A stretch of 64,000 nucleotides of DNA from Convolutriloba macropyga (Eukaryota): NCBI RefSeq assembly GCF_964194025.1, contig NC_134479.1:3286001-3350000 (forward strand), read 5' to 3'. The translations under genes and the position numbers were made by a program. Below the pieces are notes generated by a model. It saw only the letters and a program-made list of their open reading frames with translations. It ran no database searches and was not told where the DNA came from. Shown here piece after piece: positions 1-64,000 of this stretch (position 1 is the stretch's first letter; each line of letters starts with the position of its first letter).

Positions 1-346
1 TTATAGAGAGAATTAATGCTCTACAAAAATGTACAAACAACGTTTACACAAAGGAGATCACGGAAATCTTCTATTAAAATTTACCCAATATAACATCAGA
101 AACTAATTTGACTCAAATGTATGAATTGAAACTGATGAATTATTTTCGATTAGTTAGCTCGATGTTGGCTAGATAGATGTTGAGTAGATACAATTGTTTT
201 CTTTTTATTTCATGGCAAAAATTCAGTTTTCCAAGCTTTCCATAGTGGGGGCTCAGTGTTCCGTCCATTGGGTGGATCACACCCCCGTTTTATAATTTAT
301 AGTACATTTTCAAGATCAGCTGAAAAAAATGAATGACTTGAGTGAC

Positions 347-462
347 CTTGAGACGAAGTGCATGTTAGGGAATGAGAAGATGACAGAACAGAGGAGAGTG
401 AGTCGTCCCAGGGTGATGACGTCATCAGAGGAGGCATAGTTGAGTAACACGTCACTCTTTGT
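347..462 (-). CDS. SLC38A7: SLC38A7/A8-like transporter, coding exon 7 (absent from the ORF track)
   Basis: Acceptor gttgtag|ACA (phase 0). Encodes TKSDVLLNYASSDDVITLGRLTLLCSVIFSFPNMHFVSR (cf. DVLLSYP...YPILHFCGR). Ends at a weak AG|gtcact donor or reads through to TGA at 318-316. Confidence 0.88.
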
Positions 463-487
463 CTACAACACGAGAAATCAAACTAAC

Positions 488-3103
488 CTAGCCGGCAGAT
501 TGCCGGAATAGCTGCGAAAGAAGACCTGCGTGCCATATAATAGAGATAGAAACAGATACAGATCTAAGTTGAAAAAAAATCGACGCCGCTCAAAAAAACT
601 ATGTAAAAAACATTCAGCGATAAATTAATAAAGCTTGTTAAAATTCATTCCGCAGAAGCCTCTTATTAGGGACCTTTACTGCAAAAATGAGTTCCTTTGA
701 CCTTAAACAAATTCAAATTAAACTTAAATTTTAAAGTGCAAAAGTCATTTTATTGAGTGAGGTAAGTCACGTATGATCAAAATCTAATCACGCAAATAAC
801 CTAAAAACTTTTGGTAAAGCGAGTGAGAAATGACGTCACGCCCGCAAAGGCCGTTAGTGAGAGGAAGAAGTCATTCACCAAATTTGACTTTTTCAGCTTT
901 GCTGTGTGAACAAACGTAAAACGAAAAAAGAGCGTCAGACGACGAAACAAAAAAAACCAAGAGCACCGCAATATAGCTTCGCTCAGCTTACAGCTTCGCA
1001 GGTATAATAAACATAGCCAGCAGATTGCCGGAATAGCTGAGGAAGTATAGAACTGCTTGCCATAAAATAGAGATAGAAACAGACACAGATCTAAATTGAA
1101 AAAAAAATCGACGCCGCTCAAAAAAACTAGGTAAAAACATTCAGCGATAAATTAATAAAGCTTGTTAAAATTCATTCCGCAGAGGCCTCTTATTAAGGAC
1201 CTTTACTGCACACATGAGTTCCTTTGACCTTAAACAAATTCAAATTAAACTTAATTTTTAAAGTGCAAAAGTCAATATATTGAGTGAGGTAAGTCACGTA
1301 TGATCAAAATCTAATCACGCAAATAACCTAAAAACTTTTGCTAAAGCGAGTGAGAAATGACGTTACGCGCGTAAATGCCGTTAGTGAGAGGAAGAAATCA
1401 TTCAGAAAATTTGACTTTTTCAGCTTTGTTGTGTGAGCAAATGTAAAACGAAAAAAGCGTCAGACGAAACAAAAAAAACCAAGAGCACCGCAATATAGCT
1501 TCGCTCAGCTTACAGCTTCGCAGCTATAATAAAAATAGCCGGCAGATTGCCGGAATAGCTGCGGAAGTATAGAACTGCTTGCCATATAATAGAGATAGAA
1601 ACAGATACAGATCTAAATTGAAAAAAAAATCGACGCCGCTCAAAAAACTAGGTAAAAACATTCAGCGATAAATTGATGAAGTTTGTTAAAATTCATTCCG
1701 CAGAAGCCTCTTATTAAGGACCTTTACTGCACACATGAGTTCCTTTGACCTTAAACAAATTCAAATTAAACTTAATTTTTAAAGTGCAAAAGTCATTTTA
1801 TTGAGTGAGGTAAGTCACGTATGATCAAAATCTAATCACGCAAATAACCTAAAAACTTTTGCTAAAGCGAGTGAGAAATGACGTCACGCGCGTAAATGCC
1901 GTTAGTGAGAGGAAGAAATCATTCAGAAAATTTGACTTTTTCAGCTTTGTTGTGTGATCAAATGTAAAACGGAAAAAGCGTCAGACGACGAAACAAAAAA
2001 AAACCAAGAGCACCGCAATATAGCTTCGCTCAGCTTACAGCTTCGCAGCTATAATAAAAATAGCCGGCAGATTGCCGGAATAGCTGCGGAAGTATAGAAC
2101 TGCTTGCCATATAATAGAGATAGAAACAGATACAGATCTAAATTGAAAAAAAAAATCGACGCCGCTCAAAAAACTAGGTAAAAACATTCAGCGATAAACT
2201 AATGAAGTTTGTTAAAATTCATTCCGCAGAAGCCTCTTATTAAGGACCTTTACTGCACACATGAGTTCCTTTGACCTCAAACCAATTCAAATTAAACTTA
2301 ATTTTTAAAGTGCAAAAGTCATTTTATTGAGTGAGGTAAGTCACGTATGATCAAAATTTAATCACGCAAATAACCTAAAAACTTTTGCTAAAGCGAGTGA
2401 GAAATGACGTCACGCGCGTAAATGCCGTTAGTGAGAGGAAGAAATCATTTAGAAAATTTGACTTTTTCAGCTTTGTTGTGTGAGCAAATGTAAAACGAAA
2501 AAAGCGTCAGACGACGAAACAAAAAAAACCAAGAGCACCGCAATACAGCTTCGCTCAGCTTACAGCTTCGCAGCTATAAAAAAAATAGCCGGCAGATTGC
2601 CGGAATAGCTGCGGAAGTATAGAACTGCTTGCCACATAATAGAGATAAACAGATACAGATCTAAATTGAAAAAAAAATAGACGCCGCTCAAAAAACTAGG
2701 TAAAAACATTCAGCGATAAATTAATGAAATTTATAAAAATTCATTCCGCAGAAGCCTCTTATTAAGGACCTTTACTGCACACATGAGTTCCTTTGACCTT
2801 AAACCAATTCAAATTAAACTAAATTTTCAAAGTGCAAAAGTCATTTTATTGAGTGAGGTAAGTCACGTATGTTCAAAATCTAATCACGCAAATAACCTAA
2901 AAACTTTTGCTAAAGCGAGCGAGAAATGACGTCACGCGCGTAAATGCCGTTAGTGAGAGGAAGAAGTCAATCAGAAAATTTGACTTTTTCATCTTTGCTG
3001 TGTGAACAAACGTAAAACGAAAAAAGAGCGTCAGACGACGAAACAAAAAAACCAAGAGCACCACAATATAGCTCCGCTCAGCTTACAGCTTCGCAGCTAT
3101 AAA
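488..3103 (-). repeat. Five head-to-tail copies (~525-bp unit) of a Helentron/DINE-1-like non-autonomous element in intron 6
   Basis: GCAGATTGCCGGAATAGCTG recurs near 495, 1020, 1542, 2067 and 2592. Each unit has the hairpin CCGGCA-gat-TGCCGG and the inverted pair ATAGCTGCG/CGCAGCTAT. Confidence 0.85.
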
Positions 3104-3149
3104 CATAAGAGAGCAGTGACATAAGAAAGCTGTACAAAATTTAATTAAT

Positions 3150-4632
3150 AATCAGCAGATTGCCAAATAGTCGCCGTTGGTTCCAATAACCAAGATTAGG
3201 ATTGAAAGAACAGAAAAACTAAAAAGATTTTTTGTACACAATAATTTTAAAGTGAGAACTATTTTGATGTCAATATGTAGCTGAACATAATCCAATTTCG
3301 TAGTTAGACATAGGGGCTAGTGTCAATACCAATAAGCAATAGAGATGGTATCGGTTCGAGTAAGGGACATCTAAAATTAGGATCTATCTCGTTTCTATTT
3401 CTCATTTCGTTTTTTGATACTGACTCCGGTCATTTTGAATTGTTTTGCTGAGCAACTGCTGTCTAAAAACACTTTTAGCAGAATGAGAGAACGGTAAAAT
3501 TAGTTTAGAGAAGTCAAAAAACTTTGAAAAAAGGTAAAGCGAAAAAATTTTAGAACGACAAAGTAAAAAAAACATAGCCCGAAGACTGGCGGAAACAACT
3601 CGGAGTACGAACTTAACTACCCTAACAACATAAGGAGCCTTATAAATGATTATGCCGACTAAACTGAAACAATAGCAGGCAAATTAACTATGGAAAAGTA
3701 ACTGAGAACAAAAATTGATAAAGAATCTAATAAAAAATTTCGTTGATAATTGCGGCTCGAAAACAACTACCTGCAAAAACCTTTCGACACAGTTAGTTCT
3801 CATTCAATAAGTGACTGGCAACTGACAGAAAAAGCGAAAAAATGTTAATATAGAGAAAACCAAGGAAAAAAAAGAAAGGACAATGTAGAAAAATATTATT
3901 GACAAGTTTCCTATATTTCCTAAGTTTCAAAGTTGTTCTAATTCAGTGTGCAGTTTCAGCTAGATTCTAAACCTATACTTACTTCAGCTTATATACTGAA
4001 AGGTATTAAGCTTAATATTAATATCAGCTAGCACTCGCTCTAATGAGCTATGATAACCTAATTCAAAAAGACTTAATGACCGGGATTTATCGGTTTATCC
4101 CGTTTCTTTTGATTTTGCTCTTTTGACATCGACCGTATTCACTAAATTACGTAATTCAATGCTTGAAAGAATTTAAAATCCATTCCGTTGAAACAATGAG
4201 TGAAGTAAGTCAAACGTGAAAATCGTGACTTATGTAAAACGAAAAACGTGATCAAAAGGTAAAGCGAATCGAAAAAGCATTCAAACAAACTATTACTAGT
4301 TTGGGTACACGATGCAAACATCTTTGACAGATAAGAATGGAATTTAAACTAAAAAGTGCTTTGAAAATGGCTCAGGTGATCAAAAAATTTTGCTCGCTAA
4401 AACGAAAATTTCTTCACACCTACTATTCTCGCTCTCTCAAAAATATAGCATGAACTGAAAACGCTCTCTCTTCTCCCAGCAATTTGACCTAAACACTTGG
4501 TTTTCACGCATTTCACTTCCTGTTTTAAATGCACTCCAACAAAATTACCGATAAAAAAAGACGCTCCACCAATACTCATCTTTGAGTCGTAAAATAGGAG
4601 CGCTATAATAGCCAGCTGAGGCGGCTAATTAA
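3150..4632 (-). mobile_element. Helentron-like non-autonomous element (long subfamily)
   Basis: Ends CAGCAGATTGCCAAATAGTCGCC and GGAGCGCTATAATAGCC...GGCGGCTAATT. Internal blocks (3310-3470, 4480-4630) match 8920-10250 and 12430-12630. Confidence 0.6.
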
Positions 4633-4737
4633 CATAAGCTGACTAATGTCGGAAGAATTGCTTTCAAACGACAGGCGAGATTTAATTCAGTGGCTGCAAC
4701 CTAGACAAAATTTTCTTTATGGATGCCAAAATAGCTA

Positions 4738-4812
4738 ATCACGCCGGGATTCGAACCATGGACCTCCCGATCCCTCACCAGAAGCACTGCCCACTCGGCT
4801 CCCAGGACCTTC
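4738..4812 (-). repeat. tRNA-derived SINE head / pseudo-tRNA
   Basis: Minus strand reads GGGAGCCGAGTGGGCAGTG...GGTTCGAATCCCGG, an A-box-like motif plus a canonical B box. No convincing cloverleaf. Confidence 0.5.
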
Positions 4813-5089
4813 TTGTTGCTGTGCTGCAATCGATTTTATTTTAGCAACAAGCTTTAATTCGGAGTGGGAGCAATATAGATCACTCAAAAATGAAGAACGA
4901 AAGCGAGAAAAAGTCAGTTGAGAAGTCAAGAATGTTCTATAAGAAAAGCGCGAAAACAGTCAAGCAAAAAATTTGCATAAAAAAGACCAACACGTTTACA
5001 ATTATTGCTACAAACTTCGTTTGAGAGCAATAAATTAATATTCAGCAGAAAAAGCATAGTTTATATCAATTTATAATAAGGACACAAAC

Positions 5090-5399
5090 CTGATTGCCAA
5101 ATGTCATGAATCCGAAGAAACCGACGAGGGCATAAATGCCAGACACGACCACCAGTGCACTGGATATGATGAATGCCCATCGTATCATAGAGCGTTTCTT
5201 TAAACTGGCATAGCAGGGCACACAACTCAAGTGACACTGATAGGCTAGCACGAAAGTGGGGAGAGCGTGGAGTAGTCCCAGCCATGTAAAATTAATATCT
5301 GTAAATTTAGGAGACGGTTCTTCTGGCTCTTTTTCTCTCCTGTAGTATCGGAGGACAATTGCAATGGGCAGATACGTCACAGCCACCACAGACACCAAT
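5090..5399 (-). CDS. SLC38A7: SLC38A7/A8-like transporter, coding exon 6
   Basis: Acceptor gacag|A and donor CAG|gtttgt. Encodes ALPTFVLAYQCHLSCVPCY and VGFFGFMTFG (family motifs PTICFGFQCH and GFLTFG). Confidence 0.92.
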
Positions 5400-5949
5400 C
5401 TGTCAACAATGAAAACCCGTCCAAAATCAGGACCAAGTTTTACATTAAAGATATTTTGGGTTTGTTATTATTTTTTTCCATGTTTGCACAGTTGAAGTGG
5501 AATTATGCTCATTTTGTGTCCTAATTGGATTGTAATTGGATATGATTTTGAAATGTTGTCCAATTGCATTAACCATTCTATTTAGGCCCATTTCATACAT
5601 TTGGAGGCAAAATGTGACGTGATCAGTCTGAGCTTAGTAAAAATGCAGACTGGGAATACAATGATTTAATGTTTTCCGGATGATTTAATGAACACCTGAT
5701 TTAAATTTTACAAAATCCCAGTTATGAAGTTAAGATTGCAGAGGTTACTTCACACAATCATTTCAAACTCACATTAGGAAAGGCATAACGTTAATAAATA
5801 AGTTCAGAGCATTGGTACAAAAATTACAATTTAGAAAGGAATACCTAAAAATGAAAATATTTCATAGTTACTCCATAAATAAATCTGACAATATACGGCA
5901 CTGAGTTCCAAACCTACTCAAACGGGCACATACTAAAACTTCATGATTG

Positions 5950-7620
5950 GAATTTGAACAATTCTGCTTTTCTTTGCAGTCTTTCACGAGCTCAAGCAGA
6001 AGAAAACTATGTAAAGGAAATAAACAACAAGAAATTTGTTTCGACAGCTTTTTTAGATCTCTCCAAAGCTTTTGACTCTATCAGCCATGAAATTCTACAT
6101 TCCAAGCCAAAATATCTCGGGTTTAATGAAAATGCAATTCTTCTAATTAAACGCTTTACAAAGGGCCGAATACAGAAAACAATCGTAAACATAGTTGAAT
6201 TAGATTGGATTTCCCTTTATAAAAGTGTTCCTCAGGGGACTGTTTTTGGACCGCTATTGTTCACTTTATACCTAAACGATATCAAACAGATAAAGATATC
6301 CGAACATAATCTTTTACAATGTGCAGACGACACAGTCATTCTATGTTGTGCTCAGTCTGGAAAAAGCGTCGAAAGACTAGGTCTCTAAATACTTTGATTA
6401 ACATAAAATAAACTTAAATGCTAAAAAACCGGGTATTTAGTTTTTTGTCTCAAACATCGAAACCAAATAACTCAGAAGCAGCCAATCAAAGTTTAAAACA
6501 AAACTATTCAAGCTAAAACATCAGTGAAATATCTGGGTGTTTTTAGACCAGAATCTTTGTTTTCAAGAAGAGGTCAACAGCATATTGAAGAAAATGGCTT
6601 GTGGTATAAAAACTATCGGCCATTAAAAAAGGTTTGCCAATAAAAACACAGCCGGCAGATTGCCAGAAAATAGCCGCAATAGCTTCGTAGATCTGCAGTC
6701 TCAACAAAACAGTAAAAAAGACAGACCACAAAATACTCTTTCCATTGAAGGCTGAGATTTTATATTTTGATTAAGAATCTGTATAAGTTACTGCTGCCTC
6801 GATCAGCTGCTCTTAAATAACCTTCATTTAGAGTAACACATACCCATTTGACCTAAACTCTTTCAATTAAAGTAAATAAAAGTCAATTTCAAAGTCAGGA
6901 AGTCATTTTTGAGAGTGAGGTAAAAACTCGCTCCACTAAGAGCAAAAAAGGACGTCACGCACGCGTTTCAGTTGAAATTGCATGAACGAATGAACAAAAA
7001 TTGGCTGTGACGTCATATGGTCGTAACAAAAATCTTGAAGAAATAAATAAAAAAAAACCAAGAGAAGGCCAATAATAGCCTCAGCTATCGCTGTGCGGCT
7101 ATTAAGAATTTAACTTTTGAGTGCTCTAGTTCTTAGTCACCTCCATTATTCGGCTACTTTATTTAGCGGTATATCAAAAATTTTGATAATATCTTCAGAA
7201 AAACAACTAAGTTCAGCTGTTAAAGCATGCTGCGACAGACGCAAATATGATACTCCCAGTTAGTTTCTTTCTAAAATCCAAAATCATAGTTTATTTCAAC
7301 AAAATAAATCAAATCAAGATTGCTGCATACACAGAAACCTCGATTTTCCAAACTCTCAGATTATAAAACAAAAGCGTGCCGGTTTTTGGTACCACCCCTG
7401 TGCGGTCCAACTGCCAAATTTTCCAGAACTCAATTTTTCATTTGTGATTTATGGAACAATGTAATACTTAAATCAAATCTCAAATGCAACAATACCAGTC
7501 TGAAGGCTTTCAAGAAACGAATAAAAGCCCATTTTCTGGCCGAATTTAGGAAGGATTCAAAACAGATAGCGTACGGCAGACTTCCATGGAAGGATTTTAG
7601 ATTTGAACGCTGACTTATTT
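5950..7620 (+). mobile_element. Degenerate LINE (CR1/L2/Jockey-group) reverse transcriptase and 3' end, interrupted by an insertion
   Basis: Motifs FLDLSKAFDSISH, VPQGTVFGPLLF, ADDT and VKYLGV, with stops and frameshifts. Confidence 0.9.
6647..7103 (-). mobile_element. Helentron/DINE-1-like element inserted in the LINE
   Basis: Hairpin GGCAGATTGCC and perfect subterminal inverted repeats AATAGCCGCA/TGCGGCTATT. LINE coding sequence resumes on both sides with no obvious TSD. Confidence 0.8.
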
Positions 7621-7807
7621 CTTATGTATTTCTCTTGTTCTATGCAAGACATAACTAACTGATAAACTATCTTTGATAAATACTGACATACACTGCAAGA
7701 TTGTATACTACTATGTCAACTTGCTAATTGAGTGTTGTTTTAAAGACCGGTGGTGGCGGCGGTAGTGGATGGATTGGGGAGAGGGGGTGGATGAGTAGGT
7801 GTCGTAC

Positions 7808-7931
7808 CCTGGGTAGGACAAGTAGGATATATCTTTAGGGATGCAGAGTGGGAGGATGACGAGGGAAGACAACACAATTGACATCTCTCTGAACTCAGCT
7901 GGCTCTTTGCTACCATCCAACAGACACAACA
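7808..7931 (-). CDS. SLC38A7: SLC38A7/A8-like transporter, coding exon 5
   Basis: Acceptor tttcag|TG and donor CAGG|gtacga (phase 2). Encodes VILPLCIPKDISYLSYPG (family motif ILPLSIPREIG). Confidence 0.9.
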
Positions 7932-8043
7932 CTGAAACAATTTGTTCAACAGTTATAGTTATACAGAATTGGAATTAGATACAGAAACTAAATACGTGGA
8001 AGAGGCAAAAAGGTCAATATTTATAGATTAATTTGAGACTTAC

Positions 8044-8088
8044 TGGATGAGAAAGTGGTTGCGATAGAACAACAGTAGTTCTGAACTC
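8044..8088 (-). CDS. SLC38A7: SLC38A7/A8-like transporter, 45-bp exon 4 (loop, GVQNYCCSIATTFSS)
   Basis: Acceptor ttttag|GA and strong donor CCA|gtaagt. Symmetric phase 1-1 with no stop codon. Confidence 0.65.
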
Positions 8089-8188
8089 CTAAAATTGTTC
8101 ACGCAAGAGTGGGTGAAGATGCAAAACTCGAAGGAAAATATAAACGATGACAAAAATGCGTTGATAGGAATAGAAATGAAAGAAGTAC

Positions 8189-8387
8189 CGTGCGGCAGTT
8201 GATCGCCAGCAATGATGAGGAACATGATACAAGCGAAGAATCCATTCAACACAATGATCACTTCCACTGCCAGTTTGACCTTGTGACCCCAGAGAGATCC
8301 GATTACACTCTCGTAAGAGGACACCTGACATTTCTCAGCACAGAAGCCAAGAAGGAAGAGAGTAGATAGCACAACACACACAACTAT
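8189..8387 (-). CDS. SLC38A7: SLC38A7/A8-like transporter, coding exon 3
   Basis: Acceptor tttgtag|ATA (phase 0) and donor CACG|gtactt (phase 1). Encodes SSYESVIGSLWG...CIMFLIIAGDQL, typical of the SLC38/AAAP family. Confidence 0.9.
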
Positions 8388-8985
8388 CTACAAAATAGAC
8401 CAATAAGTACACGAAATAGATCTCGACCTCATTACAGATTCAAAGTCCAAATTATAAACCAAAGTCACAATCCCAATCACAAACGGAAAAGTTTCGTGCT
8501 TTATTTATTGATTTATCTTCTTTCCCCTAGCCTCACTTGCTCTCTTTTTCACTATTGAAAAATCACTCCACCATTGGACAATCGCTCAGCTGTTAATTTC
8601 TTGATTTTGTGCTGTTGATCTTCTATGAATTTGATCAGCCTGGTCAGATTAAGACCATTTAACAAATTTCTAATGACATTAATTATGACAGCTGGTACCA
8701 CCCTTAATAATCTACTAGGTTTAGTTGGCGATTATAAGTGTAGTCACAAGCATTAATTTCTTAACAATTGCTAAATATACCCCACAGAGCCGGAAAATAG
8801 CCGCCAAGGATTCATATAACACCGATTGTGATTTAACAAAAAACAAAAAAAATGATTGTTGTACAGAAATTTTGAATGGAGTTTGTATTTAGACATACTG
8901 CTGTTTCTCAATGAGAGGATACAGGGGCTAGAATCAATGCCAAAAGCATTAGAGATGTCATCTATGTCTTTTAAGAACAAAGTTC

Positions 8986-10127
8986 GGGTCTTTCCCATTA
9001 AAAAAAAACCACTGAATTCCGATCCACATCAACGAGTACAATTGATATTAGTCCGGCAGTGTAATTATTTAAATGAATTTATTATTTCCATATTATAACA
9101 GAAAACTTGAGTTAAATTCAAATTATGTCGCATATCTCACAATAAAAATTAGTTAAGTTTATAAAGTCAACCCAACCAGTAAACAGTAGTTCTAATTCAT
9201 TTTCCAAATGTAAAGTCACGCCATGTTGAACAAGTAACCTTCCACAAAAAAGGGTTCCTTTTGTAAGCTGAGAAGAAAGTTGCTTGGGGAAACTTTTTTT
9301 GTCTTGTTTGATTTCAATCTAGTATCGCTAATCTAACAAACGAGTTTTGCCTTTTGATAGAGAAAAATTTTTGGTCCCAGAACAATTTTTTTGTCCTTAT
9401 AGACTCATGAAGATTCCAGGTGATTAAAGGACGTCCCGATGTTGGTGAAAAAGCAGGTCGTAACTGTTTTTTTATTTTCCAAAAGTATTGTAATCTTTTT
9501 GTTTTTAAAAAGAGTTTTACGGGTAGTATATTCCGACTGCATTTAATATCTTGAACAGATTCAAATTTCTGTCTAAAAAAGGTTGCCCGTAATGACCAGT
9601 TAAGCTGTTTCTCAAGAGACATTATTAAATTTTGCTCAATTGCGTGAATGATAACCGCTGAGTAGTGCAAGTGACTTAATAATAGGGCATTTAGACAATT
9701 ATCAATAGTTTTTGTGGAATTGATTTTCTAATAGCATAAATTGTTTTTATTCCTCGGGCCATTTTTCGTAAGATATGTTTCACTTCCTCTTGAAACGTTA
9801 AATTGCTGTCTATGTGAACCCCTAAATATTTTACTTCAGGTTTCTCGTCTATTGGAATTGAATCTAAAATTATCTGTTCACTGAAATCTTTTCTTTTGCT
9901 CTTACCAAATATCATGAATTCAGTCTTAGAGGTATTAACTGTGAGGTGATGTTCATGAAAAAATCGAATAAGTTTATGAAAAAATCGAATAAGTTTTGAA
10001 AAAATCGAATAAGTTTAAGCTCCCCAGCTTAGCGGTCTAATAACCTATAGCCCCCCCCCCCCAATCATGGTAATTATACCATAATGGGGGCTATAGTTTC
10101 ATATGGGGGCTATAATGGGAAAGACCC
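8986..10127. mobile_element. MITE with GGGTCTTTCCCATTA TIRs and 8-bp TSD, containing a LINE fragment
   Basis: Perfect 15-bp TIRs and TSD CAAAGTTC at 8978-8985 and 10128-10135. Confidence 0.85.
9065..9960 (-). mobile_element. 5'-truncated LINE RT C-terminal fragment
   Basis: EVKYLGVHIDSNLTF...LLSHLHYSA, the same family as 5950-7620. Confidence 0.88.
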
Positions 10128-11644
10128 CAAAGTTCAAAAAGCGGGCATCCAAAATTGGGCTTTATGGGTTAATCCTGTTTTCTATTTTGATTTCGTTTTT
10201 TTGCGACACTGACTCTGTTGATTCTAGATTATTCTAGGTGAGCAACAGTAGGATGGAGGAAGAATCAAACTGGCCCAGACATGTCAAAAAGGCTTCACGC
10301 AAAAAGTTGAAGAAGCTGTGAACTATGTTAAAACGAAACAAACTTTTATTTGACGAAATAAAAAACATAGCAGGACAAGTCCTGATGTACAATTCAATGA
10401 ATTTTCATTGACTAAACAAAAAACTAGACCGAGAAAGTACTATGAGTGAATTGGGAAAACCATTTTAAAAAAAAAACAAAAAAATTTAAAAAAAAACAAA
10501 ATCAATGTCAAAATGCCGCATGTGAGCAAAAAACCTCTAGCAAGAAATGGACATTTGGTTCAAACAAAAAACTAGACCTAGAATGAAGCATGAATGGATT
10601 GGGAAAACCATTCAGAAAACAAATCGAAAACCAAAAAACTGTAAAAATCAAAGTGAAATTGCCGCGTGTGAAGAAAAAGCCACAAGCGAGAAAGCGAATT
10701 TTTGTTCAAAGACCGTTTTCTCAGTCTGCTTGAAACTTAGAGTGAAAAAATTTCACGCCGCAAAACCACTCGCTTTATCGCTCAATTTCCTGTTTCGGCG
10801 TGACCAAAATCACTACTCCAATTTGACTTCAAAAATCATGAAAATGTGTGAACAGATCTTAAAAAAAAAGACAGCGCCCCAATACAACTCAAATTCTTTG
10901 AATTGTGAAAACATAGCATGACAAATCCTGACACTTTTCAAAGAATTTTGTTCTGCCCATACAAAAAACTAGATCTAGAACGGACTACTAATGGATTGGG
11001 AAACCCATTGAGAAACAACTCAGATCCAAAAAAAAAAGGAAAAACCGTAAATCGAACAGCACAATGTGAAAAAACCACTAGCGAGAAAGCAAAGTTTTCT
11101 TTAAGCACCCTTTTCACAATCTACTCTGAAATCAGAGCGAAAAATATTTAGGCCACAAAACCGATTGCTTTTTCACTCCACTTCCGGTTTCAGCGTGACC
11201 AAAATCATCACTCAAATTTGACCTAAAAACATGAAAACGTGTGGACACATCTCGAAAAAACAGCAGGAAAACTCCGGAACCGACTCGAAGTACAAATTCA
11301 CTCACACCCCAGCCAACTACTGCTCAACCAAATTGTGCCTCTGCTCATTTATAGTTATTTTGAAACAAATACAAAATAAAAAATAGAAAGAACAACAAAA
11401 TCAAATCTGTTAAAACATAAGAAATCTGATAAATTTCCTCTGTTTCAGATAAAAATGTTGCAACTCCGAAAAAACTTGCAGAAAACAGTTCTTGTTCAAA
11501 TAACGAACAACAGCTGAACAAAACTGCAAAACGGTACACATGGAGAAAACCGAGTAAAGAAAACAATTTTTCGGTTACACAATTTCCTACAAAACGCAAA
11601 ATGCTGCATCCAATCAATTACTCTTCAACAATCTTCCAAATTTT

Positions 11645-12030
11645 TTCTGGCAGATTGCCAGAAAACAGCTGCAAGAGCTTCGTAGATTTGCAGTCTCAAA
11701 AACAAAGTTAAAGAAACTAACTGAATAAGAAAGTTCTTTTAATTGTTTCTGCTTCAATTAGTTTCTCTTAAATAACCATTAATTAGAGACACAAACTCAC
11801 ATGACCTTATCTCTTCGAAGTTAAGTAAAGGAAAGTCAATTTCAGTGAGTGGTGATTCTGAGTGGCAGGTAAGTTACGTGTGATCAAAAGCCTAATTACG
11901 CCAGGTGCAATGACGATTAAGCAAAGATTTGAAGTTCTGACGTCAAATGGTTGTAACAAAAATTTAGACGACCAAACAAAAAATAAAGAGAAGGCCAATA
12001 ATAACCACAGCTATTGCTTTGCGGCTACTG
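11645..12030 (-). mobile_element. Short Helentron/DINE-1-like element
   Basis: CTGGCAGATTGCCAG hairpin end and GAAGGCCAATA...TGCGGCTA end, homologous to 6647-7103. Confidence 0.75.
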
Positions 12031-12809
12031 AATACTGAAATAATTGTCGATTAACAAGCATACAAAAACATTCTGGCCAAAGACTAGCAAAATTTGATGA
12101 AAAGAATACCATGTTCTTTAACGAACACAACTCACAATCAGTATCAATCAGGTCAAAGATTACCGAATACACGAGAAACTAAGCGGAACCATAAAAAGAC
12201 CCCAATTGGTATTGAACAATGAAGAACGCAAAGTGCTAAAAAAATCGTTCCACAGGGTAAAATGGCAAAATCAGCTCAAAATATCACCCAAAACTATATT
12301 ATTTGCATCGTAATCCAAAAATATTGCTAACTTAGCCGAAATTTTGCACACTCACTTTTCTAGCTCTTTTAGAATACTGCATGCACAAAAACCCTACTCT
12401 CTTTTGCTCTGATTTTCACGTCTATTCAGCAGATTGGCCTGAACACTTGTTTTCTTGTGCGGCATTTGACTTTGCATACTGTGAAAAGAGAAGAAACCGA
12501 TTTAAAAATAGATCACCATAACTCCTCGTCGAGTCGTAAAAAAGACAGCGCCCCAATACAATTCAAATTTTACGAATTGAAAAAATAGGAGCGCTATAAT
12601 AGCCGCCTTAGAAGATTAGGCGGGTTATTAATTAAAATTAAAACTTTATTCCCGATGGGAAGGAAGAAAACACCAAAATCTGCTCAATGGACTTTCAAAT
12701 CGCCCAACTCTATGAACAACGGTCCAATTTTGTGGGAAAAAAATCCAGGCTCTAATTACCCCTCCTTTAAAGGGTTTGGAATTATTATTTACGGAATGAT
12801 GATACATAC

Positions 12810-12963
12810 AGACTGACAGGCTAATGCCACGTAGAGATCTCCGATAGAGAGGACAGCGTGAGGGATGTTGACGACTCCGATACCAAGGGCAGCATTGCAC
12901 ACTATGAATATTGCACCGAGTAGGGAAGTGTTGCCCCCTATCAGCCAAGTGTCATTGTAGGAT
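12810..12963 (-). CDS. SLC38A7: SLC38A7/A8-like transporter, coding exon 2 (TM1)
   Basis: Acceptor ttcag|A and donor TCT|gtatgt. Encodes GAIFIVCNAALGIGVVNIPHA, which resembles SLC38A7 TM1 ([21 protein letters not shown]). Confidence 0.9.
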
Positions 12964-13927
12964 CTGAAGCAACACAGACCACAAAATAAGTCCAAAAGTT
13001 AACAAAACAATTCTACTACATGGCTGTTGTTCAACGCTGGATCGCAGTAGAGATACAGCATAGAGTACAGTAAGCATAATGCTTCAAAATAATAATTAAA
13101 TTATTTCAAGCAGAGCAGCTTTAAATTTACTTGTTCAAATGCATTCCCTGTGTTAACTCCAAGCGAACACAACGATATCCGTTCTCAAGTGTCTCGTTCA
13201 ATTTAGGTTGTTGGCAAATCAAATTGAGTTGTCGACACAACCAAATGACATGCAAACACAATCACTGATTAGACATGGTCGTATATACGTCGACAACTTG
13301 ACTATTCTACTCTGTTGAAGTATAAACAGAAAAGACTTAAGATTTGATTCGCGTTTACGGATAATAAGTAATTTGATGATCTTGAAACACAAAAAATCAC
13401 GAAAATTTGTGGATTCTACACGTCTTGTATTACACAATCAACCCCTGTGAGTGAAGGCATCATTGAGTTGAATTGATATTGTCTTGTATCAAGCATAATT
13501 TCAGTATAGTCCGATAATCATATCAATCAACATTGACAGATCAGTTCAGTAATCAGACATATCAAAACATAGACTTTTTAATCTCTGGAAAAGAACCCAT
13601 CGGAGCAAGCGCATACCAGTTTCAAATATCAGAGACATTTGGTTACTAGGCGTTTGAAAACAGTGCAAACAATTTTTCAATGAATTACTAACAAGTAAAG
13701 AACAATGGAGTTTCATCAAGAAAAAAATTGATGGCCAAGAAATGGAGTGTCTCGTTATAGACAAACTAGTCAATGGTGAAAGAGTCAATGGTGAAAGAGA
13801 AGTAGAAATTGAACTTGATATTGCAAATAGTCTCAGAAGTTTTCAAAAATTAGGCTTATACAAAGGACAAAATGTGAGCGCTCCAAATAATTCCCGCATA
13901 GAAGTTTTGCTTCAGAACAGTCACACT

Positions 13928-14079
13928 AGTGGTATGAAATAGGGGGTCTGCCGCACACTTTTGACACATTTCAAAAATTTCAATAATTTGCCCGCGTGGG
14001 TTCGAATCCGGGTCGGAAAAAAGTTTTGGGAGAAATGTGTCAAAAAGTGTGCGGCAAACCCCCCCTATTTCTTACTACT
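13928..14079. mobile_element. 152-bp MITE with AGT(A/G)GT termini and CACACT TSD (copy 1)
   Basis: ~45-bp TIRs, CACACT at 13922-13927 and 14080-14085, and central GGGTTCGAATCC. Confidence 0.85.
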
Positions 14080-14243
14080 CACACTAAAGGAACTCTTAAG
14101 GAACTAACGGAACTCACTTAACAACAATAATTCTCAAAAATTAGGCTTATACAATATTTCAAAAATTAGGTTTATACGAAGGACAAAATGTGAGCGCTCC
14201 AAATATTTCTCGCATAGAAATTTTGCTTCAGAACAGTCACACT

Positions 14244-14396
14244 AGTAGTAAGAAATAGGGGGGTCTGCGCACACTTTTTGACACATTTCAAAAATTTCAA
14301 TGATTTGCCCGCGTGGGTTCGAATCCGGGTCGGAAAAAAAGTTTTGGGAGAAATGTGTCAAAAAGTGTGCGGCAGACCCCCCTATTTCTTAAAACT
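14244..14396. mobile_element. Second copy of the same MITE, duplicated together with flanking LINE DNA
   Basis: AGTAGTAAGAAATAGGGGGG TIR, the same CACACT flanks and the same ~85-bp left flank. Confidence 0.85.
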
Positions 14397-15034
14397 CACA
14401 CTAAAGGAACTCTATGATGCCATTGATTCACTTGACAACAATAAGTCTCCGGGTCCAGGCATTTTTAATGCTTGGGCACATAGTTGGGCTGAGCATGCAA
14501 ACATACAAAAAACCACGTGTCATACATTTATCTATATGACTTGAAAAATTAAAGGGGGTTTTGCTCTTAAGCCGCGTGGGACAATCCAATGGATGAGTAG
14601 TGATCCCCCACTATGAAACATCACTGCATCGCATATAATTTTAAAAACAAGGCACTATAGCTCTTTTAGAGCTGCGTCATGAGAAAAATAAACATAGACA
14701 TCACTGCATCGTATATAATTTTTAAGACAAAAAAACTAACTCTTTTAGAGCTGCGTCAAAAGAAGTAAATTTCTAGTCTCCCCTCCCACACTATGGCGCT
14801 GCAAGAACTATCAATGTCGGTCGGCCGTTTGGAACCACGGCACCCTCTGAGGCATATGATAGCGCTGCGCAGAAGAGCAAAATTGATTCTCGTGAGCATG
14901 TACGTTATTGCGTCCGACTATGATTTGTCTTTCTTATCGGCAATTTTGCTAGCTAGTTGTTTTATAGTGCGCGTTGCGGACGGTCCTGCGTCCCCATGCA
15001 GGAAAACACGAGCGGAACGAGTGGGTTAAAGATC

Positions 15035-15158
15035 GTGTCTTTCTCATTATACCCCCCCATGAGAATATTGCCCCCATTATGGTATATTTACCATGATTGG
15101 GGGGCTATAGGTTATCTGACCACTAAGCTGGGGGAGGGGGCTATAATGGGAAAGACCC
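15035..15158. mobile_element. 124-bp MITE (empty version of 8986-10127)
   Basis: TIRs GTGTCTTTCTCATTA / TAATGGGAAAGACCC and 8-bp TSD TAAAGATC at 15027-15034 and 15159-15166. Confidence 0.85.
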
Positions 15159-15370
15159 TAAAGATCTTCACGTCAAAGCACAAATATAGTGTGTCGAAGC
15201 ACTAATATAGTGTGCATCTTGGCATAGTGAAAAAAACAGGTAGAAGAAAGATGGAGTATGATGACAATGTCGAGGCTTTGGGATATGATTGTAATTGATT
15301 TGAACATAAACCATGACCACGACTCTTTGGATCTGAAGGATTCGTAAACTTTGAAAATATTTCTACACAC

Positions 15371-15561
15371 CTTTGTAAATTGGACAAGCCAGTGAATAAT
15401 CCAATTGATCCTCCGAATATCTCAGACTCATCATGGTACTCCTCCTTGACAACCGTAGAATTGGAGGAACTGTCACTTACACTTAGTCTCTCATCGTCAT
15501 CAGTGTGAGAGTACTCGTACCCATCATTCGAAACTGCTCCTCTCCATTCTCCACTGCTCAT
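15371..15561 (-). CDS. SLC38A7: SLC38A7/A8-like amino acid transporter, coding exon 1 (acidic cytosolic N-terminus)
   Basis: ATG at 15561 (aacATGa) reads MSSGEW...LSNLQ. The exon ends CAAAG|gtgtgt (phase 2), matching the phase-2 acceptor of the next exon. The start codon choice is inferred. Confidence 0.7.
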
Positions 15562-15589
15562 GTTAAAATTACTGATCACTGTTTCTGCC

Positions 15590-15619
15590 TCAATGGCCTC
15601 TAATTTTGGCGACTGCCAT
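15590..15619 (-). promoter_or_regulatory. Candidate upstream ORF (MAVAKIRGH*) in the transporter 5' leader
   Basis: gccATGg context at 15619 with TGA at 15592-15590, 28 nt before the main ATG and in a different frame. Confidence 0.4.
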
Positions 15620-16084
15620 GGCTCTACTAAAAATATACAATTTAGACAAATTTTAGGAGATTTAGGCAGGACTTGTATAGTAGCCCCCATGCGCAATATA
15701 TTATATCTTTAATGAGTTGAGCTTGTTACCAAAGAAACACAACTTACGTTGGTCCGTACCAAATATCGGTTTTATCACCGTGCTAAATTAGCCCAGTCAA
15801 TACTGATAGTCAGGTTTGTCAATATTGCTCGAGGCTCGAGCTTTGTTTTATCAAATGTCTACTTCACTTTCCCGACACCTATCATTATTGTGTCAGCCAT
15901 AAATCAGGTAATGAAATAGCATCTGAACTACATAATTGACTTTGAAGCCATTTTTAGAGCTTTTATTTTTTAAACGTTCCACTCACACTGCCCTCCTCTT
16001 AGTAAGAATAGAGTGTACCACTCAACAGTATTCCATCACTAAATTCAGTCATAACTCTTTTCAAATCAATTTCTTAATGACTTT

Positions 16085-16531
16085 TCATGTTTCTCGGGTT
16101 CTTTCTGTCCAAAAATATTGTACGCTTCTCGTGCTTAATCGTTGCCCAAAAATCTGGTATGCACGATTGATGGTTTTGAGGAATTCTTCATCTCGACCAG
16201 CATCGGGATGCGTCAAGAGGCTCATTTTGCTGAAACGTTTTTTGATTTGCTCTGTTCGCAGAACTCTTCCCGACAAGATCTCGAACATCGTAGCAGGCCA
16301 ATTATTCATAAACTTGCTTCGAAGCTCGAAGAGACTTTTCTCGAAGGCCTGTCTTGGCTTTCAATGTCTATCAGTAACGGTGTCCTTTTTCCGGCACTCA
16401 TTGGCCAAGTACTGATTGTAATTTTCCAGTTGAAGTTGTCCTTCTTTTGGCCAAGTACTGATTGTAATTTTCCAGTCGCAAGTTGTCCTTCTTTTTTCCA
16501 GTTTGTCGGCTGCTTCTCTTTGTTGCTGCAT
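16085..16531 (-). pseudogene. Intronless J-domain (DnaJ-like) pseudogene
   Basis: IKKRFSKMSLLTHPDAGRDEEFLKTINRAYQI, then after a 1-nt frameshift GND*AREAYNIFG (J-domain helix IV). ATG at 16531 with an in-frame TGA at 16363-16361. Confidence 0.75.
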
Positions 16532-17749
16532 TGCCTTTGAAATCGGTCAGCTATTGTTTCAAGGAGTTATTCAATTACTCCTGTTAGGCGTTTCTGGCTG
16601 ACCCTGCCTTTATATGTAAAGGAAACCAATTTGTCAAATTAAAATTACTTCCAATATTTAAAACAAACGTTTTCGAACTTTACGTTCATCGTCAGGTTAA
16701 AACTGTTTTAGAAATTGTTAAAAGATAAAATGAATATGTATTTACATTTGTCTGAGACGACAATTAAAACAATTCTAGGAACTATTCTACAAAATCAATC
16801 GAAAATTTTTCCCTATATACAATATTTAGCCTATTTACATCTCATATTTACATCTGTTATCAATTTATTTAAAAACATTCCTATTCCGGATTTTTCGATT
16901 TTGGCAATGTTCTTGTATTTTTAGGGTTATTCCGAATTTGCGGAGGTTTTTCAAATTTCGTTTTGCACAAAATGTTTTGTCTGCCTTTAGATTGCCTCTA
17001 AGCGCCTCACAATCGGAGCTCAATTTATCCATTTCCCCCCTTTGTTGCCTCTCAGGCTTTATCGCAACGGCCGTCAATTTTTCTCCCGGCTATTTTTCTT
17101 GAACTAAAAAGTTTGTGCACTTCAATTTCTCTAATAACACACCGGCTTTGAGATTCCCCTTCAGCCTCTAATGCACGGGACCAAAGAATTGCAGGTGCAA
17201 GCACTTTTATGGTAGAGACCTTCCGATTCCGATATAGACAAGATCAAATTCGGTATACTCACAGGGAAACCTCGGATATAAATCTCGGATATATAGACAA
17301 GATTCAATTCGGTATATTCACAGGAATTCTCGGATATAAATTTGCAAACTGTAGGGATCATGCAAAAATTGACCCTCAATAAACAGCTAAACATGGCCCC
17401 ACACCCTCAATGAGCGGGTCAACCTCGGAACCATATGACCGTTGGTGCAAAATTCAAGACGAACAAATATAAACTCCACGGAAAACTTACAATGGAACAG
17501 TTCACTGCAAACCGACTGTACGCTCTTTAGCAATAGCAAAAATAAAGTTAGCTTCAAAATAGCAGATTTTAAGAACATCATTGTCATTAAGACGTGCTTG
17601 AAGATGGGCTTCAGACTGAATGCGCTATGTTTTGCACATGCCGCATTTGATAATGCCGCATTTATTTCTCGCAAAATCCAAGTGAAAATGATGCTTCAAA
17701 AACAAAAACCTTGTCTAGAAGGCGCCATCTGTGTATCAGGTGCCAATTC

Positions 17750-19737
17750 GACAACCTGTTTGTTGAGGCCAAGGTAATTCAGGAACGTTTAGTGAAAATA
17801 AAAAGAAAACGAGAAATGGATGAATTCAAAGCCTTTGACAAACAAATGGAGTCTGGTAAGCTATTGAATGCTTTATGACGTCTTTCAGACGATAGAAACG
17901 GCGGTGTGCTATCAACATCTGATTAAGTGGTTATCAAAGAAAAAAAGTGCACCGTACTTGATCTTCTACAAGAAAAGCACCCATATTGTCAGAAAGCCGA
18001 TCTTAAATACGTAGAAACGAATCTGAGAAATCGGGATTTGCCTTTCCATTTTTGAAAATTAATAGTTCTAAAAAAACTCGCTGCAATAAAAACAAAGGGC
18101 GGCCATAGCCCATCCGGTCTTGATGCAGGCAACTGGAGACGACTTTTGACATCATACAACTCCTCCTCAATCGATCCCTGCAGAACAGTGTCCAAACTTA
18201 CAATCAGAGTTGTCATCGAAAAACAACGACATGCTTGCAGATCAAAATTTGATTCATAAATGGTATCCAAATGACAAAAAGACGGTAATGTGGCCGTTAG
18301 CCGTGGATCACTACAAATCGTGCTCGAGAAAATCGATGAAAATGGCTGTGCTTTTGTTTATAATGTGATCAAATGTCATCTCATTACAAAAACTGAGTTT
18401 GTTCAGAAGGCCAACAAAGTGTTTTATGATTAGATGTTGATGTTATTGAAGGTCATTGGGTTCTGGGTTCAGTTATTTCTTCTGATAAAAGTTGAAAAAA
18501 AGTCTATGAAATACTCTAACACTCTTGAGAAGCTGGCCAAACATAGTATGGTGCCCCCTTCAGAATGTGTGCAAATCTTTTACAAAGAGATTGCTACATA
18601 AATTGACATTTATTGCTAGGACTACTCCAAACTCGGGCAGTCTGCTGAGGGATGCCAAAAAAGTTGATAAAAAGTCGTATATCTTCAATGTTGAACCATC
18701 CCTCTTACAATAACAGATACTTGAAGGTTTTCTCTCTTCCGTTAAAGACAAGACGGTGGCCTAAGCATTCTTCTCCCTGCAGACTGGGCAAACGCATATA
18801 AAAGATCTATTTGGATTTGTGAGCCATTACACATTCATAACAATATAGATGCATCAGGAAAAAAATCGTTCAGAAAATCAGAAAAGAAGAACAAGAAGAA
18901 GCTCGAGCAAAAACGTTGGCAATCAGAGCTCTCATCAAAAAGAGGCAATTTCTCTAGATTTGGCAACAGAAAAATCAATATCATGCTGGCTAAACTCACG
19001 TCCATAGACAAAATATCATTTTGATTTCTTCAAGGGAGAGTTTAGAGATGGAATTGATCTTCGATATGGATGAGATCACAACAATTATTATCAACTTGCG
19101 CATGTGGAAAATTTTAATGTAGCGCATGCTCTACATTGTTCAAAAGGTGGCTATACGCACATAAGACACGATGACATTGGTGACTTTTTTCCCAACCTGC
19201 TCAATGAGGTCTGTGATGATGTCGAAGTAGATGCTTGTCTTCAGACGATGCAAGGAGAAACCTTCGCAAATAGAAATACCACTACTGATGACAACGCTCG
19301 ACTAGATATCAAAGCTAATGGCTTCTTTGATTCACGTTTCAGTAGAAAGTTCTTTGATGTAAAAGTGTTTAGTCCATATGCGAAGAGTGACGGAAGAAGC
19401 ATAGCGGATTCCTCTAAATACCACGAGTCCATCGAGAAGCTGAAATACGATCAAAAGAAATGGAAGTTGAAAAAAGCCACCTTCTGTCCCTTAATCTTCT
19501 CGTTTACAGGAGGATCTGGTCTGTCAGCATCAAAGGCCATACAGAGATTGGCTTCCAGGGTCAGCGACAAGAAGAAGATTCATATTTGGACGTGATCACG
19601 TACATAAGGACGAAAACATTTTTGCTCTTTTGCGTAGCTCCATACTCTGCCTCTGTGGCGCACGCTCCATGAGCTGGCTCCCTGCAGTAGAAACGTCAAT
19701 AGGGAGCATTGTAGCGGAAGGGAGGCTGATATGCTAA
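17750..19737 (+). mobile_element. Degenerate CRE-clade-like non-LTR retrotransposon (RT remnants and restriction-like endonuclease)
   Basis: PSGLDAGNWRRLL, Cys/His knuckle C...HALHCSKGG, RHD, ARLDI and FFDVKV. Many stops, frameshifts and apparent deletions. Confidence 0.8.
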
Positions 19738-22496
19738 AGGTTTTAAATTTTTTCTAATCTTGATTCAATATCACTACACATTGTACTTAGGGTGCTATTT
19801 ACCATATCCATTTTGATTATAATTCTGATGCTTTAATTTCTCTATCTTTTGCATCTGATGCTTAAATTTTTGACTACTGCCAGGATTTGTAAACACACCT
19901 AGGAGTCAATTCGCTGCCCCCCAATTTGACCGACTACACTTTTAGGGGAGGGGCTTTCTCCAAATTCACCACTTTTTTATTCTTGAAATCCAGACAGTTT
20001 TTTATTTTGGTCTTGAACTCAAGTTATTCTTTGTTTTGTCTCGAGCTCCAGTTTTTTTGGGCACCAACTCATTTTTTTGTCTTGAAATCAAGATATTTCA
20101 TTTATTTGTTTGGTCTCAAATTCGAGACATTTCCAACTCTTAATTTTTCGAACTTGAGAGCTATCCATTTCTTTAACCACTAGACTCTATAATCTTTAAA
20201 GACTCTTTGTCTCTAAGGGTTTTCTTTTAATCTCAACGTTCACTAATTACTTCGAGCAAAAGATTATACTTTCGTGTTCAGATTTTTGGGTCGAGATCCC
20301 GAAAATTTGTTGCCAAGAAGTTCCATTAAAGACTAAATCTAAAAAGATTAATTCTATAGGAAATTTTTAAAAAAAATTGCTTTGTGATGTAAACTGTTAA
20401 GAGCTAAACAGCAATATATTTTGCTTTTAGCCAAAAGTATAAGGTTTCGGTCTTTGAGTTCCAAAAAAATTTTATTTCATTTACAGGAACAATTTCTTTC
20501 TGGAACTGGTTGTTCCATGTATAAAATTTTCATAACTGTTTTCCCATCGAAATATCGGAATGCTTCTCAAAAGTTATTTTTTTATGAACTCTGAATTTAT
20601 AGCGTCTCTTTGCATATGCAACATATGGCGACAAATTAAAGTTTAGTATATAGTTTGGAATATAAACTGATGTAACCTCTAATTGGTTGCAATGAAGGTG
20701 TGTAACAGCTATATTTCAACATTGCATACTCAAGGCACGGCTGACTTTTTCAATTCTTCTCTTTAAAAATAAGTTTTTGAACCATCAACAGTTTGTCAAA
20801 TTTATTTGACGTTCTCATATACTTCTCTATACTCTACACTCAAAGAAGTTCTCGTCAGTATTTATATGATATGGCTGAATTGATTACCATAAAACATTTT
20901 TTTTCTAAACCACCTGGTTGGTTCCAAGATTCAAGGAGGAGCCCAGATTGCCACCCGGGTTGAGGTGTCATCGCTAAGAATCAATAGAAAATGTAAATAT
21001 TGCGGTGAATGCGGTAAAAAATATATAAGATTTGCGACTTTGAGCGTTCAATGGAGAAAACAAAATCAGCGCTAAGAATGAAAAAACTTTGCTGCTAAAT
21101 TTTAAAAAGATGTAAGAACAGCCGTGCAATTGTTCGGAGTGGAGAACAAAATTCATCGCAAAACATTTACAGCTAAATTTATTAAATATACTCACCCCAG
21201 AAAATACTGCAAAAACATTTAAGATCAGCGGTGAATTCGTTGAGAGCGGCGAAGAAAAAAAATTCACGCGAAAAACTGCAAACCGTGCAAAAATTCATCG
21301 TTACATTAGCACTCTTTTCTATTAACTGAAATATTTATTAAGCAATATCGGTAATGTGCATTTGTACACAATGTTCCAAAACACTCAACCAATTTTTTGA
21401 CCCAATTGTCCAGGAAGCGATAGAAAACTTACCAAGAACCCCTTGTTGATCGAAAACAATTTGTTTACCCCTTTATGCTCAAACCACTATACGAATTAAA
21501 CAATAACCCTTTATAGAGGCCGATGCTAATGACTATGTCCTCACTATGGGCGTCTTGCGTTGATTGTGATATTCTATTTGCCATTTGGTACTTTAACAAA
21601 AAAAAAAGAAAACTTAGTTTTTGAGATGCAGTTTTCATTGCAGAACTATGTGTTCTTAAATATAGAGTTAGACCCGATCAAAAACTGAAACGACTACTTT
21701 CAGACGAAATTGAACATTGCAACGACAACCTTCAGAAATAGTCAAAATGGAAATGTGCACTGAATATAAAAAGAAAAGCTTTAATGGCATCAAACAATTT
21801 GGCCTCAAGAATGTCGGTTCCAACGCTACTTCCAACTCCAAGCATGATACGAATGCTTCGAATGTGAAGTCTATGTTACTAACCTTACGCGGGGTGAGGT
21901 CGTGGAATAATGACTCGACAGAACGTCGTCGGGGGGGGGGGGGGGTGGGTGGGGGTGTCATTCCGAGTCCTTAAATAGCAACTGAGCTATTACCCTCGTT
22001 TTTATTTTATTTATTTTTGTGTTATCTTGACACCCAATCTTATAATATTTCTGTTTATTTCACAAATAGCAAGCTATTGCGTGCTTATTATTTAGCCCCC
22101 TCCCCCCACCTTGGTGAGCTTAGGCCCTCACCTTGGGTGAGGGCCGTAAAAACACGGGGGGGGGGGGGGGGGGGGTACAAAACAGAATAGATCCGCTTAA
22201 TCGATCCCATTTGATTAAGATTCACGTAGGAGTTAGAACTAGAAGCTAAATATTCAATCGTTTATTGTTATTTAGAGTCGAACTTGTTTTAACTTGTTTT
22301 TATGTTTACGAACTTGTTTTTATGTTGAACTTGCGTTAACGAGGAACCAAACTGTATCTACAATCTAAGTTTGGTTTTTTATTCAAGGAGCACGTGCCAT
22401 ATTTTTACATATTGATTTAATATGTAATGGCACGTTCTCAGTAACTGGGGGGGGGGGGCACAAACGGAAAAGATCCGCTAGATCTAATCAAAACTT

Positions 22497-22660
22497 GCAG
22501 TTCAGATAAAATCCAAACTCTCAACGACTAAGTTCAGTTAAAATCCATATTCTCAACGACTAAGTTCAGTTAAAATCCAAATTCTCAACGACTAAGTTCA
22601 GATAAAATCCAAATTCTCAACGACTAAGTTCAGATAAAATCCAAATTCTCAACGACTAAG
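22497..22660 (+). repeat. 30-bp minisatellite, ~5 copies
   Basis: AAAATCCAAATTCTCAACGACTAAGTTCAG(A/T)T-type unit repeated in tandem. Confidence 0.9.
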
Positions 22661-22725
22661 TGCCTAAATAATCGAAGAGGACATCTTCAATGACTATAAA
22701 AAGCAATACGCATCAAAAAGAAACT

Positions 22726-22813
22726 TGCGGAAAGTGCGATTCGAACACACTGCGTGCTACGTAGTGCTTGCATAGTGCCAGTCACCTGCCTTACCAACTG
22801 CGCTAACCCCCCC
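22726..22813 (-). repeat. tRNA-like A/B-box cassette
   Basis: Minus strand reads GGGGTTAGCGCAGTTGGTAAGGC...GTGTTCGAATCGCAC. A paralog lies at ~26215-26291. Confidence 0.55.
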
Positions 22814-23053
22814 AGTTTTATTCTATGTATTGTTTTTTCTTATTTTGATGCTAGGCTGACATCCAATGTCCTATAGTTCTGTGCTAGAATATGTTCTCAT
22901 TTTGCATATTCGATTTTCAATTTATTCAAATTGCAGTCGTTGAGAAATTTTGGCTTGGCTTGAGAGCCACGTAGCAGTTAGTAGTAAGTCATCCCAACCC
23001 TACTGATGAGCGGATTCAAATCTTGTAAGATTATATACTTTAAACTGGACGTT

Positions 23054-23883
23054 CCCGGGACGAGGAAAAATCGGAAAAATATGAAATATAAGCGGTGAAA
23101 AGTTGTTTTTTTCGCCGCAAATTTTGTACTTAATTTGGCGTTGAAATGCTGTAAATGCGGTGAAATTATGTAAGTTCACCGCTTGAGTAAGCGTGAACTT
23201 TCAAAAATGTACCACATTTCCCCTCTTACTACAAGTTTCCGTCCTTGCACGGATTCGAACCTCTCACCTCTTGCATGACCGCCACTTCTTCTTCCACTGC
23301 GCCACTTCTCACTAAATTGTTGCATATTTGTTTTGAAAATTAATCAAACTCACTCTACTTTTTGTAAAACATACGTGTTTTACTTTTGTAAGATTAGAAA
23401 AGAAATTACAAATTTTAGCAATGAAATGTGGTGACTTTTTGTAAGTTGACCGATTAATCTAGTAGTGAAATCACATAAATTTACCGCTTAAAAAAGTTTT
23501 AAAAAGATGTATGATTATTCGTGGGTAAATATTCCGTACGTCTTGCAATAAAAGACAATTCGAAGCGTTTTTTAAGCGGTGAGTTTATGAAATTTCACAA
23601 CTAAGTTAAGCGGTGAATTTATGTAATTTCATTGCACTCGCCGCTTATCTTACATAATTTGGACACGTTTTTAAAAGCGGTGAATTTATGTAAATTCACC
23701 GCTAAATTCAGCGATGAAATTTTGTAATTTCACTGCTACCAGGCGATAAAGTTTTTTTTTACCGCATTAACCGCCTGATTTATGTAATTTGACTGCATTC
23801 ACCGCTTATCTCACAATATTTTCCGCATATACCGCTTATCTTAAATAATTTTGCGTTGAATGGTGGTGACACCTAGACCTGGG
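23054..23883. mobile_element. Non-autonomous TIR element (CCCGGGTCGAGG family) with GCGGTGAA subterminal repeats
   Basis: Ends CCCGGGACGAGG / CCTAGACCTGGG, many GCGGTGAA/TTCACCGC motifs, and a tRNA-like cassette at ~23240-23312 (-). Confidence 0.75.
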
Positions 23884-24426
23884 TGGCATTTCAATCTCGT
23901 TTTCAGAACTTTTTGTTTTTGAATCAAACATTAACAACAATAAAGAAGTTGTAACCAAATTAGAAAGCAACTAATCTAAAGCATTTGACACGAGATTGTA
24001 TGAGCTTCGCATGTTTAATTGACCATATATGAATTATGTGTGCGTGTGTTGTATTTGACGCAAAAATCAGAAACAGTAGTACTCTTTGAATAAGTTATCT
24101 CTGAAATGCTCTCTTCTTTCAAACTGACAAAAGAGAGACAGAGCGAGAAATTGCATAAAGTGAAGTTTTTTTGTAAGAACAGCTATATTTCAAATTCACT
24201 TGTACGGATCTGTGTGTGGCACAAAAAATTGTACCGTAGCTCATGAAAATAAAAGATGAAAAACAATTACAAGTACAAGGTTTCAGAATTTATTTCTACG
24301 AGTATTTAACTATTATATGTTTATAAATTGATTCTTTAAATGTAAATGTTTATGCAACTTTTCGTTGTGGTTATGCAAATTTAATTTTTGAACTCGTGGA
24401 TTAAAAAAATCAATTAAGCCATCCCT

Positions 24427-24803
24427 AGTCTACCCATACCGAACTCCAAGTGGAAATCAGTACTGGGCAATTGTAATTGCAAGTCTCCGATGTAATATGA
24501 TTTGCTCGCTTTCTCGCTTGAAATTTGCTTCTTTCAAGCGTATTTCAACGGCGCAAAAGACACACTTTCAACAGTGGCGGTGGCAGAGTAAGAAGGACGC
24601 ACAGCTAGAGGCATGCAGAGAGAGGGTTCGATCCGCGTACTGAACTTTATTTTCGCACTTGGAATAAGACTTGCCAAGTCTTGGCCAAGTCTGACACGTC
24701 TTAAATGTGTTATGATCATAGCTCTGAATCAGTATTGATATCTAGACTTTGAATTAGACTTGCCCAGTACTGATATTGACTTGGCGTTATGTACGGGTAG
24801 ACT
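24427..24803. mobile_element. MITE with ~45-bp imperfect TIRs and central tRNA-like cassette
   Basis: AGTCTACCC...ATCAGTACTGGGCAA / TTGCCCAGTACTGAT...GGGTAGACT, with GGGTTCGATCC at ~24623. Confidence 0.7.
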
Positions 24804-25754
24804 TCGACTACGTAGCAGTTAGATGTAAGCCATAATTTAAACTGGATCTTTGCAAGGTCACACAACCTTGCTTGGAATAAACATTTTGCTTAATTTAAAA
24901 GAGTAATGTGTATATAGCTACCACCCCCCCCCCCCCCACCACGGGAAAAAATTATTACTATTTTCCCCATGGCGGGGGGTAGCTGTACACACATTACTTA
25001 CCGAAAGTTTGTGAATTCTCTGGATTACTCGTTTCCTGGTTTTTTCCAAGCTATTGTTTGCTCTGAGTGCACATCACATTGGCGAAAAGATAATCAAAGT
25101 CTGTTCAAATTCTGCCTTACAGCAACCAATTTGCAACAAAATGGGTTAAAATAACAACTATCGCATTAGAGCCGGAGTAAAGTTGAACCCTAAATTTACG
25201 CAGATCTGTTTAATTTCGTAGTCTATCAGAAACCATAAAACCAATGACGTCCAATATAAAACCATTAACTATGAGCTGCTCTCAAACTGCAGGTCGGAGA
25301 ATTTTGAGGGAGTGTATCAGATCAGACCCCAGTGCACGACTCAAGTCGGTATGGCACCCCCATTGTGCGACTCAAGTCTGTCTGATCACAGCCAATTTTG
25401 GTATGGATCGGATGATCAGAGCCGATATTTGTCTGGATAGTCTGATCAGAGCTGGTTTGGGTCACGCACTTCACTCTGGGGAGACATCCCGGGTCGAGAA
25501 AAAAATCGGAAAATGTAAGATAAACGGCGAAAAGTTGTTTTCTTTTCACCGCAAAAGTTGTACATAATTTTGCGGTGAACTGCGGTGAATGCGGTGAAAT
25601 TATGTAAGTTCATCGCTATAGTAATTGGTGAACTTAGAAAAATTCACCACATTTCACCGCTTAGTATAAGTTACCTTCCTTCGCTAAATCTGATCTTTTC
25701 CGTTTGTGCCCCCCAGCTTATTGGGTGCATATTATTTAACCCCCCTCCCCCCCA

Positions 25755-27712
25755 GTCGCACGTGCCATATTTTAACACCATGCAATGACACGTGCTCTGT
25801 AACTGGGGGGGGGGGGGGGGTGGAACAAACGGAAAAATTTCGCTAAATGTAATCAAAACTTGCAACGACTTCCTGCAGATATAATCCAAATATCCAAATT
25901 ATTAACGACTACGTTCAGATACAAATTCCAAATTATCAACGTTTACGTTCATACACAAAATCCAAATTCTCAATGACTACGTTCAGATACAAAATCCAAA
26001 TTATCAACGTTTACGTTCATACACAAAATCCAAATTCTCAACGACTACATTCAGATACAAAATCCAAATTCTCAACGACTAAGTTCAGATACAAAATCCA
26101 GATTCTCAACGACTAAGTTCAGATACAAAATCCAAATTTTCAACGACTAAGTTGATAATTAATCGAAGCGGACATCTTCAATGACTATAAAAAGCAATAG
26201 GTATCAAAAGCACCGTGCAGAAGGTGAGTTTCGAACACGCTGCGTGCTACTCACGCTAGAAGTCACCTGCCTTATCAACTGCGCTAACCCCTGAAGGTTT
26301 ATTTTGTGTATTTTTCTGCCTAATTTTGATGTTAGGCTACCATCCAATCTCCTGTAGTTTTGTGCTAAATGGGTTCTCATTTTGCATATTCAATTTTTAA
26401 TTTATTCAAAATTGCATTCGTTGAGAAATTTTGGCTTGGCTTGAGCACCACGTAGCAGTTAGATGTAACTCATCTCATCCCTAGTGATGAGTGGATTCAA
26501 ATCTTGCAAGATTATATACTTTAAACTGGAAGTTCCCGGGTCGAGGAAAAATCGGAGAAATATGAAATATAAGCGGTGAAAAGTTGTTTTTTTCGCCGCA
26601 AATTTTGTACTTAATTTGGCGTTGAAATGCTGTAAATGCGGTGAAATTATCTAAGTTCACCGCTTGAGTAAGCGTGAACTTTCAAAAATGTACCACATTT
26701 CCCCTCTTACTACAAGTTTCCGTCCTTGCACGGATTCGAACCTCTCACCTCTTGCATGCCCGCCACTTCTTCTTCCACTGCACCACTTCTCACTAAAATG
26801 TATCATATTGGTTTTGATTTTAAATCAAAATCACTCTACTTGTTGTAAAACATACGCGTTGAACTTTTGTAAGATTAGAGGCGAACTTACGATTTTTAGC
26901 GGCGAAATGTGGTGATTTTTTGTAAGTTCACCGATTACTCTAGTGATGAAATTACATAAATTCTACGCTTAAAATTTTTCGAAAAGGTGTGTGATTGTTC
27001 GTGGGTAAATTTTCCATGCGTCTTTCAATAGATGTAGCTTAACTTCGTTGAACAAAAGACAATTCGAGGCGTTTTCTAAGCGGTGAATTTATGTTAATTA
27101 ATCAATCAGTGAGAAGTGGCGCAGAGGAAGAAGAAATGGCTAAGCTGCCGGAGGTGAGAGGTTCGAATCCGTGCAAGGAAGGTAACTTTAACTAAGCAGT
27201 GAAAGGTGGTGAAGTTTTGTTAGTGCACCACTTACTGTAGCGATGAACTTACATAATTTCATCGCATTCACTGCTGGTCTCACACAATTTTAACACTTTT
27301 TTTCTAAGCGGTGAGTTTATATAATTTCACCACTAAGTTCAGCCGTGAATTTATGTAATTTGACCACATTCAATGCTGTTCTCACACATTTGTAACACTT
27401 TTTCTGAGCGGCAAAATTATGTAAGTTCACCAATAAATTAAGCGGTGAATTTAGGTAATTTAATCGCATTCACCGCTTATCTTTCATAAAGTGGACAGTT
27501 TTTTCAAAGCGTTGAATTTATGTAATTTCGCCGCTAAATTCAGTGATGAAATTATTTAATTTCACTGCTACCAGGTGGTAAGGGTTTTTACCGCATCCAC
27601 CACCTGATTTATGTAATTTCACCGCATTCACCGCTTATCTTACAAATTTTTCCGCATTCACCGCTTATCTTTCATAATTTTGCGTTGAAATGCGGTGTCA
27701 CCTCGAACCGGA
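25755..27712. repeat. Diverged duplicate of ~22390-23883 (minisatellite, tRNA-like cassette and CCCGGG TIR element)
   Basis: Same block order in both copies. Contains a 31-bp minisatellite at ~25885-26153 and a TIR element at 26535-27712. Confidence 0.85.
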
Positions 27713-28179
27713 GTTTTTCATATGCGCAAAATGTGGATACCAGCGAGCTTCAAACTAGTGATCCCGCTGATAAGAGTGTCATCTTTTTCCACTAACTTCC
27801 CCCGCTATGCTGATCTCTTCGATTAAACGTAAGTTTATGTTAGCAGCAGACCTAACTTTGGAGTGAGCAAAATTTCGGTCGCATAAAAAAAGAAAGAACT
27901 CAAGCATGAGAAACTCATTTGATAGCAACGAAAGTGGCAAACAAAAGAGCAATTACGATTAAACAAAAACCTGTATAAAAAGCGTCACGCTTGCAACAAT
28001 TGTTTCAATCTTCACAAAAAAATATCTTGCCAACATCTTGCCAAAAATATCTTGCCAAAAATATCACTATAATATGTGCCAGTGTACAGTTAAGAGCACA
28101 TCGTTATATAAATATTAAAAAAATATAAATTAGTTAATATAAGCTCTTGTAAAAAAATTAATTCAATTTCCCTCCATGA

Positions 28180-29290
28180 CATCGGTTTTTAGAAATGAAA
28201 TTTTTGTTTTCTCGGGTAGGTTTTTACTCAGCATGATCAAAACTTCATTCCTCGAGCCATTCTGTGAAGTATCTTTTTCACTTCTTCGTCAGATTTTTGT
28301 TTGTTATCAATACCTACGCCAAGATACATCACACTAGTTGAATCTGCCACTTTGTTGTTGTCGACAATCAAAATGTTATTTGTTATTCCTTCCTGCTGCT
28401 GAATAATATAAACTCTGTCTTTTGTTTGTTCACCCTTAACTGAGACTTTGAACGAAATTCGACAATTTTAGAGATGTTATGTTCAAGTTTTTTTGACAGA
28501 GTTTCATCACTGTTGGGTGTAAAAAGAAAAGTTTCGTTTGCATTCTGCCCCACCGTACAATCCTCTTCTATAATCACTGCTAAATTGTTCACGCAATTGG
28601 TGAATAACATAGGACTTAAAATAGTACCCTGTGAAAGTCATCTTTTCAAAGCTATCCAGTCGGATTGAATTCCTTCTAGAAAAATTTTCTGCGTTCTTTT
28701 AATCAATAAATATCTATTAAATTGGTAGCGTGTTTGTCAAAGTCTTTTCTTGTCTCCGTTAAAGTATTTCGTGGTTTACAGAGTCAAAAACTTTTGAAAT
28801 ATCAGTAGTATACTAAAATGCACGTATTGTCACGGGGGGACGTCCCCACCCGTGACAAAACGTTATGCACGATTTGTCACGGGGGGACGTCCCCCCCGTG
28901 ACAATACGTGCATTTTAGTAAACTACTAATATCTGTAACCGTCTTCTTTTCTGTTGAACTCTAGTCTTATTTGTCACGTAGATTTTAAATTAGCATCAAT
29001 TGTTGAAAATTGTTTTCTATAACCCGACTGACTGGCGGACAGTAATTGTTCTCTATCAAAGAAATCTGTTATTTGAAAAAAGTTTTTCAAAAAGTTTTGA
29101 AAAAATGGAAGTGACAAAATTAGTTCTACTATTGAATGGGTTTTCGGGTTTTGATTTTTTGAAAGTGGAGTCTCACATTCTTCCGTCAGATGTCCAGGAA
29201 AACTTTCTTCTGTGATTACTCAGATAAAAAAGTGGTTGGATTGTAAAAACTTTTGATCGTAAAAAGTGGTTGGATCATAAAAACAGAGAA
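28180..29290 (-). mobile_element. Highly degenerate LINE RT fragment
   Basis: Remnants of DISKxFDSVNH, SQGTILSPMLF, KTEFILFS and YLGVGID. Confidence 0.7.
28804..28927. mobile_element. 124-bp palindromic MITE with AGTAGT termini and 6-bp TSD
   Basis: ~36-bp near-perfect TIRs and TSD AATATC at 28798-28803 and 28928-28933. It interrupts the LINE RT. Confidence 0.9.
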
Positions 29291-32200
29291 TTAATTTTTG
29301 TACAATAAAGGTCTTTTTTTAGAAAACTATTTTTTTAGATTTTGGTCATCACAACAAAAGGGAACACAAAACCTTATCGTGATATTGCGGTAATTGCTTA
29401 AGGACTTCCACATTGAATAGATTAATGCATCTTTGTGTACAGTATAATTTTACAAGCTTTTTTTCTGGGTTCGGGTTCTTTCTTCCTTACATACCACCAT
29501 AATTATGTTTCAAAATAAGAAAAAGATTTGGCGTAAAAATAATGTTTCTCGCTTTTCAGTGTCAATAAACTTTTTGAAAACTTGTGAACGAAATGTTAGT
29601 AACATCCGTTTTTTTTTCTCAAAATTATGAGGGATTTATTGGAAAAACCTAGCTAAAAATTCAAAAGTGAAATTGTTTTCCTATTATCAGAAGTTCCTCG
29701 ATCAATGGCGGTCATATGGTCTGATGATTCTCCAGAAAAGGACACAGTTTATTCAGAACTTTAAATTAATTTACTTGATTTTGACTAAGATCTGATTGGT
29801 TTTGATTTAAAAAAATCAGGCATAAGAAAGTTAAAGAGTACGTTCAGATAGGAGCGAATCAATTAAAAACTGAATTTAAAATATTTTCCAGAAAATATTG
29901 GCCGTAGGTGAGTCTCGAGACCTATCTATTGAAAATTTTTTGATTTCCGTTTTTACGGATGTCCTTTTCTTGAGCATCAGCAGCACATTAGACAGCTTTT
30001 CACCGACGAACTTCTGATAATGTAAGGAAATTTTTCTGGTGAACTTTCAGCTGGTTTTTCCAATAAACTGTCAATAAAAAATGATTGTCGGTTTTTAAAG
30101 ATAAAAAAAGTGTCGGCATCATCGTGTTTTGCTAAATACCGTACTGCAAAGACGGTCGATATTTAACAAAAGAGAGATTCAGTATTATCGTTTTGAAATG
30201 AAAGAGAGATTCGGTAAATGTAGGAAATCGTGGTATTGCTGTTTTGCAAACCGAATGTTCAATTAGATAAAAAAAAAGATTTTTGTCAAAGAAATTAGTA
30301 CCGATTATGCTGTTGCAATAAGCGTTTCTCAAAAAAGGAGGAGGTCGAATTAGAGATTTGAAACTCAAAATATAACAGCGAAAGGATCCGTTTCTTTAAA
30401 GTTGAAACAAAAGGTAAAAATTACAAAGAAGGCAATATATCTTAAGAATCCTTAAAATTAATAAGATACTACTAGCGAAACCAATTGAGAGCTTTCCGTG
30501 CTATTTTCTCTCATTATTTCATTTTTCACAAAATGTGCGTCTAACATGTCTGTCAGTGAAGATTCATTAATAAACCTAAATGTTCATCATTGCTTCGCAT
30601 CGTGTCAATAAACCCCGAAAAATCTACAACTAGTGTAGTTGTTTTTTTTAGAAATGAGCAAAAGGAACTGAGCTTCTAGATCCTTTAGTTATTTTGAACA
30701 ATTTATCCACTCAATAAAAACCGCCCGGCTAAATTATGACCAAAAAGGATTATTTTGGCTTTTATTATGAATTGTTTTGTTATTGGAGACTTTTTATATT
30801 TTGCCCTGCTCTTTGCTGGCATTGTTTCCATACTTTCAAACTATTTTTTAAACAAACAGACGGCTGGTGCGAGAATGTGCACAGTATTTTCCGACATAAC
30901 TCTCAAAGTTACATAAACAATCCTTAACATCTGTCTGAGAATCCGCAAAAAAACTTATAAGCAATGGAGAAAATTACTTATACTTTTTGAACCATAAAAT
31001 ATGTCTTTTTTGGCAGATAAAAACAAAAACTCCTTGGCATATTCTGGAAAAATAAATGTAGTACAATTTGTTCAACACAGACAAATCATACAAACACACA
31101 CACACACCAAACAAATCACACGCACAAAAGTTACACAAATAGAAACGCCTACCCCAAAAGAATGAAAGCTTCCTTTTGGGACCTGATCTTTACTCAAGGT
31201 TCGTCACGCTCAATTAGGTCTTCACCGCTTCTTTTCTAATTAACTAGGTGTAGCCTAGTTGAGGCAATTGCATAGGTTATTGTAATTTTGGCAGTAAAAC
31301 TTTGTCATTTCTGATGTTTCATGATCCCATTGAAAATATTATTTTTTAACAAATCTCGCCTAAGTGTTACCAGCGAAAAGCTAGGATACAGCTTTTGCAA
31401 AATTTGAAGCCGTTTTTGTAACAATAATTTGTACTTTTCTCTTATTTTAATTTTTGACAGTTTTTGCACACTGCCTTCTATTTCTGTCTAAAATTTAAGG
31501 GATCTAACTCTATCTCAGACGATCTCTCTATTTCCCTCTCTATGCTTCTTACACACGCATACAACATAAATTACCCACACCACGCACACATACTCATATG
31601 CATGCAACCACACAAGCGAACGGACACACAAACACACAAAACCCCGATACAAAAAAATATTTTTCTATTTTTTTGGTAACTCATTTTTACTCATGGTTCG
31701 CATCCCTTATTTATGTCATGTTTGTCTTGTGTCTCTTATCGGGAAAACTAGTTGTGGGTTTCTTGGGGCAATTTTATGGTTAAATGTAAAATTGACAGTT
31801 TAATTTGAAAGTAACGTTCTTGAATTTTTTCCAAAAACTTTGTTGTTTTCGATATTTCCTGAACATATTGCGCTAATTAGTTTATTCTGAAATCAAAGAT
31901 GTGTTATCAGCTAGATTTTTTAAATATAGTTTTAGCAACAAAGGTTAACTAATTGATCTATTTTTTTATTTTTGACAGTTTTTGCACTCTGCCTTAAGTC
32001 AAACATCTAAGGAACGTTAAATGCTGTCCTTTTAGGTTCCAATTTAGTAATATTGAAGAATGGCAGCAAGTAGTTTTTAGGTTTTGGTCCTTTCACTATT
32101 AAGAACTTTTAAGGAAAAAGCAAACTTATAATTTCTATCTGAAATCAAAAAGAAAACAAACTTTTTCATCTTCCAAAAACACGCTCCGTTTTTTGCCTGA

Positions 32201-35200
32201 TAAGTTTCAAAATAGATAAGCGATGTAGATTTTCAGTTCACAGAAACGCCCACGGTCTTGAAAATATGAATTCGAAGAGCGATTTCACATTACAGAGGAG
32301 TGCAAAATAGTTTTCTTCTTCTTTAAAAAAATGTTAACATTTGTTTTTCAACCTGGCTATCAAAAAATTTTTCAAGTTTTTTTGTTTCGAATTGTAATGG
32401 AGGAGGTTAGTTCCAACCACCTGTCCTGACAACATAAGGAATACAAATTAAAAGATAAGAAAATAATTCCATTTATATTTTCCAATAATAAATTTTTTTG
32501 AATTGATGTTCATTGCATGAAAACGATTTTTGTCACATCACCAAAATTCTGAAAAAAAAACAATGGTTAGTTGTGATGAAACGAGAAGAATTGTTTGCAA
32601 GAACAGCTCAAGAAATTGGAAAAGATTACATTTTTCTGCTCCCTATTTTTGCTATTTTGCTATCTAAATTCTTCTATTTTCCAAAAATCTGTTCGATACG
32701 GAGAACAAATCTTAATGAAAATTTTGCTTATCAGCAGAAAATAGGGACTCGGTATTTTCTTATCAAAATTTTTTAGAAAAAAAAAACAAAATAATTCAAT
32801 TTTTTTTAAAATTTTTTTGTCAAATAGTTATAATTGTTATTTTTTGGGCTTGAAAATGTAAAGCATTACTTGTGACACACAATCAAATCTATCTGACTCA
32901 CCGACTTTGGAAAACACTTTAACATAAAAATTTTTCTACTAATTTTTCCAAATATGTTATATTCTGAACTTTTTCGTTTGATTCATCTTGAATTCCCTTT
33001 AACTTGATCTTAATGCGATCTATCAACCCAACCCCCCCCCCCCCCCCGCCCCGAGCATTTTCTTTTACTTTTCGAGTTTTCCTTAGAACTTTTAAAAGCG
33101 TTCGTAAACTAGATCCTGAGTGCTACAAAATGGTGTTCTTCTTTTTTCTCTACGATCCGTAAACAATAATGAAGATTTGGCTGAAGAAAAAGAAAGCCAG
33201 CCTCGCATGTATATTCCCCCATTTTGGGGGGAAAAAACCAAGGATCTTTTAATTCCCCCTTCCCCAGTCATATATAACTAGTCTGTTTGAACTCCCCAAA
33301 TATTTACTTTTTCGTCCTTCAGTTTAGTCACAAGAATTGGCCGATGTCGGTCGACAATTGGATGGTTTTTTTTGTTTCTGGTTGTCAAAAATTAGTGCCC
33401 AAAAATCAATCCTATGAAAAATAAGCGCAAAACTACACTAAGAAAATAGCGCAAAAGTGCACTATGACAGGACCCTATGAGGGTTTCATATTATAGCCCT
33501 AAGGGGTATGGAGCTAGGGCTCCAGTAGCAGACCTATTAAAATCTATCTGACTCGCCGACTTAGGAAAACAGTGAAGATTAACATCAGTTATTTCGGTGG
33601 TCAGAATATACACATAGTTTATCAGTTGATTAGACTAAATGGAATAAAGTAAGCATGCATGTGCTGTTTAAAAGAGAATAGAGTATTCTCAGTTTGTGAT
33701 TGGTGGAAAATATTGGAGATTACACAGTCTAGATTTTAGTCTACTGCAACATATTTTTCTTTGCTTACCTATTTTATAAGGAAAGTTGAAATACTTCAAA
33801 TGTGTTAATTTCAAAAATTGCACTGCATCATTAAATTGCTGGAAGTTCTTGTATAAATAATTGTATAAATAAGTGTAAGAAATGTAAAGAACATGCTGTA
33901 TAATATGTAGAAGTGGGGGTGCAAATAGGGGGTGGGGGCAAAAACAGAAAAAAGAAAAAAAAATCAACAACTTTCTAAGTAAGATATATGTTAAATTATT
34001 GTTACAATTGTAAGTAATTGCGTTTTAGCGGTATAAAATTTTTTGGCAGCTGAAAAAAAAACATTTTCTATATTTTTACATGAGCAAGTCATGAAACTCA
34101 CTTATTTTCTAAGGAATTTTACAAATTAAATGAGTGATGTGGCGCGACAACAGACGAGTCTCAGAGTCCAGTCACTTGCGTTCAATACTTGGTAAAAAAT
34201 CAAACATGAAGACATATTTTTTAAATTATGAGCCGGGTAAAGATCATCTGTAGTACAAAACTAATCTCAAAAAAATTGCATTAGGATTAAATCAAAAACA
34301 AAGAAAATTGTTGCTCGTAACTCGCAATTCAGTCTGTTATAAGTTTGTACTGGAAAAAAATGCACAGAGAAACCTAATAAAAATCAAATAATTTTTTCCA
34401 AGTTTTTAAAGCTGGGCCTTATAACACGTAAAAGGAATTTTATAAATAGAAAATGAACAAACTCCTCCTTGTAACTGTCATTTGACGGCAGGTTATTTGT
34501 ATTTGATATTTGCTAACAAAAATGATGCTAGATGCGCAGCTTTTGATGTTGATTATTTATAGTGAAAAATTCAAAACAATTAGCTAACATTTCAACGAGC
34601 AATTTTAGCTGAATGCAGTACCACTGTACCCACGAAATATAGCATGATCAGAAATTTGCCAACCAAATATTCATTTTCGCTCTTTTGACTCTCCGAATAG
34701 GTCAAAATAGCCACTGTGCTTTTACTCCAGACAAATTAGATAATAGTGATGTCAACAGTGTGGAGATACACTCGGCACTTCAACACCTAACCGTTTTCTC
34801 CTTTGATACCTGTTTTTCAGTTTTCACTTGTGAAATAATATGTACTTAAGCAATTTTTCTCTGGGACTTGTAATTTAAGAGGAAAAAAGATGTACAACTG
34901 ACATTTGATGACTAATATATATTTTATAAGAACAAATTGGATACATTTTAATTACATTTGTGATTTTACCGTTTGTTCGACTCAAATCTCCTATAGTTGT
35001 TTGTTTGTAACTCCGCCGTAGCTAGACCCCAGCCCAGATGGGAAAGGAGGAGGAAAGCAACACCATAGAATACAGGAAAATCTCATAAGTTGGTTTTTCA
35101 ATCAACTTCAGATAATTTTTGAGACATAATGTTATATCATCGTCCTAAAAGCTGCGCTCAAATGAAATAATATCGTTAATGATCAGACTCTAGCTTGTTA

Positions 35201-36644
35201 ATGAGCAGAATTTAGCTTGTTAATGATCAGACTTTAGGCAGACTTTGACTTGGAAGCTCGTTCATGTAGGTAGACTTTAATATGGCGCTCGTCCATGTAA
35301 TCAAAAACGCACTTTAACCCCCCCCCCCCCCCTGTGCGTTTTTAATCGTCTGATCATTAACGCACAACTCGACCTGGGTTTTGTGACGTTGATTGTTGCA
35401 ACACTTGTGGTTTAGTTATTTGACATTTCTTTTCACATCATTGAGCGCTAGATATTGCAAATTTGAAACGAGTTGCCCATTCAAAACTCTTTTTACATTT
35501 TAGTATTCCCATTTTAGCATTCACACTTCGATAGGAAATGTATGCAATTTTTTCTCCTGGTGGTTTTTCAGTCTATAATATCTAGTTTTATTGCTTTCTT
35601 TGCTATTTTACACATAGCTAAAATGACTGCTCGTCGCTAGTTGGGAAAAAGTTCATCTTAAAAGTTAATCTTTTGAGTCGCGTAAATTAAGATAGAGTTC
35701 TGTCATAATTTTTTACACAACTCAAAACTGCAGTTAATAAACATTATCGATATGGAGTCGGAGCGACATAGCGGTCAGACTTTTGAGTCAGAACTTGAAC
35801 TCATTTCTGCAGAGTCACGATCTAGTCTAACTCCGACGCTTATCTTGCAAGACTCTTGCAAATGACGCCTATCTTGCATATACGCGTAACTTTGCTTAAA
35901 ACACTTTTTGCATATTCCGATATGCTAAAATTGACCTTGCATTGAAATTAATCATGCTTCAATACCGGTATTTCAAAGTTTTTGACATATTCTTTAAGGA
36001 TCACAAAACAAGGTTTTCCAAACAAAATTGCGTTGAGCGAGTGTTACAAGGATTAATTAAATCTCAAGTAAACAAAAATAAGGAAGCCTAAAAAATATGC
36101 ATTGATAAATAGATAGTGGCAATTGGCTTTCAAGGAACAATCATCTACAAATGAACAATCATCTACAATCATCTGCACGAAGAAAACTCTGCAAAACCAA
36201 AACAACAATAAATGTCATAAAATTTGGCCCCTGTCTAACTTTATAGATTTAAGTTTTCTAAGTTACGATTAATCTTATCTTAGAAAATTTAAATCTAAGT
36301 TTCAGCTAATTTTTGTTGTCCAACGTTGTTTTCACCTCATTTTTCCAAAAAATCTCGTTGCTGTGTTCTTTACAAAAAGTTATTGAGATAAACGTACATG
36401 GTAACAATTTAGAGAACTTTTACGGTATAATGATTCATTTCAATTCAATCATAATGTTTAAATGAATACTTGTGACAATGAGTACAAAAAGAGCATTAAC
36501 AACTAAAAAAGAATGTCAAATTCACTACAAAACAGTTGATTTAGCTAACTATTCAAGTCAGAGTATTTAACATGCAGTGGAGAGAACGGCAGACATACCT
36601 GCAGCACTTTATTCGGTGTTGCTGGCAATTCTCTATTCGAAAAC

Positions 36645-36735
36645 TCTTGGAACTGTGTTGGACTCGAACTCACGCCTCATCTCCCTTCACGTTCTCTGCG
36701 CCTACGCCCCTGCGCTGGGTCCCCCCGCTTGGTGA
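36645..36735 (-). repeat. tRNA-derived SINE head / pseudo-tRNA
   Basis: Minus strand reads CCCAGCGCAGGGGCGTAGGCGC...GTGAGTTCGAGTCC. Confidence 0.45.
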
Positions 36736-36896
36736 AAAAACAATTAACGCTATTACAACATATTGAAATTTGTGTATTAACTTATAAGAAAGTCCCCCAT
36801 TCCTCCTTATGACATCAGTTTCGGATTAATTTTTTTTGGGGGGGGGCGTATTCTGAAACTCCCCGCTCAGTATCCTCTCCTCTAACAACATTGTAA

Positions 36897-37648
36897 CCCG
36901 GGCCGAGGTGTCAACGCTAAAAAACGCAAAATTATGTAAGATGTAAGATTGGCGTTGAATGCATTGAATTTAGGTAAGATCATTGCTTGAGCGTAGATCT
37001 TACATAATTTCAACGCATTCACCGCCAATCTTACATATTTTGCGTTGAATTTAGCGTAGATCTTACATATTTTGCGTTGAATTTAGCGTAGATCTTACAT
37101 ATTTTGAGTTCAATTTAGCGTAGATCTTACATTAGTTCAACGCATTCAACGCCAATCTTACATAATTTGCGTTGAATTTAACGTAGATCTTACATAAATT
37201 CAACGCACTCAACGCCAATCTTACATATTTTGCGTTGAAATTTGCGTAGATCATACATATTTAGCGTTGAATTTAGTTTAGATCCAACATAATTTGCGTT
37301 GAATTTAGCGTAGATCTTACATATTTTGCGTTGAATTTGGCGTTGACACTACATATTTTTGCTTTGGAGAAGGGGCGTAAGTGGGTGAGGGGGAGAAGTG
37401 AGGGTACGTCTGGAGGGGGGTACGAGAGGGGTGGTGGTGGTGGAGAGGGGGAGCGGGTTCGAGGCAAAATATGTAAGATTCAACGCAAAATATGTAAGAT
37501 TGGCGTTGAATGCGTTGAATTTATGTAAGATCTACGCTAAATTCAGCGCATTTAACGCAAAATTATGTAAGAGAGTTGCGGCGAATATTCCGAATTGTCA
37601 TTACTAGTTACCGCTGGTCTTACCGCTGGCAGAATTCTTCGGCCCGGG
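36897..37648. mobile_element. CCCGGGCCGA-ended TIR element with internal inverted minisatellite arrays
   Basis: Ends CCCGGGCCGAGG / CTTCGGCCCGGG. ~32-bp TTACATATTTTGCGTTGAATTTAGCGTAGATC units occur in both orientations around a G-rich core. Confidence 0.75.
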
Positions 37649-37939
37649 AAGGGGGATTTTGGGGTGAATTCCAACACAGTGACACTGTTGTGGTTTATAT
37701 GTCACCGCATAGAAGTAAAATTGGCGTAAATACGGTTAAGTTACGTGAGGTAAACGAAAAATGTGGTGAAGTTGCATTATTAACCATAAGGCGAAAAATG
37801 TGGCGAAGTTGTTTGTGTAATTTATGAAAAATATGGCGAAGTCGCTTGTGGCGAACCAAACAAAAAATGTGGCGAAGTCGCTTGTGTAATTTATGTAAAG
37901 GTTCACAGTAGCACACCCCAGTCAAAATCGGACGGATAG

Positions 37940-38120
37940 CAAGAATCTTGCAAGATTACGTAAAATATTGCAAGATCTTGCAAAATTCTTGAGAGATCTT
38001 GCAAGATCTTTCAAACGGTCTGATTTGCAAGACTCTAGCAAGATAATCATCCATCTTGTAAGACTCTTGCAAGATAACCGTCCTTCTTGTAAAACTCTTG
38101 CGAGATAACCGTCTTGCAGG
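37940..38120. repeat. TCTTGCAAGA palindromic micro-repeat cluster (related clusters at ~35840-35880 and ~40105-40225)
   Basis: Many closely spaced TCTTGCAAGA-like palindromes. Confidence 0.75.
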
Positions 38121-38184
38121 AAGCTCCGGAAAAATGGCTTAGCGGCTGCATAGGCTTTTTTGGCTTCTTTGAAGATTAGAGAAT

Positions 38185-39945
38185 TGGAAACGATCAGTAG
38201 CACTAAGATGTTTGGCTTTGAGTTTAGGAGGTAAAAAGTTTCTTTAAAGCCGATCAAATACAAGTTTATTAGTTATTTCCAACTTCGGCAACAACATCTC
38301 GTCTTTTCCAAATGTGTTGAGTATGTAGGAGTCACCAACGAAAAATATAGAACTAAAAACAAAAGCTGTCAGTTCAAAAACAAAACAGTAGACACGGTAA
38401 ACAGAAAAAAGAACTTATGCTTAGCCAAACAAATATTATTTTTGAAGCCAATTTTGATTTTTGAATGAAAGAAGAAGCTGCATAATAGCAGAGTCTTAAA
38501 ATAAGAAAAAGATCTTACACCAACTGCTGACGCTTGAAAACGGGTAGAACTGTTGTTTTGATCGCTCCCTAACATTGCATGAGCAGAATCGTTGTACCAA
38601 GAGTTAGAGTTCGAAAAAGGTGCTTGCCTACGACAGGTTAATCCACTTGAACAGAAATTAATTAAAAAAAAACTGTTTTTCCAAGCAATGTTAAAAAATG
38701 CGCCTGATTCTCCAATCAAACGTAAAAATTTAAATATGTTCAAATCCCTCTGAGCACACTTACTCTTATGCCTCAGCTTCCATGAGACGAAGCAATATTC
38801 CTAAAGAAATCTTTTCGGGCATCGCATGACTTCAAATTACTTAATCCGTTTAACTCAAAGCAGTAACAGAAAGAGGTATTGAGAACTTCTGGAAAAACTT
38901 CCAGCTCGTTTGCTCTTAAAAACTCTCTAACAACAGCGAAAAAAAGAGCCCAAGATTTTTGCAAAATATTCTACTATTACAAACTATCCACCGCTTAGTT
39001 GCAGAACACATTCGACCATCTTCCCATCTGATCTTGTATAAGACAGTGAACAAAAGTTTTACCCACATTTTTGACATAACGGGCACCCATTAAACCGACA
39101 GCTTTCTCGCAACAAAATGCTTTTTAACTTTATCAGTTATTTTCTGAAGTTTTTGAGTTTTGAGAATTTGGTATCGGTTTCATCGCGCAAGAAAAAGCTT
39201 TAAGAAGCTTGATGTCAAAAGAATCTATCCACCGCCTTTTTGGGATTTTTTTATGGTTCCTGATAGAGCTGTGAGTAATTGGTGATCAGAGGACTTGTCA
39301 CAGAGAGCTGGGAAAAGCCAACGCGGACCATTTCTACGTACATGTTCGACTAAGTGTGTGAGGTTAACTTAAAATTTTGTTGCTCGTTCTTTTTGACTTT
39401 TTAACTTAATTTTGTTGATTTTGCTATTTTTTTTTTAGTTTTTTTTGTATTCAGCCGGCCCTATAAGGCCCATACGTTGTCCAATAAAAAACATACGATT
39501 CAATGCAATTCTGAATTGTAACCATGAAAATACTTGAACCATAAAGGTTATACTTGGAGCCATAATTGTTTTCTGAATTGTAACCATGAAAATCTCGGGA
39601 ACTTTTGTCGTAAAGTTTCGGAGGCACAACTACCAAGCTTTTAGAGAAAATGAGGTAAAAACAACGTTGGACTGCTAAAATTACTTTGCATTCATTGGTT
39701 TTCTTTGCGGTGAGTGTTTAACAAGATTAACTACAAAATCGATGCTTCGAAAACAATTTTTTTTGTTCACACTACTGCTAACTTACCCTAATTTTAAGAT
39801 AAATTTATTGGCTTGTTCAAGGCAAATTTGATGCAATTTTTAAGATCATTAAACTAATTTAAAGACAAGTCACAGTAAAATTTAAGGTTTTTTAAGGTAG
39901 TGTGGCTTTAAATTTTCAGTAAAACTTCTGGTAGATCTAGTCTTA
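38185..39945 (+). repeat. ~1.76-kb direct repeat, copy 1
   Basis: Collinear and highly similar to 40544-42298. Confidence 0.92.
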
Positions 39946-40543
39946 GTTAACATGAGTGGAGGAAAGGCAAATCTATCCTAACAGTTGAGGAGAGTTAGGG
40001 TGGTTTTAAGACAAAATCAACTTAGCTTTATATAGTGTGTATCTTTATTTGTTCAAAACTTAATTGAAAATGATTCTGAACTACCTCAGACAAACTCCAA
40101 CGGTTATCTTGTTATCTTGTAAGATCTTGTAAGAACCCTGCAAGAATCTTAAAAAAAAGTTTATTTTGCAAGATACAAGATTCGGACGCTTATCTTTCAA
40201 GAATCTTGCAAGATCTTGCAAGACACCGTCCTCAAATTTTAATGGAAAATGTTGGTTTTACACTAGAAACCATTCAGAAAAGTTGATTATATGTTTTGCG
40301 TAGCGTCAAAATAAAGTTTTTCAATGATTAAATGAGTACAAATCGCAAATGGTAATTTTTGTTAGTCTTCCAATCCTTTTGAAAATCATTCTACTGCAGA
40401 AAGGCTTTACTATAGGATTAGACCTATTCCCTAGCCTCCATAGAACAAAAAGAGAACCTGAAATTGCTAAGGCTAACACGTATATATATAGAAACATCAT
40501 CAAAATGCGCAAAACGGATCACAGAAAGAAGCTGGAATTGAAA

Positions 40544-42298
40544 TGGAAACGATCAGTAGCACTAAGATGTTTGGTTTTGAGTTTAGGAGGTAAAAAGTTT
40601 CTTTAAAGCTGATCAAATAAAAGTTTAGTAGTTATTTCAACAACTTCGGCAACAACATCTCGTCTTTTCCAAATATGTTGAGTATGTAGGAGTCACCAAC
40701 GAGAAATATAGAACTAAAAACAAAAGCTGTCAGTTCAAAAACAAAACAGTAGACACGGTAAACAGAAAAAAGAGCTTATGCTTAGCCAAACAAACATTTT
40801 TTTTAAGCCAATTTTGATTTTTGAATGAAAGAAGAAGCTGCATAATAGCAGAGTCTTAAAATAAAAAAAAGATCCTACACCAACTGCTGACGCTTGAAAA
40901 CGGGTAGAACTGTTGTTTTGATCGCTCCCTAACATTGCATGAGCAGAATCGTTGTACCAAGAGTTAGAGATCGAAAAAGGTGCTTGCCTACGACAGGTTA
41001 ATCCACTTGAACAGAAATTAATAAAAAAACTGTTTTTCCAAGCAATGTCAAAAAAGCGCTGATTCTCCAATCAAACGTAAAAATTTAAATATGTTCAAAT
41101 CCCTCTGAGCACACTTACTCTTATGCCTCAGCTTCCATGAGACGAAGCTATATTCTTAAAGAAATCTTTTCGGGCATCGCATAACTTCAAATGACTTAAT
41201 CCGTTTAACTCAAAGCAGTAACAAAAAGAGGTATTGAGAACTTCTGGAAACACTTCCAGCTCGTTTGCTCTTAAAAACACTCTAACAACAGCGAAGAAAG
41301 AGCCCACGATTTTTCCAAAACATTCTTCTATTAAAAACTATCCATCGCTTAGTTGCAGAACGCAATCGACCATCTTTCCATCTGATCTTGTATAAGACAG
41401 TGAACAAAATTTTTACCCACATTATTGACATATCGGGCACCAACTAAATCGACAGCTTTCTCACAACAAAATGCTTTTTAACTTTGTCAGTTAATTTCTT
41501 GAAGTTGTATAGTTTTGTGAATTTGGTATCAGTTTCATCGCGCAAGAAAAAAGCTATGAGAAGCTTGATGTCAAAAGAATCTATCCACCGTCTTTTCGGG
41601 ATTTTTTTATGGTTCCTGATAGAGCTCTGAGTAATTGGTGATCGGAGGAATTGTCACAGAGAGCTGGGAAAAGCCAAAGCGGACCATTTCTACGTACATG
41701 TTCGACTAAGTTTGTGAGGTTAACTTAAAATTTTGTTGCTCGTTCTTTTTGACTTTTTAACTTAATTTTGTTGATTTTGCTAGTTTTTTTAGTTTTTTTG
41801 TATTCAGCCAGCCCTATAAGGCCCATACGTTGTCCAATAAAAAACATACGACTCAATGCAAGATTATACTTAAACCATAAAGGTTATACTTGGAGCCATA
41901 ATTGTTTTCTGAATTGTAACCATGAAAATCTCGGGAACTTTTTGTCGTAAAGTTTCGGAGGCACAGCTACCAGGTTTTTGAGGAAAATTAGGTAATAACA
42001 ATGTTGGACAGCTAAAATTACTTTGCATTCATTGGTTTTCTGTGCGGTGAGTATTTAAAGAGATTAACTACAAAAATCAATGCTTCAGAAACAATTTTTT
42101 GTTCACACTACCCTGCTAACTTACCCTAATTTTAAGGTAAATTTATGGACTTGTTTCAGGCAAAGTTGATGCAATTTTCAAGATACTGTTCAGTTAGATA
42201 ATTAACGTAATTTTAGGGCAAGCTACAGTAAAATTTAAGGTTTTTTAGGGTAGTGAGATTTTAAATTTCCAATTAAACTTCTGGTAGAGTTAGTCTTA
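40544..42298 (+). repeat. ~1.76-kb direct repeat, copy 2, abutting the satellite
   Basis: Starts TGGAAACGATCAGTAGC and ends CTGGTAGAGTTAGTCTTA, as in copy 1. Confidence 0.92.
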
Positions 42299-42309
42299 AT
42301 CAATAGGAG

Positions 42310-45300
42310 TTTTACTAAAAGCACTCCTATTGACATCATCAAATAGCGAAAATTAGAATCTTGCGGTCTAGAAATTTTGGCCTTCAATCATTTTTTCTCT
42401 CGGGCCTAAACAGAGTGTCTCATATCTAATTTATTGTTGATAACTTAATTGAAACACTTGATTCCAGAAAAACAGCTCTTTGACCGTTTATTAACAAGAT
42501 ATTGCCCACAACAAGTGTCACAAGGAAGGCTAGTAGGTGCCACAAACTGTATTATTAAAGCCTCCAGATCCTACCAGCCTGGTGATTGTAATAATTTTTT
42601 TCCGAAAATTCTGGCTTTTTTTAGACGTTTCACAGCCCCCAGTCACATAAAATATTAATTAGCGCTCAATGGCAAAAAACTAAAAGTAGAAAATTGAATT
42701 AGACCAGAGGCTAACGGACGAAAAACAGTTGATCGTAGAGTTTGATTATCGACAACATAACGTTTTTTACTGATTAATTATGCAAATCGTGAAAATGGTA
42801 AATGCTCATTTTTGTCCTCCTTCCATTCCTTTTAAGAGTCGTTCTATAGCAGAAAGTTACTACTACTGATTTTAAAAAATAGAAATAAAAAAAATGTGCT
42901 CCCAAAAAAATTTCCCTTAAATCATTTTTTCTCCGGCCTAAACAGAATATTTCTTATCTACTTTACCGGTGATAACGTAATTGAATCAGTTATTTCCGGG
43001 AAAAGGTTCATTGACCTGCCCGCAACAAGTGTCACTAGGGTAGTGGGTGCCACAAACGGTAATATTAAAGCCTCAAGACACTACCAGCTTAGTGCTTATG
43101 TTACTTTTTTCAAAATTTCTGGCAATAAATGAAACGTTTCACTGACTCCAGTAACATAAAACTATAACTAGCGTTCAATTGCAGTAAAAAAAGGGCTATT
43201 AGTAGTAAATTGAATTATGCCAGAGGACAAACAAACCAAGAAATGTTGATCATACAGCTTGATTAGCGTTAACATAACGTTTTTCATTGATTAATTATGT
43301 AAATCGTGAAAATGGTAAATGCTCAATTTTTTTTAGCCTTCCAATCTTTTTAAATGTCTTTTTATAGCAGAAAATAACTCCTATTGATTTCATCAAACAG
43401 CAAAAAGTAAAATCTTGTGGTCTAAAAATTTTTGCTTCAATCATTTTTTCTCGGGCCTAAACAGAGTGTTCCATAACTATTTTATCGTTGATAACGTAAT
43501 AACACTCGATTCCAAAAAAAACTGTTTATTGACTATTTATTAACACGATATTGCTCACAACAAGTGTCACCAGGCTAGTTTCAATGACTCCAGTAACATA
43601 ACATTATAATTAACGTTCAATTGCCTCATGAACCAACTATTAGTAGTAAATTGTAATAGACCAAAGTACTAGCGAACGACGAAAAAATGATCATACAGTT
43701 TGATAAGCAATAACATAACGTTTTGTACTCATTAATTATGTAAATGGTGAAGATCGTAAAAGGTCAATTTTGTTTTTGTTAGCCTTTCAATCCAAGTCGT
43801 TTTATAGCAGAAAGGCACTCCTACTGAGGTTAGCGCATAACAAAAAGTAAAAATTTGGAGTTCGAAAAATTTCTGGCTTCAATCATTTTTTTTCTCGGGC
43901 CTAAACAAATGTTTCATATCTACTTTACGGTGACAAGGCAATTGAAACACTTGTTCGCAGGAGAAAAGTTTTTTGATCGTTTAAAAAAAAGTGTGAGTAG
44001 GCTATTGGGTTTCATAGGTGATAATATTAAAGCCTCCAAAGACTACCAGCTTAGTGTTTACGTAACTTTTCGAAATTTCGGGCTATAATTTAGACGTTTC
44101 AGAGACTCCAGTTAAATAAAACTACAATTAGCCTTCAATTGCCGTAAAAAACAAAAAATTAGCAGTAAATTCAGCTAGAGGACTAACGAACGCAGAAAAT
44201 TTGATCATACAGTTTAATTAGAGACAGCATAACGTTTTTTACTGATTAAATATTTAAATCGTGAAAATGGTAATTGCTCAATTTTGTTAGCATTCCAATC
44301 CTTTTAAAAGTCTTTCTATAGCAGAAAATAACTCCTATTGATTTCATCGAATAGCAAAAAGTAAAATCTTGTGGTCTAAAAATTTTTGCCTTCAATCATT
44401 TTTTCTTGGGCCTAAACAGAGTGTTCCATAACTATTTTATCGTTGATAACGTAATAACACTCGATTCCAAAAAAACTGTTTATTGACAATTTATTAACAC
44501 GATATTGCTCACAACAAGTGTCACTAGGCTTGTAGGTGCTTGTAGGTGTCACTAGGCTAGTTTCACTGATTCTAGTAACATAAAACTATAATTAGCGTTC
44601 AAGTTGCCTTATGAACCAACTATTAGTAGTAAATTGTAATAGACCAAAGTACTAACGAACGATGAAAAAATGATCTTACAGTTTGATAAGCGATAACATA
44701 ACGTTTTGTACTCATTAATTATGAAAATGGTGAAGATCGTAAATGGTCAATTTTGTCAGCCTTTCAATCTTTTTGAAAATGGTTCTATAGTAGAAAGGCA
44801 CTCCTAATGAGGTTAGCGCATAACAAAAGGTAAAAATTTGGAGATCGAAAAATTTCTGCCTTCAATCGGGCCTAAACAAATGTTTCATAATTACTTTGCG
44901 GTGACAAGGCAATTGAAACACTTGTTCGCCGGAGAAAACTTTTTGATCGTTTAATAAAAAGTGTGAGTAGGGTATTGGGTTTCATAGGTGATAAGATTAA
45001 AGCCACCAAAGACTATCAGCTTGGTGTTTATGTATTTTTGTTCGAAATTTCCGGCTTTAACTTAGACGTTTCACAGACTCCAGTCGCATAAAAATATAAT
45101 TAGCCTTCAATTGCCGTGAAAAACAAAAAATTAGCAGTATATTCAGCTAGAGGACTAACGAACGCAGAAAATTAGAGATAACATAACGTTTTTTACTGAT
45201 TAAATATTTAAATCGTGAAAATGGTAATTGCTCACTTTTGATAGCATTCCAATCCTTTTAAAAGTCGTTCTATAGCAGAAAATAATTCCTATTGATTTCA

Positions 45301-48300
45301 TCGAATAGCAAAAAGTAAAATCTTGTGGTCTAGAAATTTTTGCCTTCAATCATTTTTTCTCTCGGGCCTAAACAGAATGTTTGATATCTGTTTTCTCGTT
45401 GATAACGTAGTTTAAACACTCAATTCTAGAAAAAACAGTTTATTGGCTATTTATTAACAAGATATTGCCCACAACAAGTGTCACTAGACTAGTAGGTGCC
45501 ACAAACTGTAATATTAAAGCCTCCAGAGTCTACCAGCCTGGTGTTTATGTTAGTTTTTTTCCGAAAATTCTTGCATTAATTTAGACGTTTCAGAGCCCCC
45601 AGTCATATAAAGCTAAAATTAGCTTTCAATTGCCATAAAAACCAATTTTTATAAAATAATTGAAATAAACTAGAGGACTAACAGATGAAGAAAATTTGTT
45701 CATAAGGTTTGACTAGCTATAACAAAACGTATTTTAATGATTTCTTTATTTAAAGGTTTAAAACCCTAAATGGCCAACTTTGTTAGCCTTCCCATCCTTT
45801 TAAAAATTGTTCAATAGCAGGAAGGCCCACCTTTTGAGATTAGCACATGTCAGAAATTAAAAAGTTCGATCCAAAATTTTTTTGCCTTCGATCATTTTTT
45901 CGGGCCTAAACAGATTGTTTAATATCTACTTTATCGATGATACATTAATTGAAAAACTTGTTTGCAGAAAAAACTTCATTTACCGTTTATTAACAAAATA
46001 TTGACCACAACAAGTGTCACTAGGCTAGTAGGTGCCACAAAGGGCAATATTAAACCCTCCAGAGACTAACAGCTCGTTGATTATGTTACTTTTTTTTGAA
46101 ATTTCTCGCAAAGATTGAGACGTTTCACAGACTCCAGTCACATAAAGCTATAATTAGCCTTCAATTGCAGAAAAAAAAGACTATTAGTAGTTAATTGATT
46201 TATGCCAGAGGAGAAAAAAACGAAGAGATGTTGATCATACAGTTTGATTAGCGTTAACATAACGTTTTTTACTGATTAATTATGTAAATCGTGAAAATGG
46301 TAAATGCTCAATTTTGTTAGCATTTCAATCCTTTTAAAAGTCTTTCTATAGCAGAAAATAACTCCTATTGATTTCATCAAATAGCAAAAAGTAAAATTTT
46401 GGGGTCTAGAAATTTTTGCCTTCAATCTTTTTTTCTCTTGGGCCTAAACAGAATGTTTCATATCTACTTTGCGTTGATATCGTAAATGAAACCCTCGTTT
46501 CCTGAAAAAAAACTTTATTGACCTTCTATTAACAAGATATTGCCCACAACAAATGTCACTTGGCTAGTAGGTGCCACAAACTTTAATATTAAAGCCTCCA
46601 CAGCCTAACAGCTGGTTGTTTATGTTATTTTTTTCCTAAATTTATGGCATTAATTTAGACGTTTCACAGCCACCAGTCACATAAAACCATAATTAGCTTT
46701 CAACTGCCATAAATAATAATTGTTAGAAGTAAATTGAATTAGACTAGAGGACTAACAGACGAAGAAAATTTGATCAAAAGGTTTGACTAGTTTTAACATA
46801 ACGTTCTTTACTGATTAATTATTTAAAGGGTTAAAGCCCTAATTAGTCAACTTTGTTAGCCTTCCAATCTTTTTTAAAATCGTTCCATAGCAAAAAAGCC
46901 CACTTAGTGAGAATAGCTTATATCAGAAAATAAAAATGTAGATCCAAAAATTTTTGCCTCCGATCATTTTTACGGGCCTAAACAGATTGTTTAAAATCTA
47001 CTCTATCGGTGATACAGTAATTGAAACACTTGTTTCCAGAAAAAAAGTGTATTGACCTTTCATTGGAAGGATATTGCCCACAACAATTGTCACTAGGCTA
47101 GTAGGTGCCACAAACTTTAAAATAAAAGCCACCAGAGCCTAACAGCTCGGTGTTTATTTTACTTATTTTGAAATTTCTCTCAAAAAATGAGACGTTTCAC
47201 TGATTCCAGTCTTCTTAAGCTATAATTGGCCTTCAATTGCAGTAAAAAATGGCTATAGTAGTAAATTGAATTATGTCAGAGGACAAAAAAACAAAGAAAT
47301 GTTGATCATAGATTGTGATTAGCGTTAACATAACGTTTTTTACTGATTAATTATATAAATCGTGAAAATGGTAAATGCACAATTTTTTTAGCCTTCCAAT
47401 CCTTTTAAAAGTCGTTTTATAGCAGAAAATAACTCCTATTGATTTCATCGAATAGCAAAAGTAAAATTTTGGGCTATAGAATTTTTTGCCTTCAATCATT
47501 TTTTCTCCCGGGCCTAAACAGAATGTTTCATATCTACTTTACCGTTGATAACGTAATTGAAACATTTGTTTCCTAAAAAAAACATCATTGACCGTTTAAT
47601 AACAAGATATTGCCCACAACAAGTGTTGCTATGTCAGTAGGTGCCCCAAACTGTAGTATTAAACCTCCAGAGCCTACCAGCTGGTTGTTTATGTTAGTTT
47701 TTTTTCCAAAATTTCTGGCATTGATTTAGAAGTTTCACAGCCACCAGTCACATAAAACTAAAATTAGCTTTCAACAATCATCAAAAACAATTATTAGAGG
47801 TAAATTGATTTAGACTAGAAGACTAACAGACGAAGAAAAGTTGTTCAAAGGTTTGAATAGCTTTAACATAACGTTTTTTACTGATTAATTATATAAAGGG
47901 TTATAACCCTAAATGGTCAACTTTGTTAGCCTTCCAATCTTTTTAAAAATCGTTCCATTGCAGAAAAGCCCGCTTATTGAGATTAGCACAAATCAGAATG
48001 TAAAAAGTTGGATCCAAAAATTTTTTTGCCTTCGATCATTTTTTCGGGCCTAAACAGATTAAATATCTACTTTATTGGTGATACAGTAATTGAAACATTT
48101 GTTTCCAGAAAAAAAGTTAATTGACCGTTTATTAACTAGATATTGCCAACAACAAATGTCACTAGGCTAGTGGATGACACACACGGTAGTATAAAAGCCT
48201 CCAGAGTCTACCAGCTTGGTGTTTATTTTACTTTTATCAAAATTTCTGACATTAAATGAGACGTTTCACTGACTGCAGTCACTTAGAACTATAACTAGCC

Positions 48301-51300
48301 TTCGATTACCATGAAGACTAGTTGTTAGTAGTAAATTGATTTGTACCAGTGGACTAACGAATGAAGAAATGTTGATCATACAGTTTGATTAGCGATAACA
48401 TAACGTTTTTTACCGATTAATAATGTAAATCGCGAAAATGGTAAATGCTCAATTTTGTTAGCCTTCCAATCATTTTAAGAGTCGTCTTATAGCATAGACA
48501 ACTCCTATTGATTTCATCAGCTAGCAGAAGTAAAATTTTGGGGTCTAGAAATTTTTGCCTTCCATCATTTTTCTCTCGGGCCTAAATAGGATGTTTCATA
48601 TCTACTTTACCATTGATAACGTAATTGAAACAGTTTCTTCCAGAACAAGGTTCATTGACCGTTTGGTAACAAGATATTGCCCACAACAAGTGTCACAAGG
48701 CTAGTAGGTGCCATAAACTGTTTTTATTAAAGCCTCCAGAGCCTACCACCTGGTTGTTTATGTTAGTTTTTTCCGAAATTTCTGGCAATAATTGAGACGT
48801 TTCACAGCCACCAGTCACATAAAACTATGATTAGCATTTAATTGCCATAAAAATCAATTATTAGAAGTAAAATGAATTAGACTAGAGGACTAATAGACGA
48901 AGAAAAATCGTTCAAAGGTTTGACTAGCTTTAACATAACGTTTTTTACTGATTATTTATTTAAAGGGTTATAAACCTAAATGGTCAACTTTGATAGCCTT
49001 CCAATCTTTTTAAAAATTGTTCCATAGCAGAAAAGCCCGCCTATAGAGATTAGCACAAATCAGAAAGTAAAAAGTTGGAACCAAAAACTTTTTGCCTTCG
49101 ATCATTTTTCGGGCCTAAACAGATTGTTCAATATCTACTTTATCGGTGATACACTAATTGAATCACTTCTTTCCAGAAAAAAGGTTTATTTACCGTTTAT
49201 TAACAAGATATTGACCACAACAAGTGTCACTAGGCTAGTAGGTGCCATAAACGGCAATATTAATCCCTCCAGAGACAAACAGCTTGGTGCTTATGTTACT
49301 TTTTTCGAAATACTCGCAAAAAATGAGATGTTTCACTGACTCCAGTCTCATAAAGCTATAATTAGCCTTCAATTGCAGAAAAAACGGGCTATTAGTAGTA
49401 AATTGAATTATGCCAGAGGACAAACAAACGAAGAAATGTTGATCATACAGTTTGATTAGCGTTAACATAACGTTTTTTATTGATTAATTATATAAATCCT
49501 GAAAATGGTAAATGCTCAATTTTTTTAGCCTTCCAATCGTTTTAAAAGTCGTTCTGTAGCAGAAAAGCACTCCAATTGATTTTATTAAATAGCCAAAAGT
49601 AGAAAATTTTGGGGTCTAGAAATTTTTGCCTTCAATCATTTTTTCTCTCCGTCCTAAACAGATTGTTTCATATCCACTTTAACGTTGATAACGTAATTGA
49701 AACACTTGTTTCCTGAAAAAAATTCACTGACAGTTTATTGACAAGATATTGCCCACAACAAGTGTCACTAGTCTAGTAGATGCATCAAACGGCAATATTA
49801 AATCCTCCCGAGACTATCAGCTCGGTGTTTATAATACTTTTTTTGAAATTTCTCGCAATAAATGGGACGTTTCACTGACTCCAGTCTCATAAAGGCTTAA
49901 TTAGCTTTCAATTGCCGTAAAAAATGGCTATTAGTAGTAAATTGAATCATAACAGAGGACAAACAAACGAAGAAATATTGATCATACAGTTTGATTAGCG
50001 TTAACATAACGTTTTTTACCGATTAATTATGTAAATCGTGAAAAAGGTAAATGCTCAACTTTTTTAGCCTTCCAATCCTTTTAAAAGTCGTTCTTTAGCA
50101 GAGAAGCACTCCTATTATTTTAACAAATAGTCAAAAATAAAAAATTTTGGGGTCTAGAAATTTTTGCCTTCAATCATTTTTTCTCTCGGGCCTAAACAGA
50201 ATGTTTCATATCTACTTTACCGTTGATAACGTAATTGATACACTTGTTTCCTGAAAAAAATCTCATTGACCGTTTATTAACAAGATATTGCCCACAACAA
50301 GTGTCACTAGACTAGTAGGTGCAACAAACGGCAATATTAAATCCTCCAGAGACTATCAGCTCGTTGATTATGTTAATTTTTTGAAATTTCTCGCAAAGAT
50401 TGAGACGTTTCACAGACTCCAGTCACATAAAGCTATAATTAGCCTTCAATTGCAGAAAAAAAAGACTATTAGTAGTTAATTGATTTATGCCAGAGGAGAA
50501 AAAAACGAAGAGATGTTGATCATACAGTTTGATTAGCGTTAACATAACGTTTTTTACTGATTAATTATGTAAATCGTGAAAATGGTAAATGCTCAATTTT
50601 GTTAGCATTTCAATCCTTTTAAAAGTCTTTCTATAGCAGAAAATAACTCCTATTGATTTCATCAAATAGCAAAAAGTAAAATTTTGGGGTCTAGAAATTT
50701 TTGCCTTCAATCTTTTTTTCTCTTGGGCCTAAACAGAATGTTTCATATCTACTTTGCGTTGATAACGTAAATGAAACCCTCGTTTCCTGAAAAAAAGTTT
50801 ATTGACCTTCTATTAACAAGATATTGCCCACAACAAGTGTCACTTGGCTAGTAGGTGCCACAAACTTTAATATTAAAGCCTCCACAGCCTAACAGCTGGT
50901 TGTTTATGTTATTTTTTTCCGAAATTTCTGGCATTAATTTAGACTTTTCACAGCCACCAGTCACATAAAACCATAATTAGCTTTCAACTGCCATAAATAA
51001 TAATTGTTAGAAGTAAATTGAATCAGACTAGAGGACTAACAGACGAAGAAAAGTTGATCAAAATCTTTGACTAGCTTTAACGTAACGTTTTTTACTGATT
51101 ACTTATTTAAAGGGTTAAAACCCTAAATGGTCAACTTTGTTAGCCTTCCAATCTTTTAAAAAATCGTTCAATTGCAGAAAAGCCCGCCTATTGAGATTAC
51201 CACAAATCAGAATGTAAAAAGTTGGATCCAAAAATTTTTTTGCCTTCGATCATTTTTTCGGGCCTAAACAGATTTAATATCTACTTTATCGGTGATACAG

Positions 51301-52603
51301 TAATTGAAATATTTGTTTCCAGAAAAAAAGTTAATTGACCGTTTATTAACTAGATATTGCCAACAACAAATGTCAGTAGGCTAGTGGATGACACACACGG
51401 TAATATAAAAGCCTCCAGAGTCTACCAGCTTGGTGTTTATTTTACTTTTATCAAAATTTCTGACAATAAATGAGACGTTTCACTGACTGCAGTCACTTAG
51501 AACTATAACTAGCCTTCGATTACCATGAAGACTAGTTGTTAGTAGTAATTTGATTCGTACCAGAGGACTAACGAATGAAGAAATGTTGATCATACAGTTT
51601 GATTAGCGATAACATAACGTTTTTTACCGATTAATAATGTAAATCGTGAAAATGGTAAATGCTCGATTTTGTTAGCCTTCCAATCATTTTAAGAGTCGTC
51701 CTATAGCATAGAAAACTCCTATTGATTTCATCAGCTAGCAGAAGTAAAATTTTGGGGTCTAGAAATTTTTGCCTTCCATCATTTTTCTCTCGGACATAAA
51801 CAGGATGTTTCATATCTACTTTACCATTGATAACGTAATTGAAACAGTTTCTTCCAGAAAACTGTTCATTGACCATTTGGTAACAAGATATTGCCCACAA
51901 CAAGTGTCACTAGGCTAGCCACAAACGGTAATATTTAAGCCTACACAGACTACCGGCTTGGTGTTTATATTACTTTTATCAAAAAATTCTGGCATTAAAT
52001 GAGACGTTTCACTGAATCCAGTCACATAGAACTATAATTAGCCTTATATCACCATGAAAACTAGTTGTTAGTAAAAAATTGAGTTATGTCAGACGACAAA
52101 CAAACGACGAAATGTTGATTATACAGTTTGATTAGCGTTAACATAATGTTTTCTACTGATTAATTATGTAAATCGTGAAAATTGTAAATGCTCAATTTTT
52201 TTTAGCCTTTCAATCCTTTTAAAAGTCGTTCTATAGCAGAAAAGCACTCCTTTTGATTTCATCAAATAGCAAAAAGTAAATTTTGGTGTCAAGATATTTT
52301 AGCCTTCATTAATTTTTTCTCTGGGGCCTAAACAGAATGTTTCATGGCTACTTTAACGTTGATAACAAAATTGTTTCCAAAAAAAGTTCATTGACCGTTT
52401 ATTAACAAGGTATTGCCCACAACAAGTGTCACTAGGCTACTAGGTGACCCAGATGGTAATGTTAAAGCCACCAGAGCCTACCAGCTTGGTGTTTATATTA
52501 GTTTTTTTCAAAATTTCTGGCAATGAATTTAGAAGTTTCAGACTCCAGTCACATAAAGCTATAATTAACGTTCAATTGCCGTAAAAATCAAATATTAGTA
52601 GTA
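42310..52603 (+). repeat. ~535-bp satellite array, forward arm (~20 diverged monomers)
   Basis: GGGCCTAAACAGA recurs near 42402, 42935, 45363, 45902, 46440, 46974, 47510, 48046, 48578, 49111, 50188, 50725, 51260 and 52324. Confidence 0.95.
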
Positions 52604-53356
52604 AGAGGAGCTCGGACAGAGAAATAACGGTCGCAAAAAAGTTTATCTTACAGTTTCATTCAACTGGTAGTCTTCACTGAACCGTCAAAGACTACACCGA
52701 GCTTCGTAGTTGTACTTGAATTTTTTGAACGAAAAGTGATGGCTGAGGTAAAAGGTTTTCTTTTTTGGCAGTAGCTTCTCCATTTCGGGTACTTCTTCCA
52801 TGTGTCCTAGTTTAATGAACTCCTGGATGAACTCGTTGTGACGTCTGTACAGATCAGGCTGTTTTTGAAGTCTAAGGAGGAGACTTCTAAATCTTCGTCG
52901 TGGTTGCTGCTGTGAATCTCCCAGTTCTCCAATTTCTTTTTTAAACGGCAGGTTTACAATAAAACTTCTTCATGGCTTCTTCGTGTGGTTGACTTGAAGT
53001 GTTCCAAGGTCAGATGTTTAGTTGCAGGCACTTCCCCGATTTCCCTAAAACACTGTAAATTGTCTTCTAATGGTGACACAAAGTAGGTTTGCAAACTGGA
53101 AGAATTGTAGGTTTGCACGTTTTCGCGTCCGATTACTAACCAAACGAATACTGAGAGTCGATAATCAACGGGGATGTTTGGTTCTTTATTTCGGTTGTTC
53201 CCATCCATAAAGTCCTCCAAGTGTCCAGCTCCAATGATCAGATCAACTTGGGCGGGCTTATTAAAGTCGGGATCAGCCAACTGTAGCTCCTTTGCTGTCT
53301 CCCAATTGTCTGTGTTGATGTACCGGGAGGGCAAATCGTTGGTAATTCGAAGCGTC
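52604..53356 (-). mobile_element. Bel/Pao LTR retrotransposon pol fragment (protease end to RT start), copy 1
   Basis: LADPDFNKPAQVDLIIGA, LPFKK...LGDS, EFIKLGHMEEV and TKL(R)VVFDGS. Frameshifted, with no LTRs seen. Confidence 0.9.
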
Positions 53357-53399
53357 AGTGATTATTGGTGTTTTTTTTGGTTGAAGGCAAAGGTCGACA

Positions 53400-54339
53400 A
53401 AACCGCTATTAGTTGAGACATTAATAAGTTTTTTTGTGGAAGCAACTGTTTCAATTACGTTATCACCGGTAAAGTAGATATGAATCATTTTGTTTAGGGT
53501 AAGAGAAAAAATGGATGAAGCAAACATTTTTTAGATCCCAAATTTTTACTCTTTGCTATGTGCTAACTTCAGTAGGAGAGTTTTCTCGACTATTATAAAG
53601 ATTGGAAGTTTAACAAAATGACCCTTTACGATCTTCACCGTTTACATAAATAATCATTAAAAAGCCTTATGTTATCGCCATTCAAACTGTATGGTCAACT
53701 TTACTGCTTCCTTTAGTCCCCTGATCTAGCTCAATTTACTATTAATAAGTAGTTATTATAGCAAATCGACGCCAATTATATTTCTATGTGACTAGAGCCA
53801 GTGAAACGTCTCAGTTATGGTGAGAAATTTTGGCAAAAAATAACATAAACACCCAGCTGGTAGACTCTGGAGGCTTCATTTCTACCATTCGAGGCACCTA
53901 ATCTTCTATTCAGACTTTTTTACGTAATATTTGGTTACTAAATGATTACTAAACCCTTTTTCTGGAAACAAAATTTCAATTTCGTTATCACCGAAAAAGT
54001 GGATATGAAACATAGTATTTAGGCCTGAGAGAAAAAAATGTTGAAGGCAAGAATTTCTAGAACGCACGATTTTACTTTTTGCTATTTGTTGAAATGAGTA
54101 GGAGTACTTTTTGTGCTATAGAACGACGTTTAAAAGGATTTGAAGGCTAACAAAATTGTCCATTTACAGTTTTCACTATTTACACAATTGTTCAGTGAAA
54201 AACGTTTTGTTATAGCTGATCAAACTTATGATAAACTTTTCTGCGTCCTTTAGTCCCATGGTTTAACTCAATTTAATACTCATAATTGGTTAATATGGCA
54301 ATTGATTGCTAATAATTTTTTTCACATGACAGAAGTCAG
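53400..54339 (-). repeat. Satellite, short reverse block
   Basis: Reverse-complement monomer motifs (GTGAAACGTCTCA, TTTAGGCC). Confidence 0.9.
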
Positions 54340-55785
54340 TTCCATTGCAGAAAAGCCCGCCTATTGAGATTAGCACAAATCAGAATGTAAAAAGTTGGAT
54401 CCAAAAAATTTTTTGCATTCGATCATTTTTTTTGGGCCTAAACAGATTGTTTAATATCTACTTTATCGGTGATACAGTAATTGAAACATTTGTTTCCAGA
54501 AAAAAGTTAATTGACCGTTTATTAACTAGATATTGCCAACAACAAATGTCACTAGGCTAGTGGATGACACACACGGTAATATAAAAGCCTCCAGAGTCTA
54601 CCAGCTTGGTGTTTATTTTACTTTTATCAAAATTTCTGACGTTAAATGAGACGTTTCACTGACTGCAGTCACTTAGAACTATAACTAGACTTCGATTACC
54701 ATGAAGACTAGTTGTTAGTAGTAAATTGATTTGTACCAGAGGACTAACGAATGAAGAAATGTTGATCATACAGTTTGATTAGCGATAACATAACGTTTTT
54801 TACCGATTAATAATGTAAATCGTGAAAATGGTAAATGCTCGATTTTGTTAGCCTTCCAATCATTTTAAGAGTCGTCTTATAGCATAGAAAACTCCTATTG
54901 ATTTCATCAGCTAGCAGAAGTAAAATTTTGGGGACTAGAAATTTTTGCCTTCCATCATTTTTCTCTCGGGCCTAAACAGGATGTTTCATATCTACTTTAC
55001 CATTGATAACGTAATTGAAACAGTTTCTTCCAGAAAAAGGTTCATTGACCGTTTGGTAACAAGATATTGCCCACAACAAGTGTCACTAGGCTAGCCACAA
55101 ACGGTAATATTTAAGCCTACACAGACTACCAGCTTGTTGTTTATATTATTTTTTATCAAAAATTCTGGCATTAAACGAGACGTTTCACTGACTCCAGTCA
55201 CATAGAACTATAATTAGCCTTTTATTACCATGAAGACTAGTTGTTAGTAAAAAATTGAGTTATGTCAGACGACAAACAAACGACCAAACGACGAAATGTT
55301 GATTATACAGTTTAATTAGCGTTAACATAATGTTTTCTACTGATTAATTATGTAAATCGTGAAAATTGTAAATGCTCAATTTTTTTAGCCTTTCAATACT
55401 TTTCAAAGTCGTTCTATAGCAGAAAAGCACTCCTTTTGATTTCATCAAAAAGCAAAAATTAAATTTTGGTGTCAAGATATTTTAGCCTTCAATCATTTTT
55501 TCTCTGGGGCCTAAAGAGAATGTTTCGTGTCTACTTTAACGTTGATAACAAAATTGTTTCCAAAAAACTCATTGACCGTTTATTAACAATATATAGCCCA
55601 CAACAAGTGTCACTAGGCTACTAGGTGACCCAGATGGTAATGTTAAAGCCTCCAGAGCCTACCAGCTTGGTGTTTATAATAGTTTTTTTCAAAATTTCTG
55701 GCATGAATTTAGAAGTTTCACAGACTCCAGTCACATAAAGCTATAATTAACGTTCAATTGCCGTAAAAATCAAATATAAGTAGTA
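54340..55785 (+). repeat. Satellite, short forward block (duplicate of ~51168-52603)
   Basis: Near-identical to 51168-52603, including shared deletions. Confidence 0.9.
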
Positions 55786-56545
55786 AGAGGAGCTCGGACA
55801 GAGAAATAACGGTCGCAAAAAAGTTTATCTTACAGTTTCATTCAACTGGTAGTCTTCACTGAACCGTCAAAGACTACACGCAGCTTCGTAGTTGTACTTG
55901 AATTTTTTGAACAAAAAGTGATGGCTGAGGTAAATGGTTTTCTCTTTTGGCAGTAGCTTCTCCATTTCGGGTACTTCTTCCATGTGTCCTAGTTTAATGA
56001 ACTCCTGGATGAACTCGTTGTGACGTCTGTACAGATCAGGCTGTTTTTGAAGTCTAAGGAGGAGACTTCTAAATCTTCGTCGTGGTTGCTGCTGTGAATC
56101 TCCCAGTTCTCCAATTTCTTTTTTAAACGGCAGGTTTACAATAAAACTTCTTCATGGCTTCTTCGTGTGGTTGACTTGAAGTGTTCCAAGGTCAGATGTT
56201 TAGTTGCAGGCACTTCCCCGATTTCCCTAAAACACTGTAAATTGTCTTCTAATGGTGACACAAAGTAGGTTTGCAGACTGGAAGAATTGTAGGTTTGCAA
56301 GTTTTCGCGTCCGATTACTAACCAAACGAATACTGAGAGTCGATAATCAACGGGGATGTTTGGTTCTTTAATTCGGTTGTTCCCAACCATCAAGTCCTCG
56401 TAGTGTCCAGCTCCAATGATCAGATCAAATTGGGCGGGTTTATTAAAGTCGGGATCAGCCAACTGTAGCTCCTTTGCTGTCTCCCAATTGTCTGTGTTAA
56501 TGTACCGGGAGGGCAAATCGTAGGTAATTCGACGCGTCAATCATA
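55786..56545 (-). mobile_element. Bel/Pao pol fragment, copy 2
   Basis: Same breakpoints and near-identical sequence to 52604-53356 at an offset of ~3182 bp. Confidence 0.9.
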
Positions 56546-56589
56546 ATTGGTGTTTTGTTTTTTGGTTGAAGGCAAAGGTCGACAAATCC

Positions 56590-59500
56590 GCTATTAGTTG
56601 AGACATTAATAAGTCTTTGTGGAAGCAACTGTTTAAATTACGTTATCACCGGTAAAGTAGATATGAATCATTCTGTTTAGGACAAGAGAAAAAATGGATG
56701 AAGCAAAAATTTTTTAGATCCCAAATTTTTACTCTTTGCTATGTGCTAACTTCAGTAGGAGGGTTTTCTGGACTATTATAAAGATTGGAAGTTTATCAAA
56801 ATGACCCTTTACGATCTTCACCGTTTACATAAATAATCAGTAAAAAGCCTTATGTTATCGACATTCAAACTGTATGATCAACTTTACTGCTTCCGTTAGT
56901 CCCCTGATCTAGCTCAATTTACTACTAATAAGTAGTTATTATAGCAAATCGACGCCAATTATATTTCTATGTGACTAGAGCCAGTGAAACGTCTCAGTTA
57001 TGGTGAGAAATTTCGGCAAAAAATAACATAAACACCCAGCTGGTAGACTCTGGAGGCTTCATTTCTACCATTCGAGGCACCTAATCTTCTATTCAGACTT
57101 TTTTACGTAATATTTGGTTACTAAATGATTACTAAACCCTTTTCTGGAAACAAAAGTTTCCATTTCGTTATCACCGATGAAGTGGAGATGAAACATAGTG
57201 TTTAGGCCTGAGAGAAAAAATGTTGAAGGCAAGAAATTCTAGAACGCACGATTTTACTTTGTGCTATTTGATGAAAGGAGTAGGAGTGCTTTTTTTGCTA
57301 TAGAACGGCGTTTAAAAGGATTTGAAGGCTAACAAAATTGTCCATTTACAGTTTTCACCCTTTACATTATAAATCAGTGAAAAACGTTTTGTTATCGCTG
57401 ATCAAACTTATGATAAACTTTTCTGCGTCCTTTAATCCCCTGGTCTAACTCATTTTAATACTCATAATTAGTTAATATGGCAATTGATTGCTAATTATTT
57501 TTTTCACATGACAGAAGTCAGTGAAGTTTCTCATTTAATTTGAGATATTTCGAAAAAAAACCGAGACAACAAGTTGGTAGTCTCTGGAGGCTTCAAAATT
57601 ACCGTTTGTGGCACCTACTGGCATAGTAACATTTTTTTTGGGCAGCTTTATGAAAAAAAATTAATTTATCTTTTTTGTGGAAACAACTGTTTCCATTACG
57701 TTATCACCGGTAAAGTAGTTATGAATCATTCTGTTTAGGGCAAGAGAAAAACTGATTGAAGCAAAAATTTTTCAGATCCCAAATTTTTACTCTTTGCTAT
57801 GTGCTAACCTCAGTAGGAGTGCCTTTCTGCAACAGAACGACTTTGAAAAAGATTGGAAGGCTAACAAAAGTGAACATTTACGAATTTCACCATTTTCAAA
57901 ACTATTAAGAATAAATGTAAAGTTATCGCTAATTAAAGTGTATGATCAACTGTCCTGCATCCGTTAGTCCCCTGGTCTAGCTCAATTTGCTTCTAGCAGT
58001 TGGCTATTACGGCAGTTGAAGGTCATTTATAGTTTTATGTGACTGGAGTCAGCAAAACGTCTCATTTATTGCAAGAAATTTCGGAAAAAATAACATAAAT
58101 ACCAATCTGGTAGTCTCTGGAGGTTTTAACGTTACTGTTTGTAGTACCTACTGGCCTGGTCACAAATTTTACGGGCAATATTTTGATAATAAGTGATTAA
58201 AAAACCTTTTTTCTTGAAACAAATGTTTTGATTACGTTGTCAGAGGTAAACTAGATATGAAATATTGAGCTTAGGCTCAAGTGAAAAAATGATTGAAAGC
58301 AAAACTTTCTTTGACCTCAAATTTTTGCTTATTTCTATGTGCTACGCTCAGTAGGATCGCTTTTCATCTACATAGTGACATTTAAAAGGATTGGAAGGTT
58401 ACAAAATTGACCATTTTATGATGTTCACCAATTACATAATTAATCAGTAAAATAGGCTATGTTATCGCTAATCAAACTGTATGATCAACTGTATGATCAA
58501 CATAATAGTTTGTTGTTATAGCAATTGAACCTTTTTTGTAGTTTTATGTGACTGGAGTCAGTGAAACGTCTCATTTTTTGCGAGAAATTTCGAAAAAAAA
58601 AATCAACATAAACAGAAAGCTCGTAGTCTCTGGAGGCTTTAATGTCACCGTTTGTGGCACCTTCTAGCCGTCACTAGTCACGCTTCTTGTAGGCACGTTA
58701 TGACCGCTGATTTAAATATGAAACATTCTGTTAGGGCCCGAGAGAATGTTAGAAGGTAAAAAATATTTAAATTTTAGCTATGTGTTAAACTTAGTAGGAG
58801 TGCTTCTTTGCCATAGAACAAGCTATAAAGTGATTGGAAGCCTAACAAATATGACCATTTACGATTTTCACCATTTTCATAAATAATTAGTGGAAAACTA
58901 TAATTAGTTATATTATGGCTAATTAAACTGTATGATCAACTCTTCTGCGTTCGTTGGTCTTCTGGTCTAGCTTATTTCAACTACTACTGTTTTTGTTTTT
59001 ATGGCAATTGGTCGCTAACTATAGTTTATGTGACTGGACACAGTTAAAAGTCTCATTTAAGGCCAAAAATTATGATAAAAAAGTGAAATAAACAGTAAAA
59101 TAAGTAAAATAAGTAAAAAAGTAAAGTTAACAGTTAGTTGTAAGGCAATTGAACGCTGATTATGGTTCTATGTGACTGGACTCAGTGAAACGTCTCACTT
59201 AATGTCATAATTTTTGAAAAAGTAAAGTGAACAACAAGCTGGTAGTCTCGGGAGGCTTTAATATTGCCGCTTCTGGCACCCAATTGCCTGGTCAGACTTA
59301 TTGTAGGCACTATATAATAAACAATTAATAAAACTTTAATAAAAGGTCACATTTGTTGTAGGCAATATCTTGTTAATCAACTATTGATAAACTTTTTTCT
59401 GGCAACAAGTGTTTCAATAACGTTATCACTGGTAAGGTAGTTACCAAACATTCTGTTTAGGATCGAGAGAAAAGTGATTGAAGCCAAAAATATTGTGGAT

Positions 59501-62500
59501 CGCAGTTTTTCCCTTTTAGCTATTTGCTAATCTTAGTAGGAGTGTCCTTCACCTATATAACGACTCTTAAAAAGATTGGAAGGCTATCAAAAGTGACTAT
59601 TTACGATTTTAAACATTTAAATAATTAATCAGTAAGAGTCTTTATGTTATCGCTAATTAAATTGTATGATCAATTTTCTTTTTTTCTGTTAGTACTCTGG
59701 TCTAATTCAATTTACTACTAATAATTAATTTTTATGGCAATTGAACGCTAATTGCGGTTTCATGTAACTGGAGTCAGTGAAACGTCTCATTTATGTCCAG
59801 AAAGTTCGAATTAAAGTAACATAAACTCCAAGCTGAGAGCCTATGGAGGCTTTTATACTACCGTTTTTGGCACCTAAAACCTTACTCACACTTTTTGTAG
59901 GCAATATCTTGTTATTGAACAATTAAAATAAATTTTTTTTTCTGGCAACAAATGTTTCAATTACGTTATAACCGTTAAGGTTGCTATCAAACATTCTGTT
60001 TAGGCCCAAGAGAAAAAATGGTTGATGGCAAAAATGTTCTGGACCACAAATTTTAGTTTTTTGCTATGTGCTAATCCCAATAGGCGAGCTTTTCTGCCAT
60101 GGAACGATTTTAAAAAAAATGGAATGCTAACAAATTGACCATTTACGATTTCCAACAATTAAAAAAGTTAATTAAAAAAGACGTTATTTTACCGCTAATC
60201 AAACTGTATGATCAACTTTTCATCTTCCGTTAGTACTTTGGTCTATCACAATTGACTACTAATAGTTGATTCTCATGGCAATTGCTAATTAAAATTTTAT
60301 GTTACCGGAGTCAGTGAAATGTCTCATTTATTGTCAAACATTTCGAAAAAAGTAACATTAATACCAAGCTGGTAGTCTCTGGATGCCTTGATATTACCAC
60401 TTCTGGCACCCAATAGCCTAGTTAAACAAATAGTGAGCTTTTTTCTGGAAACAGGTGTTTTAATTACGTTATCACCGGTAAAGTAGATATGAAACATTCT
60501 GTTAAGGCCCGGGAGAAAATATGGTTGAAGGCAAAAATCCTTCGGACCCCATTTTTTTCGCTATGTACTTACTTCAGTACAAGCCCGTGTTCTGATACTG
60601 AGCAACTTTTATGAAGATAAGAAGGCTAAAAAAAATGACCATTTACCTTTTTCACCATTTACAAAATTATTCAATAAAAAAGGTTTTGTTACTGCTAATC
60701 AAACTGTATTATCAATTTTTCTCCGTTTGTTAGTCCTCTATTCTAGCTCAATTTACTACTATTTTTTTGTTTTCATTGTAATTGAACGCTAATTATGGTT
60801 CTATGTAACTGGAGTCAGTAAAACGTCTCATTTGTGGCTAAAAATTTCGAAAAAATTAACAAAAACACCAAGCTGGTAGTCTTTAACATTACCGTTTGGG
60901 GCACATAATAGCTTACTCAGATTATTTGCAGGCAATTAGTTCTTGATAAACGATTTATCATCGTCCTTTCTGGCAATAAATGTTTCAATTGCGTTATCAA
61001 CGGTAAAGTAGATATCAAACATTCTGTTTAGGCCCGAGAGAAAAAATGATTGAAGGCATAAATTTTTGAACCCCCAGATTTTTACTTTTTCGCTATGTGC
61101 TAACCTCAGTAGGAGCGCTTTTCTTCAATACATAAACTTTTAAAAGGATTGAGAATCTAGCAAGTTTGAGCATTTACGAATTTCACTATTTTTTCATAAT
61201 TAATGTGTTCAAAATGTTATGTTATCACTAACCAAACTGTATGAACAACATTTCTTCGTCCGTTAGTACTCTGTTCTAATTCAATTTACTACTAAGTGTT
61301 GGTTGTAGGGTGACTGAACGCCGATTATGGTTCTTTGTGACTGGACTCAGTGAAACGTCTCATTTAATGCCAGAATTTTCAAAAAAGTAACATAAAAAAA
61401 GCTGGTATTCTCTGGAGGCTTAAATATTGCCTATTCTGGCACCCAATTGCCTAGTCAAAATTGTTTTAGGCACTGTGTAATAAACAATTGATGAAACTTT
61501 TTTCTGAAAACAAGTGTTGCAATTACGTTATCGCCGATAAAGAAGATATGAAATATTCTGTTTAGGCCCAAGAGAAAACATGATTGATGGCAAAAATGTT
61601 TTGGACAACAAAATTTAGTTTTTTGCTATTTGCTAATCCCAATAGGTGGGCTTTTCGTCCATAGAACGATTTTTTTAAAAATGGAAGGCTAACGAATTGA
61701 CCATTTACGATTTACAACATTAATAAAAAAAGACGTTATTCCAACTTGTGATCAATTTTTCTGCGTTTGTTAGTCTTCTGGTATAGCTCAATTTACTATT
61801 ATTTTTTGTTTTAATTGCAATTGAACGCTAATTATAGTTTTGTGTGACTGGAGTCAATGAAACGTCTAATATAAGGCGAAAATTTCGAAAAAAAAAAAAT
61901 AAAAAAAACCAAGCTGTTAGTCTCTGCAGGCTTTAATATTACCACCTATGGCACCCAATAGCCTGCTCAAACTTTTTGTAGTTAATATCTTGTTAATAAA
62001 CGACAAAAAACCTTTCTTCTGCGAACAAGTGTTTCAATTACCTTATCACCGCAAAGTATATATGAAACATTTGTTTAGGCCCTATAGAAAAAAAGATTGA
62101 AGGCAGAAAATTTTTGAAGTCCACTTCTTTACTCTTTGCTATGCCCTTACCTCAGTAGGAGTGCCTTTTTGCTATAGAACGAGTTTTAAAAAGATTGAAA
62201 GGCTAACAAAACTGATTTTTTACGATCTTTTCCACTTACATAATTAATGAGTACAAAACGTTATGTTATCGGTAATCAAACTGTATGATCAACTTTTCAT
62301 CGTCCGTTAGTACTTTGGTCTATCACAATTTACTACTAATAGTTGTTTCTCATGGCAATTGCTAATTAAAGTTTTATGTTACTGGAGTCAGTGAAATGTC
62401 TCATTGAATGCCTAAAATTTCGAAAAAAATAACAAAAACACCAAGCTGGTAGTCTTTAACATTACCGTTTGTGGCACATAATAGCTTACTCAGATTTTTT

Positions 62501-64000
62501 GTAGGCAATTAGTTGTTGATAAGCGATTAACTATCATCCTTTTTTCTTGAAATAATTGTTTCAATTGCGTTATCAACGGTAAAGTAGATATCAAACATTC
62601 TGTTTAGGCCCGAGCGAAAAAATTATTGAAGGCAAAAATTTTTCGAACCCCCCGATTTTTACTTTTTCGCTGTGTGCTCAGTAGGAGCGTTTTCCTGCAA
62701 TCAAACAACTTTTAAAAAGTTTGGAAAGCTAGCAAATTTGAGCATTTACCAATTTCACTATTCACATAATTAATGAGTTCAAAATTTTATTATATCGCTA
62801 ATCAAGCTGTATGATCAATTTTTCTTCGTCCGTTACGTTAGTACTTTGGTCTAATTCAGTTTACTACTAATAGTTGATTTCTATGACAATTGAAAGATAA
62901 TTATATCTTTATGTGATTGGAGACAGTGAAAAGTCTCATTTAATAACAGAAATTTCGAAAAATAACATAAACACCAAGCTGTTAGTCTCTGGAGGCTTTA
63001 ATATTACCACCTATGGCAACCAATAGCCTACTCAAACTTTTTCTAGGCAATATTTTGTTTATAAACGATCAAAGAAATCTTTCTTCTGCGAACAAGTTTT
63101 CCTATTACCTCATCACCGCAAAGTAGATATGAAACATTTATTTAGGTCCCATAGAAAAAAGATTGAAGGCAGAAAATTCTTGAAGTCCACATCTTTACTC
63201 TTTGCTATGCGCTTACCTCAGTCGGAGTGCCTTTTTGCTATAGAACGAGTTTTAAAAAGATTGAAAGGCTAACAAATTTGACCATTTACCAGTTTCACTA
63301 TTTACATAACTAATCAGTAAAAAAACGTTATATTATCGCTAATCAATTTGTATGATCAACTTTTCTGCGGTCCTTAGTCCTCTGGTCTAGCTCAAATTAC
63401 TACTAATATTTTTATTTTTTGGGCAATTGAACACTAATTATAGTTCTATGTGATTGGAATTAGTGAAACGTCTCATTTAATGCCAGAAATTTTGAAAAAA
63501 AAAACATAAACTCCAAGCTGGCAGTCACTGGAGGCATTAATTACCACTTTTGGTACCCAATAGCCTAGTCAAACTTGTTCTAGGCACTATCTAATACATA
63601 ATAAATGAAGTTCTTTTCTGAAAACCAGTAATTCAATGAAGTTATCGCCAATAAAGTAGATATGAAGCATTCTGTTTAGGCCCAAGAGAAAAAATGATTC
63701 AAAGAAAAAATGCTCTGGAACACAAATCTTTGTTTTTTGCTATCTGCTTATCTCAATTGGTGGGCTTTTCTGCTATGGAACAATTTTTGAAAAGACTGTA
63801 AGGCTAACAAATTGACCATTTACGATTTTCACTATTTACAAAGTTCATTAAAAAAAACGTTATTTTACCGCTAATCAAAATTTGTGGTCAACTTTTCTGC
63901 GTTTGTTAGTCTTTTATTCTACTTTTTTGTTGGCAATATCTTGTTTTGATAAACGATAAAAAACAGTTTTTCTGAAAACAAGTGTTTCAATTACGTTATC
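56590..64000 (-). repeat. ~535-bp satellite array, reverse arm (continues beyond the window)
   Basis: TCTGTTTAGGCCC, ATCAAACTGTATGATCAA and GTGAAACGTCTCA recur at roughly 500-540-bp spacing, with more deletions than the forward arm. Confidence 0.95.

What the first reader, a model, noticed from the sequence alone, without database searches (positions are those of the whole stretch)
28798..28933. Miniature element with Maverick/Polinton-type ends
Seen: 124 bp, almost wholly palindromic (internal GTCACGGGGGGACGTCCCC modules), starting AGTAGT and ending ACTACT, with an unambiguous 6-bp TSD (AATATC). Known: AGT-repeat termini with 6-bp TSDs characterise Mavericks/Polintons, which are normally 15-20-kb virus-like elements using a retroviral-type integrase. 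Inference: with the 13928/14244 element, this suggests ~120-150-bp MITE families mobilised in trans by a Maverick integrase, far smaller than typical derivatives.
Basis: partly seen in the sequence, partly recalled or inferred. Interest (0 to 1): 0.7.

Follow-up and report, generated by a model that had tools for sequence, protein, structure and literature searches.

The report
Ends-only remnant of a Maverick transposon
This 124-bp insertion is the two tips of a 13.5-kb virus-like Maverick transposon joined together, one of at least 16 such one-off remnants in this animal genome, likely left behind when the inside of a full element was deleted in place rather than spread as a small mobile family.

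Summary
The element is the left 44 nt plus the right ~92 nt of a ~13.5-kb Maverick family in the same genome. They are fused at a 12-bp palindrome (GGGGACGTCCCC) that both TIRs carry, so it acts as a direct repeat across the element. The parents encode integrase, A32 ATPase, adenain and a double-jelly-roll capsid, have 6-bp TSDs (8 of 8), and lack pPolB. The 124-bp form is single-copy. Fifteen more ends-only loci (71-318 bp) from other Maverick end types were found, including 13928/14244. Each has its own TSD and junction, and none is dispersed to a second target site. So the Maverick origin is supported but the trans-mobilised MITE family is not. Most likely these are recurrent collapse products, like Tn10 nearly-precise-excision remnants or aborted gap repair. 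The rival is defective mini-replicons inserted once each by the integrase. My searches found no paper on such remnants for Mavericks; the scan's earlier notes cover only 1-6-kb mini-Mavericks in other genomes.

The parts
28798..28803 (+). Left 6-bp target-site duplication AATATC
   Evidence: empty allele keeps one copy
28804..28927 (.). 124-bp ends-only Maverick remnant (family A ends)
28804..28847 (+). Left arm: tip of a parent TIR up to the centre of palindromic module 1
   Evidence: exact match to parent ends, apart from G/C-run length, in 6 of 7 ends tested
28836..28847 (.). Junction: 12-bp perfect palindrome GGGGACGTCCCC shared by module 1 of one end and module 2 of the other end
   Evidence: overlap 12 in 6 of 7 parent ends; the 7th has a private change; junction 34-mer in 4 of 4 runs
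28836..28927 (-). Right arm: tip of the opposite TIR (half of module 2, spacer, module 1, terminus); one substitution at 28921
   Evidence: (1 mismatch to 14 of 25 parent ends, 2-3 to the rest)
28876..28902 (.). Second palindromic module (module 1 of the right end)
28928..28933 (+). Right 6-bp target-site duplication AATATC
13928..14079 (.). 152-bp ends-only remnant with family B ends (pPolB-bearing Mavericks), TSD CACACT; first copy of a local tandem duplication
14244..14396 (.). 153-bp second copy of the same remnant (94% identical, same TSD and flanks); arms about 46 + 107 nt of parent ends

Best explanation
The element is the two tips of a ~13.5-kb Maverick joined at a 12-bp palindrome, and it likely formed in place when the interior of an integrated copy was deleted, leaving the original 6-bp target duplication. 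Shown: the arms map to the two ends of family A Mavericks. Each TIR carries two or three self-complementary modules, so the same 12-mer reads as a direct repeat at both ends. The site has an empty allele, and the 124-bp form is single-copy. Fifteen more ends-only loci exist, each with its own junction and TSD. Inferred: the full element was inserted first by its retroviral-type integrase. The two ends were then brought together, either by TIR pairing on a replicating strand or by an integrase cut followed by aborted gap repair. Host synthesis or end joining jumped between short repeats near the tips: 12 bp here, 0-9 bp or a short filler in other loci. The remnant is then probably inert. It works like a Tn10 nearly-precise-excision remnant or a solo LTR, not like an amplifying MITE.
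For: Arms and 12-bp overlap. Parent pairs 11-27 kb apart (34 of 36 pairs), 6-bp TSD in 8 of 8 fetched pairs, INT/ATPase/protease, capsid fold. Single copy: only the window copy aligned over 1-124 among 40 scored of 271 candidates. Junction patterns found this locus alone, or this locus, one fold-back end and two unrelated matches against 6 control matches. No further mini among 39 unpaired ends. 16 short loci have 16 different target sites (11 perfect TSDs, 3 with one mismatch, 2 with two) and different arm lengths. Of the other 15 loci, 7 join with 0-9 nt overlap, 2 with 1-7 nt filler, and 6 have 18-197 nt not mapped. Family B2 parents have unlike left and right ends, and at least 3 of 5 B2 minis hold one of each, so they come from two ends and not from one end folding back. 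Family A itself spread without pPolB, so defective elements can be moved in this genome, yet no mini junction has moved to a second site.
Against: No full-length allele at this site was seen; the only other allele is empty, which fits insertion of a pre-formed mini equally well. No filler copied from host flanks was found, so nothing ties the join to the chromosomal site. Remnants are far smaller than uniform random deletion predicts (P of under 320 bp about 0.0005), which needs an end-biased process or better survival of tiny alleles. Minis seem more frequent for end types with short TIRs (15 loci; B TIRs about 45-130 bp) than for family A with 1.3-1.9-kb TIRs (1 locus), which argues against TIR stem pairing as the general cause. 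Fold-back structures at one full-length end and inside one mini (L149) point to polymerase template switching, which could occur in the free replicating form.
Confidence: 0.58

Rival explanations
1. Defective mini-replicon inserted once. During protein-primed replication of a free Maverick, the polymerase switched template at the palindromic module and made an ends-only molecule. It kept both origins and integrase sites, and the integrase inserted it with a new 6-bp TSD.
For: Both ends are intact with a perfect TSD, and the only other allele is empty. The size gap favours tiny products. A template-switch fold-back at the same module occurs at a full-length end. pPolB-less family A shows that trans supply works, and a relative with nearly the same first ~120 bp carries pPolB sequence.
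Against: No junction recurs at a second target site among 16 loci, although a replicating mini should be amplified. Some minis keep only about 15-25 nt of one end, short for a replication origin (own knowledge of adenovirus-type origins). Intermediate deletions (2.2 and 4.6 kb) and one-ended copies show that integrated copies do decay in place.
Confidence: 0.33
2. A true MITE family, young or low-copy, mobilised repeatedly by a Maverick integrase; the other copies were missed or segregate in other animals.
For: Small, TIR-bounded, 6-bp TSD, polymorphic insertion. MITEs do arise by microhomology-mediated miniaturisation (PMC3814204, passages). The genome search scored only 40 of 271 candidates, and 34 one-mismatch termini were not listed.
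Against: Whole-genome exact-anchor junction scans found only this locus. The junction 34-mer is at single-haplotype depth in 4 of 4 runs. All 16 short loci differ.
Confidence: 0.06
3. Site-specific cut and rejoin at the palindrome by an element-encoded nuclease: the 201-aa ORF next to the protease has an H-x-H motif like HUH nickases.
For: The junction sits at the centre of a hairpin module. His46, His58 and His60 are conserved in at least 90% of 39 aligned homologues. Family A lacks pPolB.
Against: No PDB match for either profile. Pfam gave 1 of 39 members a Rep_OBD hit at E 0.079 only. No catalytic tyrosine is invariant. The gene also sits beside pPolB sequence in a relative, so it does not replace the polymerase. 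The other 15 minis have unrelated junctions.
Confidence: 0.03

Closest known systems
Mavericks/Polintons of animals (class Polintoviricetes), (AGT)2//(ACT)2 type; PMC8097293 and PMC10748475, passages read
   Same: Terminal motif, 6-bp TSD, long TIRs, parent size; parents encode rve integrase, A32 ATPase, adenain and a double-jelly-roll capsid.
   Different: The element has no genes and is about 1% of parent length. Its parent family lacks pPolB in all 7 fully fetched copies and one partly fetched copy. pPolB-less copies that stay mobile were reported in butterflies (bioRxiv 10.1101/2025.02.07.637071, passages), there in a few cargo-carrying copies.
Tn10 nearly precise excision (PMC12524634, passages; primary papers not seen, only cited in a reference list)
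   Same: Deletion between short direct repeats inside long inverted ends, by copy choice. That the repeats come from a palindrome in the ends and that a ~50-bp remnant stays between the target repeats is recalled, not read.
   Different: Bacterial composite transposon; here a eukaryotic virus-like element, and in-place formation is inferred, not observed.
MITEs born by abortive gap repair and microhomology joining, e.g. Gnome/Elf/Goblin from Ozma (PMC3814204, passages)
   Same: Ends of an autonomous element joined at microhomologies, several independent junctions from one parent, occasional template switching.
   Different: Those became amplified families of a cut-and-paste transposase. Here every junction is single-locus, and excision of Mavericks is only a model (described second-hand in PMC4046053, passage).
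Casposon solo-TIRs (PMC4779613, passages) and solo LTRs
   Same: Short remnants at the insertion site that arise repeatedly by decay of a large self-synthesising or retroviral element.
   Different: A solo-TIR keeps one end; these keep both tips in inverted orientation and both TSD copies.

Membership tests
Maverick/Polinton (parent family A and its ends) | (AGT)2//(ACT)2 termini | tested here: met
   motif as in PMC8097293
Maverick/Polinton (parent family A and its ends) | 6-bp TSD | tested here: met
   8 of 8 fetched pairs plus a 4.6-kb copy; one further pair has no TSD and inverted-duplicate flanks
Maverick/Polinton (parent family A and its ends) | Long TIRs and 13-25-kb length | tested here: met
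   TIR alignments 1.3-1.9 kb in 5 of 7, broken into shorter blocks in 2 of 7; 34 of 36 pairs are 11-27 kb
Maverick/Polinton (parent family A and its ends) | Retroviral-type integrase | tested here: met
   Pfam rve E 9.6e-10; present in 7 of 7 large copies
Maverick/Polinton (parent family A and its ends) | A32 ATPase and adenain protease | tested here: met
   Pox_A32 E 1.2e-5, Peptidase_C5 E 3.1e-8
Maverick/Polinton (parent family A and its ends) | Double-jelly-roll major capsid protein | tested here: met
   model pLDDT 82.8; top folds are PBCV-1, Sputnik and mavirus capsids, E about 1e-12
Maverick/Polinton (parent family A and its ends) | Minor capsid (penton) protein | not tested
   a 290-aa ORF between integrase and capsid genes is a candidate by position only; no Pfam hit
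Maverick/Polinton, autonomous | Protein-primed PolB in the element | tested here: not met
   no tblastn hit and no profile domain better than E 0.5 in 16 family A stretches, against E 1e-9 to 1e-61 in 5 of 5 family B elements. Family A is a pPolB-less Maverick derivative; the mini has no genes.
MITE | Small, non-coding, TIR-bounded with TSD | tested here: met
MITE | Many homogeneous copies of the same short form at different target sites | tested here: not met
   single copy; 16 loci, 16 junctions
MITE | Mobilised in trans as the short form | not testable with these tools
   an empty allele fits either order of events
Nearly-precise-excision-type remnant (works like) | Join at a short direct repeat inside the inverted ends with target repeats kept | tested here: met
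   12-bp palindrome, TSD intact
Nearly-precise-excision-type remnant (works like) | Formed in place from a full-length copy | tested here: inconclusive
   no full-length allele seen in contigs of at most 2 samples; no host-templated filler

The most novel reading that the evidence does not exclude
The 16 ends-only loci are fossil excision scars: Mavericks are cut out of animal chromosomes by their own integrase, and the donor gap is refilled from both ends by repair synthesis that aborts after 20-200 nt and joins at microhomologies. They would be the first genomic evidence for the excision step of the Maverick life cycle, which has only been modelled, and the raw material from which Maverick MITEs could be born.
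Probability: 0.3. Interest if true: 0.72.

Novelty: new variant of a known kind. Interest (0 to 1): 0.47.

Why it matters
How Mavericks leave the chromosome is unobserved: excision is a model, and no virions have been seen (bioRxiv 10.64898/2026.06.19.733378, passage). A recurring class of 70-320-bp two-ended remnants with intact TSDs gives a purely genomic test. If full-length and remnant alleles share a site, Mavericks collapse or excise in place; if not, defective mini-genomes are integrated, as with viruses. The remnants also mark past insertions that gene-based surveys miss, and they would be mis-annotated as MITEs. Separately, a whole multi-copy Maverick family here keeps the virion and integrase genes but has no polymerase, so it likely depends on relatives. 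Ends-only derivatives are ordinary for other transposons, which caps the surprise.

Tried and rejected
1. MITE family: searched by DNA and by junction patterns; only this locus and one fold-back end were found. The C5 hit that looked like an 82-bp mini is the end of an 11-kb element with an inverted copy of its own tip.
2. Assembly artefact: not supported by the junction 34-mer and the empty allele in run contigs.
3. Single-end fold-back as the general origin: rejected for B2 minis, which hold unlike left and right ends. It cannot be excluded for the window element, whose parent ends are alike.
4. Host-templated filler as proof of in-place repair: none above chance in 6 loci with unmapped interiors; the one strong hit was the locus's own tandem copy.
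5. Allelic haplotig with a full element: the right flank is a dispersed repeat, with no allelic copy among 40 scored of 272 candidates.
6. HUH/Rep role of the 201-aa ORF: motif only; PDB and Pfam gave no support; no fold was run for it.
7. Single-sequence fold of the capsid ORF failed (pLDDT 30.7), and its PDB sequence search gave nothing useful; the alignment-based fold worked.
8. The protein atlas gave no result.
9. Candidates dropped before the count of 16: L144 (left end not a terminus) and L131, L135, L140, L146, L162, L106 (3-6 TSD mismatches).
10. Literature: searches found no paper on 100-300-bp Maverick derivatives. Kapitonov and Jurka 2006 is not held, and Pritham 2007 and Repbase were not seen, so short non-autonomous Polintons may be recorded there. 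No supplements were read.

Full report
OBSERVATION. The sequence is as described. A 124-bp element at 28804-28927 begins AGTAGT, ends ACTACT and is flanked by AATATC on both sides; its terminal 30 nt match at 29 of 30. It folds as one hairpin at -64 kcal/mol, z -16.4. Contigs from 3 of 4 public runs carry an allele that skips exactly 130 bp, so the insertion is polymorphic and the TSD is 6 bp. A 34-mer over the internal junction occurs in 4 of 4 runs at about the depth of one haplotype. These runs are at most two samples of one study and may include the assembly's source, so they check the assembly but say nothing about the population.

HOST. G000 is a 1.18-Gb eukaryotic assembly, rich in pPolB genes (3891 first-look candidates, 77 matches among 91 scored). 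The only named homologues of the capsid protein are from the acoel Convolutriloba macropyga, so the host is likely an acoel worm.

PARENT FAMILY. In the genome search only the window copy aligned over all 124 nt; the other scored hits (40 of 271 candidates) covered at most about 110 nt. These hits are tips of large elements. From 113 termini collected inverted pairs formed: one of 124 bp, one of 2.2 kb and 34 of 11-27 kb; 41 stayed unpaired. All 8 pairs fetched have a perfect 6-bp TSD, and TIR alignments run 1.3-1.9 kb in 5 of 7 large copies. One further pair has no TSD and 97%-identical inverted flanks. The large copies share one gene order: 189-, 143-, 209- and 100-aa ORFs, ATPase, integrase, 290- and 132-aa ORFs, capsid, protease, 201-aa ORF. 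Pfam gives rve, Pox_A32 and Peptidase_C5. The capsid ORF folds at pLDDT 82.8 and matches PBCV-1, Sputnik and mavirus capsids. No pPolB was found in 7 fully fetched copies or one partly fetched copy, by tblastn or by a profile that finds it in 5 of 5 family B elements. Family A is thus a pPolB-less Maverick derivative that spread with its own TSDs. A relative with nearly the same first ~120 bp carries pPolB sequence within 2.4 kb of its end.

ANATOMY OF THE MINI. Each parent TIR begins with a terminus and two or three palindromic GTCAC-Gn-ACGT-Cn-GTGAC modules, about 47 bp apart. The mini reads as the left tip up to the centre of module 1, then the opposite end from the centre of module 2 outward. 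The two arms overlap in exactly GGGGACGTCCCC in 6 of 7 parent ends tested; the seventh has a private change. Because this 12-mer is its own reverse complement, it is a direct repeat across an element with inverted ends, and a jump between the two copies removes everything between them. The right arm differs from 14 of 25 parent ends by one base and from the rest by 2-3, ignoring G/C-run length, so the event is young.

COPY NUMBER. An exact-anchor scan for two-module minis found only this locus. The one-module scan found only a full-length end with a fold-back duplication of its tip. A looser head-to-head scan found these two plus two unrelated sites, against 6 control matches. Of the 41 unpaired ends, 39 were read inward for up to 10 kb: one 4,570-bp TSD-bounded copy, several truncated or diverged copies, and no further mini. 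Thirty-four one-mismatch termini were not listed and were only partly recovered, so a diverged mini could have been missed.

THE 13928/14244 ELEMENT AND OTHER MINIS. These are one insertion duplicated in tandem (same TSD and flanks, 94% identical). Their ends belong to family B, whose large members carry pPolB (5 of 5) and 6-bp TSDs (3 perfect, one with one mismatch, one with two). Following these and a third end type gave 16 ends-only loci in all, 71-318 bp, with 11 perfect TSDs, 3 with one mismatch and 2 with two. Large parents of the third end type were not fetched, so its Maverick origin rests on end similarity. Loci were chosen from search hits, so this is a lower bound and not a census. 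All-against-all comparison of the first 13 showed a shared junction only within local tandem pairs; the three later loci have other arm lengths. Of the 15 loci besides the window element, 7 join with 0-9 nt overlap, 2 with 1-7 nt filler, and 6 contain 18-197 nt that could not be mapped. B2 parents have unlike ends, and at least 3 of 5 B2 minis contain one of each, so two ends were joined. Among the exact-terminus pairs listed there are 7 of 13-27 kb, 2 under 200 bp and none between. Uniform random deletion would leave under 320 bp with probability about 0.0005, though longer survival of tiny alleles could contribute.

MECHANISM. Best reading (0.58): collapse in place of an integrated element between short repeats near its tips, by replication slippage across paired ends or by aborted gap repair after an integrase cut. 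It rests on unique junctions, microhomologies, the direct-repeat geometry and the lack of dispersal in a genome where defective Mavericks do spread. Against it: no full-length allele, no host-templated filler, and more minis for short-TIR than for long-TIR families. Main rival (0.33): template switching in the free replicating form, then one integrase-made insertion; the fold-back structures fit this. A true MITE family (0.06) and a Rep-type site-specific join (0.03) are poorly supported. The 201-aa ORF has conserved histidines in an H-x-H pattern but no database support, and it coexists with pPolB in a relative.

COMPARISON. Termini, TSD and gene set match published Mavericks (PMC8097293, PMC10748475, PMC4028283: passages). 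Mobile pPolB-less polintons are described in butterflies (bioRxiv 10.1101/2025.02.07.637071: passages), and replacement of pPolB by helicases in group 2 elements (bioRxiv 10.64898/2026.06.19.733378: passages). The remnant works like Tn10 nearly precise excision (PMC12524634: passages; geometry and remnant size recalled), like MITE birth by abortive gap repair (PMC3814204: passages), and loosely like casposon solo-TIRs (PMC4779613: passages). An anole survey noted an apparent absence of non-autonomous Polintons (PMC3014272: passages). Passages of PMC8504770, PMC4405056 and PMC4046053 were also read; the last restates the excision model. Eight searches found no report of 100-300-bp Maverick derivatives. 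The two founding papers and Repbase were not seen, and no supplements were read. Earlier notes of this scan describe 1-6-kb mini-Mavericks in other genomes and other Mavericks in this one, but not this class; they are unchecked leads.

VERDICT. The feature is real, and its Maverick origin is shown. It is not an amplified MITE family but one of a recurring class of one-off ends-only remnants: a new variant of a known kind. Interest 0.47; 0.72 if they prove to be excision scars (probability 0.3).

Noticed in passing
L030-L044, L103 (family A parents): A multi-copy Maverick family (about 60 or more copies, from 134 termini) that keeps integrase, ATPase, protease and capsid genes but has no pPolB in any copy fetched, each with its own 6-bp TSD.
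   Followed up: yes
L180 (G000:C8:63946400-63956350): Element with nearly the same first ~120 bp as family A, carrying pPolB sequence followed by homologues of the 189- and 201-aa ORFs, protease and capsid; a candidate ancestral or helper lineage.
   Followed up: partly
L045:1485-1566: End of an 11-kb family A copy with an inverted duplicate of its own tip, a template-switch product at the palindromic module.
   Followed up: yes
L039:2759-3361 and homologues: 201-aa ORF with conserved His46, Cys52, His58, His60 and Cys84; HUH-like by motif only; 310 relatives in the representative library, no Pfam or PDB support.
   Followed up: partly
L030:3953-4579: 209-aa ORF without a Pfam hit; its length equals that of a TBP-like gene noted earlier in this genome (e1-8605585). 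Identity not tested.
   Followed up: no
window 13840-14410; L084; L145: 3 of 16 mini loci sit in local tandem duplications that include flanking DNA (units about 316, 297 and 213 bp), which seems frequent; unexplained.
   Followed up: partly
L013 and L014 (G000:C12, 14.8 kb apart): Terminus pair without TSD whose outer flanks are 97% identical over 503 bp in inverted orientation; likely an inverted duplication involving one element end.
   Followed up: partly
L032:3600-7900: LTR-retrotransposon-type insertion (RVT_1, RNase H, integrase with zinc-binding domain) inside one family A copy, accounting for its 18.5-kb length.
   Followed up: partly
L149:222-539: 318-bp mini with a long internal fold-back palindrome.
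   Followed up: partly
window 28933-29216: The right flank of the element is itself a dispersed repeat (272 candidates, about 76% identity).
   Followed up: no
window 5879-6388 and 19074-19595: Open frames that look like fragments of non-LTR retrotransposon proteins (reverse transcriptase motifs; C-terminal nuclease region), judged from recalled motifs only.
   Followed up: no
window 51900-57100: Dense cluster of 70-80% inverted repeats of 90-280 bp.
   Followed up: no
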